NCBI GenBank assembly: GCA_951406725.2
Contig: OX597838.1
Coordinates: 6,324,001 to 6,388,000 of the forward strand
Length of the DNA: 64,000 nt
Source of the DNA: Octopus vulgaris
Lineage: Eukaryota
Reading direction: 5' to 3'
Every line of letters starts with the position of its first letter. Position 1 is the stretch's first letter. Shown here one piece after another: positions 1 through 64,000 of this stretch. Made by a program: the position numbers and the translations under genes. The notes beneath the pieces were generated by a model. That model did not search any database. It worked only from the letters and a program-made list of their open reading frames with translations, and was not told the origin of the DNA.

Positions 1-419
1 GTAAACATCCAAGCATCGTTACTTTCTTTCCAATTCCTACTACATTGTTTTAAACATACCAAGCCTCCTATTTCGATCGTTAAACCATATAAAATTTCTT
101 CATATTTTTCAAACTTTAAATGTATTAGTTTTCTATCTGATTTATGTCGGTGTATTTGTCAAATTAGGATTTTGGGGTTCAAATGTTCATCAGAAACGAT
201 GTACGCATCATCTCTTTGACCTTGTATACAATGTCCGTCGACTCAGTGACCTGGTATTGTCAAGAACGACACTATATAAAATAGTACTTGTCAAGATTCC
301 ACTCAACAGATCTCGAACCCGTGAATTCATACATGTGGAAAGAACGTCTTAAACATTCGACTATCATGATGTGAATAACATGTATCAAAACAGAAAACAC
401 AACCATTCATCCTCGTACT

Positions 420-1160
420 AATGATAAATATTAGATTCGACCTTTAGTTTATTTCGAAGCAATTTCCTTCAAAGATGTAAGAGAAAAATAAACTGTAAGG
501 TATAATTGTATTTGAAATAATGCAGATGGTGTAAAATAAATCTATATTGTTATTAAGGTGGAATAAAAAATAAACCAACGTGATTTGTAACTGAATTTGT
601 ACGTCATGGACACATATTAGTCACTATAACACAACAACAAATCTATATATCTATCTGTCTATCTTCCTCTCTCTCTATATATATAGTGTGTGCCTCTATA
701 TATATATGTATGTTTCTATGTATGTATGTGTGTATGTATGAATGTATATATGTATGTATATTCGTTCTTTAGTATTTTTTATTTCGTGTTGTGTTCTTAA
801 ATCAAAATCATATCTGAGAGCGGAATTCGAAATGGAGAAGAGATGAAAAAAATATATATAAAATGAGAAAAGAAAAAGGTAAATTTAATTATAGTCGGCA
901 TAATGAATAAAACAAACATGTCGAAGGATATGAGGTATGGCGTATATAATGAATTAGATTCTTTGAGACAGAAGACAAAATAAAATGTTCTGTTGGCGGC
1001 CATGATGATGTTGTATGATGATGAGGATGACGTCGAAGACGACTTTGATGATGATGGCGGTGGTGGTGGTGGTGACGATGAAGAGGATGATGATGGTGGT
1101 GTTGGTGGTGGTGGTGATAGTGAGGATAATGATGATGATCATGCGGCTGATAACGATTAA
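420..1160 (+). repeat. Copy 1 of an old, diverged local duplication unit
   Basis: Ordered anchors aatgataaat (420), ttcgaccttt (436), atttgaaataatgcagatg (510), ttttatttcgtg (~777), ttcgaaatgga (~826), then a GAT-rich tract. The same order recurs at 7655-8520 and partly at 5655-6110. Confidence 0.6.
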
Positions 1161-1747
1161 GATGTACGTAACCTATTTTGGACTACTATCCAGTAAGTAT
1201 AACTGTTCAAAATCCCAATGAATTCACATTACAGAATAAAAGAGAAAATTCTAAAACAAATAAATAAAAATGCATCTATTTGTTTGTGATGAGGCTTTCG
1301 AATATGATGAACCTCATGAAGATATTGACGTGTATGAAGAAAATACCGAGAAAAGTATCAAAAACATTATAATTACTATAAATAGTAATTATTATTTGTG
1401 TTAACTTTTTTTCAGAAACAGTTTAAATTTTAATGAAGCATCATAGACGAAGCAATCTACACGTTTATTGCTTCGACAAAGAAGCAGTAAATGGTACTAT
1501 TTTCCGCCTCACTAACAGGTTTGCCCTTCTCTGACATAAAATAATAATCACTTATAGTTAATATATTGGTTTCCGAAGTCACGTTTCGCAATTTATATTT
1601 ATATTAGATATTATACATAATTTATATCTATACTTGATAATCGTCACGCACAGATAATATAATACGCTGCAGAGATATGTATACTTATTTTCCGAACAAT
1701 TAGTCAGAATTTTCATCGTGTGCTTTATATCATTTTCATCGGTAGCC

Positions 1748-1890
1748 TTATTACCTCCACCTTAGCGAAGGCAGAGGTGTTGTTTTCAATCGTGCTGGTT
1801 TCCTTGTTTGTCTGTGGACAAGATATCTCAAGAACTGCTGAATGGATTCAGACGAAACTTTCAGGGATGTTTGGCTTCCTGACCGGCCCA
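1748..1890 (+). mobile_element. Helentron/HINE (DINE-1-like) non-autonomous element, terminal fragment
   Basis: ttattacctcc start, hairpin cctccacctt-agcg-aaggcagagg, then gtttgtctgt and 'gatatctcaagaactgctgaatggattcagacgaaactt'. Matches the layout I recall for Helentron-associated elements. Confidence 0.55.
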
Positions 1891-2181
1891 AACAGTTTAA
1901 TTATTTATTCTCTGATTGGGAAACTCGAGTATGCGATTAACTAATAATAATTGTTTTTATTCGAGTGGCATTATTGGCGTGCCTTTATAATTATTGCTTT
2001 GTGGTTTACGTTTAACTGCCCTTTTTAGCATATAAGGAGTCCTGTCAAGCGTCATTCTCTATGTATATAAATTATTTATACACTCTTATATACGAAAATA
2101 TGTTGTCTTATGACTGTCATTACGCATACAAACCACTTGTGACAAATTATTAAAATTTTTACCCTTACAATTTACACACAG

Positions 2182-2231
<50 letters not shown>

Positions 2232-2294
2232 GTATTTGTCTGTGTGTATGGCGTGCGTGTGTATGTTTGTGTGTGTATCTATGTGTATTGTGTT

Positions 2295-2499
2295 TCTTTG
2301 TGTCAATGTTTCCCCGTATCACCGTTTTACGGTCGGTGTTGGTGCGTTTACGTCCCCGTAACCTAGCGGCCGAACGTAAGGCGTCGTTAGACTAAGTACA
2401 AGGTTTAAGAAATAAGTCCTGGGTTCGATTTGTACCACTACAATCCTTCTAGGCGTTACTCTAGCATGGGCTGTAATCAAAGAACTGAAACAAGTCAAA
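2295..2499 (+). mobile_element. SINE family A, degenerate 3' half
   Basis: gtttacgtccccgtaacctagcgg...aataagtcctgggttcgattt...actgaaacaagt aligns to 30700-30890. Confidence 0.75.
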
Positions 2500-3200
2500 T
2501 TCTAAATGTGTGTCTGTGTGTGAGTGTATGTATATTTTGCGGGGAAGACGTGTGACGTAGTAGTCAAAGTATTCATCAACGCTAACGTTGGAACAGCCGT
2601 TCCAGGATCTTCCGTAGAGAAATAACAACATATTCATCTTTCTCTTGCTCTCGTTCTCTCTCTCTCTCTCTCTCTCACTGCCATCACCACGCTCGCTCTT
2701 TCTCTCGCTGTCACCATCTCCATCCCCCTTTTCTCTCCCTCTCTCTGCGTTGATAAAAGAAGTAGTGAAGTAAATTTTAAAGCCATTTCTATTAATTAAT
2801 CCCAGTGCCCGATGGTATTTTCCTTTTAAAAATCGTCAGTGTATCACGTGAAGCCTCTAACATAAAGCTCCATTTTGCGAAATCAAAGCGACCCTAATCG
2901 AAGAATTAGCTTCGAAGATACAAAGCAGCGTGTGTGTGTGGGTGAGTGTGGGTGTCTGTGAGTTTGTGCATGCGTGTGCGCGTGTGTTTGCTTACATTCT
3001 CCTACAGCCTGCATATCTCGTTGGTCTACATGCTTCTGACCGCACACAACTTATAGATAATCCGTGCTAAACCTCCGCCAGGGAATTGATCATAAGTGAT
3101 TTTGTGAGGAGAATACCTTTACCTATACTGATCGCTAAAAGACGCGTTGGCAAATATAAAAGAAAATAGAAAGTTACAATATCCCATAGAGTACCTATGA

Positions 3201-3500
3201 AAGTGTGTTGCTCAGTATATAGAGCATCGTACTCATAATCATGATGTGGTGAGTTCGAATCTCGGACCGGGTTGTGTGTTGTGTTCTTCAGCTGTCACCT
3301 CATTTCACGTTGCTCCAGTTCACTCAATTGTAGAAATGAATTGCAGTATGCCTGAGTCTATCTGCCTTTGCCTTCCCCCTGGATTACAGCTGTGGCATAG
3401 GGAAGGGGCCTTGGTCATCTATAAACAACCTCCCCGCGCTTGTGCCTCGGAAGGTAACATTCTAGGTGAAATCCCTTGTTCATTTATTACACCTTTCTAT
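3201..3500 (+). mobile_element. tRNA-derived SINE (family H), degenerate
   Basis: A-box-like tgctcagt..agagc, B box gagttcgaatctc; body tttcacgttgctcca...gtagaaatga...aaacaacct...ctaggtg is shared with 6382-6945. Confidence 0.7.
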
Positions 3501-4117
3501 CTGAGTGGAAATAACTTTACGAATGAACACCTCTTTGATTTGGAATGGCGCAAGAATAGACGAATTCTTCAAACACAAGACGAATTTTTGGAAGTGAAAC
3601 CAAAGGTAAAAAATTAAGCAAGATTGCTGAATAATATCTGTATACATAAATGGTCTCACTTGTAAACTCCGAATAAAGTCTAATGACGGTTGCTTCTGAT
3701 AGAACTCTATTTAGGAGATTCCTGACAACTCTAACCAAACGACGCTCCTCCCCCCAGAATAATTGACGGAAAAAAGAGCTTATGTATGAGGAGACGATCA
3801 AACATTTCCTTTGTTTCGTTTTTAATTCCAACGCTGCAGACAATAGAACGGCCGTATTTCGTGGTTCTGCTTTTTAGTTAAAGCTACAGAAACGTGACTA
3901 TGAATACGAATGACAAATATCAAATTTACAAGCACTATAGAAATCGTTGAAAGAATCAAACCAGCATCGTCGATATATGATCGCAGATACTCGCTTTGCA
4001 AGCAAATTAAAATGAGCTTCGGGTCCAATCCCACACTATGCAAATTTTTTTTACTCCTTCCTCCTACATCGTTTAGTCGATTTTGTTGAAACTTGACACG
4101 TGAGTAGAACTTATTGT

Positions 4118-4327
4118 GCCATGCCTGGTTCATACGGGCCAGTTTCCCGGTCTCATTGTCGTTTAGGTTCCACACTGCGATGGGGCGCCGTTCCGTTGCA
4201 GGTGAGCTGAGAGATGCAGGAGGAAAGAGTTAAGGAAAGTTTTGGCGAAAGAGACAGCAGAAGTTTGCCATAACTTCTATCGGAGATTCGAACCCGCTGC
4301 TCTAACAACTAGATCATGTTCATCCAC
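4118..4327 (-). mobile_element. tRNA-derived SINE with the family-C body module and a different (V-domain-like) tail
   Basis: Minus strand: gtggatgaacatgatctagttgttagagcagc, B box ggttcgaatc, ctgctgtctctttcgccaaaactttcc module, then cctgcaacggaacggcgcccc...accgggaaactggccc. Confidence 0.6.
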
Positions 4328-5011
4328 TCAGCTTTTTATTTAATTACAGTCAATTATGATTTGTAATACATGACTCACCTATTAGCGATGAAAATACTTC
4401 TCTTCCATATAATGTAATGTGTGATCTTGTGCTTCCATGTAGAGCTGGATAAAGAGAGACAGTTAGAAATGATAGACAAAATTCCGATTGGTAATTAATA
4501 AGGTGTAAACAATAAAAAATCCAAGAAATACTGTGCCGGGTAACTTGCATGTCGTTAAAATGAAATGGATTATAAAGAGATTGGCGTTTCAAGTAAACAC
4601 TTCATCAAAATAAGATAGGAAGCAAAGTTAAAAGAGCAAGGAAAGTAATGGTTTTTCTTATATATGTGTGTATCTATCAGTTACATACAGTAACAGTATG
4701 CCAAATTTCGTAAATATGTTCTACATGAGAGCGATTGTATCACTTCGCCATCCGTCTTTAAGAATCACTTGACTAGCCCGGACCAATAAATTATATTGTT
4801 CGTCTGTGAGCTGAGATACCTCATCTGTACAAACAACGATTGTCGTTGATGTCAGTAGTTTGTTAAATGCAGTGGTCTTTTACAGTTTATTGAGTGTTCA
4901 TTCGCAGAGCGTCATGTAATATTGGCCATCGACTAAAAAAAGTTTACTCCAAATTAGTTCACGCCTACCATACTTCATCCCATGATTCCAACGTACCCTA
5001 TCTCTGGCGGT

Positions 5012-5398
5012 AGTGGAAGCGCAATTGCCCAGTGGTTAGGGCAGCGGACTCGCGGTCATAGGATCGCCGTTTCGATTCCCAGACCGGGCGTTGTGAGTGT
5101 TTATTGAGCGAAAACACCTAAAAGCTCCACGAGGCTCCGGCAGGGGGTGGTGGTGATCCCTGCTGTACTCTTTCACCACAACTTTCTCTCACTCTTTCTT
5201 CCTGTTTCTGTTGTACCTGTATTTCAAAGGGCCGGCCTTGTCACTCTCTGTGTCACGCTGAATATCCCCGAGAACTACGTTAAGGGTACACGTGTCTGTG
5301 GAGTGCTCAGCCACTTGCACGTTAATTTCAGGAGCAAGCTGTTCCGTTGATTCGGATCAACCGGAAACCTCGTCGTCGTGACCGACGGGGTGCTTCCA
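5012..5398 (+). mobile_element. SINE family C, full length, with 12-bp TSD
   Basis: A box tgcccagtggttagg, B box gtttcgattccc; near-identical to 21564-21947; direct repeat atctctggcggt at 5000-5011 and 5399-5410. Confidence 0.92.
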
Positions 5399-5654
5399 AT
5401 CTCTGGCGGTTACATGCTACGCAGATGTGCGCTGGCATCCTGACACGTACTAACTCGCCGGGTGAAAGTAGATGTCACAATAGTGGCAACGTGGTTGTTG
5501 CACAGACCTGAAAACCCAAGAACTGCCAATCCAAGGACCCTTGGATTCATGCACTTTAAAGTTGCACCCTAAGCAGATTATCACTCTTTCCAATTAAGGT
5601 ATCGAAACCCTTGATGCTGAGACCAAAATAGATTTAATAATAAAATTTAGTACA

Positions 5655-6110
5655 ATATTTATGGTAAATTTGACACTCGGTATTTCGTTTGATTCACCAC
5701 ACATTAAAAACCGAAAACGTACAAGAAATATCAGAAAAATTAAATAAAAAGGAATAATTACACTTGAAATAATTCAGATGGTGTGAAAAAAATTAATATA
5801 ATTGATAAGGTGAAACGAAAACTTCATTGACTAATGTAATTTCCAAAATAATTAGTTTACCTCCAACACACACTAAATTGCACGCGCACACAAACATGTC
5901 TCTCTGTTCGTGTGTGTTTGTGTCTGTATGCATGTGTTGCGGTTTCGTTTTGTTTTTGTTTCGTTTTGGGAAATAAATGTTTTTCATTTCCTTTTTACTA
6001 CCCTTGAACCAAGATATTATCTTAGTGTGCATTTCCATCACAAATAAAATTTATTGGTGACGACAACGGCAGAGATGAAAACAATGAGGATGGCGGCGGG
6101 GAACACTGTG
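5655..6110 (+). repeat. Copy 2 (most diverged) of the local duplication unit
   Basis: atggtaaatt (5661), ttgaaataattcagatggtgt (5764), tttcgttttgggaaataaa (~5959), in the same order as copies 1 and 3. Confidence 0.45.
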
Positions 6111-6294
6111 CAGGAGCGAGTCAAGAAAACTATCATTTTCATTTTTATTCATTTGGTAATTAATTTTGCAATTATTGTTATTGGAAATATCAGAAGATGC
6201 ATCCCTAACAAGCTATCTGAAAGGTAACATTTTGCATTTGCATCTCTCTCTCTCTTTATCTCTCTCTCTTTATATATATATATATATATATATC

Positions 6295-6337
<43 letters not shown>

Positions 6338-6381
6338 CTGTAAGTAAAAGAGTATATATATATATATGTGTGTGTGTGTGA

Positions 6382-6945
6382 AGGTGTATGGCTCAGTGGT
6401 TAGAGCGTCGAGGTTATATTTCGTTACTGCCCACAAGCGGCTACACACAGAGGGAACAAGCAAGGTCAGACAAACGGATTAAGTCGATTACATCGACCCC
6501 AGTGCGTAACTGGTACTTAATTTATTGACTCCGAAAGAAAGAAAGGCAAAGCCGACCTCGGCGGAATTTGAATTCAGAATGTAACAGCAGACGAAATACG
6601 GCTACACATTTCGCCCGGCGTGCTAACGTCTCTGCCGTCTCGCCGCCGAGGTTGTGAGTTCGATTCCCAGACCAGGGCTCCGTATTGTGTTTTGGAGCAA
6701 AACACTTTATTTCACGTTGCTCCACTGAAATCAGCCGTAGAAATGAGTTGCGACATCACTGGTACCAAGCTGTATCGGCCCCTTTGCCTTTCCCATGGAT
6801 AACATCAGTGGTGTGGAGAGAGAACACTGGTTTGCATGGTCGACTGCTGGCCTTCCACAAACAACCTTCACCGGACTTGTTGCTCGGAGGGTAACTTTCT
6901 AGGTGCAATCCCATGGTCATACATGACCGAAGGGGGGGGTCTCCA
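6382..6945 (+). mobile_element. SINE family H interrupted by a nested family-B SINE
   Basis: A box tggctcagtggttagagc (~6389) and B box gagttcgattccc (6656) are separated by a ~230-bp insert; body aligns to 3201-3500. Confidence 0.8.
6416..6647 (-). mobile_element. SINE family B (tail type 1), nested
   Basis: Reverse complement of ggcggcgag..ggcagagacgttagcacgccgggcgaaatg...gaattcaaattccgccgaggtcggctttgcctttc...; aligns to 37714-37948. Confidence 0.88.
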
Positions 6946-7654
6946 TACATATATACGTGTATGTATGCATGTGTGTGTGAGTATGTGTATATGTGTCTGT
7001 GTATACAAAAACATGTATTCTCATTGTGACAGATGAAGGAATACCCATTGTACGGATATGCTAGCGTATCACTTGGGATATCCCAGAAACAGCTGTAAGA
7101 CCTCAAATTAACCTTACCCTAATTAAATTATAAAAGATTTAAGATACTCGTCTTGCCTTGGATTTTGTTGTCCTTTTCCCTGTAATACATATATGAAGGC
7201 ATCACTCATTTATGGAATCATTGCTTTCCAGAAAATCTGCTCTAATTCTTGTTCACGAAATACCGATTTTTCCGTTGATTTCCCTATACGTTTTCTAATA
7301 TCGGAAACATATTTCACGTTACGAAAATCCTGACAACTGTAAAACTTCCAATTTGACGTCTTTTCATCGTTATTTCTGAAATCGTTCTCCAGTTTCCTTG
7401 TTAGGATTAAACGATAGACTTTGCGTGGTAGTATTTCCCAGGGCTGAATTTAAACGATAATATCAACCTCAAGAAAAATATATGCTCGCTTTATGTTTGT
7501 TCAATTGCTAAGCTTCGTTTCATTATATATCATACTCTATATGTATATACCGCTGTAGTGTAATGTGTGTGTATGTGAATACCTCTGTGAGTGTTGATGT
7601 CTTACAGAGATGCTATTATAAACAAAATATATCTGATAACTTAATCATTATATC

Positions 7655-7927
7655 AATGATAAATTTCACATTCGACCTTTCGTTTGTGTCTATACAACAT
7701 TCTTGACAGATTTTTGTTGAAGAAGCGCTAGAAAAATATATTATAAAAAATTATCATTACATTTGAAATAATGCAGATGTTATAGAGAATACAATATTAT
7801 TAATAAGACGAAATAAAAATGTTATAAGCAACATTTATTTTCACAAATTATTTTCATCTTGAATATAACTAAACATACTATATATGCATGCACATATGTG
7901 CAGTGTCTGTCTATATGTGAGCATATA

Positions 7928-7985
<58 letters not shown>

Positions 7986-8102
7986 TGTGTGTCTGTGTCA
8001 GTGTGTATGTATGTCATCAGAGACACATCAGTACAACTGTACGCCCATAGTCATCGCAGGAATATACGTATACATATGGATACATACATACATACATACG
8101 TG

Positions 8103-8141
<39 letters not shown>

Positions 8142-8142
8142 T

Positions 8143-8193
<51 letters not shown>

Positions 8194-8520
8194 TTTGATT
8201 TTAATTTATTTTAATTTTTCTTTTATTTCGTGCTTTGGAAATAAAAAATCATGATTGTCTGATTGCGCATTTCGAAATGGACAAGCGACAATAAAATAAA
8301 CCATCTACATTAAAACCGGTTGCCATATTGTTCAACATCGACGTGCAGGCGAATATATATTATTAGCTGTATAGCTGCGTATATTTCGTAGACTGTAGGT
8401 TAGGTGGCTATTAACATCGATAAACTAATATTGCTGCTGATACGAAGATGATGATGAGAGGATGGATGGTTAGTGGGTGAACGGGGAGCACTAGAAGATC
8501 AAATGTGAGATTTTATGGTG
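7655..8520 (+). repeat. Copy 3 of the local duplication unit (microsatellite-expanded)
   Basis: aatgataaat (7655), ttcgaccttt (7671), atttgaaataatgcagatg (7761), ttttatttcgtg (8221), ttcgaaatgga (8271). Confidence 0.6.
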
Positions 8521-8656
8521 TCATCAATTGAAACCAGTAAAAGCTTTAATCTGTAAGACAACAAACTATTATTTTGCAGAGGTGAAGTTACCAATATTGA
8601 CTGTGCTTACAATAGAAGTTGTCAAAAATAATATTATGCTTGTATATAATAATCTG

Positions 8657-8838
8657 TTCTATTCTAGGCACAACGCCAGGAATTTTGGGGGCCGGAGCCA
8701 GTCGATTTTATTGACCACCGTACGCAAAAGGAACTTCATTTATCGACCCTGAAATGATGAAAGGCAAAGTCGACCACGGCGGAATTTGAAGTCACAACGT
8801 AAAGACGGTGTGCTAACTTTTCTGCCAGTTCGCCGCCT
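8657..8838 (-). mobile_element. SINE family B (tail type 2), internally deleted, with TSD
   Basis: Aligns to 19037-19251; flanking repeat tgcttgt(a/g)tataataa at 8637-8652 and 8839-8854. Confidence 0.85.
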
Positions 8839-9391
8839 TGCTTGTGTATAATAACTGTTATCAGTTTCCCACAAGATCGGAATTTGTGCTTGTGTGTATG
8901 CGTCCGTGCGTGTGTGTGTGTGTTTATTTGTGTGTGACAATCGCTAAAAAAGTTGCGTTCATCTTATTACTATAACCCACGAGATATCAAGAGGTTTCAT
9001 CTGAACTTCATGACAATGTGTTGCTCATACACACGCTTTTGTTGATAATCATAGTGTTATATGTTGGCTGTGAATGTTACATCACTGTACAAGTACATCT
9101 GATTCAATAAAAATAATGCCCATAATCCTTCTATTTTAAGTTGGCGTAAATTGGTTCATCCAGGTACCAGAAGCATAAAATCCCTAAGAATTGAAAATGT
9201 ATTCGTACCCCTGATTGATTGCATTCGGAGTATTCAACTGAATTTCCTCTCCTATTTCTGTAAACTGAAGCCTTTCTGGCTTTTATGTTGATCGGCATAT
9301 ACGATAATAGAAACATTTGAATACCTATATTTTGGACAGGTTTCTGATAAGTTCCCCATACATATTATATATATATATATATATCTATATA

Positions 9392-9588
9392 CTTTATTTA
9401 AAGCAGCAGAAAATTCTACAAAACCTGTTACTCTGAGTTTTACGTTCTCGTTCGTCGGACAGTTTTTGCAAACAGAGTAACAGGTTTTATTGAATTTTCT
9501 GCTGCTTTAAATAAAGCATATTACTCTACCACTGGTATTTGAGTACTCTTTTTTCCACCTTGTTTCACATTTATGTGTTTACTCCGGT
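9392..9588. mobile_element. Family D short element (Penelope pLTR-like) with inverted arms and a mutated hammerhead motif
   Basis: 44-bp inverted arms 9392-9435 / 9473-9516; minus-strand ctgt-ccgacga-acg(agaa)cgt-aaaa-ctcagag-ta-acag at 9425-9462; flanked by (TA)n; relatives at 34228, 47323, 62138. Confidence 0.75.
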
Positions 9589-9671
9589 ACATATATATAT
9601 ATATATATATATATGATGATGATTTCTTTTGAATGAAACAGTTCTAGTCCTGTAGAAGCTCCTTCTATAAA

Positions 9672-9700
<29 letters not shown>

Positions 9701-9702
<2 letters not shown>

Positions 9703-9811
9703 CGAAAGGTTTATGAAACGTGTGGAGCCACTGCAAAAAAAACTAAAGATGGTACAATATTTAAAGTTTCAAAGGCCTTGAAGGTTCAAAACTTTTCATA
9801 CGCCCTTCATA
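9701..9811. mobile_element. Short mariner-type MITE remnant
   Basis: Imperfect TIRs tacgaaaggtttatgaaacg / acttttcatacgcccttcata with TA ends; similar to the 44681 element ends. Confidence 0.5.
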
Positions 9812-10980
9812 TATATATTTAAATTTGAGCGTGTGTTCTTCTCGGTAAATATGTTTATGGAACTACATCCATTTAAATTATGTGTACACCACCTAATTAC
9901 ATGTTGCTACAGAATTTTACGTTTCAAATTGCATTTCTTTACACCTCAGTGCACACACATGCATTTACACACGAACGCAACACAAATCCGTACAGACATA
10001 GACGCTTTTGAAATATTGCGCTCTGCAACTCCCCTCCCGGGTTCTGTTTTACTCAAACTGGCAAATCTTCTAAAGTTAATCCTGCCACACACACAATTTG
10101 GGTAGAATGTGAGATTTTGGTACCAACATCAAGACCTTCATCTTTATCATAACCACCATACCAATCCGTCTCATAAGCATCAACGTCATCATAATCTCTT
10201 GACAACATTAATTTTAATATTTAAGTTCGTATATTTATTATTTCACTACGGATGGGAAACCAGGTTCACTTGCTAATATTTGTAGATTTATTTCGTTCAC
10301 AAAGTTGAATTGTGACACTTAATGAATAATATTTTATGAAAAATTTCATCAGAAGAAAATACTATTTGAAAAAATAGAAATTAATGTAAACTGTCTGTAA
10401 ATGACATCTCTTGGAAAAACTTTTAGGAACGTAAGCTTCAAGAGGAAAGTAATTCTGGGAATCTTTTAATGATTTGAAGCTTTAATGTCTGCTCTGCATG
10501 TAGCAGCTGGCAAGAAGTGTATAGCTAGACTGTAGAGAACTGCTTATTCACACTAGCTGCAAATATTCAAACTTGAAAATGTGAGATACGACTAAACGAA
10601 TAGCTTCTTCTTCGAACAAAACACACAAAATCACCGAGAAAAAAATAAATGAAATGAAGCCATTTTGGAACTGCAACACGACACAAAAAAAAATACAAAT
10701 ATTTCTTTTACTTTTATTTCTTTTTTATATTTTTATTATTATTTTTGTATGTATCTCTATAGCATTCATTGCTACAATAGAAAAAAAAAAATGTGAGGAC
10801 GCAAGTGTTTGAACAGATTTTTGCAAAACACGAAGAACTATCAGAAAACAAGAAATGTGATGACAGCGACACTTTACAGCAGAAACGTGTTAGTGACCAG
10901 GATGTCAGAAAATTTTATTGCTGGATTTTCAATGTTATTTACCATTCTACCGCAACCTATTGAATGTAGTATTATCTTTT

Positions 10981-11018
<38 letters not shown>

Positions 11019-11553
11019 TGCATATATATATAGATTGGTAGATAGATATATTCTTTGGTAATCGTGTACAGAACAATGTCTGCGTTAGACTTTTCAGCAA
11101 GTCAAAAGCACGGACAAAGTGTGAAGTTCTGAACCTCGTAAATAAGATTCACCGTGTTCGATACCAATTCGAAAAGCATTAAACAAGCATAATTTCAAAT
11201 AAACGGTGTGGAAAGTAGAAGAGTTCGATAAGTAATTTTTTACCATTTCTACGTGTATGGCTTCCGTTAATTAAAAGGTTTTTTTAGCTATGCTTCAGTG
11301 TTCTTGCAAAAGTACTTTTGATAGGATATGAAATCGCATGAGTACTATTTTATAAGAGAAGATGTGATATGTGGTTTGATCGTTTTCTACCATCATAAAT
11401 GAAGCACTATTTGTTTCTATAAATGGAACTAATGGAATGCACATCATCCTGGGAAAAACAATGGCTTTAAGTGCATATCCATGCAATTTTGTTTTCCACG
11501 TGGTCGTTAGTTACATAGAAACGGCATTGTTGCATGCGATATATAGCATGGGA

Positions 11554-11719
11554 AGGGTGGCGAGCTGGCAGAAACGTTAGCACGCAGAGCTCGACTTTGC
11601 CTTTCATCGGTTCGGGGTCGATAAATAAAGTACAATTGTTTTTCGTCCTGGGGTCGATCCAATGGACTTGGCCACATCACCCCAAAATTCCGGGCCTTGT
11701 GCTTAGAATAGAAAATAAT
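11554..11719 (+). mobile_element. SINE family B (tail type 2), internally deleted, with TSD
   Basis: ggcgagctggcagaaacgttagcacg...gactttgcctttcatc...ggccttgtgcttagaatagaaa; flanks atatagcatgg (11541) / atatggcatgg (11720). Confidence 0.85.
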
Positions 11720-11775
11720 ATATGGCATGGCCTTTCAAAACTGTTGGCAGCCACTGCCTTCATAAATCCTCACCC

Positions 11776-11843
<68 letters not shown>

Positions 11844-12121
11844 CTATCTCTGTACTATGTCCCCCTCACCACTCAAGGGCTTGCCACTCTCTCTCATGAT
11901 CTTCGGATGCATAGGCTCCCTTGCTCTCACCATCATCATTATCCTCATCATCATCACTACCATCATCGTCGCCATCGTCGTCGACATCGACGCTTTTAAT
12001 ATTCCTACAGGTCTTTACCTGGGCATGTTTCGACGGTTAATGAAACCGTACAACGAGTAGCAATTGAAAACCGGTTAGTTCAGTTAATCTACACGATCAC
12101 ACTGCTGCTTGCCGCTGCGAC

Positions 12122-12123
12122 TG

Positions 12124-12197
<74 letters not shown>

Positions 12198-12221
12198 ACT
12201 ACTACTACTACTATTACTACT

Positions 12222-12252
<31 letters not shown>

Positions 12253-12255
12253 ATA

Positions 12256-12305
<50 letters not shown>
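12122..12305. repeat. (CTA)n/(CTG)n trinucleotide microsatellite
   Basis: Directly visible; source of the poly-Leu/poly-Ser ORFs. Confidence 0.95.
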
Positions 12306-12622
12306 GCTACTCGTTATTATCATTAGTAAGTTTTGTCTTGCTAAACTCAAAACAACTTTCCTGTGTTGAAAGCGGTTTACAGTCAGAAACAAAAGAACTG
12401 TTCGGCAATATTCATCAATAGGAAAAGCAACTTAAATATTAAATTTTGCTCTCCGAATCCACGGTACAAAGCTGGAGAGCATAACGATTCTGTGTGTCTT
12501 CTTGCGATACAATATCGATCACTGGGTTATCCTGTGTGTATATGTAGTTATTTCAAACATGTAGAAGTGGGTCCCCAAAATATACTTCAATCGCTCAAAT
12601 TAAATGATAACGTCAAAATAAA

Positions 12623-12839
12623 GATTCCCAAATCGGGCGTTGTGAGTGTTTATTGAGCGAAAACACCTAAAGCTCCACGATGCTCCGGCAGGGGCTAGTG
12701 GCGAAACCTGCAGTACCCTTTCACCCCAAATTTCTCTCACTCTTTCTTCCTGTTTCTCGGTCTACCTGTATTTCAAAGCGACAGCCTTGTCATACTCTGT
12801 GTGTCGCTGAATCTACCCGAGAACTACGTAAATGGTACA
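12623..12839 (+). mobile_element. SINE family C, internal fragment
   Basis: gggcgttgtgagtgtttattgagcgaaaacacctaaagctccacga...cccgagaactacgt aligns to 5075-5290. Confidence 0.85.
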
Positions 12840-12970
12840 TTATTTTTCGTTGCTGCCATTGGTCATCCACAGCCTTATTCAGCGACATGATCGTATTTAT
12901 ATCAGCAGAAGTTGTCTTCCTCCTCATCGAGCTGTGAATAATGTAAGCGGTCCGTTTACAATTGTCTTAA

Positions 12971-13190
12971 CCCTTTTGTTACTGTATTTATTTTGAGATG
13001 CTCTGTGTTTCTTTCAATTACTTTAAATATAACAAAGAATTTAGTAAAATAACTTAGTTATAATTAAGTTAGTGTTAGGAACATGAATTGTGACTATGGT
13101 TTGGTGGAAGATTTTGATTCAAAACTTATGAAAACAAGACATTTGTACTCAGAACCAGAGCTGGTTTCAGCCGGGTTAGTAACGAAAGGG
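12971..13190. mobile_element. piggyBac-family MITE, 220 bp
   Basis: TTAA at 12967-12970 and 13191-13194; CCC...GGG ends; 13-bp TIR cccttttgttact / agtaacgaaaggg (1 mismatch). Confidence 0.9.
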
Positions 13191-13917
13191 TTAAAGAGTA
13201 ACGTAACTTATTCTAAGAGAATGAGAAGAGATAGCAAATAATCTATAGTTGTCCTTGACTTGTGTTCTATTTATCAATTCAGGATGGGACTGAAGCCAAA
13301 ATCAGCCGCGCAGGATTCGAAACACTGCGCGAAAACCCGACGCATTAACGATTCTCACTGTTCTCTACACGAACAAGTTTTGTATTGCTGGTAATTAATT
13401 TAACCACCACGGAATATTGGTGAATATTACATTGAAACCCTGTGAGAAATGAACGCACATCAATGATTGACCGAACAAAATATCATAAATGCATTTAGTC
13501 TGACATTCACTGCCAACCTCCTCTTCTCTACAAGTATTATCTTGTGTGTGAAATATTGTCGATCGATTCCTAGAAACGTTGCTTCAATTCCCAGAGTATA
13601 AGAGACGAATATTCAATAAAGCATCCAGTCAAATCTATAAACATTTCTGACAGATGCGATGTTCAACTGTCATGATAATATTGTCAAGTCGTAGAGCAAT
13701 TAAAGTTTTGTTTGGTTCGAAAAGCTTAATGTTACTGTAAGTTGGCCTTTCCTGTTGGCAAACTGTGTCAAACCGCTCTTTACTCTCCGATAGTAAACCG
13801 TTTTCGACACTGAAACCATGTCTTGTATGACTTTATATAAAAAAAATTAATAATAATAATAATTACTAATGTTAATACGTAAAAATATACCAGCACGGTA
13901 GTGGTCGAGCTGATGAG

Positions 13918-14117
<200 letters not shown>

Positions 14118-14485
14118 ATCGGCGGCGTTGGCAACTGCATCACCATCACCATTTGTAACGTTACCAGAAGACTCAAGAGAAAGGAATGATATCTTATTAA
14201 AATTCTTTCGGTCACGTTTCTCTGGCGTAAGTCTTAAATATTTCATTTCTTATTACTATCATTACTTTTCTGACATGCCTGTAAAATCAGAGAAAAGATA
14301 GTTGCTTTAGACTGGAAGCATTGTAATTTCTAGTTTCGTAATTCTACCTTCATTTTTTTTTTTTTTTCAAATTGCGACAAATTCTGCACTGAATTTCATT
14401 ACTCGCAGTTCAATAAATTTACGTCACAGCTAGATATAATTGAATATTGTGTTTCACGAAAACGAGTCTGTTTACTTGTATTCGT

Positions 14486-14704
14486 TGCACTCCGTCGATT
14501 ACGACGACGCGAGCCACAGTTGATCCGAGCAACGGAACGGCCTTCTCGTGAGATTAACGTGCAAGTTACTGAGCACTCTACGTGTACCCTTAACGTAGTT
14601 CTCGGGGAGATTCAGCGTGACATAGAGTGTTAACAAGGCTGGTACTTTGAAATACAGTTTGAACATAAACAGGAAGAAAGAGTGAGAGAAGTTGTGATGT
14701 AAAG
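14486..14704 (-). mobile_element. SINE family C, 5'-truncated
   Basis: Reverse complement of cacaacttctctcactctttcttcctgttt...ccccgagaactacgttaagggtacacg...gacggagtgc. Confidence 0.85.
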
Positions 14705-16274
14705 GTGTGTGTGTTTGTGTGTGTGTGTGTATACACATGCAAGCAAAAACGCATACTTGAATACGCGTCAGAAATATAAATGGAAATATTGATAGATGGA
14801 TAGATAGATAGATATATAGATAGACTGATAAACTGACGTACATAAGTACTTACATACATATGTATTTTGCTTAAATGCTTTATATGTGTATGTTCGTGAG
14901 TCGATGTGTGTATCTGCGCAAGCGCATGTGTGTGACTAAATTTTGTCTTTAATCTGTTGGTGCTAATGTGTTACTGAGCTTATAAATAATAATAACAAAT
15001 CATGGGAAATTAGGAGTCTGATTACAACTGCAAAAACAGCCTACTATTAAATCAATTTTCGCCATTGATCATCATTTTTGTAGTTTATAACTTAATGATT
15101 ATCAAATACAGCAGCTTTAAATTGTCTATGAAACAGCAAAGCAATGAATATGTCCTCATAAAGCTAATAAAAATAATTTATGATATATCGTCGTTGTAGA
15201 GTAACGTTATATGACCTTTCTATATTTTATTCGTTGCTCGATATAAACCATCTCTGATGAATAGGCATTCATTGGATAGATAAGAAAACCGCCATTAATC
15301 TTAACATTTCGAGAGGAGATATTTCACACCAACAAATGGATGTTACGGCGTGAAAAAGAATACATTGCACTGCAAAAGAGAGCTAGATAATTTTAGCAAT
15401 AGCTTTTTAATAAATAACATGGTAGTAAATTATAGTATATTATTCATATTCTGCAGACGATTATTGACGCCATTTTTGTTTTGTTTTTCTCCTCTTTCTC
15501 AACTTTATTTATATTCGTTTTTCTATCTAAGTTTGAACAGGTTTTCATTATCATTGAAATGTGGAATTTTTTTTTTGTCACCGGACAATTGGAGTCATAC
15601 AAAACTATTCATTGTTAATGTACTTTCAAGTATTAAATTGGAAACAACTTATTGCTACTTAACACACACAGTAGACATCTAACTTTATTAATGAAATTGA
15701 GCAGTTCATTGAAGAGCAAGCGTGGCTGCTCTTTATTTAAATTAGGAAAGTAATTTAAACCAGAATCACATTCGCTTTCGATACATTGCTATTGAAAGTG
15801 GAAATAAAAGAAAGAGAGGGAAAAATAGTCCAGGTTTTTATCTAGATAATTCTAGTGAAAATCGGTGAATGGCTGAACCTATTAAAACAACATATAAAGT
15901 GTTTAACGGAATTTGTCTATGTTACGAGTTCAAATTTTAATTCAAATATCATCCTTCTGAGGATGTTGTTGTTTATGCTGATGTTGGTGGTGTAGTTGAT
16001 GTTCCTTCGCAAGTCATCTTAGAGGAAGTGGAACGATGAAGAAAACAGTTTCAGCCATGACGAAAACAGCTTTCGTTTTAGATATATCTAACCTCGATTA
16101 TCTAGGTTACTATCACCGGAAATTCTGCTTCATGAATTAAGGCCAGGGAATGTTCTAATGAATGTACGGCTACTACATCTGACAATGAGAATAGTTATTT
16201 AGAGGCCAGCACATTATCCCAGATTTTTTTTTATTCATCTGAAGAAATAAATTTGACTATTTGACTATTGAAAC

Positions 16275-16501
16275 TGGAGGCACGTGCTTTAGTGGTTACG
16301 GTATTGAAATCGTGATCATAATATTATGCTTTCGATCCCTGGACCTGGCGATACGTTGTGTTCTGGATCAAAACAATTTATTTCACGTTAATCTGCAACA
16401 AGTAATCAGAAGATCGACCGCCATTACCACCCAAATTGGGAATATATACGCCATGGAAACCGGGAAACAGGCTCACATGAGTTTACATGCTTCAGGAAGG
16501 G
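16275..16501 (+). mobile_element. Degenerate tRNA-SINE with V-like tail
   Basis: tggaggcacgtgctttagtggtta, tttcgatccc, tttatttcacgtt (family-H module), tail tatacgccatggaaaccgggaaacaggc shared with 4118-4327. Confidence 0.55.
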
Positions 16502-16852
16502 ACTGTATCCTTTTATCATAGTGTCTCACATCATGTTTTAGAACATGATTAGAAACCTCGTCTCCAAATGTGACTGCAATATTACCTAAATTATTGCATA
16601 AACAATATAATAAAAAATGAACAGCAAAGTAGTTAAAACAAACAAATAAAATAAATAAAATCAAATTAAACGAACATGAATACACAGGGGATACTGATAC
16701 TGCAGGTACCATAGACATTCCACACACAAACAATTACTAAACATAGATGCACACAGGGATATACGCATGCGCGAATAAAGACACATACAAGACGAATACA
16801 AAATGATAGATCGTTAGGAAGGAGATATACAAAAATGAAGGAAGAAGACAAA

Positions 16853-16897
16853 GGACCACTGATGAGGTAACAGAAGTGTGACGAAAGAACTGTGGCC
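16853..16897 (+). ncRNA. Decayed minimal type-I hammerhead ribozyme motif
   Basis: cca-CTGATGA-g-gtaac(agaagt)gtgac-GAAA-gaac-Tg-tgg; helix I cca/tgg; G at position 17 would block cleavage; AATAAA about 20 nt downstream. Confidence 0.55.
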
Positions 16898-17000
16898 GAA
16901 TATACAATTAATGTGAAATAAAGCTGAAGCAACGGAACACCAAATATATAGTGTGTGTGTTTTAGCTGACTACACTGGCAACATGACCAACCCAAATGTC

Positions 17001-17048
<48 letters not shown>

Positions 17049-17114
17049 GATTGAGAGAGATACAGAATCAAAAGTTCCGTATACATATGTGTATTGACGC
17101 ATTTGTGTTATTAA

Positions 17115-17214
<100 letters not shown>

Positions 17215-17223
17215 TATATACAT

Positions 17224-17300
<77 letters not shown>

Positions 17301-19036
17301 CATATAAATGTGTATATGTATGTTTGTATATATATGTATATATATATATACTGAGAGAAAAGAAGCAAAGTCAGCTAAATTTTATCAGGACTAGAATTCG
17401 TCAGCACCGTTCTGCTAAGACCGACTGGCGACAAATCAAACAGAACAACATATCGTGAACATCGCCTATGAAAACAACAGCATGGAAAGGACGGCGTTTA
17501 TGGAAAGAAAACATCGTATATAACCGAGTTAATATTTCAATAAAACTATCAACAGCAATTTATATGTATATTTATTTAAAACAACACAAAATCAAGCTCA
17601 GTGAAAGCACACATTCGAGAATAATGTTTAGATATGTTTAGCATGTGCTGATGGTGTCTTTTACATCCGTTGTAGTTTCACTCACATACATACTTCTATT
17701 CTTTATTTTATACATGAAAGCAAATTTATTTTATTCTCTTGTTCTTTTATTCTCCTTTTCTTTAAACAACAAAACAGCTGCCAACAGAGACTACAACTAT
17801 ATAAGTGCATAGCAGGAAATGAAAGCTAATATGCTGTTGTAAGAATTCCTGTTTTCACTGCTCTAGATCTTTACATGAAACAGAAATCTGGATAAAGAAA
17901 CAAAGAAAAAAATCACCATCATGAATTGAATACATTTTAAACTAACATGTAAATAATATAAATTGAAGTATATTATGCCATTTTCTTTAGTTCAACAATC
18001 AAAACAGGATTACAGGAAATACGAAACTGTAGTTTGGAAACTCTTTCAGATTCTGCTTGTTAACAAAAATCTAAGCATCATTGAAATCCATTTAGCTTCT
18101 ACAAAACCGAATTTGCCATGCAATATCGCTTCACCGTTAATCACTGTTCATTTACTTAATTTCCTAATCATACGCTGTTTTCCATCGTAAACTTATTGAT
18201 AGAAATCTAAGGCATGCTACCCAGTTAATCTCTTTACACCATCCTACACGAATACCAAGTTTTCGGTACAAAATCAACAATCGATAAATGATACATATAA
18301 AATTAGCTTTCCACTTCATCCAGCGGAGCCTAAACTAGTTATGAATTGTGCGCATCAGCCGATCCCAATCGTATTTAATCTTTGTCACATTTGTATTATT
18401 GAGAAAACGCGTCTTTTAATTCAAGTCTATTTTCGTACATGGAAAATAACGCTAGATCAAGCATTCCCAGGATTTTCTATTTTTAGTCTTCTCTCATAGA
18501 ACTGGGACAATAGTTTCTATTTTCTGCACCCTAGCAATTACTTTCATGATATCCGAAAAAATGCAGAAAGGACGGGTAGACACAATTTTTCTCGGGTATA
18601 GAGTTTAGCAATCTAGTGAACTCTTTCTGGCAGAATAAAGTTAGAAGCTAAATATTAAAATTAAATAAAATACGAAGCGCTTTTGCATAAAACATCATCG
18701 CAATTTTTCCCGTTTTATGGCATTGGACAGGAGCTTGCACCACCCATGGCCACCACCGACTACTAGTAATACAACTTCTGGGTGTTACACAAAATGTCTG
18801 GCAGCACTATGGCTTTTTAAGTTCTGTGTTCCATTCCGCAATTTTTGCCATTGTCTTTAGTAAATTGAGTACTGGTGTCAACACATCCCGACCATTCATT
18901 TTCTGTTTATTCATTCTCTCGAACCATATATGTATATAATTGTTTTTATTTATAATTCATCGCATTTCACATATTTCTCTACAATTATTAACTTATTTTC
19001 TTATTTTTTTATATTTTATGTTTCAACCGTAACACT

Positions 19037-19251
19037 TTCTTTTCTACTCTAGGCACAAGGCCCAGAAGTTTGGAAGAGGAGGCCAGTCGATTAGATCGAC
19101 CCCAGTATGCAACTGGTAGTTAATTTATCGACTCCGAGAGGGTGAAAGACAAAGTCGACCTCGGCAGAATATGAACTCAGAATGTAAAGACGTACGAAAT
19201 ACCGCCAAGGATTTCACTCGGCGTGCTAACGTTGCTGCCAGCTCGCCGCCT
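19037..19251 (-). mobile_element. SINE family B (tail type 2), full length
   Basis: Minus strand runs from ggcggcgagctggcagcaacgttagcacgcc through B box gagttcatattc to gggccttgtgcctagagtagaaaagaa. Confidence 0.88.
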
Positions 19252-19361
19252 TTCAGAATAATATATTACCTGTTCGAACTTAATCCCGGTTTAAGCTCAT
19301 GTCTGATACATTCCTCTACCTAGCAATGTGCTGAATGATAAATATCTATTGTTAATATCTA

Positions 19362-20059
19362 TTGTTGGCAACTAAGTTCCCGCCATATTGTTAATTTTTT
19401 GAAAATTTATTGCGTTTTTAAATTTCGGAATCTATTTTTTTCGAGTATTCTATTTTTGAATCATTTTGGATTTTTAAATCTAATTTTAGATACTTTTTGT
19501 TTATTTTCAGATCATTAAAATGGGTTTTTAAGTTTAGAAGAACGAGAATTTTTGACACCTTCTACTTTTTTGTTTTTAATCAAGATTCTAAGGCGTCAAA
19601 AGCTGCTTGTGATATTTGTGCTGTGTATGAAGAGGGTGCCATAGCGGAAATTACTGCTTGTGATTGGTATGCCAAGAACAAAAATGGAAACTTTGCCCTT
19701 AAAGACGCACCTTGTTCTGGGCGTCCAGTTGAGTTCGATGAACAGCGATTAAACCAACTTTGCACGAAAATTCTCGTCAAACGACAAGGGAACTGCCAGA
19801 GAAAATGGAATGCTCCCACACTGCTATAGGAAAGCATCGTCACTCGATGGGAAAGGTTCAGAAGTATGGAGCATGGGTTCCGCATGCTTTAAGTGAAAAA
19901 CAACATAAATCAACGAACCACAATCACATGCTGGTTTGCATGCTCGTCACTGCTCCACTCATGGACACAAGCAACGATTTCTTTACCGAATTGTTACTGG
20001 CGACGAAAAATGTTGCCTGTACATTAATATGAAGCAGCTTAAGGAATGGCTTAGCCCAT
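19362..20059 (+). mobile_element. Mariner transposon remnant: left TIR + frameshifted, 3'-truncated transposase
   Basis: TA|ttgttggcaactaagttccc end; HTH region ...DAPCSGRPVEFD, TTREL, linker GAWVPHAL (WVPHEL motif), then RIVTGDEK (first catalytic Asp) in shifted frames. Confidence 0.92.
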
Positions 20060-20633
20060 ATACATATAATTTGAAATAATGTTGTCTATTTCTAATATGT
20101 TTATTCAAAACAGGATTGACCAGTGGTTAAACAAAAAGAACAGCTCCAGCACATCAGTACATTTACCAACATAACTAGCAACACCACCAACAGAGCTCTT
20201 GCTGTTTGTGAATAAATATACAGCGCTTTTTCGGGCCTGTGTAATGGTCTCAAATTAACTATTGTCTCAAAGACGGTTGTTCCCTCTTCAAATTACATTA
20301 ATTGAAAAGCTAAGCCAGTTCTAGATATTTATTTAGCTTTCTCTTCGGAGAACTATTGTAATGGCAGCTAAGCCGAGTGCTAATGTTTCTGATGACAGAC
20401 GTATATTATCCAAATGAATCAATCGATCCTTCTGTATTAGAGTAGATTAAATTCTTGTGTTACGGAAAGATTAATCGAATAATGAACCCTTGTAGGATTA
20501 AAGCTCAGGAAGAACCATAAAAATTAAGTGAAGCATTGAATTCGCCCTTCTACAGTCTAAATGCTTAATTGTCAAAGTAAATTCAGAGAATTTCAGTATG
20601 CATAGTGGCAACACCTCAATCTATAGAATACAA

Positions 20634-20691
<58 letters not shown>

Positions 20692-21563
20692 ACTTTCCCT
20701 ATCTTTCGTCACACACACAGACACACACACAGAAACATATATGAGTTCGTCTGTGTATGTATGTATAGATATGGCTATAAACAGACGCCAATGGCATTTA
20801 TATATATATATATATATATATACAGAGAAGGACAGAGCGCGAGAGAAAGATATACACACATGTCTATATATATATATATCTTTATCCGGGTTATTTACAC
20901 TTAGGAATATACGCACACACACACATACACACACACATATATAATATGTATATAAGCATATAAGCTGTGCATCTGTGCATTTGCACACATTATACAATAT
21001 AACTTGAAGAGCAACGGGAAGGTGGCCAACACATAAACCAGGTATCACAGCAAGATACCGATTTAATGAAAATAGAGATATTCTTCTGCATTTCAAGCCC
21101 TGAGGCTGTCCATCGTTTCGTTGCAGCACATTCCGTTAACGAATCAGGGATATATTATTAAATTCCTTCGATTTGCAATCCTCATCTGTGCTGTTATTAC
21201 TGGAATATGTAAGTATATGTAAAATACTGACGATCGCCTAAATTGTTGAAAACCCGGCAGTAAAAAAAGGATGAACTTGAGTTGCAAATACCAATATGTA
21301 TTGTGCCTTCTGTGTGATTTCCATAAGTAGGAGGCTTATATTATCCTACATTGGCTATGCAGTAGTAAGAATTATGTACCCCTGGTATATCTGTCGCTCT
21401 CTATCGCATTTGTTCTAATTAGTGTCGTAGTTACTAAGTTGCTAATATAGCAATCAGTGTTTTTCTTCAGTTATGATCAACGTACCGTGACTTTTCGATT
21501 GAAAGTTCCGGCGTGCCTGCTTCAGCCGATGTTTTAGTTCTGCCAATGTCTAACTATCTATCT

Positions 21564-21947
21564 GTGGAGGCGCAATGGCCCAGTAGTTAGGGCAGCGCAC
21601 ACGCGGTCGTAGGATCGCGGTTTCGATTCCCAGACCGAGCGTTGTGAGTGTTTATTGAGTGAAAACACCTAAAGCTCCACGAGGCTCCGGCAGGGCATGG
21701 TGGTGATCCCTGCTGTGCTCTTTCACCACAACTTTCTCTCACTCTTTCTTCCTGTTTCTGTTGTACCTGTATTTCAAAGGGCCGGCCTTGTCACTCTCTG
21801 TGTCACGCTGAATATGTCCGAGAACTATGTTAAGGGTACACGTGTGTGTGGAGTGCTCAGCCACTTACACGTTAATTTGACGAGCAGGCTGTTCCGTTGG
21901 TCGGATCAACCGGAACCCTCATCGTCGTAACCGACGGAGTGCTTCCA
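21564..21947 (+). mobile_element. SINE family C, full length
   Basis: Near-identical to 5012-5398; preceded by atctatct (21556-21563) and followed by (atct)n. Confidence 0.92.
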
Positions 21948-22031
<84 letters not shown>

Positions 22032-22091
22032 GTATATCTATCTATCTATCTATCTATCTGTCTATCTATCTATCTATCTATGTATCTATCT
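21948..22091. repeat. (TATC)n microsatellite
   Basis: Directly visible; abuts the SINE 3' end. Confidence 0.95.
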
Positions 22092-22950
22092 ATAAATAAT
22101 TGTATTTTTATATAAGCTTAAAACTTATGGCGATCACCGCGCAATGGCTAAGGAAAATAGTCTAATAAAGGGGCATATAAGCCCTCGAGAGAAAAAAGGT
22201 AACTTTCCTATCCACGTGGGATATATCCTAACAATTGCCAAGTTAACGACATCTTGTCCTGTCGTTTTTTTTTTCAATTCACAACAAAAACAAAACAGAC
22301 TTGTGATTTTACCATCTTTACCACGACATTTCTTAGTTCATTTTTTGGCTTCAGCTCACGCGAAATGTCTTCAATTGGATGAGATATCGCGTAGGAAGAC
22401 AAAGTAATGGCCCTAATTTGTTTGACGGCTTCATCACTAATCATTGTGCCAAAGGCGAACAACAAGCCTGGTTAAATAACGTTTTCGGCATCAGAATGTG
22501 GTTCTTACCAAAAACTGGGCAATGTTATTACTAGAGATTTGAGCTTTCTCTGGAAATTATAATTACGCTCGAACTTTGGGAATGTACTTTGATCGTGGTT
22601 TCGCCAAAATCTCGAAAATATTTTTCGCGGCACACTAGTATTCGCTTGCAGCATGCCATTGTCCCACGGTACGCAATTTGCCAGACACTCTTATAACAGA
22701 ATAAAATATATTATTAGTCTTCTAAATTAGCATTGTCAATAAGCTGATGTTGCCAAATATTATTGCTGTAAATTACTGCTTTACTCAGATGATCTGGCGA
22801 TTCAGTCACCCCTTACACTTGTCACGAATAAGATACTAATATTTAGTTGTGACTCACGTGTAAACATTATATAGAGTATGGTCTGAGTATAAAAAAATCT
22901 AAATATAATGTAGAATTTTATTCTTCATTTATGTATCTATCTATCTATCC

Positions 22951-23018
<68 letters not shown>

Positions 23019-23082
23019 ACTCTCAATATTTATATATATACTTATATATGTGTGCGTGTATACTCAATATATAAAAACCGTA

Positions 23083-23420
23083 AGTCGGTGAGCTGACAGA
23101 AACGTTAGGGCGTGGGCGAAATGCTTAGCGTTATTTCGACTGTCTTTAGGTTCTGAGTTCATATTCCGGTGACGACAACTGTGCCTTTCTTCCTTTCAGC
23201 GTTGCTAAATTAAGTAGCAGCTGCGTACTGGTATCGATCTAATCGACTGCCCCCTCCCCTAGAGTAGACAAGAATATATAATAACGGTGAACTAGCAGAA
23301 TCGTTATCACCTAGGGCAACACATTTAGCCGCATTACGACCCTCTTTACGCTCTGAATTCAAATTGTGCTGATGTCTACTTTACCTTTCGCTCTTTTGGG
23401 TTCGATAACATACGTACCTG
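23083..23420 (+). mobile_element. Two adjacent degenerate family-B SINEs
   Basis: gtcggtgagctgacagaaacgttag...ctagagtagacaagaat (23083-23275) and cggtgaactagcagaatcgtta...ggttcgataa (23284-23420). Confidence 0.7.
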
Positions 23421-24081
23421 AATTTCGAATATGCAATGTTTTTGTAATAGATTATTCTCATGTCCAACGTAATTCAACAGATGTTTGATTTCAAAATAAT
23501 TATGTCCTATCGGTCTTTGTTGTGTCTAGTATTATTATCCATCGGTCCTTCCCAAGTACATACAAATATAATTTGAATTTAGGGGAAAATAACTGCTACT
23601 CCTGACAGATATTTCTACTCCCTTAATGCAGCAACTTTTCGAAATATACATGTTTGTGTATATTGTTCCTTTGCGACTGTGTATGTTCCATGTGTGTGCA
23701 GCCGAAGATCCTACATTTGCGATTCCAAAATATTTATTAAGTCAATGATAGAAATATACACACCATAAAGTCACACAAACAAACAAAAATATCAGAAAGG
23801 AAAGAACCAGGTTGACTGGATTAAAATTCGAGACGGAAGAACATAATTAAGGATAGAAATACAGATAATAAATTCACGCCGTAATTATGAGAAATATGTA
23901 ATGCCTAAACTTAATTAATAATGATAAGTTAACGAAACAAAATATATAAATTAAAACATTTTTCTAAAAACCAGCCAGTTGTAATATATAGCAGGCTGAG
24001 GAAATTAGTTATCAAATGTAATTAATAAGATAGCGCAGATAATAAACATAACTCAATTGTGAGTGCCTATATATATATATC

Positions 24082-24159
<78 letters not shown>

Positions 24160-24431
24160 GTGTTTGCATGAATGAATGTGTACGTGTGTCTATTAAGGGC
24201 GCATATTTATTGCGTTGTTTGATATCTATTATGGAAAGTATTTCGATTCTAAATTAGAGTGGTATAAATCACTAGGAAATGTCACTAGATGAATGCATTT
24301 ATGCATCACAGTCTGTAGATGTTGCCAATATCTCGATTTGATGGTTCTGCTGGCGCCAACCCAACTGTGATTTTTATCGCAGCATCTCTTCTCTATGTAT
24401 TTATCAATATGTGTTCCTCTCCACCCCAAAC

Positions 24432-24463
<32 letters not shown>

Positions 24464-24690
24464 GCATAAATGTATATATATATATATATGAATGTATGTA
24501 TGTGTATATACATAGGCACATTCATGTATATAAATATAAAAACACGAACAATAATTTATCTATATTTATATGAAAGTATTACACATATACGGTAATAATT
24601 TTGTGTAAGTTTACGCACACTTATTTAATTGCACATGAGCTATATATACATGTTTGTGTCTGCTTGCGAGTGAGTTTGTATGTGTATGTG

Positions 24691-24771
<81 letters not shown>

Positions 24772-24774
24772 TAC

Positions 24775-24840
<66 letters not shown>

Positions 24841-25300
24841 ATGTATACATGTAAGATCCACGGATCGACGTTTTAGGAAGAAAGTTAACTTGATGCAATA
24901 CGTAGTAAATAAAAAAAAGGAACACGTTTCAGGAACAACAGTGGTATGTTGAGACGGATGGTTGCAAAGAACGATGAGCAGAAACAAAACATGATGCGGT
25001 TTTCACATTCCACTGGAAGTGACAAGGGTTGACGTGTATGCCAACAAAAATTAGATAAGACTTAAAGAATGGAGTATATGAATACATAAAGATGTTTGAA
25101 ATCACACCCTGTTGATTCAAATGTACAGGCGATACGGATACTCGGCTCGAAGTTCTCCTTCCCTAAGAGAAAGATACGTTGGACATGGCTGGATGTATTT
25201 GGCTGATACATCTTTGATCAAGTATGACGTTAAGATACTCATCCCAAATACCTATATACACACAAAAACAACCCGAACATGTGTGCATGTGTATGGGCCT

Positions 25301-25348
<48 letters not shown>

Positions 25349-25422
25349 ATGTGTGTGTGTGTATGTGTTTGAGTGTGGGTGTGCGAGTATTTTTGTGTGT
25401 GTATTCAATCTTATATATATAT

Positions 25423-25623
25423 AGGGAGATGTACTTGCATAGCGAGTGACTTGATCTGAGATCATGTACTTGAACGAAATCAATTGCAGCGTGGAAGGTG
25501 TTTATAAGCCATTTAAGAAACACATAAAAACGTGAGATTGACTTCAACATTTAAATTTAATTTGTCAAAATATTTTCGTTGCTTTGAGACCGCGACCTGT
25601 TCACTGACAAAGCTTCGTGCTGC
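25423..25623 (-). mobile_element. Family E ~200-bp element carrying a variant hammerhead motif
   Basis: Reverse-complement homologue of 35939-36138; both sit in (TA)n; motif at 25561-25611. Confidence 0.8.
25561..25611 (-). ncRNA. Minimal hammerhead, G3-C8 core variant
   Basis: Minus: tttgtca-GTGAACA-g-gtcgc(ggtctcaaa)gcaac-GAAA-atat-TT-tgacaaa; perfect 7-bp helix I; palindromic helix III AATATT. Confidence 0.6.
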
Positions 25624-25764
25624 ATCTGTGTTATATATATATATATATATAGTAGAAATATGTTATAAAGCGAAAATATAAAATACAAAATACAATATAT
25701 ATATATATATATATGTATATATTAATATAACTGTGTAAGTATGTATTTATGTATCTGTATGTGT

Positions 25765-25990
25765 GAGTGTGTGTTTGTGGTTGCCCCCACAATCACTTGC
25801 ATGGCTACCGATGTTGGCGTGTTTATGACCCTGTAATTTAGTACTGTGGCACAAAATGACAATAGAATGAGTACTACGCTTAGAAACAATAAATCCTGAT
25901 ATCAGTTTCTTCAGTTGAAATCCTTTTACGGTGGTGCTCCAGCATGGCTGCTGTGAGATTGCTGAAATAATTAAAAGAATAAAAGAACAA
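25765..25990 (+). mobile_element. SINE family A, degenerate 3' half
   Basis: accgatgttggcgtgtttatgaccctgtaatttag...ggtggtgctccagcatggctgc...aaaagaataaaagaa. Confidence 0.7.
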
Positions 25991-26615
25991 AAGAATATAT
26001 ATATACATATATTCCGAAATACACGTATTTATTCATTACGGATATATAATGAAGAAACACTTGCAATCATAACGCTATCCCTAATGGTCTATGTTATTAG
26101 ATCATGCAATATTTATATTAAAGAAGCACGAATTCCGCTTCTCTGATGGCAAATGGTGTCTGGCGTTGAGAGAAGAGTAAGTTGGTAATGATTTCAGCGT
26201 GTTTATATACGCGTGTGTGTGTGTATGTGCGTAAGTCAGAAATATCTGAAGGGCGAACTATAAAATACGAACAGATCTTTCATAATATATCATTGAAACG
26301 TATTTGTTTACATACGCAGGAACACGTACGCTCCCACGCATACACACACACGTACTTTTCCTCTCACTCGCACGCACTCCGTCAATATTTTTTAAAACCT
26401 TTTTCTTTTTTTCCTCTCTCTCTGTCCCTTTCTATTACTTTTCCGCAAATACATAGACACCGTTACAAACTAACAACGTTATTAAACTGTGCGTATATTA
26501 ATGGATATTACATATACATACATGAGCGTAATATAAATATATGTACATGTACGTATATACATATCTATATATCTATCCATTTATCTATCTATATATCTAT
26601 TCATCTATCTATTTA

Positions 26616-26706
<91 letters not shown>

Positions 26707-27431
26707 ACATACGTAATATATCTATGCAGCATATTCATAGATATGTATACATATATTTATATGAATATATACACAGCTTGCAAATATATATGTAAATATA
26801 TAAATCGTGTATGTCTATAAATATGTGCGTTGTGGGTTTGTGTCCGTGTCCATGTGTGCGTGAGTGTTTGTATGTGAGTGAGTGTTCGTTCGCGAAGTAG
26901 GTGGGAAATGGTTTGGTATGGTAAGACTCAAGAACCGCGCAATAAATCAAAAGCGATGGGCAGTTCCTTTCAATTACTGACAAACTGCAATTCCTTCAGA
27001 TAATTCATATCTGGATTCTTAATAGTCACTTCTCTTCAAACATGCTGCCTTTTACACGCTGGGGCCATTAATCATCCCCTCACACATAAAGTGTTCCCTC
27101 TTTATCTACTCCTCCTGCGGGGGTTCCTGATTGACAACATTTACACTTGCGCTACATACCCACACAGCCACATACACGGAGACCCGTAATATAGTAGAAG
27201 AAAAAACACGCGCCAAATTGAAATGATCTCTCTTTGCTCTATTGGCAAAGCTAACATTACAGAATACTCATTTTCTTTACTTTCAGTTAAGCCTTGTAAA
27301 AGCCAAGCCTTTAATCTATAAATCAATGGGATATTTCCTCAACTAATCCAATAATATTACACCCATAACTTCATAAGAAGGGAAAATGTAGTTTTGTATT
27401 TTCTTTACTTTCGCTGTAGTAATGGCATATA

Positions 27432-27481
<50 letters not shown>

Positions 27482-27538
27482 GCGTGTGTATGCGTTACCA
27501 AATATTTATAGATACGTACACACAGACACAGAAAGTCA

Positions 27539-27583
<45 letters not shown>

Positions 27584-27652
27584 ACATACACATATATATG
27601 CGCGTATGCGTTACTATATATTTATAAACACGTACACAATACATATATATGC

Positions 27653-27690
<38 letters not shown>

Positions 27691-27886
27691 GTGTATGTAT
27701 GTATGTATGTATGTATACAAGCACACACTCATACATCTGGTGTTGGTAATATATACATACGTAAACGATCATATACATTTATTTTTAAATTTTTTTTATG
27801 CAGGTGAACACATATATCTGCCGTTATATATATACATTCTATAAGGTATAGCGATATATGTACAAGTGTTTGACTTTCTGTGTATT

Positions 27887-27941
<55 letters not shown>

Positions 27942-27982
27942 CTGCTTACGTGTGCGCTTGAGCATATTAGTATGTATATATG

Positions 27983-28033
<51 letters not shown>

Positions 28034-29064
28034 TTAATAATTGCCTAACAGTTTGCCAGGTACTCGATACTTCATGCCACCTAATTGAAAACAAGGAGGT
28101 AAGCTTTACTGATATAGAGATTAACCAAAGATACAGCATATAAACCTTTAGGGTCAGCGTTCCTGCGTCAGAAATATACCAATTATGAGTTCAACTGCCG
28201 CTTTTTCCTTCAATTAATCATCTCCATATCTGACGTTAAAAACATAAAAACAAGAAAACCACGCAGTAGGAAATAAAAAAAGAAAAGAAATCCTTAAGTG
28301 ATGTCGTTTATTTACTTTGCTATTTATAATATACTCCATTCCATGATTCATTGCTCTTATCGTCCACGCAATTTAGCAGCATGGGATCTGATATGCTGAT
28401 AGTGTGCCGTAATGTATGTTATTAACATGTATAGTCTTTGATCTTAAAAACTAGATTAATCAGGTTATGAAATGGTTGAGCGTATTGCCACTGGATGCGG
28501 TTTATCCTGGTTATGTTTGTGCTTTTCCTGTTGAGTGTTATTGTTGTTTTCACGTTCGAGTTTTGTATTTTTATCTCTTGGTCAGACCCAGTAAAGCAGG
28601 TACACAAACGACCAAAATTCCTTTCCATTCATGACAATAGCGTGTTTTCTTGTCGAATAGTGCGTTCCGTACTGTATTATCCAAATTTTCCAACGCTTCC
28701 ATATAACGACTGAGCATAACATTTGCTTGAAAATTTCCCACTATTTATTATTCACTTGTCCAAACAAAGAGATGCGCTCAACTTGACGCTTCGCGATTTT
28801 TTATTATTTATTTGTCTATGTTCCGTTTTTCTTGTATTTCTCGTAGATTTGTTTGCTGTCATTAGATCAATCAGATTTCCTTTCCTCAACTGATTGTAAT
28901 CTTTCTCTCTGACATTCATGGACGTTTGGAAAGGTGGCATTACAAGTCGACCAGTAACCCGACGAACAACGCCCTATTATCACTGCACAGTGACTGTATT
29001 GAACATTTGTCTGCTCCTCGCTCCCTTTGCTCTATATATTTTGAGGAAAGCTATGTGTTAAATA

Positions 29065-29099
<35 letters not shown>

Positions 29100-29330
29100 A
29101 TCAAAATAGGTTAGTAAAAAATTCAATAGAAATGTTTTCGCCACCAGCGGTCTAGTGAGAAAGAGAAAATAGTCAAAGACTATATATATAAATTCAACAA
29201 CAATTGAGGAACGGCTTCGATAGGCCATTCAACCCAATAGAAAGAGCAGCCAGGACTCAAACCACCAAGTAGTAGTAATTCAGAAATTAAATATATATGT
29301 GTGTGTGTGTATGTGTGTGTGTGTGTGTGT

Positions 29331-29521
29331 ACCGTTGGCAATTTTTTTTACTCTGTCTCCCCTTCTCGGGATCTTTCCTTCTCCTATGTGTCTAAAGAAG
29401 AGCTCCGCTCGAAACGTAAAACCCTCCTTCTTCCCTTCCTTCCTGAGCGTCCAATAATACTATATTTGTTCCACATCCTCGCGTTGTTGTGTTTTCTCTT
29501 TGAGTTTTCATGTTTGGAATA

Positions 29522-29525
<4 letters not shown>
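29331..29525 (+). mobile_element. Family F short element with decayed hammerhead (29388-29422)
   Basis: gtgt-CTAAAGA-a-gagc(tcc)gctc-GAAA-cg-TA-aaac (G5 mutated); downstream ttcctgagcgt..aatac block shared with 46626-46815; partial reverse 3' copy at ~32660-32737; between (GT)n and (TA)n. Confidence 0.65.
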
Positions 29526-29558
<33 letters not shown>

Positions 29559-30163
29559 TCAGAAAGGCTGTTCAGGCTAAATTCGACGATCTATTATATA
29601 TCCGTTGGCATGGAAGTGTAGAAAACATTTGCATAGAGGAAAAGAGTCGTCTGTGCCGTGATGATTCGCAATGACTACCGCAATGCCAGTATCATGACTT
29701 TGTACACAACCACGAGAAACTGATAAAGATTTTGCTCTCAATAGACTGAAAGGCAATGTGAGCTTAAGATGGGAATACGGGGGAATTGACGCTTAGCAGT
29801 TTATCCAACATACTAACAATCCTGCGAGCCCGCCGCCTAAATATCATTATTATTGTTGTTGTTGTTGTTATATATTTTTATATTATATAACCTGTTTATT
29901 CTTTAATTATATGTTGACTATGTAGCGACTATCATCGGTGTCTGCTGCATATCATTCTGTACGAATATACCTAAGTTTATATAGGAGAACGCATTAAAAC
30001 TTCGAGATTAATGAGTCCCGAAGTATTGGAGGAAAGCATATTCTTATCATTATTATTATTATTATTATTATGATTATTATTATTACTATTATAATTATTA
30101 TTATTGTTATTATTATTATTATTATTATTAATATTATCATCTCCAATAAAAATGATAAGAAGA

Positions 30164-30258
30164 AGAAGACAGCTGCCTAAGGTTCCACGTAGTGGGAGTG
30201 AACCCGGAACCATGTAGTTGATTAGCGAGCTTCTCACCACACAGACACGCCTGCGTCT
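30164..30258 (-). mobile_element. SINE family A, 5' head only
   Basis: Reverse complement of agacgcaggcgtgtctgtgtggtgagaagctcgct...atggttccgggttcactcccact. Confidence 0.8.
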
Positions 30259-30423
30259 AAACAAGAAAGAGCATATATATATACGCAAGAAGATGGGTTG
30301 CCCGTTTCTAGAAATCTTTTAATCATTTCTTTGTTAAATAGAAATGAACGAGGACTACCGAACAAGGACAAATGAGGATTGTATTATTTACTGGGGATGC
30401 TGTTTAAAGTATATCAGACAGAT

Positions 30424-30589
30424 AGGCGCAGGAGTGGCTGTGTGGTAGTAGCTTGCTAACCAACCACATGGTTCCGGGTTCTGTCCCACTGCGTGGTATC
30501 TTGGGCAAGTGTCTTCTGATATAGCCCCGGGCCGACCAATGCCTTGTGAGTGGACTTGGTAGAGGAAACTGAAAGAAGCCTGTCGCATA

Positions 30590-30673
<84 letters not shown>

Positions 30674-30900
30674 ATATATGTTGTGTGTGTTTGTGTGTCT
30701 GTGTTTGTCCCCCTAGCATTGCTTGACAACCGATGCTGGTGTGTTTACGTCCCCGTCACTTAGCGGTTCAGCAAAAGAGACCGATAGAATAAGTGTTAGG
30801 CTTACAAAGAATAAGTCCCGGGATCGATTTGCTCGACTAAAGGCGGTGCTCCAGCATGGCCGCAGTCAAAATGACTGAAACAAGTAAAAGAGTAAAAGAG
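30424..30900 (+). mobile_element. SINE family A, full length (tRNA head + CORE-like block; resembles octopus OR-type SINEs)
   Basis: tggctgtgtggta A box, ggttctgtccc B box, CORE-like cttgggcaagtgtcttc, internal (TA)n/(TG)n, 3' gactgaaacaa(gtaaaaga)2. The family name is from memory. Confidence 0.9.
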
Positions 30901-32874
30901 AGAGAGAGAGTATCATAATTATTATCATGAAGACGACGACGACGATGATGATGATGCTGATAATGATGTTGGTTGTGCTGTTATTGGTCCTGATGTCGTT
31001 GTCGGTGATGACGTTGTTAAGTGCATGACGGTAGCAATGATGATGATAACGACGATGAGGGCGACTATCCCGATAATTATGGCGACACAGACGACGATGA
31101 CGACGATGACGACGATAGCACGTAATAAAGCGTTTCTCACACCAACCAACTCTTGAACTCCATAAATCCTAATCATTTCAGAAGGATGGATTCTATTAGA
31201 GATATTTCCAGTCAGTTTCATTATACGATGTGTTTACAATTAACTATCGTCAAACAGTTCAGCATTACCAGGAAATAAACTAATCGAGAGTCACACCGCC
31301 AATTCTCATCATGTCATCACTGTATAACCAACAGAAATCTCTCCCAGTGGAGACAGGCTTCGATGTTCATTTCTGTCCTTGACGTAACGGACACCATTTT
31401 ACTTTTATTTTCTACTTTGACTACGTTGTTCATATTTTGTATACAAGCATGGATGTTACAACATCATTTCATTTCTAGCTCCCTTGAAATTTAATGATTA
31501 TATAATTCAGCCGAAGAATGTAGGATGAGCAATGTAAAATAGTTGCAAAAATGAGGAATCCGGCGTCCTGTCCAGGTAGAGAATATATTGACTACTAAAA
31601 CCGGGAAACTGACTCGGGAAGGAACTTTTTCTATTCTTACCGTCTATTCAAATAAAACGTAGGATTTATGTGTTTCTAAGTTCATCGATGGCGAAAATAT
31701 ATATGGTAAATTGAACGTCGAGGAACCTCGTCACCATTATTTATCTCATGCATTCCGGATTTTCATTTTCTTTTCCTACCTCTGTCCCTTATAAAGTTGC
31801 ACAATATTTGTATGATGCTTTACCGATATCGATAATTCAATCACTATTTGGGAATGAATATATAGTAGCGAAAAACATTTATTATGTATTTTGTTATCAG
31901 CGAAATCTATTACTAAGATTTGTGCTCGGAACCAACGAAAATGTGTTGGATAAAATACAAGGAAATGAAACTTTCAAAGAAGAGTTCTGCTTTCCGTCAT
32001 ACCCCACCACATACATATACAAAAAAAAATAGCTAGCAAGAAACACGCACAAACACAATACGTTTAGAAATCAGCCATGAGTAACATATACTCGATCATT
32101 TCTTTAAAAACCACTTCGATTCTTAAAATCTATATTTAAAATATAAAACTGAAATGACTTTAAATGGTTATTCCCACCAGAAATCCAATATCGCATTCAA
32201 TTGTAGAAACGAACAACACTGAGAAAGAAACGGAGATTTTAAAAATACATTTCAGAAAGTAAAACGAGAAACAAGTACATCGTCGAATGTATTAGGCAAA
32301 CGTAAGAATTCAAAGGGTGGCGGGGAAAAAAAATCTATAGAGTTTCTGTTATGTTCTGTGTTAGACATTTATGTATATATTTTTTTGTAAAATTCTCTTT
32401 TTATGTCTCATTGATGTCTCATTCAAAAACTCAATTTGCTCACACTAAAATATTGAAAGCTTTCTGCTCTCTGTTCAGTTAAAAATGTTGAAAAGATAGA
32501 ACATCTCAAATGGAATAGTCACACACAGGCGCACGCACGCATACTCACACACACACTCACACACACACACACACACTCACACACACAGACACACACACAC
32601 ACACTCACACACACACACACACACACACACATACATGCGTACATATATATGTATGTATATATATAAAGTTAATCCAAACAAGAAAACACAGAAAAAAAGG
32701 GAAAAAAAGAAGAAAAAAACACAGCAACGCAGGACATATATGTATATATATATATATATATATATCTATATATATACAGATATATATACATATATGTATA
32801 TACATATATATATATGTGTGTATACATATAAACATATGTATATATATGCATATATATGTATATATATGTATATA

Positions 32875-32910
<36 letters not shown>

Positions 32911-33184
32911 CATATATATGTGTATGTGTATAACATCATTATTTTACATTTGTATGAATATCCACATGTACTGATGTAAAAACATCTGAGTTGTTGTAAA
33001 GTGTTCTATTGTGTGTTCTATTTTTCCGCTATTTCCTACTTACGCCTCCATTCCACTCACTTTCTCCGCACACACGTGTCGTTGACACATAGACTACAGC
33101 ACACACAAAAAAACGCACGGAAACACACATCTTCACATGGATGTACACGCGGAGCATTCACAGTGATGTTTATTATACATAACC

Positions 33185-33240
<56 letters not shown>

Positions 33241-33241
33241 A

Positions 33242-33321
<80 letters not shown>

Positions 33322-33807
33322 TATATGTGTATATGTGTGTGTGTGCATGCACATACGTACATGCATACGTACAAGTATACAACCATACATTCGTGCATAA
33401 ATACATCGACACACAAAGGGAGAGATTTTGTAGTGTATGAGATTGCGTGGGTGAGAGATACATAGAGAGAGAGAGAGAGGGAAGGAGGGAGACCGAGAAA
33501 GATATTATAAATATAAATTGCTCAATAAATATACAGTATTTAGAACAGAATGTGTATTTCAGTCAGTGATGCTGGAGTATTTGTTATCCCCGTTTCCCAC
33601 ACAGCAGTTCTGTGTCACAGAGTACATAAAGAGAAGCTAAACAAATATAATGTTTATAGAATATTTACACCAATTTACCTGCATGACAGTGATACAGACT
33701 GTCTATCAGTTGCATAACATAAATTAATTACTAAAAATCATTGTGAACTTAGGTTCTTATATAAGTTCATGTTAGTCGGATTGGTGCCTTCGTTTTAATG
33801 TTACTTT

Positions 33808-33940
33808 CCCTGTCGTTCGGCTGGTGTATATTCCAGCCGTCTTCGGGTGCCTTGTCTTGAACCCAGTTGTTGTATTGGAATTCGAAGGTGAATCTTTCAT
33901 TGATCTACAAAGGTCTGTTTCATCTTACGATTCCACACCA
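33808..33940 (-). mobile_element. Old Penelope-like 3' remnant with decayed hammerhead
   Basis: Minus: CCGAAGA-c-ggctgg(aatataca)ccagcc-GAA-cg; perfect 6-bp helix II, but one core A is lost and helix I is poor. Confidence 0.45.
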
Positions 33941-33947
33941 GGTATCT

Positions 33948-34028
<81 letters not shown>

Positions 34029-34169
34029 TTATGTTTGTATATATGTATGTATGTATATACAAACGGAGTTTAACGCAGGTATAATTCAAATACTTTTACT
34101 TCCGACACATGTTTCGAAGATTTTTTCCGTGTTAATTGTTAACAAGTGAAAAATACACTCATCTCTCTG

Positions 34170-34227
<58 letters not shown>

Positions 34228-34234
<7 letters not shown>

Positions 34235-34399
34235 GTGGCAAAATTATCATAATAACTGTTACTCTGAGTTTCATGTTCTCGTTTGTCGGAGAGATTTTGT
34301 GATATTTTTGATATTTTTTAAATAAGGAATTGTACTCTACCTCCGGTATTAAATTACTATTTCTTCCATCTTGATTCACATTTATTTGCTTACTCAGGT
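34228..34399. mobile_element. Family D element (diverged)
   Basis: Minus-strand ccgacaa-acg(agaa)cat-GAAA-ctcagag-ta-acag at 34256-34290; plus-strand tail tactctacc...ttcacattta..ttactc matches 9520-9588. Confidence 0.7.
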
Positions 34400-34423
34400 A
34401 TACACAAAGACACACACACAAAG

Positions 34424-34469
<46 letters not shown>

Positions 34470-34513
34470 TATTATATAGATAGATAGATAGATAGATAGA
34501 TAGAGAGATAGAT

Positions 34514-34603
<90 letters not shown>

Positions 34604-35901
34604 TGTGTGTGTGTGTGCGTGCGTGTGTGTGTGTAAACATACATGCATAATACATACATGCATTCATGCATGCATACATATAAACATAAATATAACAAAG
34701 TTTCTTTTCTTAAATATAACAGTTATCTATTACACTCAGGAGAACTCTGGTCTGTCCAGCACTCTAATAGAAGGCAATTATTGTCAAAAACATCATTAAG
34801 TTTGTCCAAGTTTGCGTATACGTGTTTATGAACAGACATTTTAGAGACACAATGATAGTTTTGCAGCATATAGGAGCGGATATATGCATGCGTGTATGTG
34901 CTTCCATATAAATGGGAGCGTATCTGCCCAGTTCTGAGGAAAGAAGCAAAGTGTCTTTAATACATTAAATTTACAATGAAGTATAAGTTTGAGGCAGCAT
35001 GAACATCTATATGTAGACATCGCGTATGTATAACAGGGTTTGTGTGATGTTTTAAATTTATGATCACTGACTTAATTTCGATTTTCCTTTATAGAGAGAA
35101 TTACATAATTTCGAACCCAATGGTTTTGAATTGATGTTATTCTTGCAGATGATAGAAGTCTCACGAACGTTCCATATTCATGTGTGTTCCTTTACGTATA
35201 TACCTCCATGATTTATCAAAAACCTTTGCAGAAATTCAATATCATGTCCCAAACAAATTAGGTAGAATCTGCAGAAACAAAAATTGTAATTTCACACAGT
35301 TCTCGTATCATGTTTTATGTTTTTGCCTCTTTGTAAATGTAAATATCTATTCAATATATTACATAATAACTTATTCCATATCGACATACGCTCTATTCTA
35401 CAGCCAAAAGTACACGCGCGTACATATAGTTATTCATGTATACCTTACCCTATATATATGTGAGTGTGTATGAGTATGTGTGAGTATTGATTTTTGTTTT
35501 ATGTTGAGTTATAAAAAACAATTTTCCTATCTATTTTTTTTTTAAACTGAAGGATCACTCAATACATTTCTCAGAAAACATTTATTATTCTTTAACTAGA
35601 GTAGCGCTTTTAGTGACTTCGAAGTCTCAGTCAGTTATTATTTAGTCAGTCTGACTGAGCATGCAAAATTTCACTCATCTCGTAGAATCACTACCGCGAC
35701 GGATAGAACAGTTAGCAGCATTCCGTCAACGACTTTACGTTTAATTCACTTTTGAGGGGCGGGGCAATAAAATAGTTACCTGTTGAACACTCGGGTGAAT
35801 GTAATTGAGTTAAGCTTCACACGAAATTGTCAGACTTGTGTCGAAATTTTACACCAAAACTATAGTACATGTGTGTGTGTGTGTCTTTGTACATACACAC
35901 A

Positions 35902-35938
<37 letters not shown>

Positions 35939-35941
<3 letters not shown>

Positions 35942-36138
35942 CAGCACGGATTTTATCAGTGAACAGGTCGCGGATTTTAGCGACGAAAATATTTCGACAA
36001 ATTAAACTTAAATGTTGAAGTGAATCGAACGGCTTTTATGTGTTTCTTAAATGGCTTACAAACACCTTTCACGCTGCAATTGTTTTCGTTCCAGGACACG
36101 ATCTCAGATCAAATCAATTGCTATGCAAGTACATCTCC
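35939..36138 (+). mobile_element. Family E element, second copy, with variant hammerhead (35952-36001)
   Basis: tttatca-GTGAACA-g-gtcgc(ggatttta)gcgac-GAAA-atat-TT-cgacaaa; (TA)n on both sides. Confidence 0.8.
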
Positions 36139-36596
36139 GTAATATATATATATATATAATATTCAATTTCCATAGATAATAATATATTCAATAGTATAGT
36201 CCAAGTACTCTGTAATCCATGATCTATCTAACCACATCGGATAATTGGGAACGAGATATTGTTCAAGCAAAGCAATCATAGTGTTCTTTCCCCGAGAGAG
36301 AAATCTTGAGTTCGATCCTTTAGACATTATGCAGTATAGTGTGTGTAGATTTAAAACGTTAAATAATAATGAAGATATGTTCATCCCCAAAACGTTTCAT
36401 GTGTCAATCCGTCAAATGTTTCTGTTACATGGAGATCCTAGGATGTCCTCTCCGGTTGCACCCTGTTGTTTTGGTGTCATTATGATTTCATCCAAGATAA
36501 ACATATCCCTGCAGCTTTTTTCAAGATATTACTACTATGAGCCATGTGTATATATATGTATATGTGTGTGTGTGTGTATATATATATTATACTATA

Positions 36597-37148
36597 CAGT
36601 GTTATTTAAAGAGAATGAACCGATTTCATTACGCAAAATTTTAATACGAAAAAACAATAAACTCCAGCTAAGTCGCAAGTATTTACTCACAATCAACTTT
36701 TATTTACTGTCTTAGAAGTGTTCAATGTGGCCACAACCTGCAGCACGAGGAATATCATTACAATAAGAGAATCCCTACACGTACCAGCATATCGCAATCC
36801 ACTGAGTTGATCGCTGTTGTTATTCGATGTTTAAGGTGTGGCAGCCATTCAACACTTAGAAAACCCCACCGCGACCCACTAACCTCGGTTACCTCAAACA
36901 TCGAATAGCAACACCGATCAACTCAATGGGCCGTAATATGCTGATACGTGTAGGAATTCACTTATCGCATTGCTGTTGCCTGTGCTACAGGTGGTGGCCA
37001 GGTAAGGGGTGGGCACATTGAACACTTGTAAGACAGGAAATAAAAGTTGATTGTGAGTAAATACTTGTGACTTAGCTAGAGTTTTCTATGGCTTTTCTTT
37101 ATTAAAATATCACGTAATGGAATCGGTTCATCATTTTGAATAACCCTG
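36597..37148. mobile_element. Tc1/mariner foldback MITE (~240-bp inverted arms)
   Basis: TA|cagtgttattt...aataaccctg|TA; arms 36597-36837 and 36891-37148 are reverse complements; right arm reads LKHRI..INS...MLIRV / EFTYRIAV..ATGGG..GGHIEHL*. Confidence 0.9.
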
Positions 37149-37713
37149 TATGCTACATTGTACACACATATACACACACAGGCACACACACACATGTAAA
37201 TATATATATACACGCACACGACTGTATAGTAAGGCATACCTGACGCTTATTTATATCGTTTTATGTAACACTTTGCGATCTAGTTCGGATTTTAACATTC
37301 CATGGTCAATGAAATTATCATCAAATAATTAGAATTTCTTGTATATTAGCTATGGATTTCACTTTCCGTCCTGGTGGATTCGGGGATTGTATATTATATA
37401 AGACATGCTACATATGACATCCATCCTAACAGCTACCTTTATATTGAATTGTATTATTATCCTAATAGCATTGTAAATTAACAAGTGTCATAATATTTCC
37501 CCCACATATCTAAATCTAATGAACCATTAACAGTATTGGTTCCGTCAGAGAGATACAGAAGAATTACTTCACTTTACTTGTCAAAGATGTACCACCAAAC
37601 ATTTGAAAACTTTCTAACGTAAAATAGCATTGCGTAATATAACATCTACTTAAATATGACAATAACTAAGCGGTTACGACCATTACGTCATTATGTAATA
37701 TTGCTTCACTCTT

Positions 37714-38294
37714 AAGGGGGCCAGCTGGCAGAGATGTTAAGACGCCGGGCGAAATGCTTAGCAGTATTTCGTCTGCCGCTACGTTCTGAGTTCAAATTCC
37801 GCCGAGGTCGACTTTGCTTTTCATCCTTTCGGGGTCGATTAAATAAGTACCAGTTACGCACTGGGGTCGATATAATCGACTTAATCCGTTTTGTCTTTCC
37901 TTGTTTGTCTCTTCCTTGTTTAGCCCCTTGTGGGTAGTAAAGAAATAGGTATTTAGTCTGCCGCTACGTTCTGAGTTCAAATTCCGCCGAGGTCGACTTT
38001 GCCTTTCATCCTTTCGGGGTCGATTACATTAATACCAGTTACGCACTGGTGTCGATATGATCGACTTAATCCGTTTGTCTGTCCTTGTTTGTCTCTTCTC
38101 TGTTTAGCTCCTTGTGGGTAGTAAAGAAATAGGTATTTCGTCTGTCTTTACGCTCTAAGTACAAATTCCGCCGACGTCGACTTTGCCTTTCATCCTTTCG
38201 GGGTAGATAAATTAAGTACCCGTTGCGTTCTCGAATGGATTAATCGACTAGAACCTGCCCCCAAATTCCAGGCCTTGTGCCTAAAGTAGAAAAC
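37714..38294 (+). mobile_element. SINE family B head-to-tail trimer
   Basis: One head, then units starting gtattt at 37764, 37949, 38133 (period 184-185); 17-bp flanking repeat at 37697-37713 / 38295-38311 (2 mismatches). Confidence 0.9.
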
Positions 38295-38753
38295 AATATT
38301 GTTTAACTCTTTCAACACACCTTCGACAAATTGCCTCACCATGTATGAACTACTTATAAATTGGAGCATAAATATTTTAAACAGCGAATTAATCGAGAAA
38401 AATGCTTGCTTTGCAGTATTTATTTAGAGTTCGTGATATTTAGAGTTCGTGATTTAGATTTCGTGACTTCAATTTTCTTCGTTCAATGCTTGATAAAATA
38501 CTAATCAGCTTAGTGACAGAGATTTTTTATCCATTGTGCGTGAGTCAAAAAGGAAACCGAAAGAATAAGTACCAGGCGTTAAAAAATATTGGAGTTTATT
38601 CGATCGACCGATTTGCTCAAGGAGGTGCCCAAGTATGGGCACAACCTGAAGATTGGAACAAGTATTGAAAAGTTCATATATATATGCATATATATATATG
38701 TGTGTGTATATATATATATGTGTGTGTGTGTGTACGCGCGCGACACACATATA

Positions 38754-38986
38754 TACTCTTTTAGTTTTTTTACTTGTTTCGGTCATTTGACTGTGGTCAT
38801 ACTGGAGCATCGCCTTTAGTCGACCAAATCCCTGCTGTACTCTTTTGCCACAACTTTCTCTCACTCTTTCTTCTGTTGGCCTGCTCGCTTAACCAGAGGG
38901 GCGGCGTCACTTGAAGGCTAAAAAACAATGCGAAGCGCATTGTGACCAGCGATGTGTAGCAACATCTGATAGCCTGGTTGGCCACG

Positions 38987-38990
<4 letters not shown>
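38754..38990. mobile_element. Composite: family-A 3' end (minus, 38754-38829) joined to the family-C body module with an alternative tail (plus)
   Basis: tactcttt..cttgtttcggtcatttgactg...gcctttagtcgaccaaat | ccctgctgtactcttttgccacaactttctctcactctttcttc + tgttggcctgctcgc...cacggtgata. Confidence 0.75.
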
Positions 38991-39024
<34 letters not shown>

Positions 39025-40845
39025 GGCGGGGATTTTTTTTCCAAACGGCATCTTGCTAACCCGGCTTGATTTCTCTTCGAGTTGTCTTTGCAAACATTGC
39101 TGATTACCATTCTCGTCTCTACTGTTGATTTTATCGTTCTTATTTAATGCTCTTTTATCGCGAACATAACTTAGTCTCATGTACGGGCACGAGCGTACAT
39201 AATCTCGACGACGAGAACTGCAGACACTAATTTTTTGATACCTTTTCTGTTTTTTGTTTTTTGCAAAGTGGTTTGCAAGTAGATTCATTCAACCAAAACT
39301 GTAATGAGCATGCGCTGAATAATCAGTGTTGTGGAAAATATTCCGCTTGTCGTTTTGTCTCAAATAAAAAATTTTTAAATGACTTGATAAGCGATCAAAG
39401 ATGTACAGTAAAAACTAAAATGAATTAATAAAAAAGAAAATGAGAAAAGACGACGTACATAACAAAGAGATTTGCTGGCGTAACACTAAAGACGAATGAA
39501 ATTATTAATAAAAATTTCAAGACAATGAAATAGAAATCCACACGATTTTTTTTTTTAATCGAATAAAATCACAACAGAATATTGCAGAGTCATAAATGGT
39601 GTGTCTTTTCGTGTGTGTGAATATGTACTTTTATGTGTGTGTTGTTGTCTGGCTTTTAATTGTTTATTCTTTTCTTTTTTTTTTATTCTGTTTTTTTTTT
39701 TTTTCGTTTTAGTTGTTGTTAAAACGAATTTTAATCTATGACAGAAAGCATTTTAATATTTCACTAATTAAAATGATTTTTAGAAAATGAGAGAAAAATT
39801 GAGAAAATGAAGTGAAAGCGTGTTAGAAGTAGGAAAAAAAAATAAGGCAGGAGAGACGGAGAAATGACTACACACACACACACACAAACACACACACTCG
39901 GACACAGGGAGACGGACATACGGCTGTATAGAGGCTTCCTCTTGGGTATAATTGTTATACTCAGGTGGGTCGGTGCCAATGTTTTCAGTGTCTTTAATCA
40001 TGCTAATGATGATGATAATAAAATCCTTATTGTCATCAAAATGTTGACAAACACGACATAAAGTGGATTATTATAGAGTACAAATACTATGAAATTTCAA
40101 GAAACGTTAGAATTTAAAATACAAAAAAACTAACATACACACCCATGAATGATTCATCAATGGATTCTATTATTATTGCTCCTTTTCTAATCCGGGACAG
40201 GAGTTACCTTCTCTTGAGTGCATTCTATATGCGGTTTTCAGATTAGCGAAGGTGCAGTATTAGCGAGGTGAGGCTGTCGGTGGGAGTAGCGAAATCGATA
40301 TTGCTTAGCTTGTGATTTTATCAAAGGTTTCAAGATTTTAGCGGCTTTTAATGTTTCTCTTCTATCTTTTCTTCGCCTATGCAATGACACGTGTATAAGT
40401 AATGTGATGTAGGGGGAAATAGTTTATTTAGCTTATAAAATTCTTTGGAAATTAGAGGAAAATTACAAATAACACATTTAAGATCTGCAATAATAAAAAT
40501 TAATGCCTCAACATGGATGTCCTGGACGGAATGCGTGCCTTGATCTTTACGACCCCTCATACTAAAGAGCAGATACAAGCCAAACAACCACAGCTTGAAA
40601 CGTCTATAAAAAGAATATGATTTCAAATTTTGAGCCCTTAGGTAATGTTCGAATCAAGAATTTCAAATCCATCGTTCTGTGAATATCACACTGCATTAGA
40701 TACTGCATTAGAAAATTCTTCAACGATTCAGATGACAAATTATAGATAGACAGAGATATATAGATAAGGATAGATAGATAGATAGGTAGGTAGATAGATA
40801 GGAATATAGATAGATAGTTAAGTAAATAGATAGATAGATAGATAG

Positions 40846-40937
<92 letters not shown>

Positions 40938-41509
40938 GTAGGTAGATAGATATGTAGATAGATAGGTAGATAGATAGATGTTTATGTGTGTGTGTGTGTG
41001 TACGTGTAGTGAATTATCTGGTCGATTAAAACATATGATGTGACAAAAGGCAACCGATCGATTAAAGCACAGATGGCTTCTTTTCCACAATGAAGCCTCT
41101 TGTAAGGAAAGACAAATTTTTAGGAAGCACCATTAGCAGACGTTTGGTGCGAATGATTGCCGCAGAATCAATGAACAACGTACTACAGAATGTTCTATAT
41201 AAAATTTATTCATTTACTGGGATGGTAACCCCCGCTACGGCTTGGATTTCAAAACGTACTTATAGACTACATGTGCACGCTGGTACAAAATCCAAAATTG
41301 TTCAACACCAACATGCGCGTGCGAGGGGACACATGCACGCTCGCACAAATATACGCGCCCGCACATACACGCGCGCGCACAGACATACATACACACAAAC
41401 ACATGCGTGTATACACGAGTCAGTTGCAAGAAAAACGATGAGAGAAGAGACATTTCCTGCGATTTATAGAAAGATTGACGTTGTTTAAATTGCATGTAAG
41501 AACAGAAGA

Positions 41510-41568
<59 letters not shown>

Positions 41569-41700
41569 CATATATATACATATATATATGTATATACAAA
41601 GAGAGGGAGAGTGAGGCGAAAGAGAGCGAGAGGTATGTATACATATACATATATATATATATGTATATATATGTATATACATGTATATATATATAAATGT

Positions 41701-41781
<81 letters not shown>

Positions 41782-41790
41782 CATATATGT

Positions 41791-41960
41791 AAGCGCATGA
41801 GTGGATCTGTGGTAAGTAGATTGCTTACCAGCCATATAGTTCCGGGTTCAGTCCCACTGCATTACAACTTGGGCACGTGTCTTCTGTTAAAACCTCGGGC
41901 CGACCACAGCCTTGTCAGTGGATTTTGGTACAGGGAAACTGAATGAAGCACGTCGTATAT
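41791..41960 (+). mobile_element. SINE family A, 5' half
   Basis: gttccgggttcagtcccactgc...ttgggcacgtgtcttct...gggccgaccacagccttgt...ggaaactgaatgaagc. Confidence 0.85.
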
Positions 41961-42034
41961 GTATGTATTCCTCTATATGTTTCCCCGTACCTTTGTCTTC
42001 AAGTGTTCCAGTAGAAGAAATTGGCGTTACGGTT

Positions 42035-42345
42035 TACTTTTCAAAACCTAGTACATATTCTGTCGGCCTATTCTGCCGAATCACTAACTTACAGGGACGT
42101 AAACATACCAGCACCGTTTGTCAGGCGGGGATGGGGGATAAACGTAGACATAAAACCACACAAACACACTTACACACACACACGTATGTATATATATATA
42201 TATATATACGAGGGTCTTCTTTCAGTTTCTGTTTACCCGATTCAGTAACAAGTCTTTAGCCGTTCCAAGTCTATAGTAGACTAGTAGAGGACTCTTGGAC
42301 AAGGTGACACGCAATGGAATTGAACCTGGTACAATGTGGTTAGGA
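42035..42345 (-). mobile_element. SINE family A, degenerate, opposite orientation
   Basis: cctagtacatattctgtcgg...gggacgtaaacataccagcacc...ttctttcagtttctgt...caaggtgacacgcaatggaattgaacc. Confidence 0.75.
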
Positions 42346-42998
42346 ATTAAGTTTTATCGAATGGTAGCTATAGAAGTTTATAGTCAATCTATGATATATT
42401 CACAACAGTGACAAGAAAACAAAAGAAAAACTATATTAATTACTGAATAAAAGAACATTGCAGACACACTTCAATTATATCTGGTAGTACAGAGTACACC
42501 ATAATTTAATATTAACATCAGAGAAGTATGTAAATTTTATAGAAAGAAATACATATAGAGCATACAAAAGAATTTACGAAATTACTTCTTTGGAATTTAC
42601 AGTGTAATATATTTGAATTACATACAGAAAGTTGAATAACAAATTTACTGTTAAATATTACTGCTAATAATATGCAAAAAAGAAGTATGTAGAAGAAACA
42701 CATAAATATCACACATAGACTGAGATGTGTCAAGTAGACGAATTGATAACAGCCGTATAATCAGCATATGCATAGATGTAACGACATCAAAATAATTGCA
42801 GCGGAAAGACAAAAGCAAATGTACACAAACAAGCATGGGAGGAGATCGTTTTTGAAAAACATTTGAGAAATACAAGGTTGGAAGTTAATCAAAACATACG
42901 AAATAATATCAATGAATGGAGACAAAACATGAAGATATTCTCTTAGTTTAATGAGGTGGGGAAACATTTGACGAAACATACCTGTTTCCCTGAATATA

Positions 42999-43057
<59 letters not shown>

Positions 43058-44680
43058 CTATCATCATTCTCTTATTTCACTGTATACTTAATACATATCT
43101 ACTTTTCCTCAATAACGACTTATATCGGGAGCTACTATTTCTCTTTAAATTCCGTACAGGTCGACTTTGATGTTCATCCTTTCGGGGTTGATGATGAATT
43201 CCCATTTGAGGACTGGGGTCGATGTAATCTAAATATTCCTTCTACCGAAATTGCTCTTATTATGCCTCAATTTGAAACAAATATTAATTTCTAACATAGA
43301 TACGGGTGCAAAAATGATTCCTGCAACATTATTTTTTTTAAATATTGCGTTGAAAGATCAAGTCTGTATAATGCGTACATGTATTTTGCTTGAGAAATCT
43401 GGTCATGGAAATCTAATTGCCGCAGTAAGTAGCAGAGTAAGACTTAAGCTAACACGGAAGCCTGTCAGTAGTGGGTTCACCAGGGAGATCTATCGCATAA
43501 TGTAACATAATGTACATTGAAAACAAAGGATGTTGTTTTAAATAAGGATAGACACATCGAACACCGTGAGGTCTCATAAATAAAAAGAGGATGATCACAG
43601 TTGGCAGGTATTAAAGAAGTTGTCTACAGCAACACAAATAACGACTGCAATACTGCGTAATATGTGAATAGATCAATAGAGGCAGAAAACTAGTAATGCC
43701 AGGAAAATTGGAATACCATTCCTTGGTATTCGGGTTCAAAAGTGTCATGACGGGATAAGTGAAAAAGAATGTAATTAAAGTGGGGGAAATATTTTTCTAT
43801 TGGTGGCTTTTGACCTATCCGGCCAAGGATCTGTTTCTCATCAGCTCCAAGCCGCAGAAAGAAGTCAATGAAAGTATAAGATACACAAGGAAAGATTCTA
43901 AATGTTTGATTTACTTAAAACAGACTCTGTATTTGGATGCAAATCAGTGAACTTATGCTGTGTTTGACCTCTACTCTCTCGTCTTGAATATTTCTGCCCT
44001 GATAATTGTCTCGGTAATATTGGATCAGACAGACAAGAGAATAGCGTAACCACAGAGAAAATATTTTTAAAAAAAAGCAGCATCACTAACAACCACGACA
44101 TTAATAACAGCAAGAAGAGTAATAAAATCCTCAGACAAAAATAAAACAATATCCGGTAACAAATCTATTCATACAAATAGTTCTCAGCGTCTCTCGTATA
44201 TTGAAGCGTGTTCCATTGGGGAAATACAAACTTCGCTAACTTTTGTATTTACTGAAACAATATCTTGGTGAAAATTCAATATAATTATTCACGAAGCTTC
44301 CAGTCGTCAATGTTTATGGGTTTTCAATTTAATCCATTAAAACTTGAAATAAAAATATTCAAACAAATTGTTGCGACAAAAAATAATGCAAAAAAAAAAT
44401 TAAAATGTAAAATGTGATGTACTTCATGTCCATTTCTTATTTTTATGTTCATTGCAAGACAATTATTCCTATCCAAGCCTATGATATGTCCTGTGTTTGA
44501 GCCACAGACGGTTTTCTTAATCATTTATTTTATATGGTTATACTTTCTTACGTAATAGGGGTCCCAGGTGATAAATTAATGGTTTTATTGAATTTTTGTT
44601 ATCAAGGGTGTATCTATTACTCACTGAAAAGTTATAACCCAATCGTTCTCCTTCAAAAATAAGTGTTTTCTCCCGTTTTC

Positions 44681-44894
44681 TACGAAGCGCTGAAAAGTTC
44701 TTGGCTTCAGTTTCAAAGAAACTACAAGAGGAGCAGTTAGGATATTATTCAACATATGCACCTCTCAGATTCACACATTTATTGCAGCGGCCCTTCAATT
44801 TTCTAAGCCCTGTAAAAGAACTCAGAAGCCTGAACTTCCAACGTGGCCCTTTGCGATACCCTTAAAGCCTGGAACTTTTACGCAGCACCTCATA
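44681..44894. mobile_element. Mariner-type MITE (~214 bp)
   Basis: TIRs tacgaagcgctgaaaagttcttggctt / aagcctggaacttttacgcagcacctcata, TA-bounded. Confidence 0.75.
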
Positions 44895-46544
44895 TATATT
44901 TCACCAATATAATCTGAGGTAAATCATATATAAATGTAAACTTGTTTGTGTGTCCATCTATCTTTTAATGTAACACTTACCAAATCCTATTCTCCAACGG
45001 ATTCTTTAATAGCGATCGCATCACTACTTAGAGGCACAATTCGATCGATCTTCTACACCCATCAATTATATACGCGTTGACTGTGAAGAAACTTTACTGG
45101 AGTTGTCTTACATCGTCCCATCGCGAACATAATAAAATTGTTTCTTCAATATCGACATATACTATACCAGTTTCCTTTCGGTGTCAACGATGCATATTTG
45201 ATTTCCGTTTCATACAGGCCTATGTTTCAACTCCTCTATTCGTTGAATGTAGAAATTGCTGCGGTGCTCTATCTGTCAATATGCCAAATTCACCGAAGGG
45301 AATACCAGAAAATATCCTCTAGAAATGTTTACTGATAAACTCACTTCTAGGAAAGAAGTTATTAGTTAACAGGAGCCATACTTTCAAGAATGATAATGAT
45401 ATAGATCTGACCCTAACCCTCTATAATTCTTTATTATCCATAAAGGACAATACATAGATGGAGACGGTATAATCGGGGAACATAAAATAACAAAAGTGGA
45501 TGAATAAAGACGAAGAAATTAAAAAATAAGAATGAATTATGATAAGATAATATAACGAGGCGCAATGCCCACTCGACCCCCGAAATGGAGTGGTTACATT
45601 TGGTCACAATACGGAATCGAACCAGCGATTGTCTGCAAGTGATGTTTCCTGGCGCCAGTGCATATGTTGTTTCAAGCAAGTGTTATTAAATACGTAAGAT
45701 TATGTTCCTCTCTTAATTTCAAAATTCTTCTTGCTGCTAGAAGAGTTTCAACTCTGCAGAACGTGTTCTGTCACCTTTAGATAAACTGTGCGCCACAAAA
45801 GATATTAGAGAAACCGAATTCTCTGAAGAATAGCAAGAATATTTGCCCTTTGTGACAGTTTGGCGCACACAGTACAATAAGAAAGTTACACCTGATTATA
45901 AAAGTAGAAGTTAAAAAAAAAAACTGAAATTAAAATAAGGAAACCTGAGTGTCAGATTCCATCAGTTATGCAGCTCCCAACAGCTTGTTTCGAGTCACGT
46001 TAGCAAATTCAATAATGATACGAATAATCGATCATTTGGAGGTTCGAGTTACGCAGTACAAATACATATTGTCAATGGCAGCTAAACCATAATTTGTTTA
46101 AATTATACACAAATCGTCTTCGTAGCTTTATATGCCTGCGAGCGAATCAGTGCAGAGGCCCCCAAAATATGTACTTATTGACAGTAAAACAATACATATA
46201 AATCGGAATTTATCCCTTACACCAATTAAAACACCAATCACAACACCCAGTGTACTCATTCTTTCAGATGTCACTTCCTATTCAAATGGTATTTAGTCCT
46301 GAAACAACAAATGTACTGCAAATTATTGATGTGTCATCCTTTTAACATAAAGACATAATACAGTATCACCACTACTTCTTCAATATTTGATAACGTAATC
46401 CCTTTCAGAAAAGTGAAACCGAGGTTCTTAATGTGTTGAATCAGAATATTTCCATAGCTATGTCGAAAGGTATTTTCGGTAAAATCTATAAATATTTAAT
46501 ATGTATAGACATATAAGTATATACATACGCTATTGCACACACAG

Positions 46545-46576
<32 letters not shown>

Positions 46577-46625
46577 ACGCACACACACGCGCACAAGCAT
46601 CCACATATATATATACATACGTACA

Positions 46626-46815
46626 TTGGGAGAGTTTACGAAAAAACAAAAGATGAAGACAGGTGGTGTACAAAAACAAACAGATGTATTAGTATAACGC
46701 TCAGGAATAAAAAAAAGTCTTTACGTTTCGAGCCTACGCTCTTCTACAGAAAGGGACACAGAAAAAAACCAGGAGAGAAAAAAATGTGTGTAGTGGCTAA
46801 CGATCTATCATGGCG
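46626..46815 (-). mobile_element. Family G short element (related to F) with hammerhead motif at 46719-46753
   Basis: Minus: cttt-CTGTAGA-a-gagc(gtag)gctc-GAAA-cg-TA-aag, followed by ttcctgagcgt..aatac as in family F. Confidence 0.7.
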
Positions 46816-47044
46816 ATACATGTGAGAAGATATAAGGTAAGTTAATTAAGAGTTTTAAAAAATCAGTTATTTTATCTTATGTTTCTATATTTTGGGGATA
46901 TAACACGTCCTTTAGGGCATTTAGAAGGGACAAGATTAGAAAAGATCGTTGTTTTGATGTGAGTGGGAGAAAAAAAGGAGAAGGAAGGTGACATGCACAG
47001 GCTGGTGTTCTGATACTGACAAGTTATGCTTCTTGTAGTTCTTC

Positions 47045-47215
47045 CCTGCATTTTTTATGGCTGTTTTCCCTTTCTCGATAATTAGGGCCTCCATGATACT
47101 TAGATTACCCCTGTTACGTAACGTGGCCCTGATGGATCACTTGAAATCTCAGGTGCCGCACTCCTTTGGGTGACTTTTGATTGAACTGTGCAATATTGTG
47201 TGATATTACAAAGGA
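47045..47215 (-). pseudogene. Possible Penelope GIY-YIG endonuclease C-terminal remnant
   Basis: Minus-strand pieces IAQFNQKS.., F(Q/K)VIHQ and NLSIMEALIIEKGKTAIK resemble the LxIxEALxI...PxIN end of Penelope endonucleases; frameshifted. Confidence 0.4.
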
Positions 47216-47257
47216 AAATCCTACAGTGCTTCACCAAATCTACTCCACACACACATA

Positions 47258-47289
<32 letters not shown>

Positions 47290-47290
47290 T

Positions 47291-47323
<33 letters not shown>

Positions 47324-47343
47324 GGCAACGAAATCATCACAAA

Positions 47344-47379
47344 TGTCTGATGAACAGAAACGTGAAACTCTGAGTAACA
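47344..47379 (+). ncRNA. Minimal type-I hammerhead with canonical core (family D)
   Basis: tgt-CTGATGA(47347-53)-ac(agaaac)gt-GAAA(47364-67)-ctc t gag-TA-aca; GUA triplet 47374-76; distal pairing atcacaaa/tttgtgat. Confidence 0.7.
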
Positions 47380-47450
47380 AGTTTGTGATAACTTTGCAAC
47401 TTTAATAAAAGCATATGTTTTCCAAATTACTTTGCATGTATGTGCTTGCT

Positions 47451-47572
<122 letters not shown>

Positions 47573-48445
47573 GTGTGTGTGTGTGTGTATATATATATGT
47601 ATATATATATATATTTATATATGATCACAATTGTTATGTCATTAATTTTGTAGTTATCGCTCACTCTCAATTTAACTCGTCACTGAATTCCTTGTGGACA
47701 GTGAACACGATGGTAATTGATTAGGTGAACAGTAGTTAAAGCCTACGAAGTAATTGCTCTATTCTAGGTAAAACGAATGACATTCAAATACATCGAAGGC
47801 GTAATTAACCTGCATGATAATACAACTGGTCTTAGCAATGATCCACTATAGGCTTAGGCCAGGAATACATAATTGTATACATTTTCTAAAACAAGGAGGT
47901 ATCTATCGATATATAATTGCGCAAATGATATTATATCGTAATGATATCTATATGGTCAGTGCTTTGAGCAGCGTTATTCAACTCATCTCCGTGACATTAT
48001 GATCGTAGATGCGATTATTGACCGAAAAGGACAACATCCGTAATGCTAATTCTCATGTGATATATGTCATTTCGAAAACAGTTTCCCTCATAACCGATAA
48101 AAAATTGACTCTCTGTTTAAAGGATTACAAAAACTAGAGCAAACACTAGTTTTAAATAAATGTTAATGTGTGTGTGTGTATGTGTATGCATTTCTGCGTT
48201 TGTGTGTCCTATTTCGTGTATGTGATTGTGTGTCTGTATCAAACTATGCAATATGTATGGTGTAAGAAATTTAGAAATCGCTAAGACGATGTAAAAAAAC
48301 CCCAAGAGAACAGTGCGTGTGATCTGTGAAAAAGAAAAGAAAATTGCATAAGCACTTAGAATACACCTACACACTCACGCTCATAAACTCTCATATATAG
48401 AAGCAAGCGTGCACATACGCACAGGCCATCAAAGATATATATATA

Positions 48446-48500
<55 letters not shown>

Positions 48501-48607
48501 GAGGGACAGAGAGAGAAGGAGGTTTGGAGACATGGAGTTTTTGTGAGAAAGTAAGATAGATAGACTAGATTGATAACTTGATGGATAGATAGATACACGC
48601 AGAGGTA

Positions 48608-48683
<76 letters not shown>

Positions 48684-49291
48684 ATGTAGATTATAGATAG
48701 ATAGATAGATAGATAGATATCAGAGTGAGAGAGAGTCAGAGAGATGCATTTGAGCAAGGATATGTGTAAATATGTATGTAAACATACATGAATCTTCGTG
48801 TATAGATACTTAGATAGATACAGTCTGTACGTGGTGAGATTCGTAGAGAGAGAGGGGGAAAGAGAGGGAGAGGGAGAGAGCGACTTTAATATTTATGTGT
48901 TTTTCAGTTGGTTTTGCTTGCCATTCAATATTAGCGAAAGAGCATACTCTAGCTACGATTCATGATTTTGCATCAAGCTCTCAAGATTGCTTGCACAGTG
49001 GTGCTCCTATGAATCACGACTCGCTATTTTTTGTGACATGAAATCGTTAATATTCACGCGTGGCTGATCAACTGTATTTCCTATGACAGATCTTGCATAT
49101 GAACATTACTCAAGCGACGCTAACTGTTGAATGTGAGTTAGAGCTTTTTGAAGAGCTTACATGTTGGTGTCATATATAAAAGAAATCTGTAATGGGCCAC
49201 TTGTATAAATGTGCTTCGGATTGCCCAATATGTCAGACAGATATCCATAAAACATACGCATATGTGATATGTGTTGGTGTAGGTATCTATG

Positions 49292-49369
<78 letters not shown>

Positions 49370-49453
49370 CGTATATATATATTTATATATATATATATAT
49401 ATATTACATATATATATATATACATGTCTATATGTATACATATAAAACTACAG

Positions 49454-49521
<68 letters not shown>

Positions 49522-49928
49522 AATGTACCTATACCTTCGTCTGCCTGCGTTTTATGTGTTTTTCTGTCGAAAAAGTGATTTTCTAACCGATATTTATATG
49601 CTATTATTTATAGACATATGTGGGCTTAGAGATCCATAGCTCACCCCCCACACCACCCGCACATACATATATGTTAGAGGGTACATATATTATTATACGT
49701 GTGTGTGGGGGGGGGCTGTCTATGCGTGACCATAGGTGTATCCATGCTTATGCATATATCTGCATGCAAATACAATTGCGTATTGTTAAGAAATACACAT
49801 CTCTATAATGGTACCTTAGCTCATATTGTTTTATACACAGACACATGCATGTATATATATATATGTATATATATACATATATATATATGTGAAAATAATA
49901 ATTGGTGCCTTGTTGTACCATTTATTTA

Positions 49929-49968
<40 letters not shown>

Positions 49969-50199
49969 ACAGAGGGTTAAACCCATTACATGCCAGAAAT
50001 AGCAGTCAAAACACTCATAGAGCCATTATAATCACTTATATATTCGTGAATAGTGTTGAAGTGTCTAGAATATATCCTGCGTAATGTATTTTTTACATTC
50101 ATTCCCCTTTTTGATATATAAGAACAATATTGCTTAGATGGAATTTAGATATACATAAACACATGCATACATACGTATATACATACATATACACACACA

Positions 50200-50242
<43 letters not shown>

Positions 50243-50358
50243 ACGATTGAGGGTAAAATTAATTAATTAATCAATTTCACCAAGTGTTCAGTATGTAAAA
50301 GGACCATTTAAGGCGAATTCAAAATATTACATTATATAATTAGGGCTTAGTAAAATAA

Positions 50359-50425
<67 letters not shown>

Positions 50426-52031
50426 GTATACATGTATATATATATATATTCAATTTAAAATGAGGGTGAAAAATTGGATATTAATTTGATTACCATCAAT
50501 TTATAACCAGTGGTCTAGCATATTAAATTCTGAACGTTCGGGAAAATTGTATTACATACATATGAGTGTGATGACCACTGTGTGGACAATCTTTATTGTA
50601 GAAGTAGATCTGCTATGGTCTTACCACTAAGGAATGTTCTGAAGAAAATTGAGCAAACACCAGAAACGTAAGCGAACAAGACAAATGAAAAGTAACAACG
50701 ATATAAATTAACCATAAACATAATTCACTATTAACTGTTATGTAGTTTTACTTACACGATTTGTCCGTAGATCTTCGCAGGAGGCTATCAATTTTAAGAG
50801 TTTTTAGATCGAGTAATATAAACACCTATTCTTGATCGGTTCTGGCGAGGATGGAACTCACAATGTGTAGACTCGGCATTGATAACTCAAAATGAATTAT
50901 TTCCCACGACGCTTTGTCTATCCTGTCGATTATTTTTATTAACAATATTACTACCGTCTAACAAACTGTCATAATGGTAATGTTATTAGCTTCTTTCAAA
51001 CGATATTTATTTTATTTTAAGCTCAAAAGAAAAACGTTCAACCAAAAAGTGTGAATAATGTATTTCTAGAGCAATTAAAGATGCCGGTACTTTTAGAATG
51101 ACAGTATTTTAGATATTGAAAATGGGTGAGAACTATATATTTCGTGACGAAATGGAATGTCTATGTTTTGGGAAACTTAAATTGAATTAAACATATCTTG
51201 ATCATTGTTTTGCTTAACTGCTATTGTTCATGTTTGAATGTTGTTAAATATACAAAAGGAAACTTCTCCAAATAATTATTGAAATAATAATTGTGATAAA
51301 AGGAATCGATATTCTGTGAAATACCTAATTGTACAGCATGAAAGCGAGAACATAATAAACGAAAAGCAATATTTTATACAATATCTTGTAAGAGGGCCTA
51401 AGGCCAAATGAACCCGTCGAAATAGTGAAAACGATAAAAATAAATATACACAGAACTAATGAATCATAATTTACGAATTCAACAATATCAGAAGAGCACG
51501 TAATCACCTTCATTTGATCTTAACATTATACACTTCCTCTCAAACCAAAACACATCTCTTTTGTTTATTATTATTATTAGTTGCTGACTCTGAAGGAATT
51601 CGCGTTACCCCTTGCAGTGAATACAGTTCTTTTAATATAGCAGAGGAAAAGACGCGAACTGGGAGAAAATACGCTTTACATTCGGCATTTAGTTAGAAAC
51701 GTGAATAGCGGTCTAGGACGCGACGGTTTAGTCGGGGAGTGGATGCCTAGTGGAAGAGGTATGAAGCCAGCAGGATCTAAGGGGAGATTGCCATCCATTG
51801 TAGTAATTTAAAACAGAGAAAACTGCGGTAGATTAAACCACTTTCTTGTGGGTTAAATGATAGTACATTTCTAATAGTGTTTTAATGTTAAGCAGTCGAG
51901 CGAGGGTCGCGTTGCTATATATATATATATAAAACTTAGATAAAACTTAGATATGTTTCGACCAAAGATTGGTCCAGGCCATGTCTAACTTAATAGCACC
52001 ACCTGATAGGATTATTTGAATCCTGTTTAAG

Positions 52032-53500
52032 TTAAGTTTTGTTTATGGTCCATTCAAGTAGTGAGTTTTTGTTGGGTGAGTTGTATCCAATTATGGGTGG
52101 CTTATCTGGTATTCCTTGAAGGCATCTATCCAGACTCCGTTTAAAGTTGATGGGATCCTTTTCCTCTTTGATCTCTTTCGGGACAATGTTAAATAGGGCA
52201 GGGCCTGTTGAGGAAAAGAAATTATGTTGCAGTGTACATGTATGCTGTGATCTTGAATTGGGCAGGGGACGTATGGCCCGTGGTCCCAGTCTTGGATGAA
52301 CCTTGAAGCTAATGTTCAGGTCGTTTGGGCAAAGTTGCGGTATATTCTCCACATCGTACAAATGATGTACCGCTCACGGCGACGCTGGAGGGAGTAAAGT
52401 TTCAAGGCTTTAAGGCGATCCCAATTACCGAGAGCAGCCATGCCTTCAATTCGTTTAGTGATTGCCCTCTGGGGTGATTCAATCCTTGAGACGTTTTGTC
52501 TTGTATGGGGAGACCACAGTGGGCAGCAGTATTCGAGGTGTGGCTGTAAAAAGGAGGAGAAAAGTGGTATGATGACACCTTGTTCTCTGGACCGGAGTGT
52601 TCTTAAGATCCCGGAACTCATCCTACGAGCTTTATCGACCTTCTTGTTGATGTGTGCACTCCAACTGAGATCGTCATCAACAATTACACCCAGGTCTCTG
52701 ATATTGTTAGAGGCTGTGAGCGGTTCCCCTGAAGGAAGAGAGTATGGCTGTTTTTGTGAGGAATTTCTTCCAAAATGCATCAGCTCAAATTTTCCCTCGT
52801 TCAGTTGCATTTTGTTTCTGTCTGTCCATTGACTCATAGCATATAGATCAGATTGGAGTTGAGTTCGGTCTGCTTCTTCATTGATGATTTGCTTGATCTT
52901 AGTGTCATCAGCAAATATTTTCACTTTGCAGTAATGTACGACACTGAAAAATTCGTTTATGTAAGTTATGAAGAGTAGTGGACCCAAGACAGTCCCCTGG
53001 GGAACACTGCTGGTGACTTTTACTGGGCTTGAGTGGACTCCATGAACTACAACATGATGTGTTCTATTCGTCAGGAAATACTTAATCCAGTGTAGAACTT
53101 TTCCACGGATTCCAACATTTGCCAATTTTGAGAGTAAGATATTATGGTCTACCCTGTCGAAAGCTTTACTGAAGTCAAGATATATGACATCAGAGTTCGA
53201 ACTTGTTCCCAAGGCTTTGAGTACATCTTCAATGTGGTCTAAGAGCTCTGTTAGACAGTCCCTGCCACAGCGAAAGCCATGCTGATTTGCATTTAAGAGT
53301 TTGTGGCTCACCAGGAAATCAGATATCCTTGATCTTAACACTCTTTCAAACACTTTAATGATGTGGGATGTGAGTGAGATTGGGCGATAGTTGAGGGCGA
53401 GGGATCTGTTTCCCTGTTTGAAAACCGGGATTACTGACTGGGATAGAAACTGTTTCGGTATATAACCTGCGTCTAACGAATTTCTCCAGAGGATGGTCAA
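52032..53500 (-). pseudogene. LINE ORF2 reverse transcriptase and C-terminal region (frameshift near 52330)
   Basis: NYRPISLTS, QHGFR, YLDFSKAFDRVDH, VPQGTVLGPLLF, FADD, RDLGV, PHLEYC, SLQRRRERY; continues LFNIVP..FKRSLD in the next frame. Confidence 0.96.
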
Positions 53501-53972
53501 AGGGACTGCAAGTTGGTGTCTACATTCCTTCTGGAGACTAGCGGGGAATCTATCAGGGCCTACAGCAGAGTAGTATTTGACCTCATTTATTGCTGCTATG
53601 ATGTCAGTGGCAGTGAAGGTTATGTCCGAGATTTTTGAGAGTCAACTTCGTTCGCTTGTCTTACGTCAATATCAGTGGGAACACTAAAGACAGAGCAGTA
53701 TTGTTTCTGCAGTATTTCTGCCATTTCTTTAGCATCGTGTTGGGGAATGCCGTTATCGTCAATCAATGGCCCAATGGGTGAGACAGTGGTTCTATGCTTA
53801 TTTGCGTAAGACTAGAACACTTTTGAGTTCTGTTTGATGTTTTTGATTACCCACTGTTTCTCCACAGCTCTTTGATTTTCAATGGAGGTTTTCATGTCGG
53901 TCTGCAGATGAAGTTTTTCCAGCTCTATCCTTTTCATTGTTGCTGAATGTGGATGTTGTATGTGGGAATATT

Positions 53973-54985
53973 TTAATTGGCTGATTTTTTGGTTGAGTCT
54001 TTTGATGCGCCTGATGAGTGTTTTTTTTTCTTTTTAGGGAGCCGGTTTCTGTTTGTGTTAGTAGATTTCGTGGGAGCGTGTTTAGAGCATGTATAGGTGG
54101 CAATTTTTTCAAAGTGCTGCCATGCGGTCTCAATATGCGTGGAATTGAGAGTAAAAGACCAGTCGATGGAAGACAGATCCTTTCTGATTGCTCCCCAGTC
54201 CGCTTTGTGGAAGTTTATGTTGTCAAATGAGTGCCGTGGAGTGGGATTGGCTGGTTTGGTTTTAATATGTCGGGAATTAAAATTGCAGAGTACCACGTCG
54301 TGGTCTGAGAGGAGAGCTTTTTCAGCTGAAATATTGTGAACGAAGCTAGAGTGATTGGTCAATACCAGATCCAAGATCGTTTTATACTGTCTCGTTGGTT
54401 CGAGCACTAGCTGAGTCAGGAAGTATTCATCCATTAGATTAAAGAACAGTTCTGCTGCTGCTCTATCTGATGTAGAGCATTTGCCTAACTTCAGTGTATT
54501 TGTGGGCCAGTTCACATGAGGGAGGTTAAAATCACCCATCACTAGTATGTTTCCGGAGTTGTACTTCCGAAGCAAGGACTTGACTTTGCTAAGGCACTTT
54601 TCACAGCACTTTAGATGTGCTTGGGGAGGCCTGTAAAGACCAACAATGATTATGTCCTTGGCCTTGCTGAATAGTGATACCGATTCACAGTAGCCATTGG
54701 AAAATATGTCCTTGACATCAAGTGAAAAGGAGTCATGGATAAAGATGGCTGTCCCTCCCTTATTTCGGTCTGTGTGATCCGTACGAACAATGGTGAAATC
54801 TATTATTTTCACCTCTGCGTCCATATGGGTGTTGTTCAGGTGAGTCTCGGATAGGATAAAGAAAGGGAAGCAATGTGCCGTTTCGGCAAGCCAACTCTCT
54901 ATATATGGGATCTTCCATTTTTGGGCAATAATTGATGGGTTGATGCCACGTACATTTAACAGGAATGTCGAGGTAAGGGAAGTTT
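53973..54985 (-). pseudogene. LINE ORF2 apurinic-type endonuclease domain
   Basis: LLNVRGI, LSETHL, KGGTAIFI, GLYRPP, VMGDFNLP, ILDLVLTN, SDHDVV. Confidence 0.95.
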
Positions 54986-55006
54986 GATGTTTGCATTGTT
55001 CTAAGT

Positions 55007-55059
<53 letters not shown>

Positions 55060-55334
55060 TATATATATATATAATATATTTATATATATATATATATATA
55101 CAAACATATATATTTATATATACATATATATATATATATTCACATATATATATATATACATACATACACACACATACATATATATATATACATCTATATA
55201 TATACGTGCGTGTGTTTGAGCTTGTGTAATGTCGCACTCACATAACTTGTGTGTGGACTTAAACTTATTTCTATGCCAAGAGATAGAGAGATAGCTACCT
55301 ATATACATGGACAATGTTAGTGAATGTATGTATG

Positions 55335-55385
<51 letters not shown>

Positions 55386-56061
55386 GGAGGGGAAGGCAAA
55401 CGAACTGATTCTTAGCTACATCGATATAAAATGACATATATATATATATATATATATTATTAATCCTAAATTCTATTTTCATTAAGGTGATAGACAAACA
55501 CAGCATGAAATGAATGGACAACAACAATTACAGTAGGTCGGACAACAATAACTGCTAGTATGTCATGCTGTAATGTTCGAAGTAAAAGTTGAGTTTAAGT
55601 CACAAGTTTAGTACATACATTCTGACCACCGAACAAAATCAATCTTGCGTGGTTGTAACTGATATATAGTAGCCAATCTGTCACAGTTAGCCATGGCAAA
55701 ATGGTTTTCGAACAGCTCGAGATATCGAGAAGCCTACGATGTCAGGATATTCACGTGACATAGCACTAACAATCACGACAGCACCACATCTATTTGTTAC
55801 AGTTTTCTCCAGTAGACTGGAAAGTGCGTTCGTTATTTATTTACAAAACACCATTAGAGAATTAAACTTTCTTTCTCCATGCAGAGTGGCAGAGGGACAG
55901 GTAGCCGTGTGGACATACAGAGATGCACGCTTGCGAATTTTGACAAATAATGCACGCGCATACTGTCAAACATACACAAATATACCTGCATGTATATTTG
56001 CATACACACCACACACACATATAAACACACATGCACACATACATCCCCCCACACGCATATA

Positions 56062-56126
<65 letters not shown>

Positions 56127-56138
56127 GTATATATACCT

Positions 56139-56552
56139 TACTCTTTTACTTGTTTCAGTCATTTGACTGTGGCGATGCTGCAGCACCGCCTTTAGTCGAG
56201 CAAATCGATCCCAGGACTTATTCTTTGGAAGCCTAGTACTTATTATATCGGTATCTTTTGCCGAGCCGCTAAGTTACGGGCACGTAAACACACCAGCATC
56301 GGTTTTCAAGCGATGTTGTGGGGTGGGGGCAAACACAGACACAGAAACTTATACACACACACACACACACATACATACTTATACATATATACGATGGGCT
56401 TCTTTCAGTTTCTGTCTACTAAATCCACTCACAAGGCTTTGGTCAGCCCGAGTCTATAGTAAAAGGCACTTGCCCAAGGTGTCACGCAGTGGGACTTAAC
56501 CCGGAACCATGTGGTTCGTAATGAAGCTACTTACCACACAGCCACTCCTACC
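56139..56552 (-). mobile_element. SINE family A, full length
   Basis: Reverse-complement match to 30424-30900 along its whole length. Confidence 0.9.
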
Positions 56553-58642
56553 TACAGTTGAAGTCACGGATATGTTATAAACTTTGGAGAAGTAGTGAAC
56601 TAACTGTGTTTTGGTATGTTTCGAATATCTCAAATGGTAACATGTATTCCCATTTGTAGGGGCGACACTCGACTCCCCTCACCAGAGAGAAATTCGCGTA
56701 AACTTTCTGTTTGTATTAATTTAATTTGTGGACCACTGGTGATGTTAATTCTTACCAATTGGTTGTAAATGATGAGACTAATCTATATGCAGTCACCTCG
56801 TAGCATTTCTTTGCATATTTAACTTCTTTAGATTGTTTTTTCATACGCATATCAATGGCAATTTTATAAACTGTAGCTGATTCAAACAAAATATAACACA
56901 CGAAATGATAATAAGTCCGTGTGAAGGATTTTAGTCAGGTCGCTATAGGATATTATCGCTAACGTTAAACAGTGTAGCATTTCTGTACTACCTGCGACAT
57001 TCTAGCGAAAGAAAAAAAAGATTCAGTCGGTTGAAGAAAAAGAAATGAAAAAAATTATGTGAATGAAAAAAATCTCAAGTGGGGTCTTGTGGAGGACACC
57101 TGCAAGTAAGAGTTGGGTTGTTTCACAACTAACACATGTTGGACAGACACAGCCACCAGGTTCAGTCATCGAGGTACGCTGTAGGGGCCATTCACGCAAA
57201 CGAGGTTATATGTCATCATAGCATCACCCCTCTGCTAAATTTGTATTCCTCACTCTCATCTATAACACTAAATTCAACCATCTTTTTCAACTACGTAATA
57301 GATATTACCTTCCTCCTGTCACACGTCATGAACGCTTCTCCCATCCTCTTTTCTCTATCCCTATTTTCTTTCTCCCAATTTTTCTCGAAACACGCGAAGG
57401 CGTTACCTACGGGCTAAGTAACGCAATGACAAGCATAATTATTATCAAAATATGTGCGTGCGTGTGCATGCATGTGTGCGGGCACGCGCGCTTGTGTGTG
57501 CATGTGGATGTCTGTAGTTACCGCGCACTCACCTTTTCGCTATTGTTCGTCTAAGCAGTATAGATACTAGCACATATAAGCACTATATGACACATATTCC
57601 CTGTCTGTACACCATTGTTTGTATCTAAATTAAAATAAAACCTACGTCCTCAACAACCAGTAACCGATTATGTGTCCAGGTATTTTGCGGATAATACTCC
57701 GTTTGAGTTTGAGTTTATATTTGCGTCTTACCTATTTACGCTTATTTATGTGTATATCTATTATCGTGCATGCTTTGCAATTTTGTAGGAAAGAGCCAGT
57801 GAAGAATGATGCAACGGGAAGCGACTAAAAACAGGAGAAAGGAAACCATGTCCTACTGAAGTAGATTTATATAATTTATATAATTTATTGTTATCTGACC
57901 TTTTAGCGACACCGATTTTCTAGAACTTTCACAAAATTATGAAAAATGAATCCGAAATAGAATTTCTGTCTCTCTCTAATATGAAATTCTGTCTTTCTCC
58001 CTTAGATTCGGTGTATCGGTAATTTCAAAATATTGTACTTTTATGGATTTACATTAACTGGTATAAAAGTCGGTGGTGTAAGTATTTTCGGAATATAAGA
58101 TAATGTTCCGTTATACTTATGCTTTGCAAGACGGTATATACGTTGATACGCCTCAGAAATGTATTATTTTTAGACTGTTTCTATTCAAATGTTCATAAAA
58201 TGGCTTCGAAGCAAGAAGGTGTATATTTAAGTAGTAAAATATGAATAAGTCTTGCCACCAAACCAGGAATATGTTTCTTCATATATTCATGGAGGACCAC
58301 GTTCGAGTTTTTCATATTCATTATGCATTAGCTGAACATACTCATTTTATTTCTAGAAGGTCAGGGTTCAAAGGAAGAGTTTTAGATGCTGCAATATTGC
58401 AAAAGCAGCTTCCAAATTTCTGGTATTGTTTTTAGTTTTATTCGTCCGAAAGGTTAATATTTATATCGTTACAGCTTTTAGTATCTTATTTCTGAAATTT
58501 TATGCTACATATTTCCCTTGCATAATTCACATTAAAAACATATAATATATACAGAGGGAAACTGGGAGAGCGGTTAACGTACGTGCGTTCACATACACAA
58601 ACGTTTATATGTACACAAACGCACACACATCCTTCAATGCTT

Positions 58643-58701
<59 letters not shown>

Positions 58702-58726
58702 GTATATATGTGGGAGTGTATATAAA

Positions 58727-58783
<57 letters not shown>

Positions 58784-59563
58784 TGGAGTGTGTGTATGTA
58801 CCGAAAGAGAAAGAAAAATGCTCTCAAATGTAGAAATTTATAGATAATTAGAAAGGTATATATATAGACATACAAATATATAGTTGGATACATAGATAGA
58901 TAAACAGATAGAGAGATACATACATACATAAGTACATACATGCATAAATACATACATACATACGTATATACATACATACATACATACATACTTCTATACA
59001 CATATGTAGATAGATTGATGTTGTCTTTATTTTACAAGCCAGTATGTAATTATCGTGGTCATAGATGTTGGAGGAATGTGTCATAAACATTAAATTGTAT
59101 AACATTTTATGAGTGTGTGTTCGCTTGGACAACCTATATTGATAACACGATCAAAATTTATATGTGTGTGAACAAACTACATCTTGCACAAGAGATGTGT
59201 GCGTACCATCAAACAGTAGTTTTCAAAAGAGATAAGATAAGCTCCTGTGGATTATTAAATGCGCGACCGGATATCAATTAATATGCGTGAGGAATTCCTT
59301 TAACGTATTTCGCTATTACGTTTACGAAATCATAAATAGTTTATACCATTTTGCTGTGATATTCTCCAAAAATCAATGCCAAGTTATGACTACGGTGAAG
59401 CCGTACTTGTTGGAGAAAATGACATTAATTTAAATGCAAATGGTGTATATTTTAACATTCGGCGATTTCTACTAATTAAATAATACATACTTGGAATAAG
59501 CTAGTAAAGCTAAATAAATGAGTGAACATATGTGTTTTGTTTTGTGAATACTTACATGCATAC

Positions 59564-59621
<58 letters not shown>

Positions 59622-60388
59622 GTATGTATGCATCTATTTATTATGTATATATATGCACACACACATATGTATGTTTCGTGTTTCGCCCAAATATGGTGCA
59701 CGTTCCCAGAATTAAATTGGAATAATGAAATTAATCCAAGTGCCTCTCGATACTTAATATTCAACGTTTTGGAAACCCTCGCTTTACGATATAATGGTAA
59801 ATGCATACATTAAAGTATCATTTACAGAAATGGTGTTATGGATGTTAGTTTTATTTTTTTTCGATACAGCGTATATAATTAGTAAGTATGAGTTATATAG
59901 ATAAAACATGATTTGGAATTTTAATATAGTGTCACTTTTAACAATATGGAAAGTGACGTATTTATCAGTATGACTGTATTGTATCGTTAACAATCGTTTC
60001 TGTTCATCTGAAGAAAATGTTGGTGTTGTATTAACGTCTTTTTTTTTATAAGGGTGATTACTCGACGTCATGTACGAGGTATGCGTACCTTCCAGAAATA
60101 AGGTACTCTAACACCGAAAGGAATTGCCTTCATATACATCAGAGTTCAAGCTCAGGCTGCAATGCATTTATAGTTCTAGTAAAACCTATAAAACGAATGA
60201 AAAACGAGAGGAATTCTCAGTGAATGTTAAGCTTCATGATACAGAACGTCGATAGGGTGACTAGCTCTAAAGATTCAGGTTGTTTTCTTCTTCGTCTACC
60301 CATTACATAAACTTTACGGGGTTCCGTGTTCCACAATTGCTTATGTTTTTCTGTTCCCTATTTCTCTTGGTCGTGTTTTCGTTTCCCA

Positions 60389-60424
60389 TTATTCGAAGAA
60401 GAAACTGTGTCCGAAACGTTATAA
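60389..60424 (+). ncRNA. Decayed minimal hammerhead motif
   Basis: ttat-TCGAAGA-a-gaaactgtgtcc-GAAA-cg-TT-ataa; helix I ttat/ataa; palindromic ACGT helix III; core and helix II mutated. Confidence 0.4.
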
Positions 60425-60515
60425 CCAAACTCCTGCAATTTTCTCATCGTCGAGGTAATGATATTGTTTTAGAATGTAACGCGTATTTTCCTTTCGTATG
60501 TAGATGTGTATTTCA

Positions 60516-60563
<48 letters not shown>

Positions 60564-60633
60564 ATGTGTGTGTGTGTGTACATAATTACACACACATACA
60601 AACATATATACACAAACAGGCACGCACACATAC

Positions 60634-60676
<43 letters not shown>

Positions 60677-61383
60677 ATCAGTTAGTGAAACAGGAAATAA
60701 TTGCTTTACATAATCTCTTTTATTTTGCTGTACTAAACTACCAACTATCTTTCACAGACTTCAGAACGGCTATCTTCTATATACAGGTGCACAAAGTTAA
60801 ACAATGTTAAATCGCCAATTTTCCGAAAGATGAAAGTAAGTTTGAATAGAACTATTTAATGCAGTCTTTGCAGAAGAACACGGCCCGGCTTCCAATTCAA
60901 TAACTACGCTGTTTAAATCGTCTTCCCATCTTCATTTCTTTATCTTATCCTTCCCGTTCGTTTTTGATGTTGTTCTTCTATAATTATTTCGCCTGCATCA
61001 TCAGACAGGCGCCAAATACATTTGCAAATAAAATCAAGCTTTAGAATCACTTAAGAGAGTTTCAATGCTAAGAAAAATCTCTTGTAACTTAGTGAGAAAG
61101 AAACAAACAAAAGGATAGGAAAGCGATGAAGAAAGAGATGAAAAACACAACGAACAGCATATGAAGTGATTCTCTGTGTTGAGATCAAGAATATTTCATA
61201 CAAGATTTTGTATACGTTTTTGAGTCTATTTTCGTGCTGGAGGAATGTCGACGCAGGAAATCTAAAGAAGAAACATTATATATTTACAAATGCACACAAT
61301 ATTTGTTTACATTTATTTATGTTATTGTGAATATATGTACACACACATTTACTTACATACTTATGTGTGTGTTTTTAAATTTA

Positions 61384-61422
<39 letters not shown>

Positions 61423-62044
61423 GTTGGAACAATAATGAAAAGTGAGAAAACTTCAATAATAATATATTGAAATTGAACACAATTACATCTTAAATATATC
61501 AAACATACACATATAAACGTAAATGCATAATACGTGTGCGAATATATATAAATATATATAAATATCTACGTGAGCGTATGTGTGTGTGTTTGTGTATACG
61601 CATATGTAAGAGAGAGAGAGAGAGAGAGAGAAATAGTGAGGTAGACAAAGATTAAGAGAGATAGAGAGGACGACAGAAGGCAAATAAACACATGCGTATG
61701 TGTACTAATTTCTTAATGCACTTCCAAACTATTCGTAAACTCTCAGACTGAGCAGCTACAAGCAGAGTATATATATATATTCCTGAGATGGATACGAAAT
61801 AACAGAGCTTATATATCCTAACTGTAGTTGCAGTGAAAAAACCTACATAATATGCAAGGTTTTAGCAAGTGCATTAGCGCCAAATAGAATGGTAATTACT
61901 TAAAACGCAAATTCAAATACCTTTATGCACTCTCTTCCTAATTGAAGCTTACTTATTTCGTAGATATCAATGTCTTCATACAGATCTATATACACAGTTA
62001 TTATATTATTGATATTCATCGAAAAATCCATCGTGGAGAATATG

Positions 62045-62464
<420 letters not shown>

Positions 62465-62763
62465 TGTATGTATGTATATGTATATGTGTGTACATATATA
62501 AACGCATACAAACACACGCGCAAACACACGTATATATATATACATATACATATGTGTGTACATATATATATATATATATATATACATATATATATAAGCA
62601 CATACACACATACACATATAAGTTGGTACCCTTGTCATTGGACTTTCTCGTTGTCAATGTCGTTTCTGACGTCCCTACCACGACCTCTCAAATATGTATG
62701 CAATCCCGCTGCAAATCTACAGTATCAATGGATCAATATAGGGGGTAATATTTAGTACACCTC

Positions 62764-63461
62764 AAGGCGGGTTGCTGGCAGAATCGTTTACACGGCTGGC
62801 GATATGCCTAGCGGTATTTCGTCTGTCGTTACGTTCCGTGTTCAAATTCCGCCGAGGTCAACTTTGCCTTTCATCCTTTCGGGGTCGATAAATTAAGTAC
62901 CAGTTACGCACTGGGGTCGATGTAATCGACTTAATACCTATGTCTGTCCTTGTTTGTCCCCTCTGTGTTTAGCCCCTTGTGGATAATAAAGAAATAGGTA
63001 TTTCGTCCGCCGTTACGTTCTGAGTTCAAATTCCGCCTTTCATCCTTTCAGGGTCGATTAAATAAATACCAATGACGCATTGGGGTGACGTAATCGACTT
63101 GATCTCTTTGTCCCCTCTATGTTTAACGCCTTGCGGGCAATAAAGAAAGAAATATTTTGTTAAAATTCCCTTTCGGGGTCGATAAATTAAGTACCAGTTA
63201 CGCAATGGAGTCGATTTAATCGACTTAATCCGTTTGCCTGTCCTTGTTTGTCTCCTCTGTGTTTAGACCCTGGTGTGTAGTAAAGAAATAGGTATTTCAT
63301 ATGTCTTAACGTACTGAGTTCAAATACCGCCGAGGTCGAGTTTGCCTTTCTTCCTTTCGGGGTCGATAAATTGCGTAAACCCAGTTGCGTACTAGGGTCG
63401 ATCAAATCGACAGGCCCCTTCCCCCCAAATTTGTAGCCTTGTGCCTAGAGTAGAAAATAAT
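62764..63461 (+). mobile_element. SINE family B head-to-tail multimer (~4 units)
   Basis: One head; units start gtattt at 62814, 62998, (partial ~63165) and 63292; last unit has tail type 2. Confidence 0.9.
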
Positions 63462-64000
63462 ATTTAGCAATATATTTAGCACTTCGTATTTAGTAAAGAG
63501 TGAATATATATTCTACCGAGAAGAGTAGTTCTGTATCTTCAAACAGTGCATCCGGTTTGTTTGAAATCTTCCGAAGATTAATTGTACAGAGGACACACAG
63601 ACGGTGATACAATAACAAATTGAACAAATCAATATTAGTAGAGTTAATGCAGATTATTAATAATTCAAATTTATTATACATATATGATGGAAATATTTTG
63701 CGATGTCTCATATTTTAGCTAAAGATATTTGCTTTATTTCTTATCAGAAAATTAGTGCCTTTATTGGAATACATTGAGATTCTCTGTTAATATTTCTCCA
63801 ATCAAACTAACGGATGAATATGTATATAGATGTCCGAGTGGAATGCTTAATACAATAATTACATACTCATCATTTATTAACGCGCTAAAATGCTTGTTTG
63901 GAACGTGAAATTTATGCAATGCGAAGTTTGAGAAATGCTTCGGCGTGTAAGCGATTCCGGTTATTTCCTTCTGTTGGTGTTACCGTTCGTATATATAATT

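What the first reader, a model, noticed from the sequence alone, without database searches (positions are those of the whole stretch)
25561..36001. Family E hammerhead has a swapped G3-C8 core plus an extra G before helix II
Seen: both copies (25561-25611 minus; 35952-36001 plus) read GUGAACA-G where CUGANGA is expected, followed by gtcgc/gc(g/a)ac, GAAA, AUAU, UU and a closing helix (perfect 7 bp in the first copy). Known: positions 3 and 8 form a tertiary Watson-Crick pair, and compensatory swaps can keep activity. An extra residue between A9 and 10.1 occurs in some viroid hammerheads. Inference: a doubly non-canonical ribozyme with a UUU cleavage triplet is fixed in a multicopy family that canonical-core searches would miss. 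The double change suggests selection on catalysis.
Basis: partly seen in the sequence, partly recalled or inferred. Interest (0 to 1): 0.78.

Follow-up and report, generated by a model that had tools for sequence, protein, structure and literature searches.

The report
Swapped-core hammerhead in Penelope retrotransposon
Thousands of copies of an animal jumping gene of the Penelope type carry a small hammerhead-shaped RNA motif in which two paired core letters have traded places; related elements keep the same pair with other letters, so the motif likely still cuts RNA, probably slowly, although most copies were likely made from uncut RNA.

Summary
Confirmed. Both copies lie in the ~203-nt terminal repeat (pLTR, holding the 5'UTR and ORF start) of a Penelope-like retrotransposon (RT + GIY-YIG, Nematis-like linker). 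The core 16-mer has 7,098 exact genomic hits (control 1). G3 and C8 are the family state (93 of 100 listed hits; 59 of 65 copies sampled independently of the core).

Relatives show compensation. Sister families in the same genome and two metagenome relatives have C3-G8; a third has U3-A8.

Only the swap is unusual. The extra nucleotide is the norm in Penelope hammerheads, and a UUU site is published (oyster). I found no natural G3-C8 in eight literature searches, but the key survey (Lünse 2017) was not held. Two earlier scan notes saw G3-C8 in other genomes.

Against strong selection on catalysis:
- Only 2 of 100 copies begin at the predicted cut; 70 of 100 begin upstream of the core.
- The sister family mostly carries A9C.
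- Within-family constraint is not significant (p=0.06).
- Both window copies have a broken stem pair.

Verdict: a new core variant of a known ribozyme class, likely weakly active. Cleavage is untested.

The parts
25422..25627 (-). Copy 1: solo pLTR unit of a Penelope-like element (5'UTR + first ~30 codons + tail), older subfamily, between (TA)n runs
   Evidence: blastn to full element L108, 86-88%; subfamily states
25561..25611 (-). Copy 1 minimal type I hammerhead motif; helix I 7 of 7 pairs; one helix II mismatch
25598..25604 (-). Core positions 3-9 with G3 (25604) and C8 (25599); extra G at 25597
25567..25570 (-). UUU triplet 25570-25568; predicted cut between 25568 and 25567 (inferred)
   Evidence: hammerhead numbering as in PMC4209133
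25422..25512 (-). Start of the RT-EN ORF (ATG at 25512), broken by stops in this copy
35941..36143 (+). Copy 2: solo pLTR unit, young subfamily, between (TA)n runs
   Evidence: 93% to L108 pLTR; genome search
35952..36001 (+). Copy 2 minimal type I hammerhead motif; helix II 5 of 5 pairs; two helix I mismatches including 2.1-1.1
35959..35966 (+). Core 3-9 with G3 (35959) and C8 (35964), then extra G (35966)
35992..35995 (+). UUU triplet 35992-35994; predicted cut between 35994 and 35995 (inferred)
36051..36140 (+). First 30 codons of the element's ORF; 24 of 30 identical to the N-terminus of the full-length element
16635..17007 (+). In-window control: decayed pLTR of the sister Penelope lineage with canonical core C3-G8-A9 (16859-16865), extra G and the same helix II layout
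   Evidence: blastn 74-78% to sister pLTR; sequence

Best explanation
The motif is a minimal hammerhead fold in the 5' untranslated leader of a Penelope-like retrotransposon, carried by thousands of copies with G3 and C8 in place of the usual C3 and G8, and it likely still cuts its own RNA after the UUU, probably slowly and probably only as a dimer or with help from the element's protein. SHOWN: host element, position (about 55 nt upstream of the ATG), family-wide G3/C8, covariation of pair 3-8 with related families, copy-end distributions. INFERRED (1) G3-C8 restores the tertiary 3-8 pair that positions the nucleotide-8 2'-OH, giving partial activity. (2) Helix III is a 6-nt palindrome that would form only between two molecules. 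(3) U17 rather than C17 would keep G3 from being trapped in helix I. (4) Transcription likely starts about 15 nt upstream of helix I; reverse transcription likely starts at two sites inside the ORF start (unit positions ~145 and ~203) and runs to the RNA 5' end, giving the short solo and inverted copies, mostly from uncut RNA. (5) Cleavage would therefore not make the template ends; it would remove a ~58-nt leader from a minority of transcripts or split read-through transcripts, acting as a brake or processing step.
For: Host: full element L108/L124 with two pLTRs 4,261 nt apart; ORF with RT motif RYVDD, CX3CX2C linker and GIY-YIG (Pfam GIY-YIG E=1.6e-5, RVT_1 in 4 of 24 aligned members); unit encodes ORF start. 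Inverted tail-less partner copies in 12 of 30 loci; bimodal 3' ends, 38 of 100 at 141-148 and 49 of 100 at 202-205, as described for PLEs (PMC8557442; PMC11167929). Core: 7,098 exact hits; 93 of 100 listed wildcard hits have G3+C8 and none C3-G8; 59 of 65 core-independent copies G3-C8-A9-G-UUU; retained across old and young subfamilies while loop II changes. Covariation: sister family (RT 57% identical, 99 SH-aLRT clade in a quick tree) C3-G8, older family C3-G8, metagenome relatives C3-G8 (L166, L171) and U3-A8 (L168); pair 3-8 canonical in 10 of 10, whole structure 86% paired vs 70% shuffled, 0 of 500. The two shared stem variants (1.3 A>G, 11.1 C>U) keep a wobble pair. C3G/G8C partly rescues a PLE hammerhead, which needs its protein and is not needed for insertion in vitro (PMC11167929). 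Modelled G3-C17 trap 3.5 kcal/mol vs G3.U17 1.3; PMC3884650 states G3-C8 is less active with C17 (data not shown there).
Against: No cleavage data of any kind. Only 2 of 100 copies start at positions 53-59, no more than background. Sister family dominated by A9C (90 of 100 listed) yet full of intact ORFs, so a canonical core is not needed for spread. G3.G8 mismatch copies are in excess (34 of 100 listed of 453 position-8 variants, vs G3C 11 of 100 of 220). Shared variants: 1 of 42 motif sites vs 7 of 46 free sites, p=0.06. The palindromic helix III duplex is worth only -0.2 kcal/mol, and G3.U17 is predicted paired 67-83% of the time. The 10-sequence alignment holds related sequences (three G-C rows are one event) and L166 is misaligned on its 3' side. 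Half of the sister copies examined have U17 with C3-G8 (12 of 24), so the link to position 17 is only suggestive.
Confidence: 0.6

Rival explanations
1. The motif descends from a hammerhead and keeps its fold, but no longer cuts at a useful rate; it is kept as a structural or protein-binding element of the RNA leader, or partly as internal promoter sequence.
For: Copies mostly include the whole motif (70 of 100 start at or before position 19; 2 of 100 at the cut). A9C dominant in the very active sister family. G3.G8 excess. Hammerhead mutants do not impair PLE insertion in vitro and no read ends were seen at the cut in Anolis (PMC11167929). Naiad PLEs thrive without hammerheads (PMC8557442).
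Against: Pair 3-8 is a single tertiary pair known to matter for the active conformation; it stays Watson-Crick as C-G, G-C and U-A across relatives, which a DNA promoter motif would not explain. All other catalytic bases and the NUH site are kept in this family.
Confidence: 0.27
2. It is an efficient ribozyme that defines the ends of the transposition template or of a circular RNA, as proposed for retrozymes.
For: Model proposed in PMC4209133; 7-bp helix I is long for a min-HHR; religation would hide the cut in genomic copies.
Against: No pile-up of copy ends at the cut (2 of 100; 0 of 100 with a looser alignment that over-extends). Copies start near position -3 and stop at ~145 or ~203, not at cut-to-cut units. 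No loop I is available for tertiary contacts; helix III is unstable.
Confidence: 0.1
3. Chance resemblance of an AT-rich repeat to a hammerhead.
For: Rfam gives no hammerhead match; single-copy fold z-scores are weak.
Against: Canonical hammerheads sit at the homologous position, just upstream of a homologous ORF start (40% identical), in sister families and relatives; descriptor hits 2 vs 0.05 in shuffles.
Confidence: 0.02

Closest known systems
Minimal type I hammerheads of metazoan Penelope-like elements (min-HHRs; Cervera & de la Pena 2014, PMC4209133)
   Same: Type I topology, in the pLTR, extra nucleotide between 9 and 10.1, G10.1-C11.1, tiny palindromic helix III, mostly solo or inverted copies; U3-A8 covariant and a UUU site (Crassostrea) already listed.
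   Different: G3-C8 is absent from the representative alignment as read (Fig. S3); the extra base is G where the consensus is H (G listed for Nasonia); helix I is 7 bp rather than 4-5.
PAc (Poseidon) hammerhead of Anolis carolinensis (Frangieh et al. 2024, PMC11167929)
   Same: Hammerhead next to the ORF start; two RT start sites inside the ORF give tail and no-tail ends; the engineered C3G/G8C mutant is the core seen here and is partly active; uncut RNA is the main template.
   Different: There G3-C8 is a lab mutant; here it is the natural family state. The cut lies upstream of the ATG here, downstream in PAc. Different PLE clade.
Nematis/Neptune clade EN+ PLEs (Craig et al. 2021, PMC8557442)
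   Same: RT, then CX2-5CxxC linker, then C-terminal GIY-YIG with CCHH; (TA)n insertion context; inverted pLTRs and tail. The short spacing after CxxC matches the Nematis rows of Fig. S2, not Neptune.
   Different: No tree with named references was built, so Nematis is a motif-level call. Tail is ~58 nt rather than 30-40.
Natural hammerhead core variants (Perreault et al. 2011, PMC3088659)
   Same: Natural covariation of pair 3-8 (to U3-A8).
   Different: G3-C8 not mentioned in the passages read.

Membership tests
Hammerhead ribozyme | Three-way junction with helices I, II, III | tested here: met
   Helix I 7 bp, helix II 5 bp in intact copies, helix III 2 bp + palindrome; covariation across relatives
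Hammerhead ribozyme | Literal core CUGANGA | tested here: not met
   GUGAACA in 90 of 100 listed hits; no Rfam hammerhead match
Hammerhead ribozyme | Watson-Crick pair between positions 3 and 8 | tested here: met
   G-C here; canonical in 10 of 10 aligned motifs, three pair types
Hammerhead ribozyme | U4, G5, A6, A9, G12, A13, A14, A15.1-U16.1 and NUH site | tested here: met
   129-134 of 135 copies at each core position, U17 in 135 of 135 (sample partly chosen by the core); no shared variant at 11 core sites in 65 core-independent copies
Hammerhead ribozyme | Site-specific self-cleavage after N17 | not testable with these tools
   No raw RNA reads offered; indirect genomic test shows no pile-up of ends at the site
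PLE minimal hammerhead | Located in the pLTR of an RT + GIY-YIG element | tested here: met
   L106, L108-L111, L124
PLE minimal hammerhead | Extra nucleotide 9/10.1, G10.1-C11.1, palindromic helix III | tested here: met
PLE minimal hammerhead | Cleaves as a dimer or with protein help | not testable with these tools
   Fold model: helix III duplex only -0.2 kcal/mol
EN+ Penelope-like element | Single ORF with RT and C-terminal GIY-YIG; pLTRs, inverted partial copies, tail | tested here: met
Nematis clade | RT phylogeny grouping with named Nematis elements | not tested
   Only linker spacing compared with Fig. S2 rows; tree had no named references
Non-LTR retrozyme | Non-coding tandem repeats with a hammerhead in each unit | tested here: not met
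   Copies are solo or inverted pairs and carry the ORF start; one tandem array of 144-nt units seen (L138)

The most novel reading that the evidence does not exclude
This is an active natural hammerhead with an inverted G3-C8 catalytic pair, fixed in over 7,000 copies. It arose from a C3-G8 ancestor through a G3.G8 intermediate still visible among older copies, on a U17 background that keeps G3 free. With its C3-G8-C9 sister and a U3-A8 relative it forms a natural mutational series, showing that Penelope elements keep the ribozyme active but tuned slow, because their templates must stay uncut.
Probability: 0.25. Interest if true: 0.65.

Novelty: new variant of a known kind. Interest (0 to 1): 0.45.

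Why it matters
What Penelope hammerheads do is still open. This genome offers a natural experiment: related, recently active families with G3-C8, C3-G8-A9 and C3-G8-C9 cores in the same setting, plus about 10,000 insertions whose ends record whether the template had been cut. If G3-C8 cleaves, it would add the third Watson-Crick state of the 3-8 pair to natural hammerheads (I found no prior report, but could not read the main survey) and would mean that descriptor searches fixed on CUGANGA miss whole families. The chemistry would not surprise a specialist, since the engineered swap is known to be partly active.

Tried and rejected
Rfam on the whole window: 226 matches at E<=1, the 150 shown all microsatellite hits to miRNA models, 76 not shown. 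On an intact copy: one irrelevant hit. The repeat finder was swamped by microsatellites. A strict descriptor found neither window copy because each has a stem mismatch.

Pfam found nothing on the 524-aa fragment; PDB sequence search found nothing.

C3-G8 revertants inside this family: the pattern gave 757 hits, but none of the 10 loci examined matched this family's unit; they belong to older sister-like lineages.

G3.G8 copies as one clade or an evolutionary intermediate: 24 G8 and 24 T8 control copies have similar age and haplotype spread (18 vs 20 old type). Inconclusive; one small shared haplotype (L188, L189).

Cap-derived G at copy 5' ends: 5 G, 6 C, 3 T, 1 A of 15; not established. A looser 5'-end alignment over-extended and was not used. 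A splice-acceptor-like motif just upstream of the unit (788 hits) was not tested for splicing.

Sequencing runs: no RNA holder listed on record; only contigs were available, so nothing can be said on expression or RNA ends. The careful tree did not finish; the quick tree is cited.

Papers not held: Lunse 2017, Przybilski & Hammann 2007, Martick & Scott 2006, Hammann 2012.
Full report
OBSERVATION. Both motifs are present as described: helix I, core GUGAACA, an extra G, a 5-bp helix II, GAAA, AUAU, UU and the closing strand. Copy 1 has a perfect 7-bp helix I but a C-A mismatch in helix II. Copy 2 has a perfect helix II but two helix I mismatches, one at the pair next to the cut. A relaxed descriptor hits only these 2 places in the window, against a mean of 0.05 in 40 shuffles. 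The two copies share a ~203-nt unit at 86% identity.

THE FAMILY. The window lies in a 2.8-Gb genome. The core 16-mer has 7,098 exact hits against 1 for the control; a pattern further downstream has 10,446. With core positions 3, 7, 8, 9 and the extra base left free there are 7,849 hits; of the 100 listed, 90 read GUGAACAG, 93 have G3 and C8, none has C3-G8. In 100 copies chosen by the downstream pattern, 65 cover the whole motif and 59 of these read G3, C8, A9, extra G, UUU. Old and young subfamilies differ in loop II and the UTR but share the core. Contigs of four runs from four coded organisms hold the unit; among the 40 of 78 differences shown, none is a substitution inside the motif.

THE HOST. 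Longer copies run upstream through a ~1-kb microsatellite-rich 3'UTR into an ORF. L108 holds a complete unit with two motifs 4,261 nt apart (its ORF is interrupted); L106 holds a 1,025-codon open frame. [quoted passage not shown] The linker spacing resembles the Nematis rows of PMC8557442 Fig. S2; this is a motif-level call. The last 90 nt of the unit are the first 30 codons of this ORF, so the motif lies in the 5'UTR. Penelope hallmarks are present: inverted partial partner copies in 12 of 30 loci, (TA)n flanks, and two 3' end classes, 38 of 100 at 141-148 and 49 of 100 at 202-205. A sister family's RT is near-identical to a protein that NCBI labels Octopus vulgaris, which suggests an octopus host.

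COVARIATION. A sister family (RT region 57% identical, joined with SH-aLRT 99 in a quick tree; N-terminus 40% identical) has the same layout at the same place. Its pattern has 3,960 hits; 98 of 100 listed have C3 and all have G8, but 90 have C at position 9, 6 have A and 4 have U. An older lineage has a fully canonical core with the extra G (757 hits; loci), and a decayed canonical sister copy lies in the window at 16859-16897. Of 9 metagenome relatives, 3 gave a scorable motif behind the ORF: two C3-G8 and one U3-A8 with C9, all with an extra G. On a 10-row alignment, pair 3-8 is canonical in 10 of 10 (6 C-G, 3 G-C, 1 U-A), and the structure is 86% paired against 70% in shuffles, 0 of 500. 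The rows are related, the three G-C rows are one event, and L166 is misaligned on its 3' side. Conclusion: G3-C8 is a lineage-specific compensatory swap from a C3-G8 ancestor (direction inferred from the relatives, not formally rooted).

WHAT IS AND IS NOT UNUSUAL. PMC4209133 (main text parts 1-2 of 4; supplement file 2 parts 1-2 of 3; file 1 could not be searched) lists the extra nucleotide between 9 and 10.1 as a conserved trait of PLE min-hammerheads, reports U3-A8, and shows a UUU site in Crassostrea and an extra G in Nasonia. No row read has G3-C8. PMC3088659 (passages) reports natural covariation to U3-A8 only. PMC11167929 (parts 1-2 of 4) shows that C3G and G8C kill a PLE hammerhead, the double mutant partly rescues it, cleavage needs the element's protein, and hammerhead mutants do not affect insertion in vitro. 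PMC8495972 (passages) repeats the partial rescue. PMC3884650 (passages) notes G3-C8 is more active with G17 than with C17 (data not shown). Also seen: PMC8557442 (passages and supplement passages), PMC6765202 (passages and part of section 11), PMC6155905, PMC10085705, PMC2920678 (passages), bioRxiv 10.64898/2026.07.22.740005 (part 1 of 5). Eight searches showed no natural G3-C8 report. Lunse et al. 2017, the large survey of PLE hammerhead variants, was not held and may contain one. Two earlier unchecked scan notes describe G3-C8 plus an extra base behind PLE RTs in other genomes.

DOES IT CUT? Untested. For: every other catalytic base is kept, the 3-8 pair is compensated, and the only two shared variants in stems keep wobble pairs. 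Folding models give a G3.U17 extension of helix I worth 1.3 kcal/mol, against 3.5 if position 17 were C, so U17 may be permissive for G3; but 12 of 24 sister copies examined also have U17. Against fast cleavage: the monomer cannot close helix III (+5.4 kcal/mol) and the palindromic duplex is worth only -0.2. In the core-independent sample, 70 of 100 copies start at or before unit position 19, 43 cluster at -19 to +3, only 3 extend beyond -20, and 2 start at 53-59 where the cut lies, no more than background (several copies share a junction and are not independent). Most insertions were thus likely copied from RNA still holding the whole motif. Shared variants fall on 1 of 42 motif sites and 7 of 46 free sites, p=0.06. 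Position-8 variants number 453, of which 34 of 100 listed are G, whereas position-3 variants number 220, of which 11 of 100 are C. The excess of mismatched G3.G8 copies suggests some spread of a broken core or a relic intermediate; age and haplotype comparison with T8 controls did not decide this. The sweep of A9C in the sister family, which has many intact 1,312-codon frames, points the same way: a textbook core is not required for spread.

MECHANISM. Shown: position, host, family state, covariation, end distributions. Inferred: transcription starts about 15 nt upstream of helix I; the RT-EN protein nicks AT-rich DNA and primes inside the ORF start at two sites, as in PAc, copying back to the 5' end; the hammerhead cuts slowly, as a dimer or with protein help, removing a ~58-nt leader or splitting read-through RNA in a minority of molecules. 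Confidence that the motif is a PLE hammerhead homologue is about 0.95; in the whole mechanism 0.6. A non-cutting structural relic gets 0.27 and an efficient template-defining ribozyme 0.1.

VERDICT. Real, correctly parsed, and part of a known kind of system. One feature, natural G3-C8 fixed at high copy number, appears new but is chemically expected. Interest 0.45.

Noticed in passing
L112:6225-6265; 3,960 genome hits: The very young sister Penelope family has C instead of A at core position 9 in 90 of 100 listed copies; an older minority keeps A9. A distant relative (L168) also has C9 before an extra G, so C9 plus extra G may be a tolerated core form.
   Followed up: partly
window 16635-17007 (+): Decayed pLTR of the sister lineage with a canonical C3-G8-A9 core; this copy has G at position 17.
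   Followed up: partly
L124:1155-1180; 788 genome hits: A branch-point plus pyrimidine tract plus AG motif sits right where most short copies begin; it could be a 3' splice site or overlap the transcription start.
   Followed up: partly
L175, L177, L179, L182, L184, L187-L206: Copies with a mismatched G3.G8 core are several times more common than the mirror mutation predicts; two share a distinct loop II haplotype.
   Followed up: partly
L062:1-760: A different, Neptune-like GIY-YIG frame is joined to part of this family's 3'UTR and pLTR; possible template switch between Penelope families or an inverted insertion.
   Followed up: no
L138:1747-3016: Tandem array of at least seven tail-less 144-nt units separated by short TA spacers, each with the motif; a natural multimer that could allow dimer cleavage.
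   Followed up: no
window 52319-55079 (-): Two long frames (368 and 441 codons) that read like the AP-endonuclease and RT parts of a LINE retrotransposon (recognised by eye).
   Followed up: no
window 6417-6647, 37716-38131, 62766-62996; 30709-30870 and 56162-56323: Other dispersed repeats at 83-89% identity, probably SINE-like; not examined.
   Followed up: no
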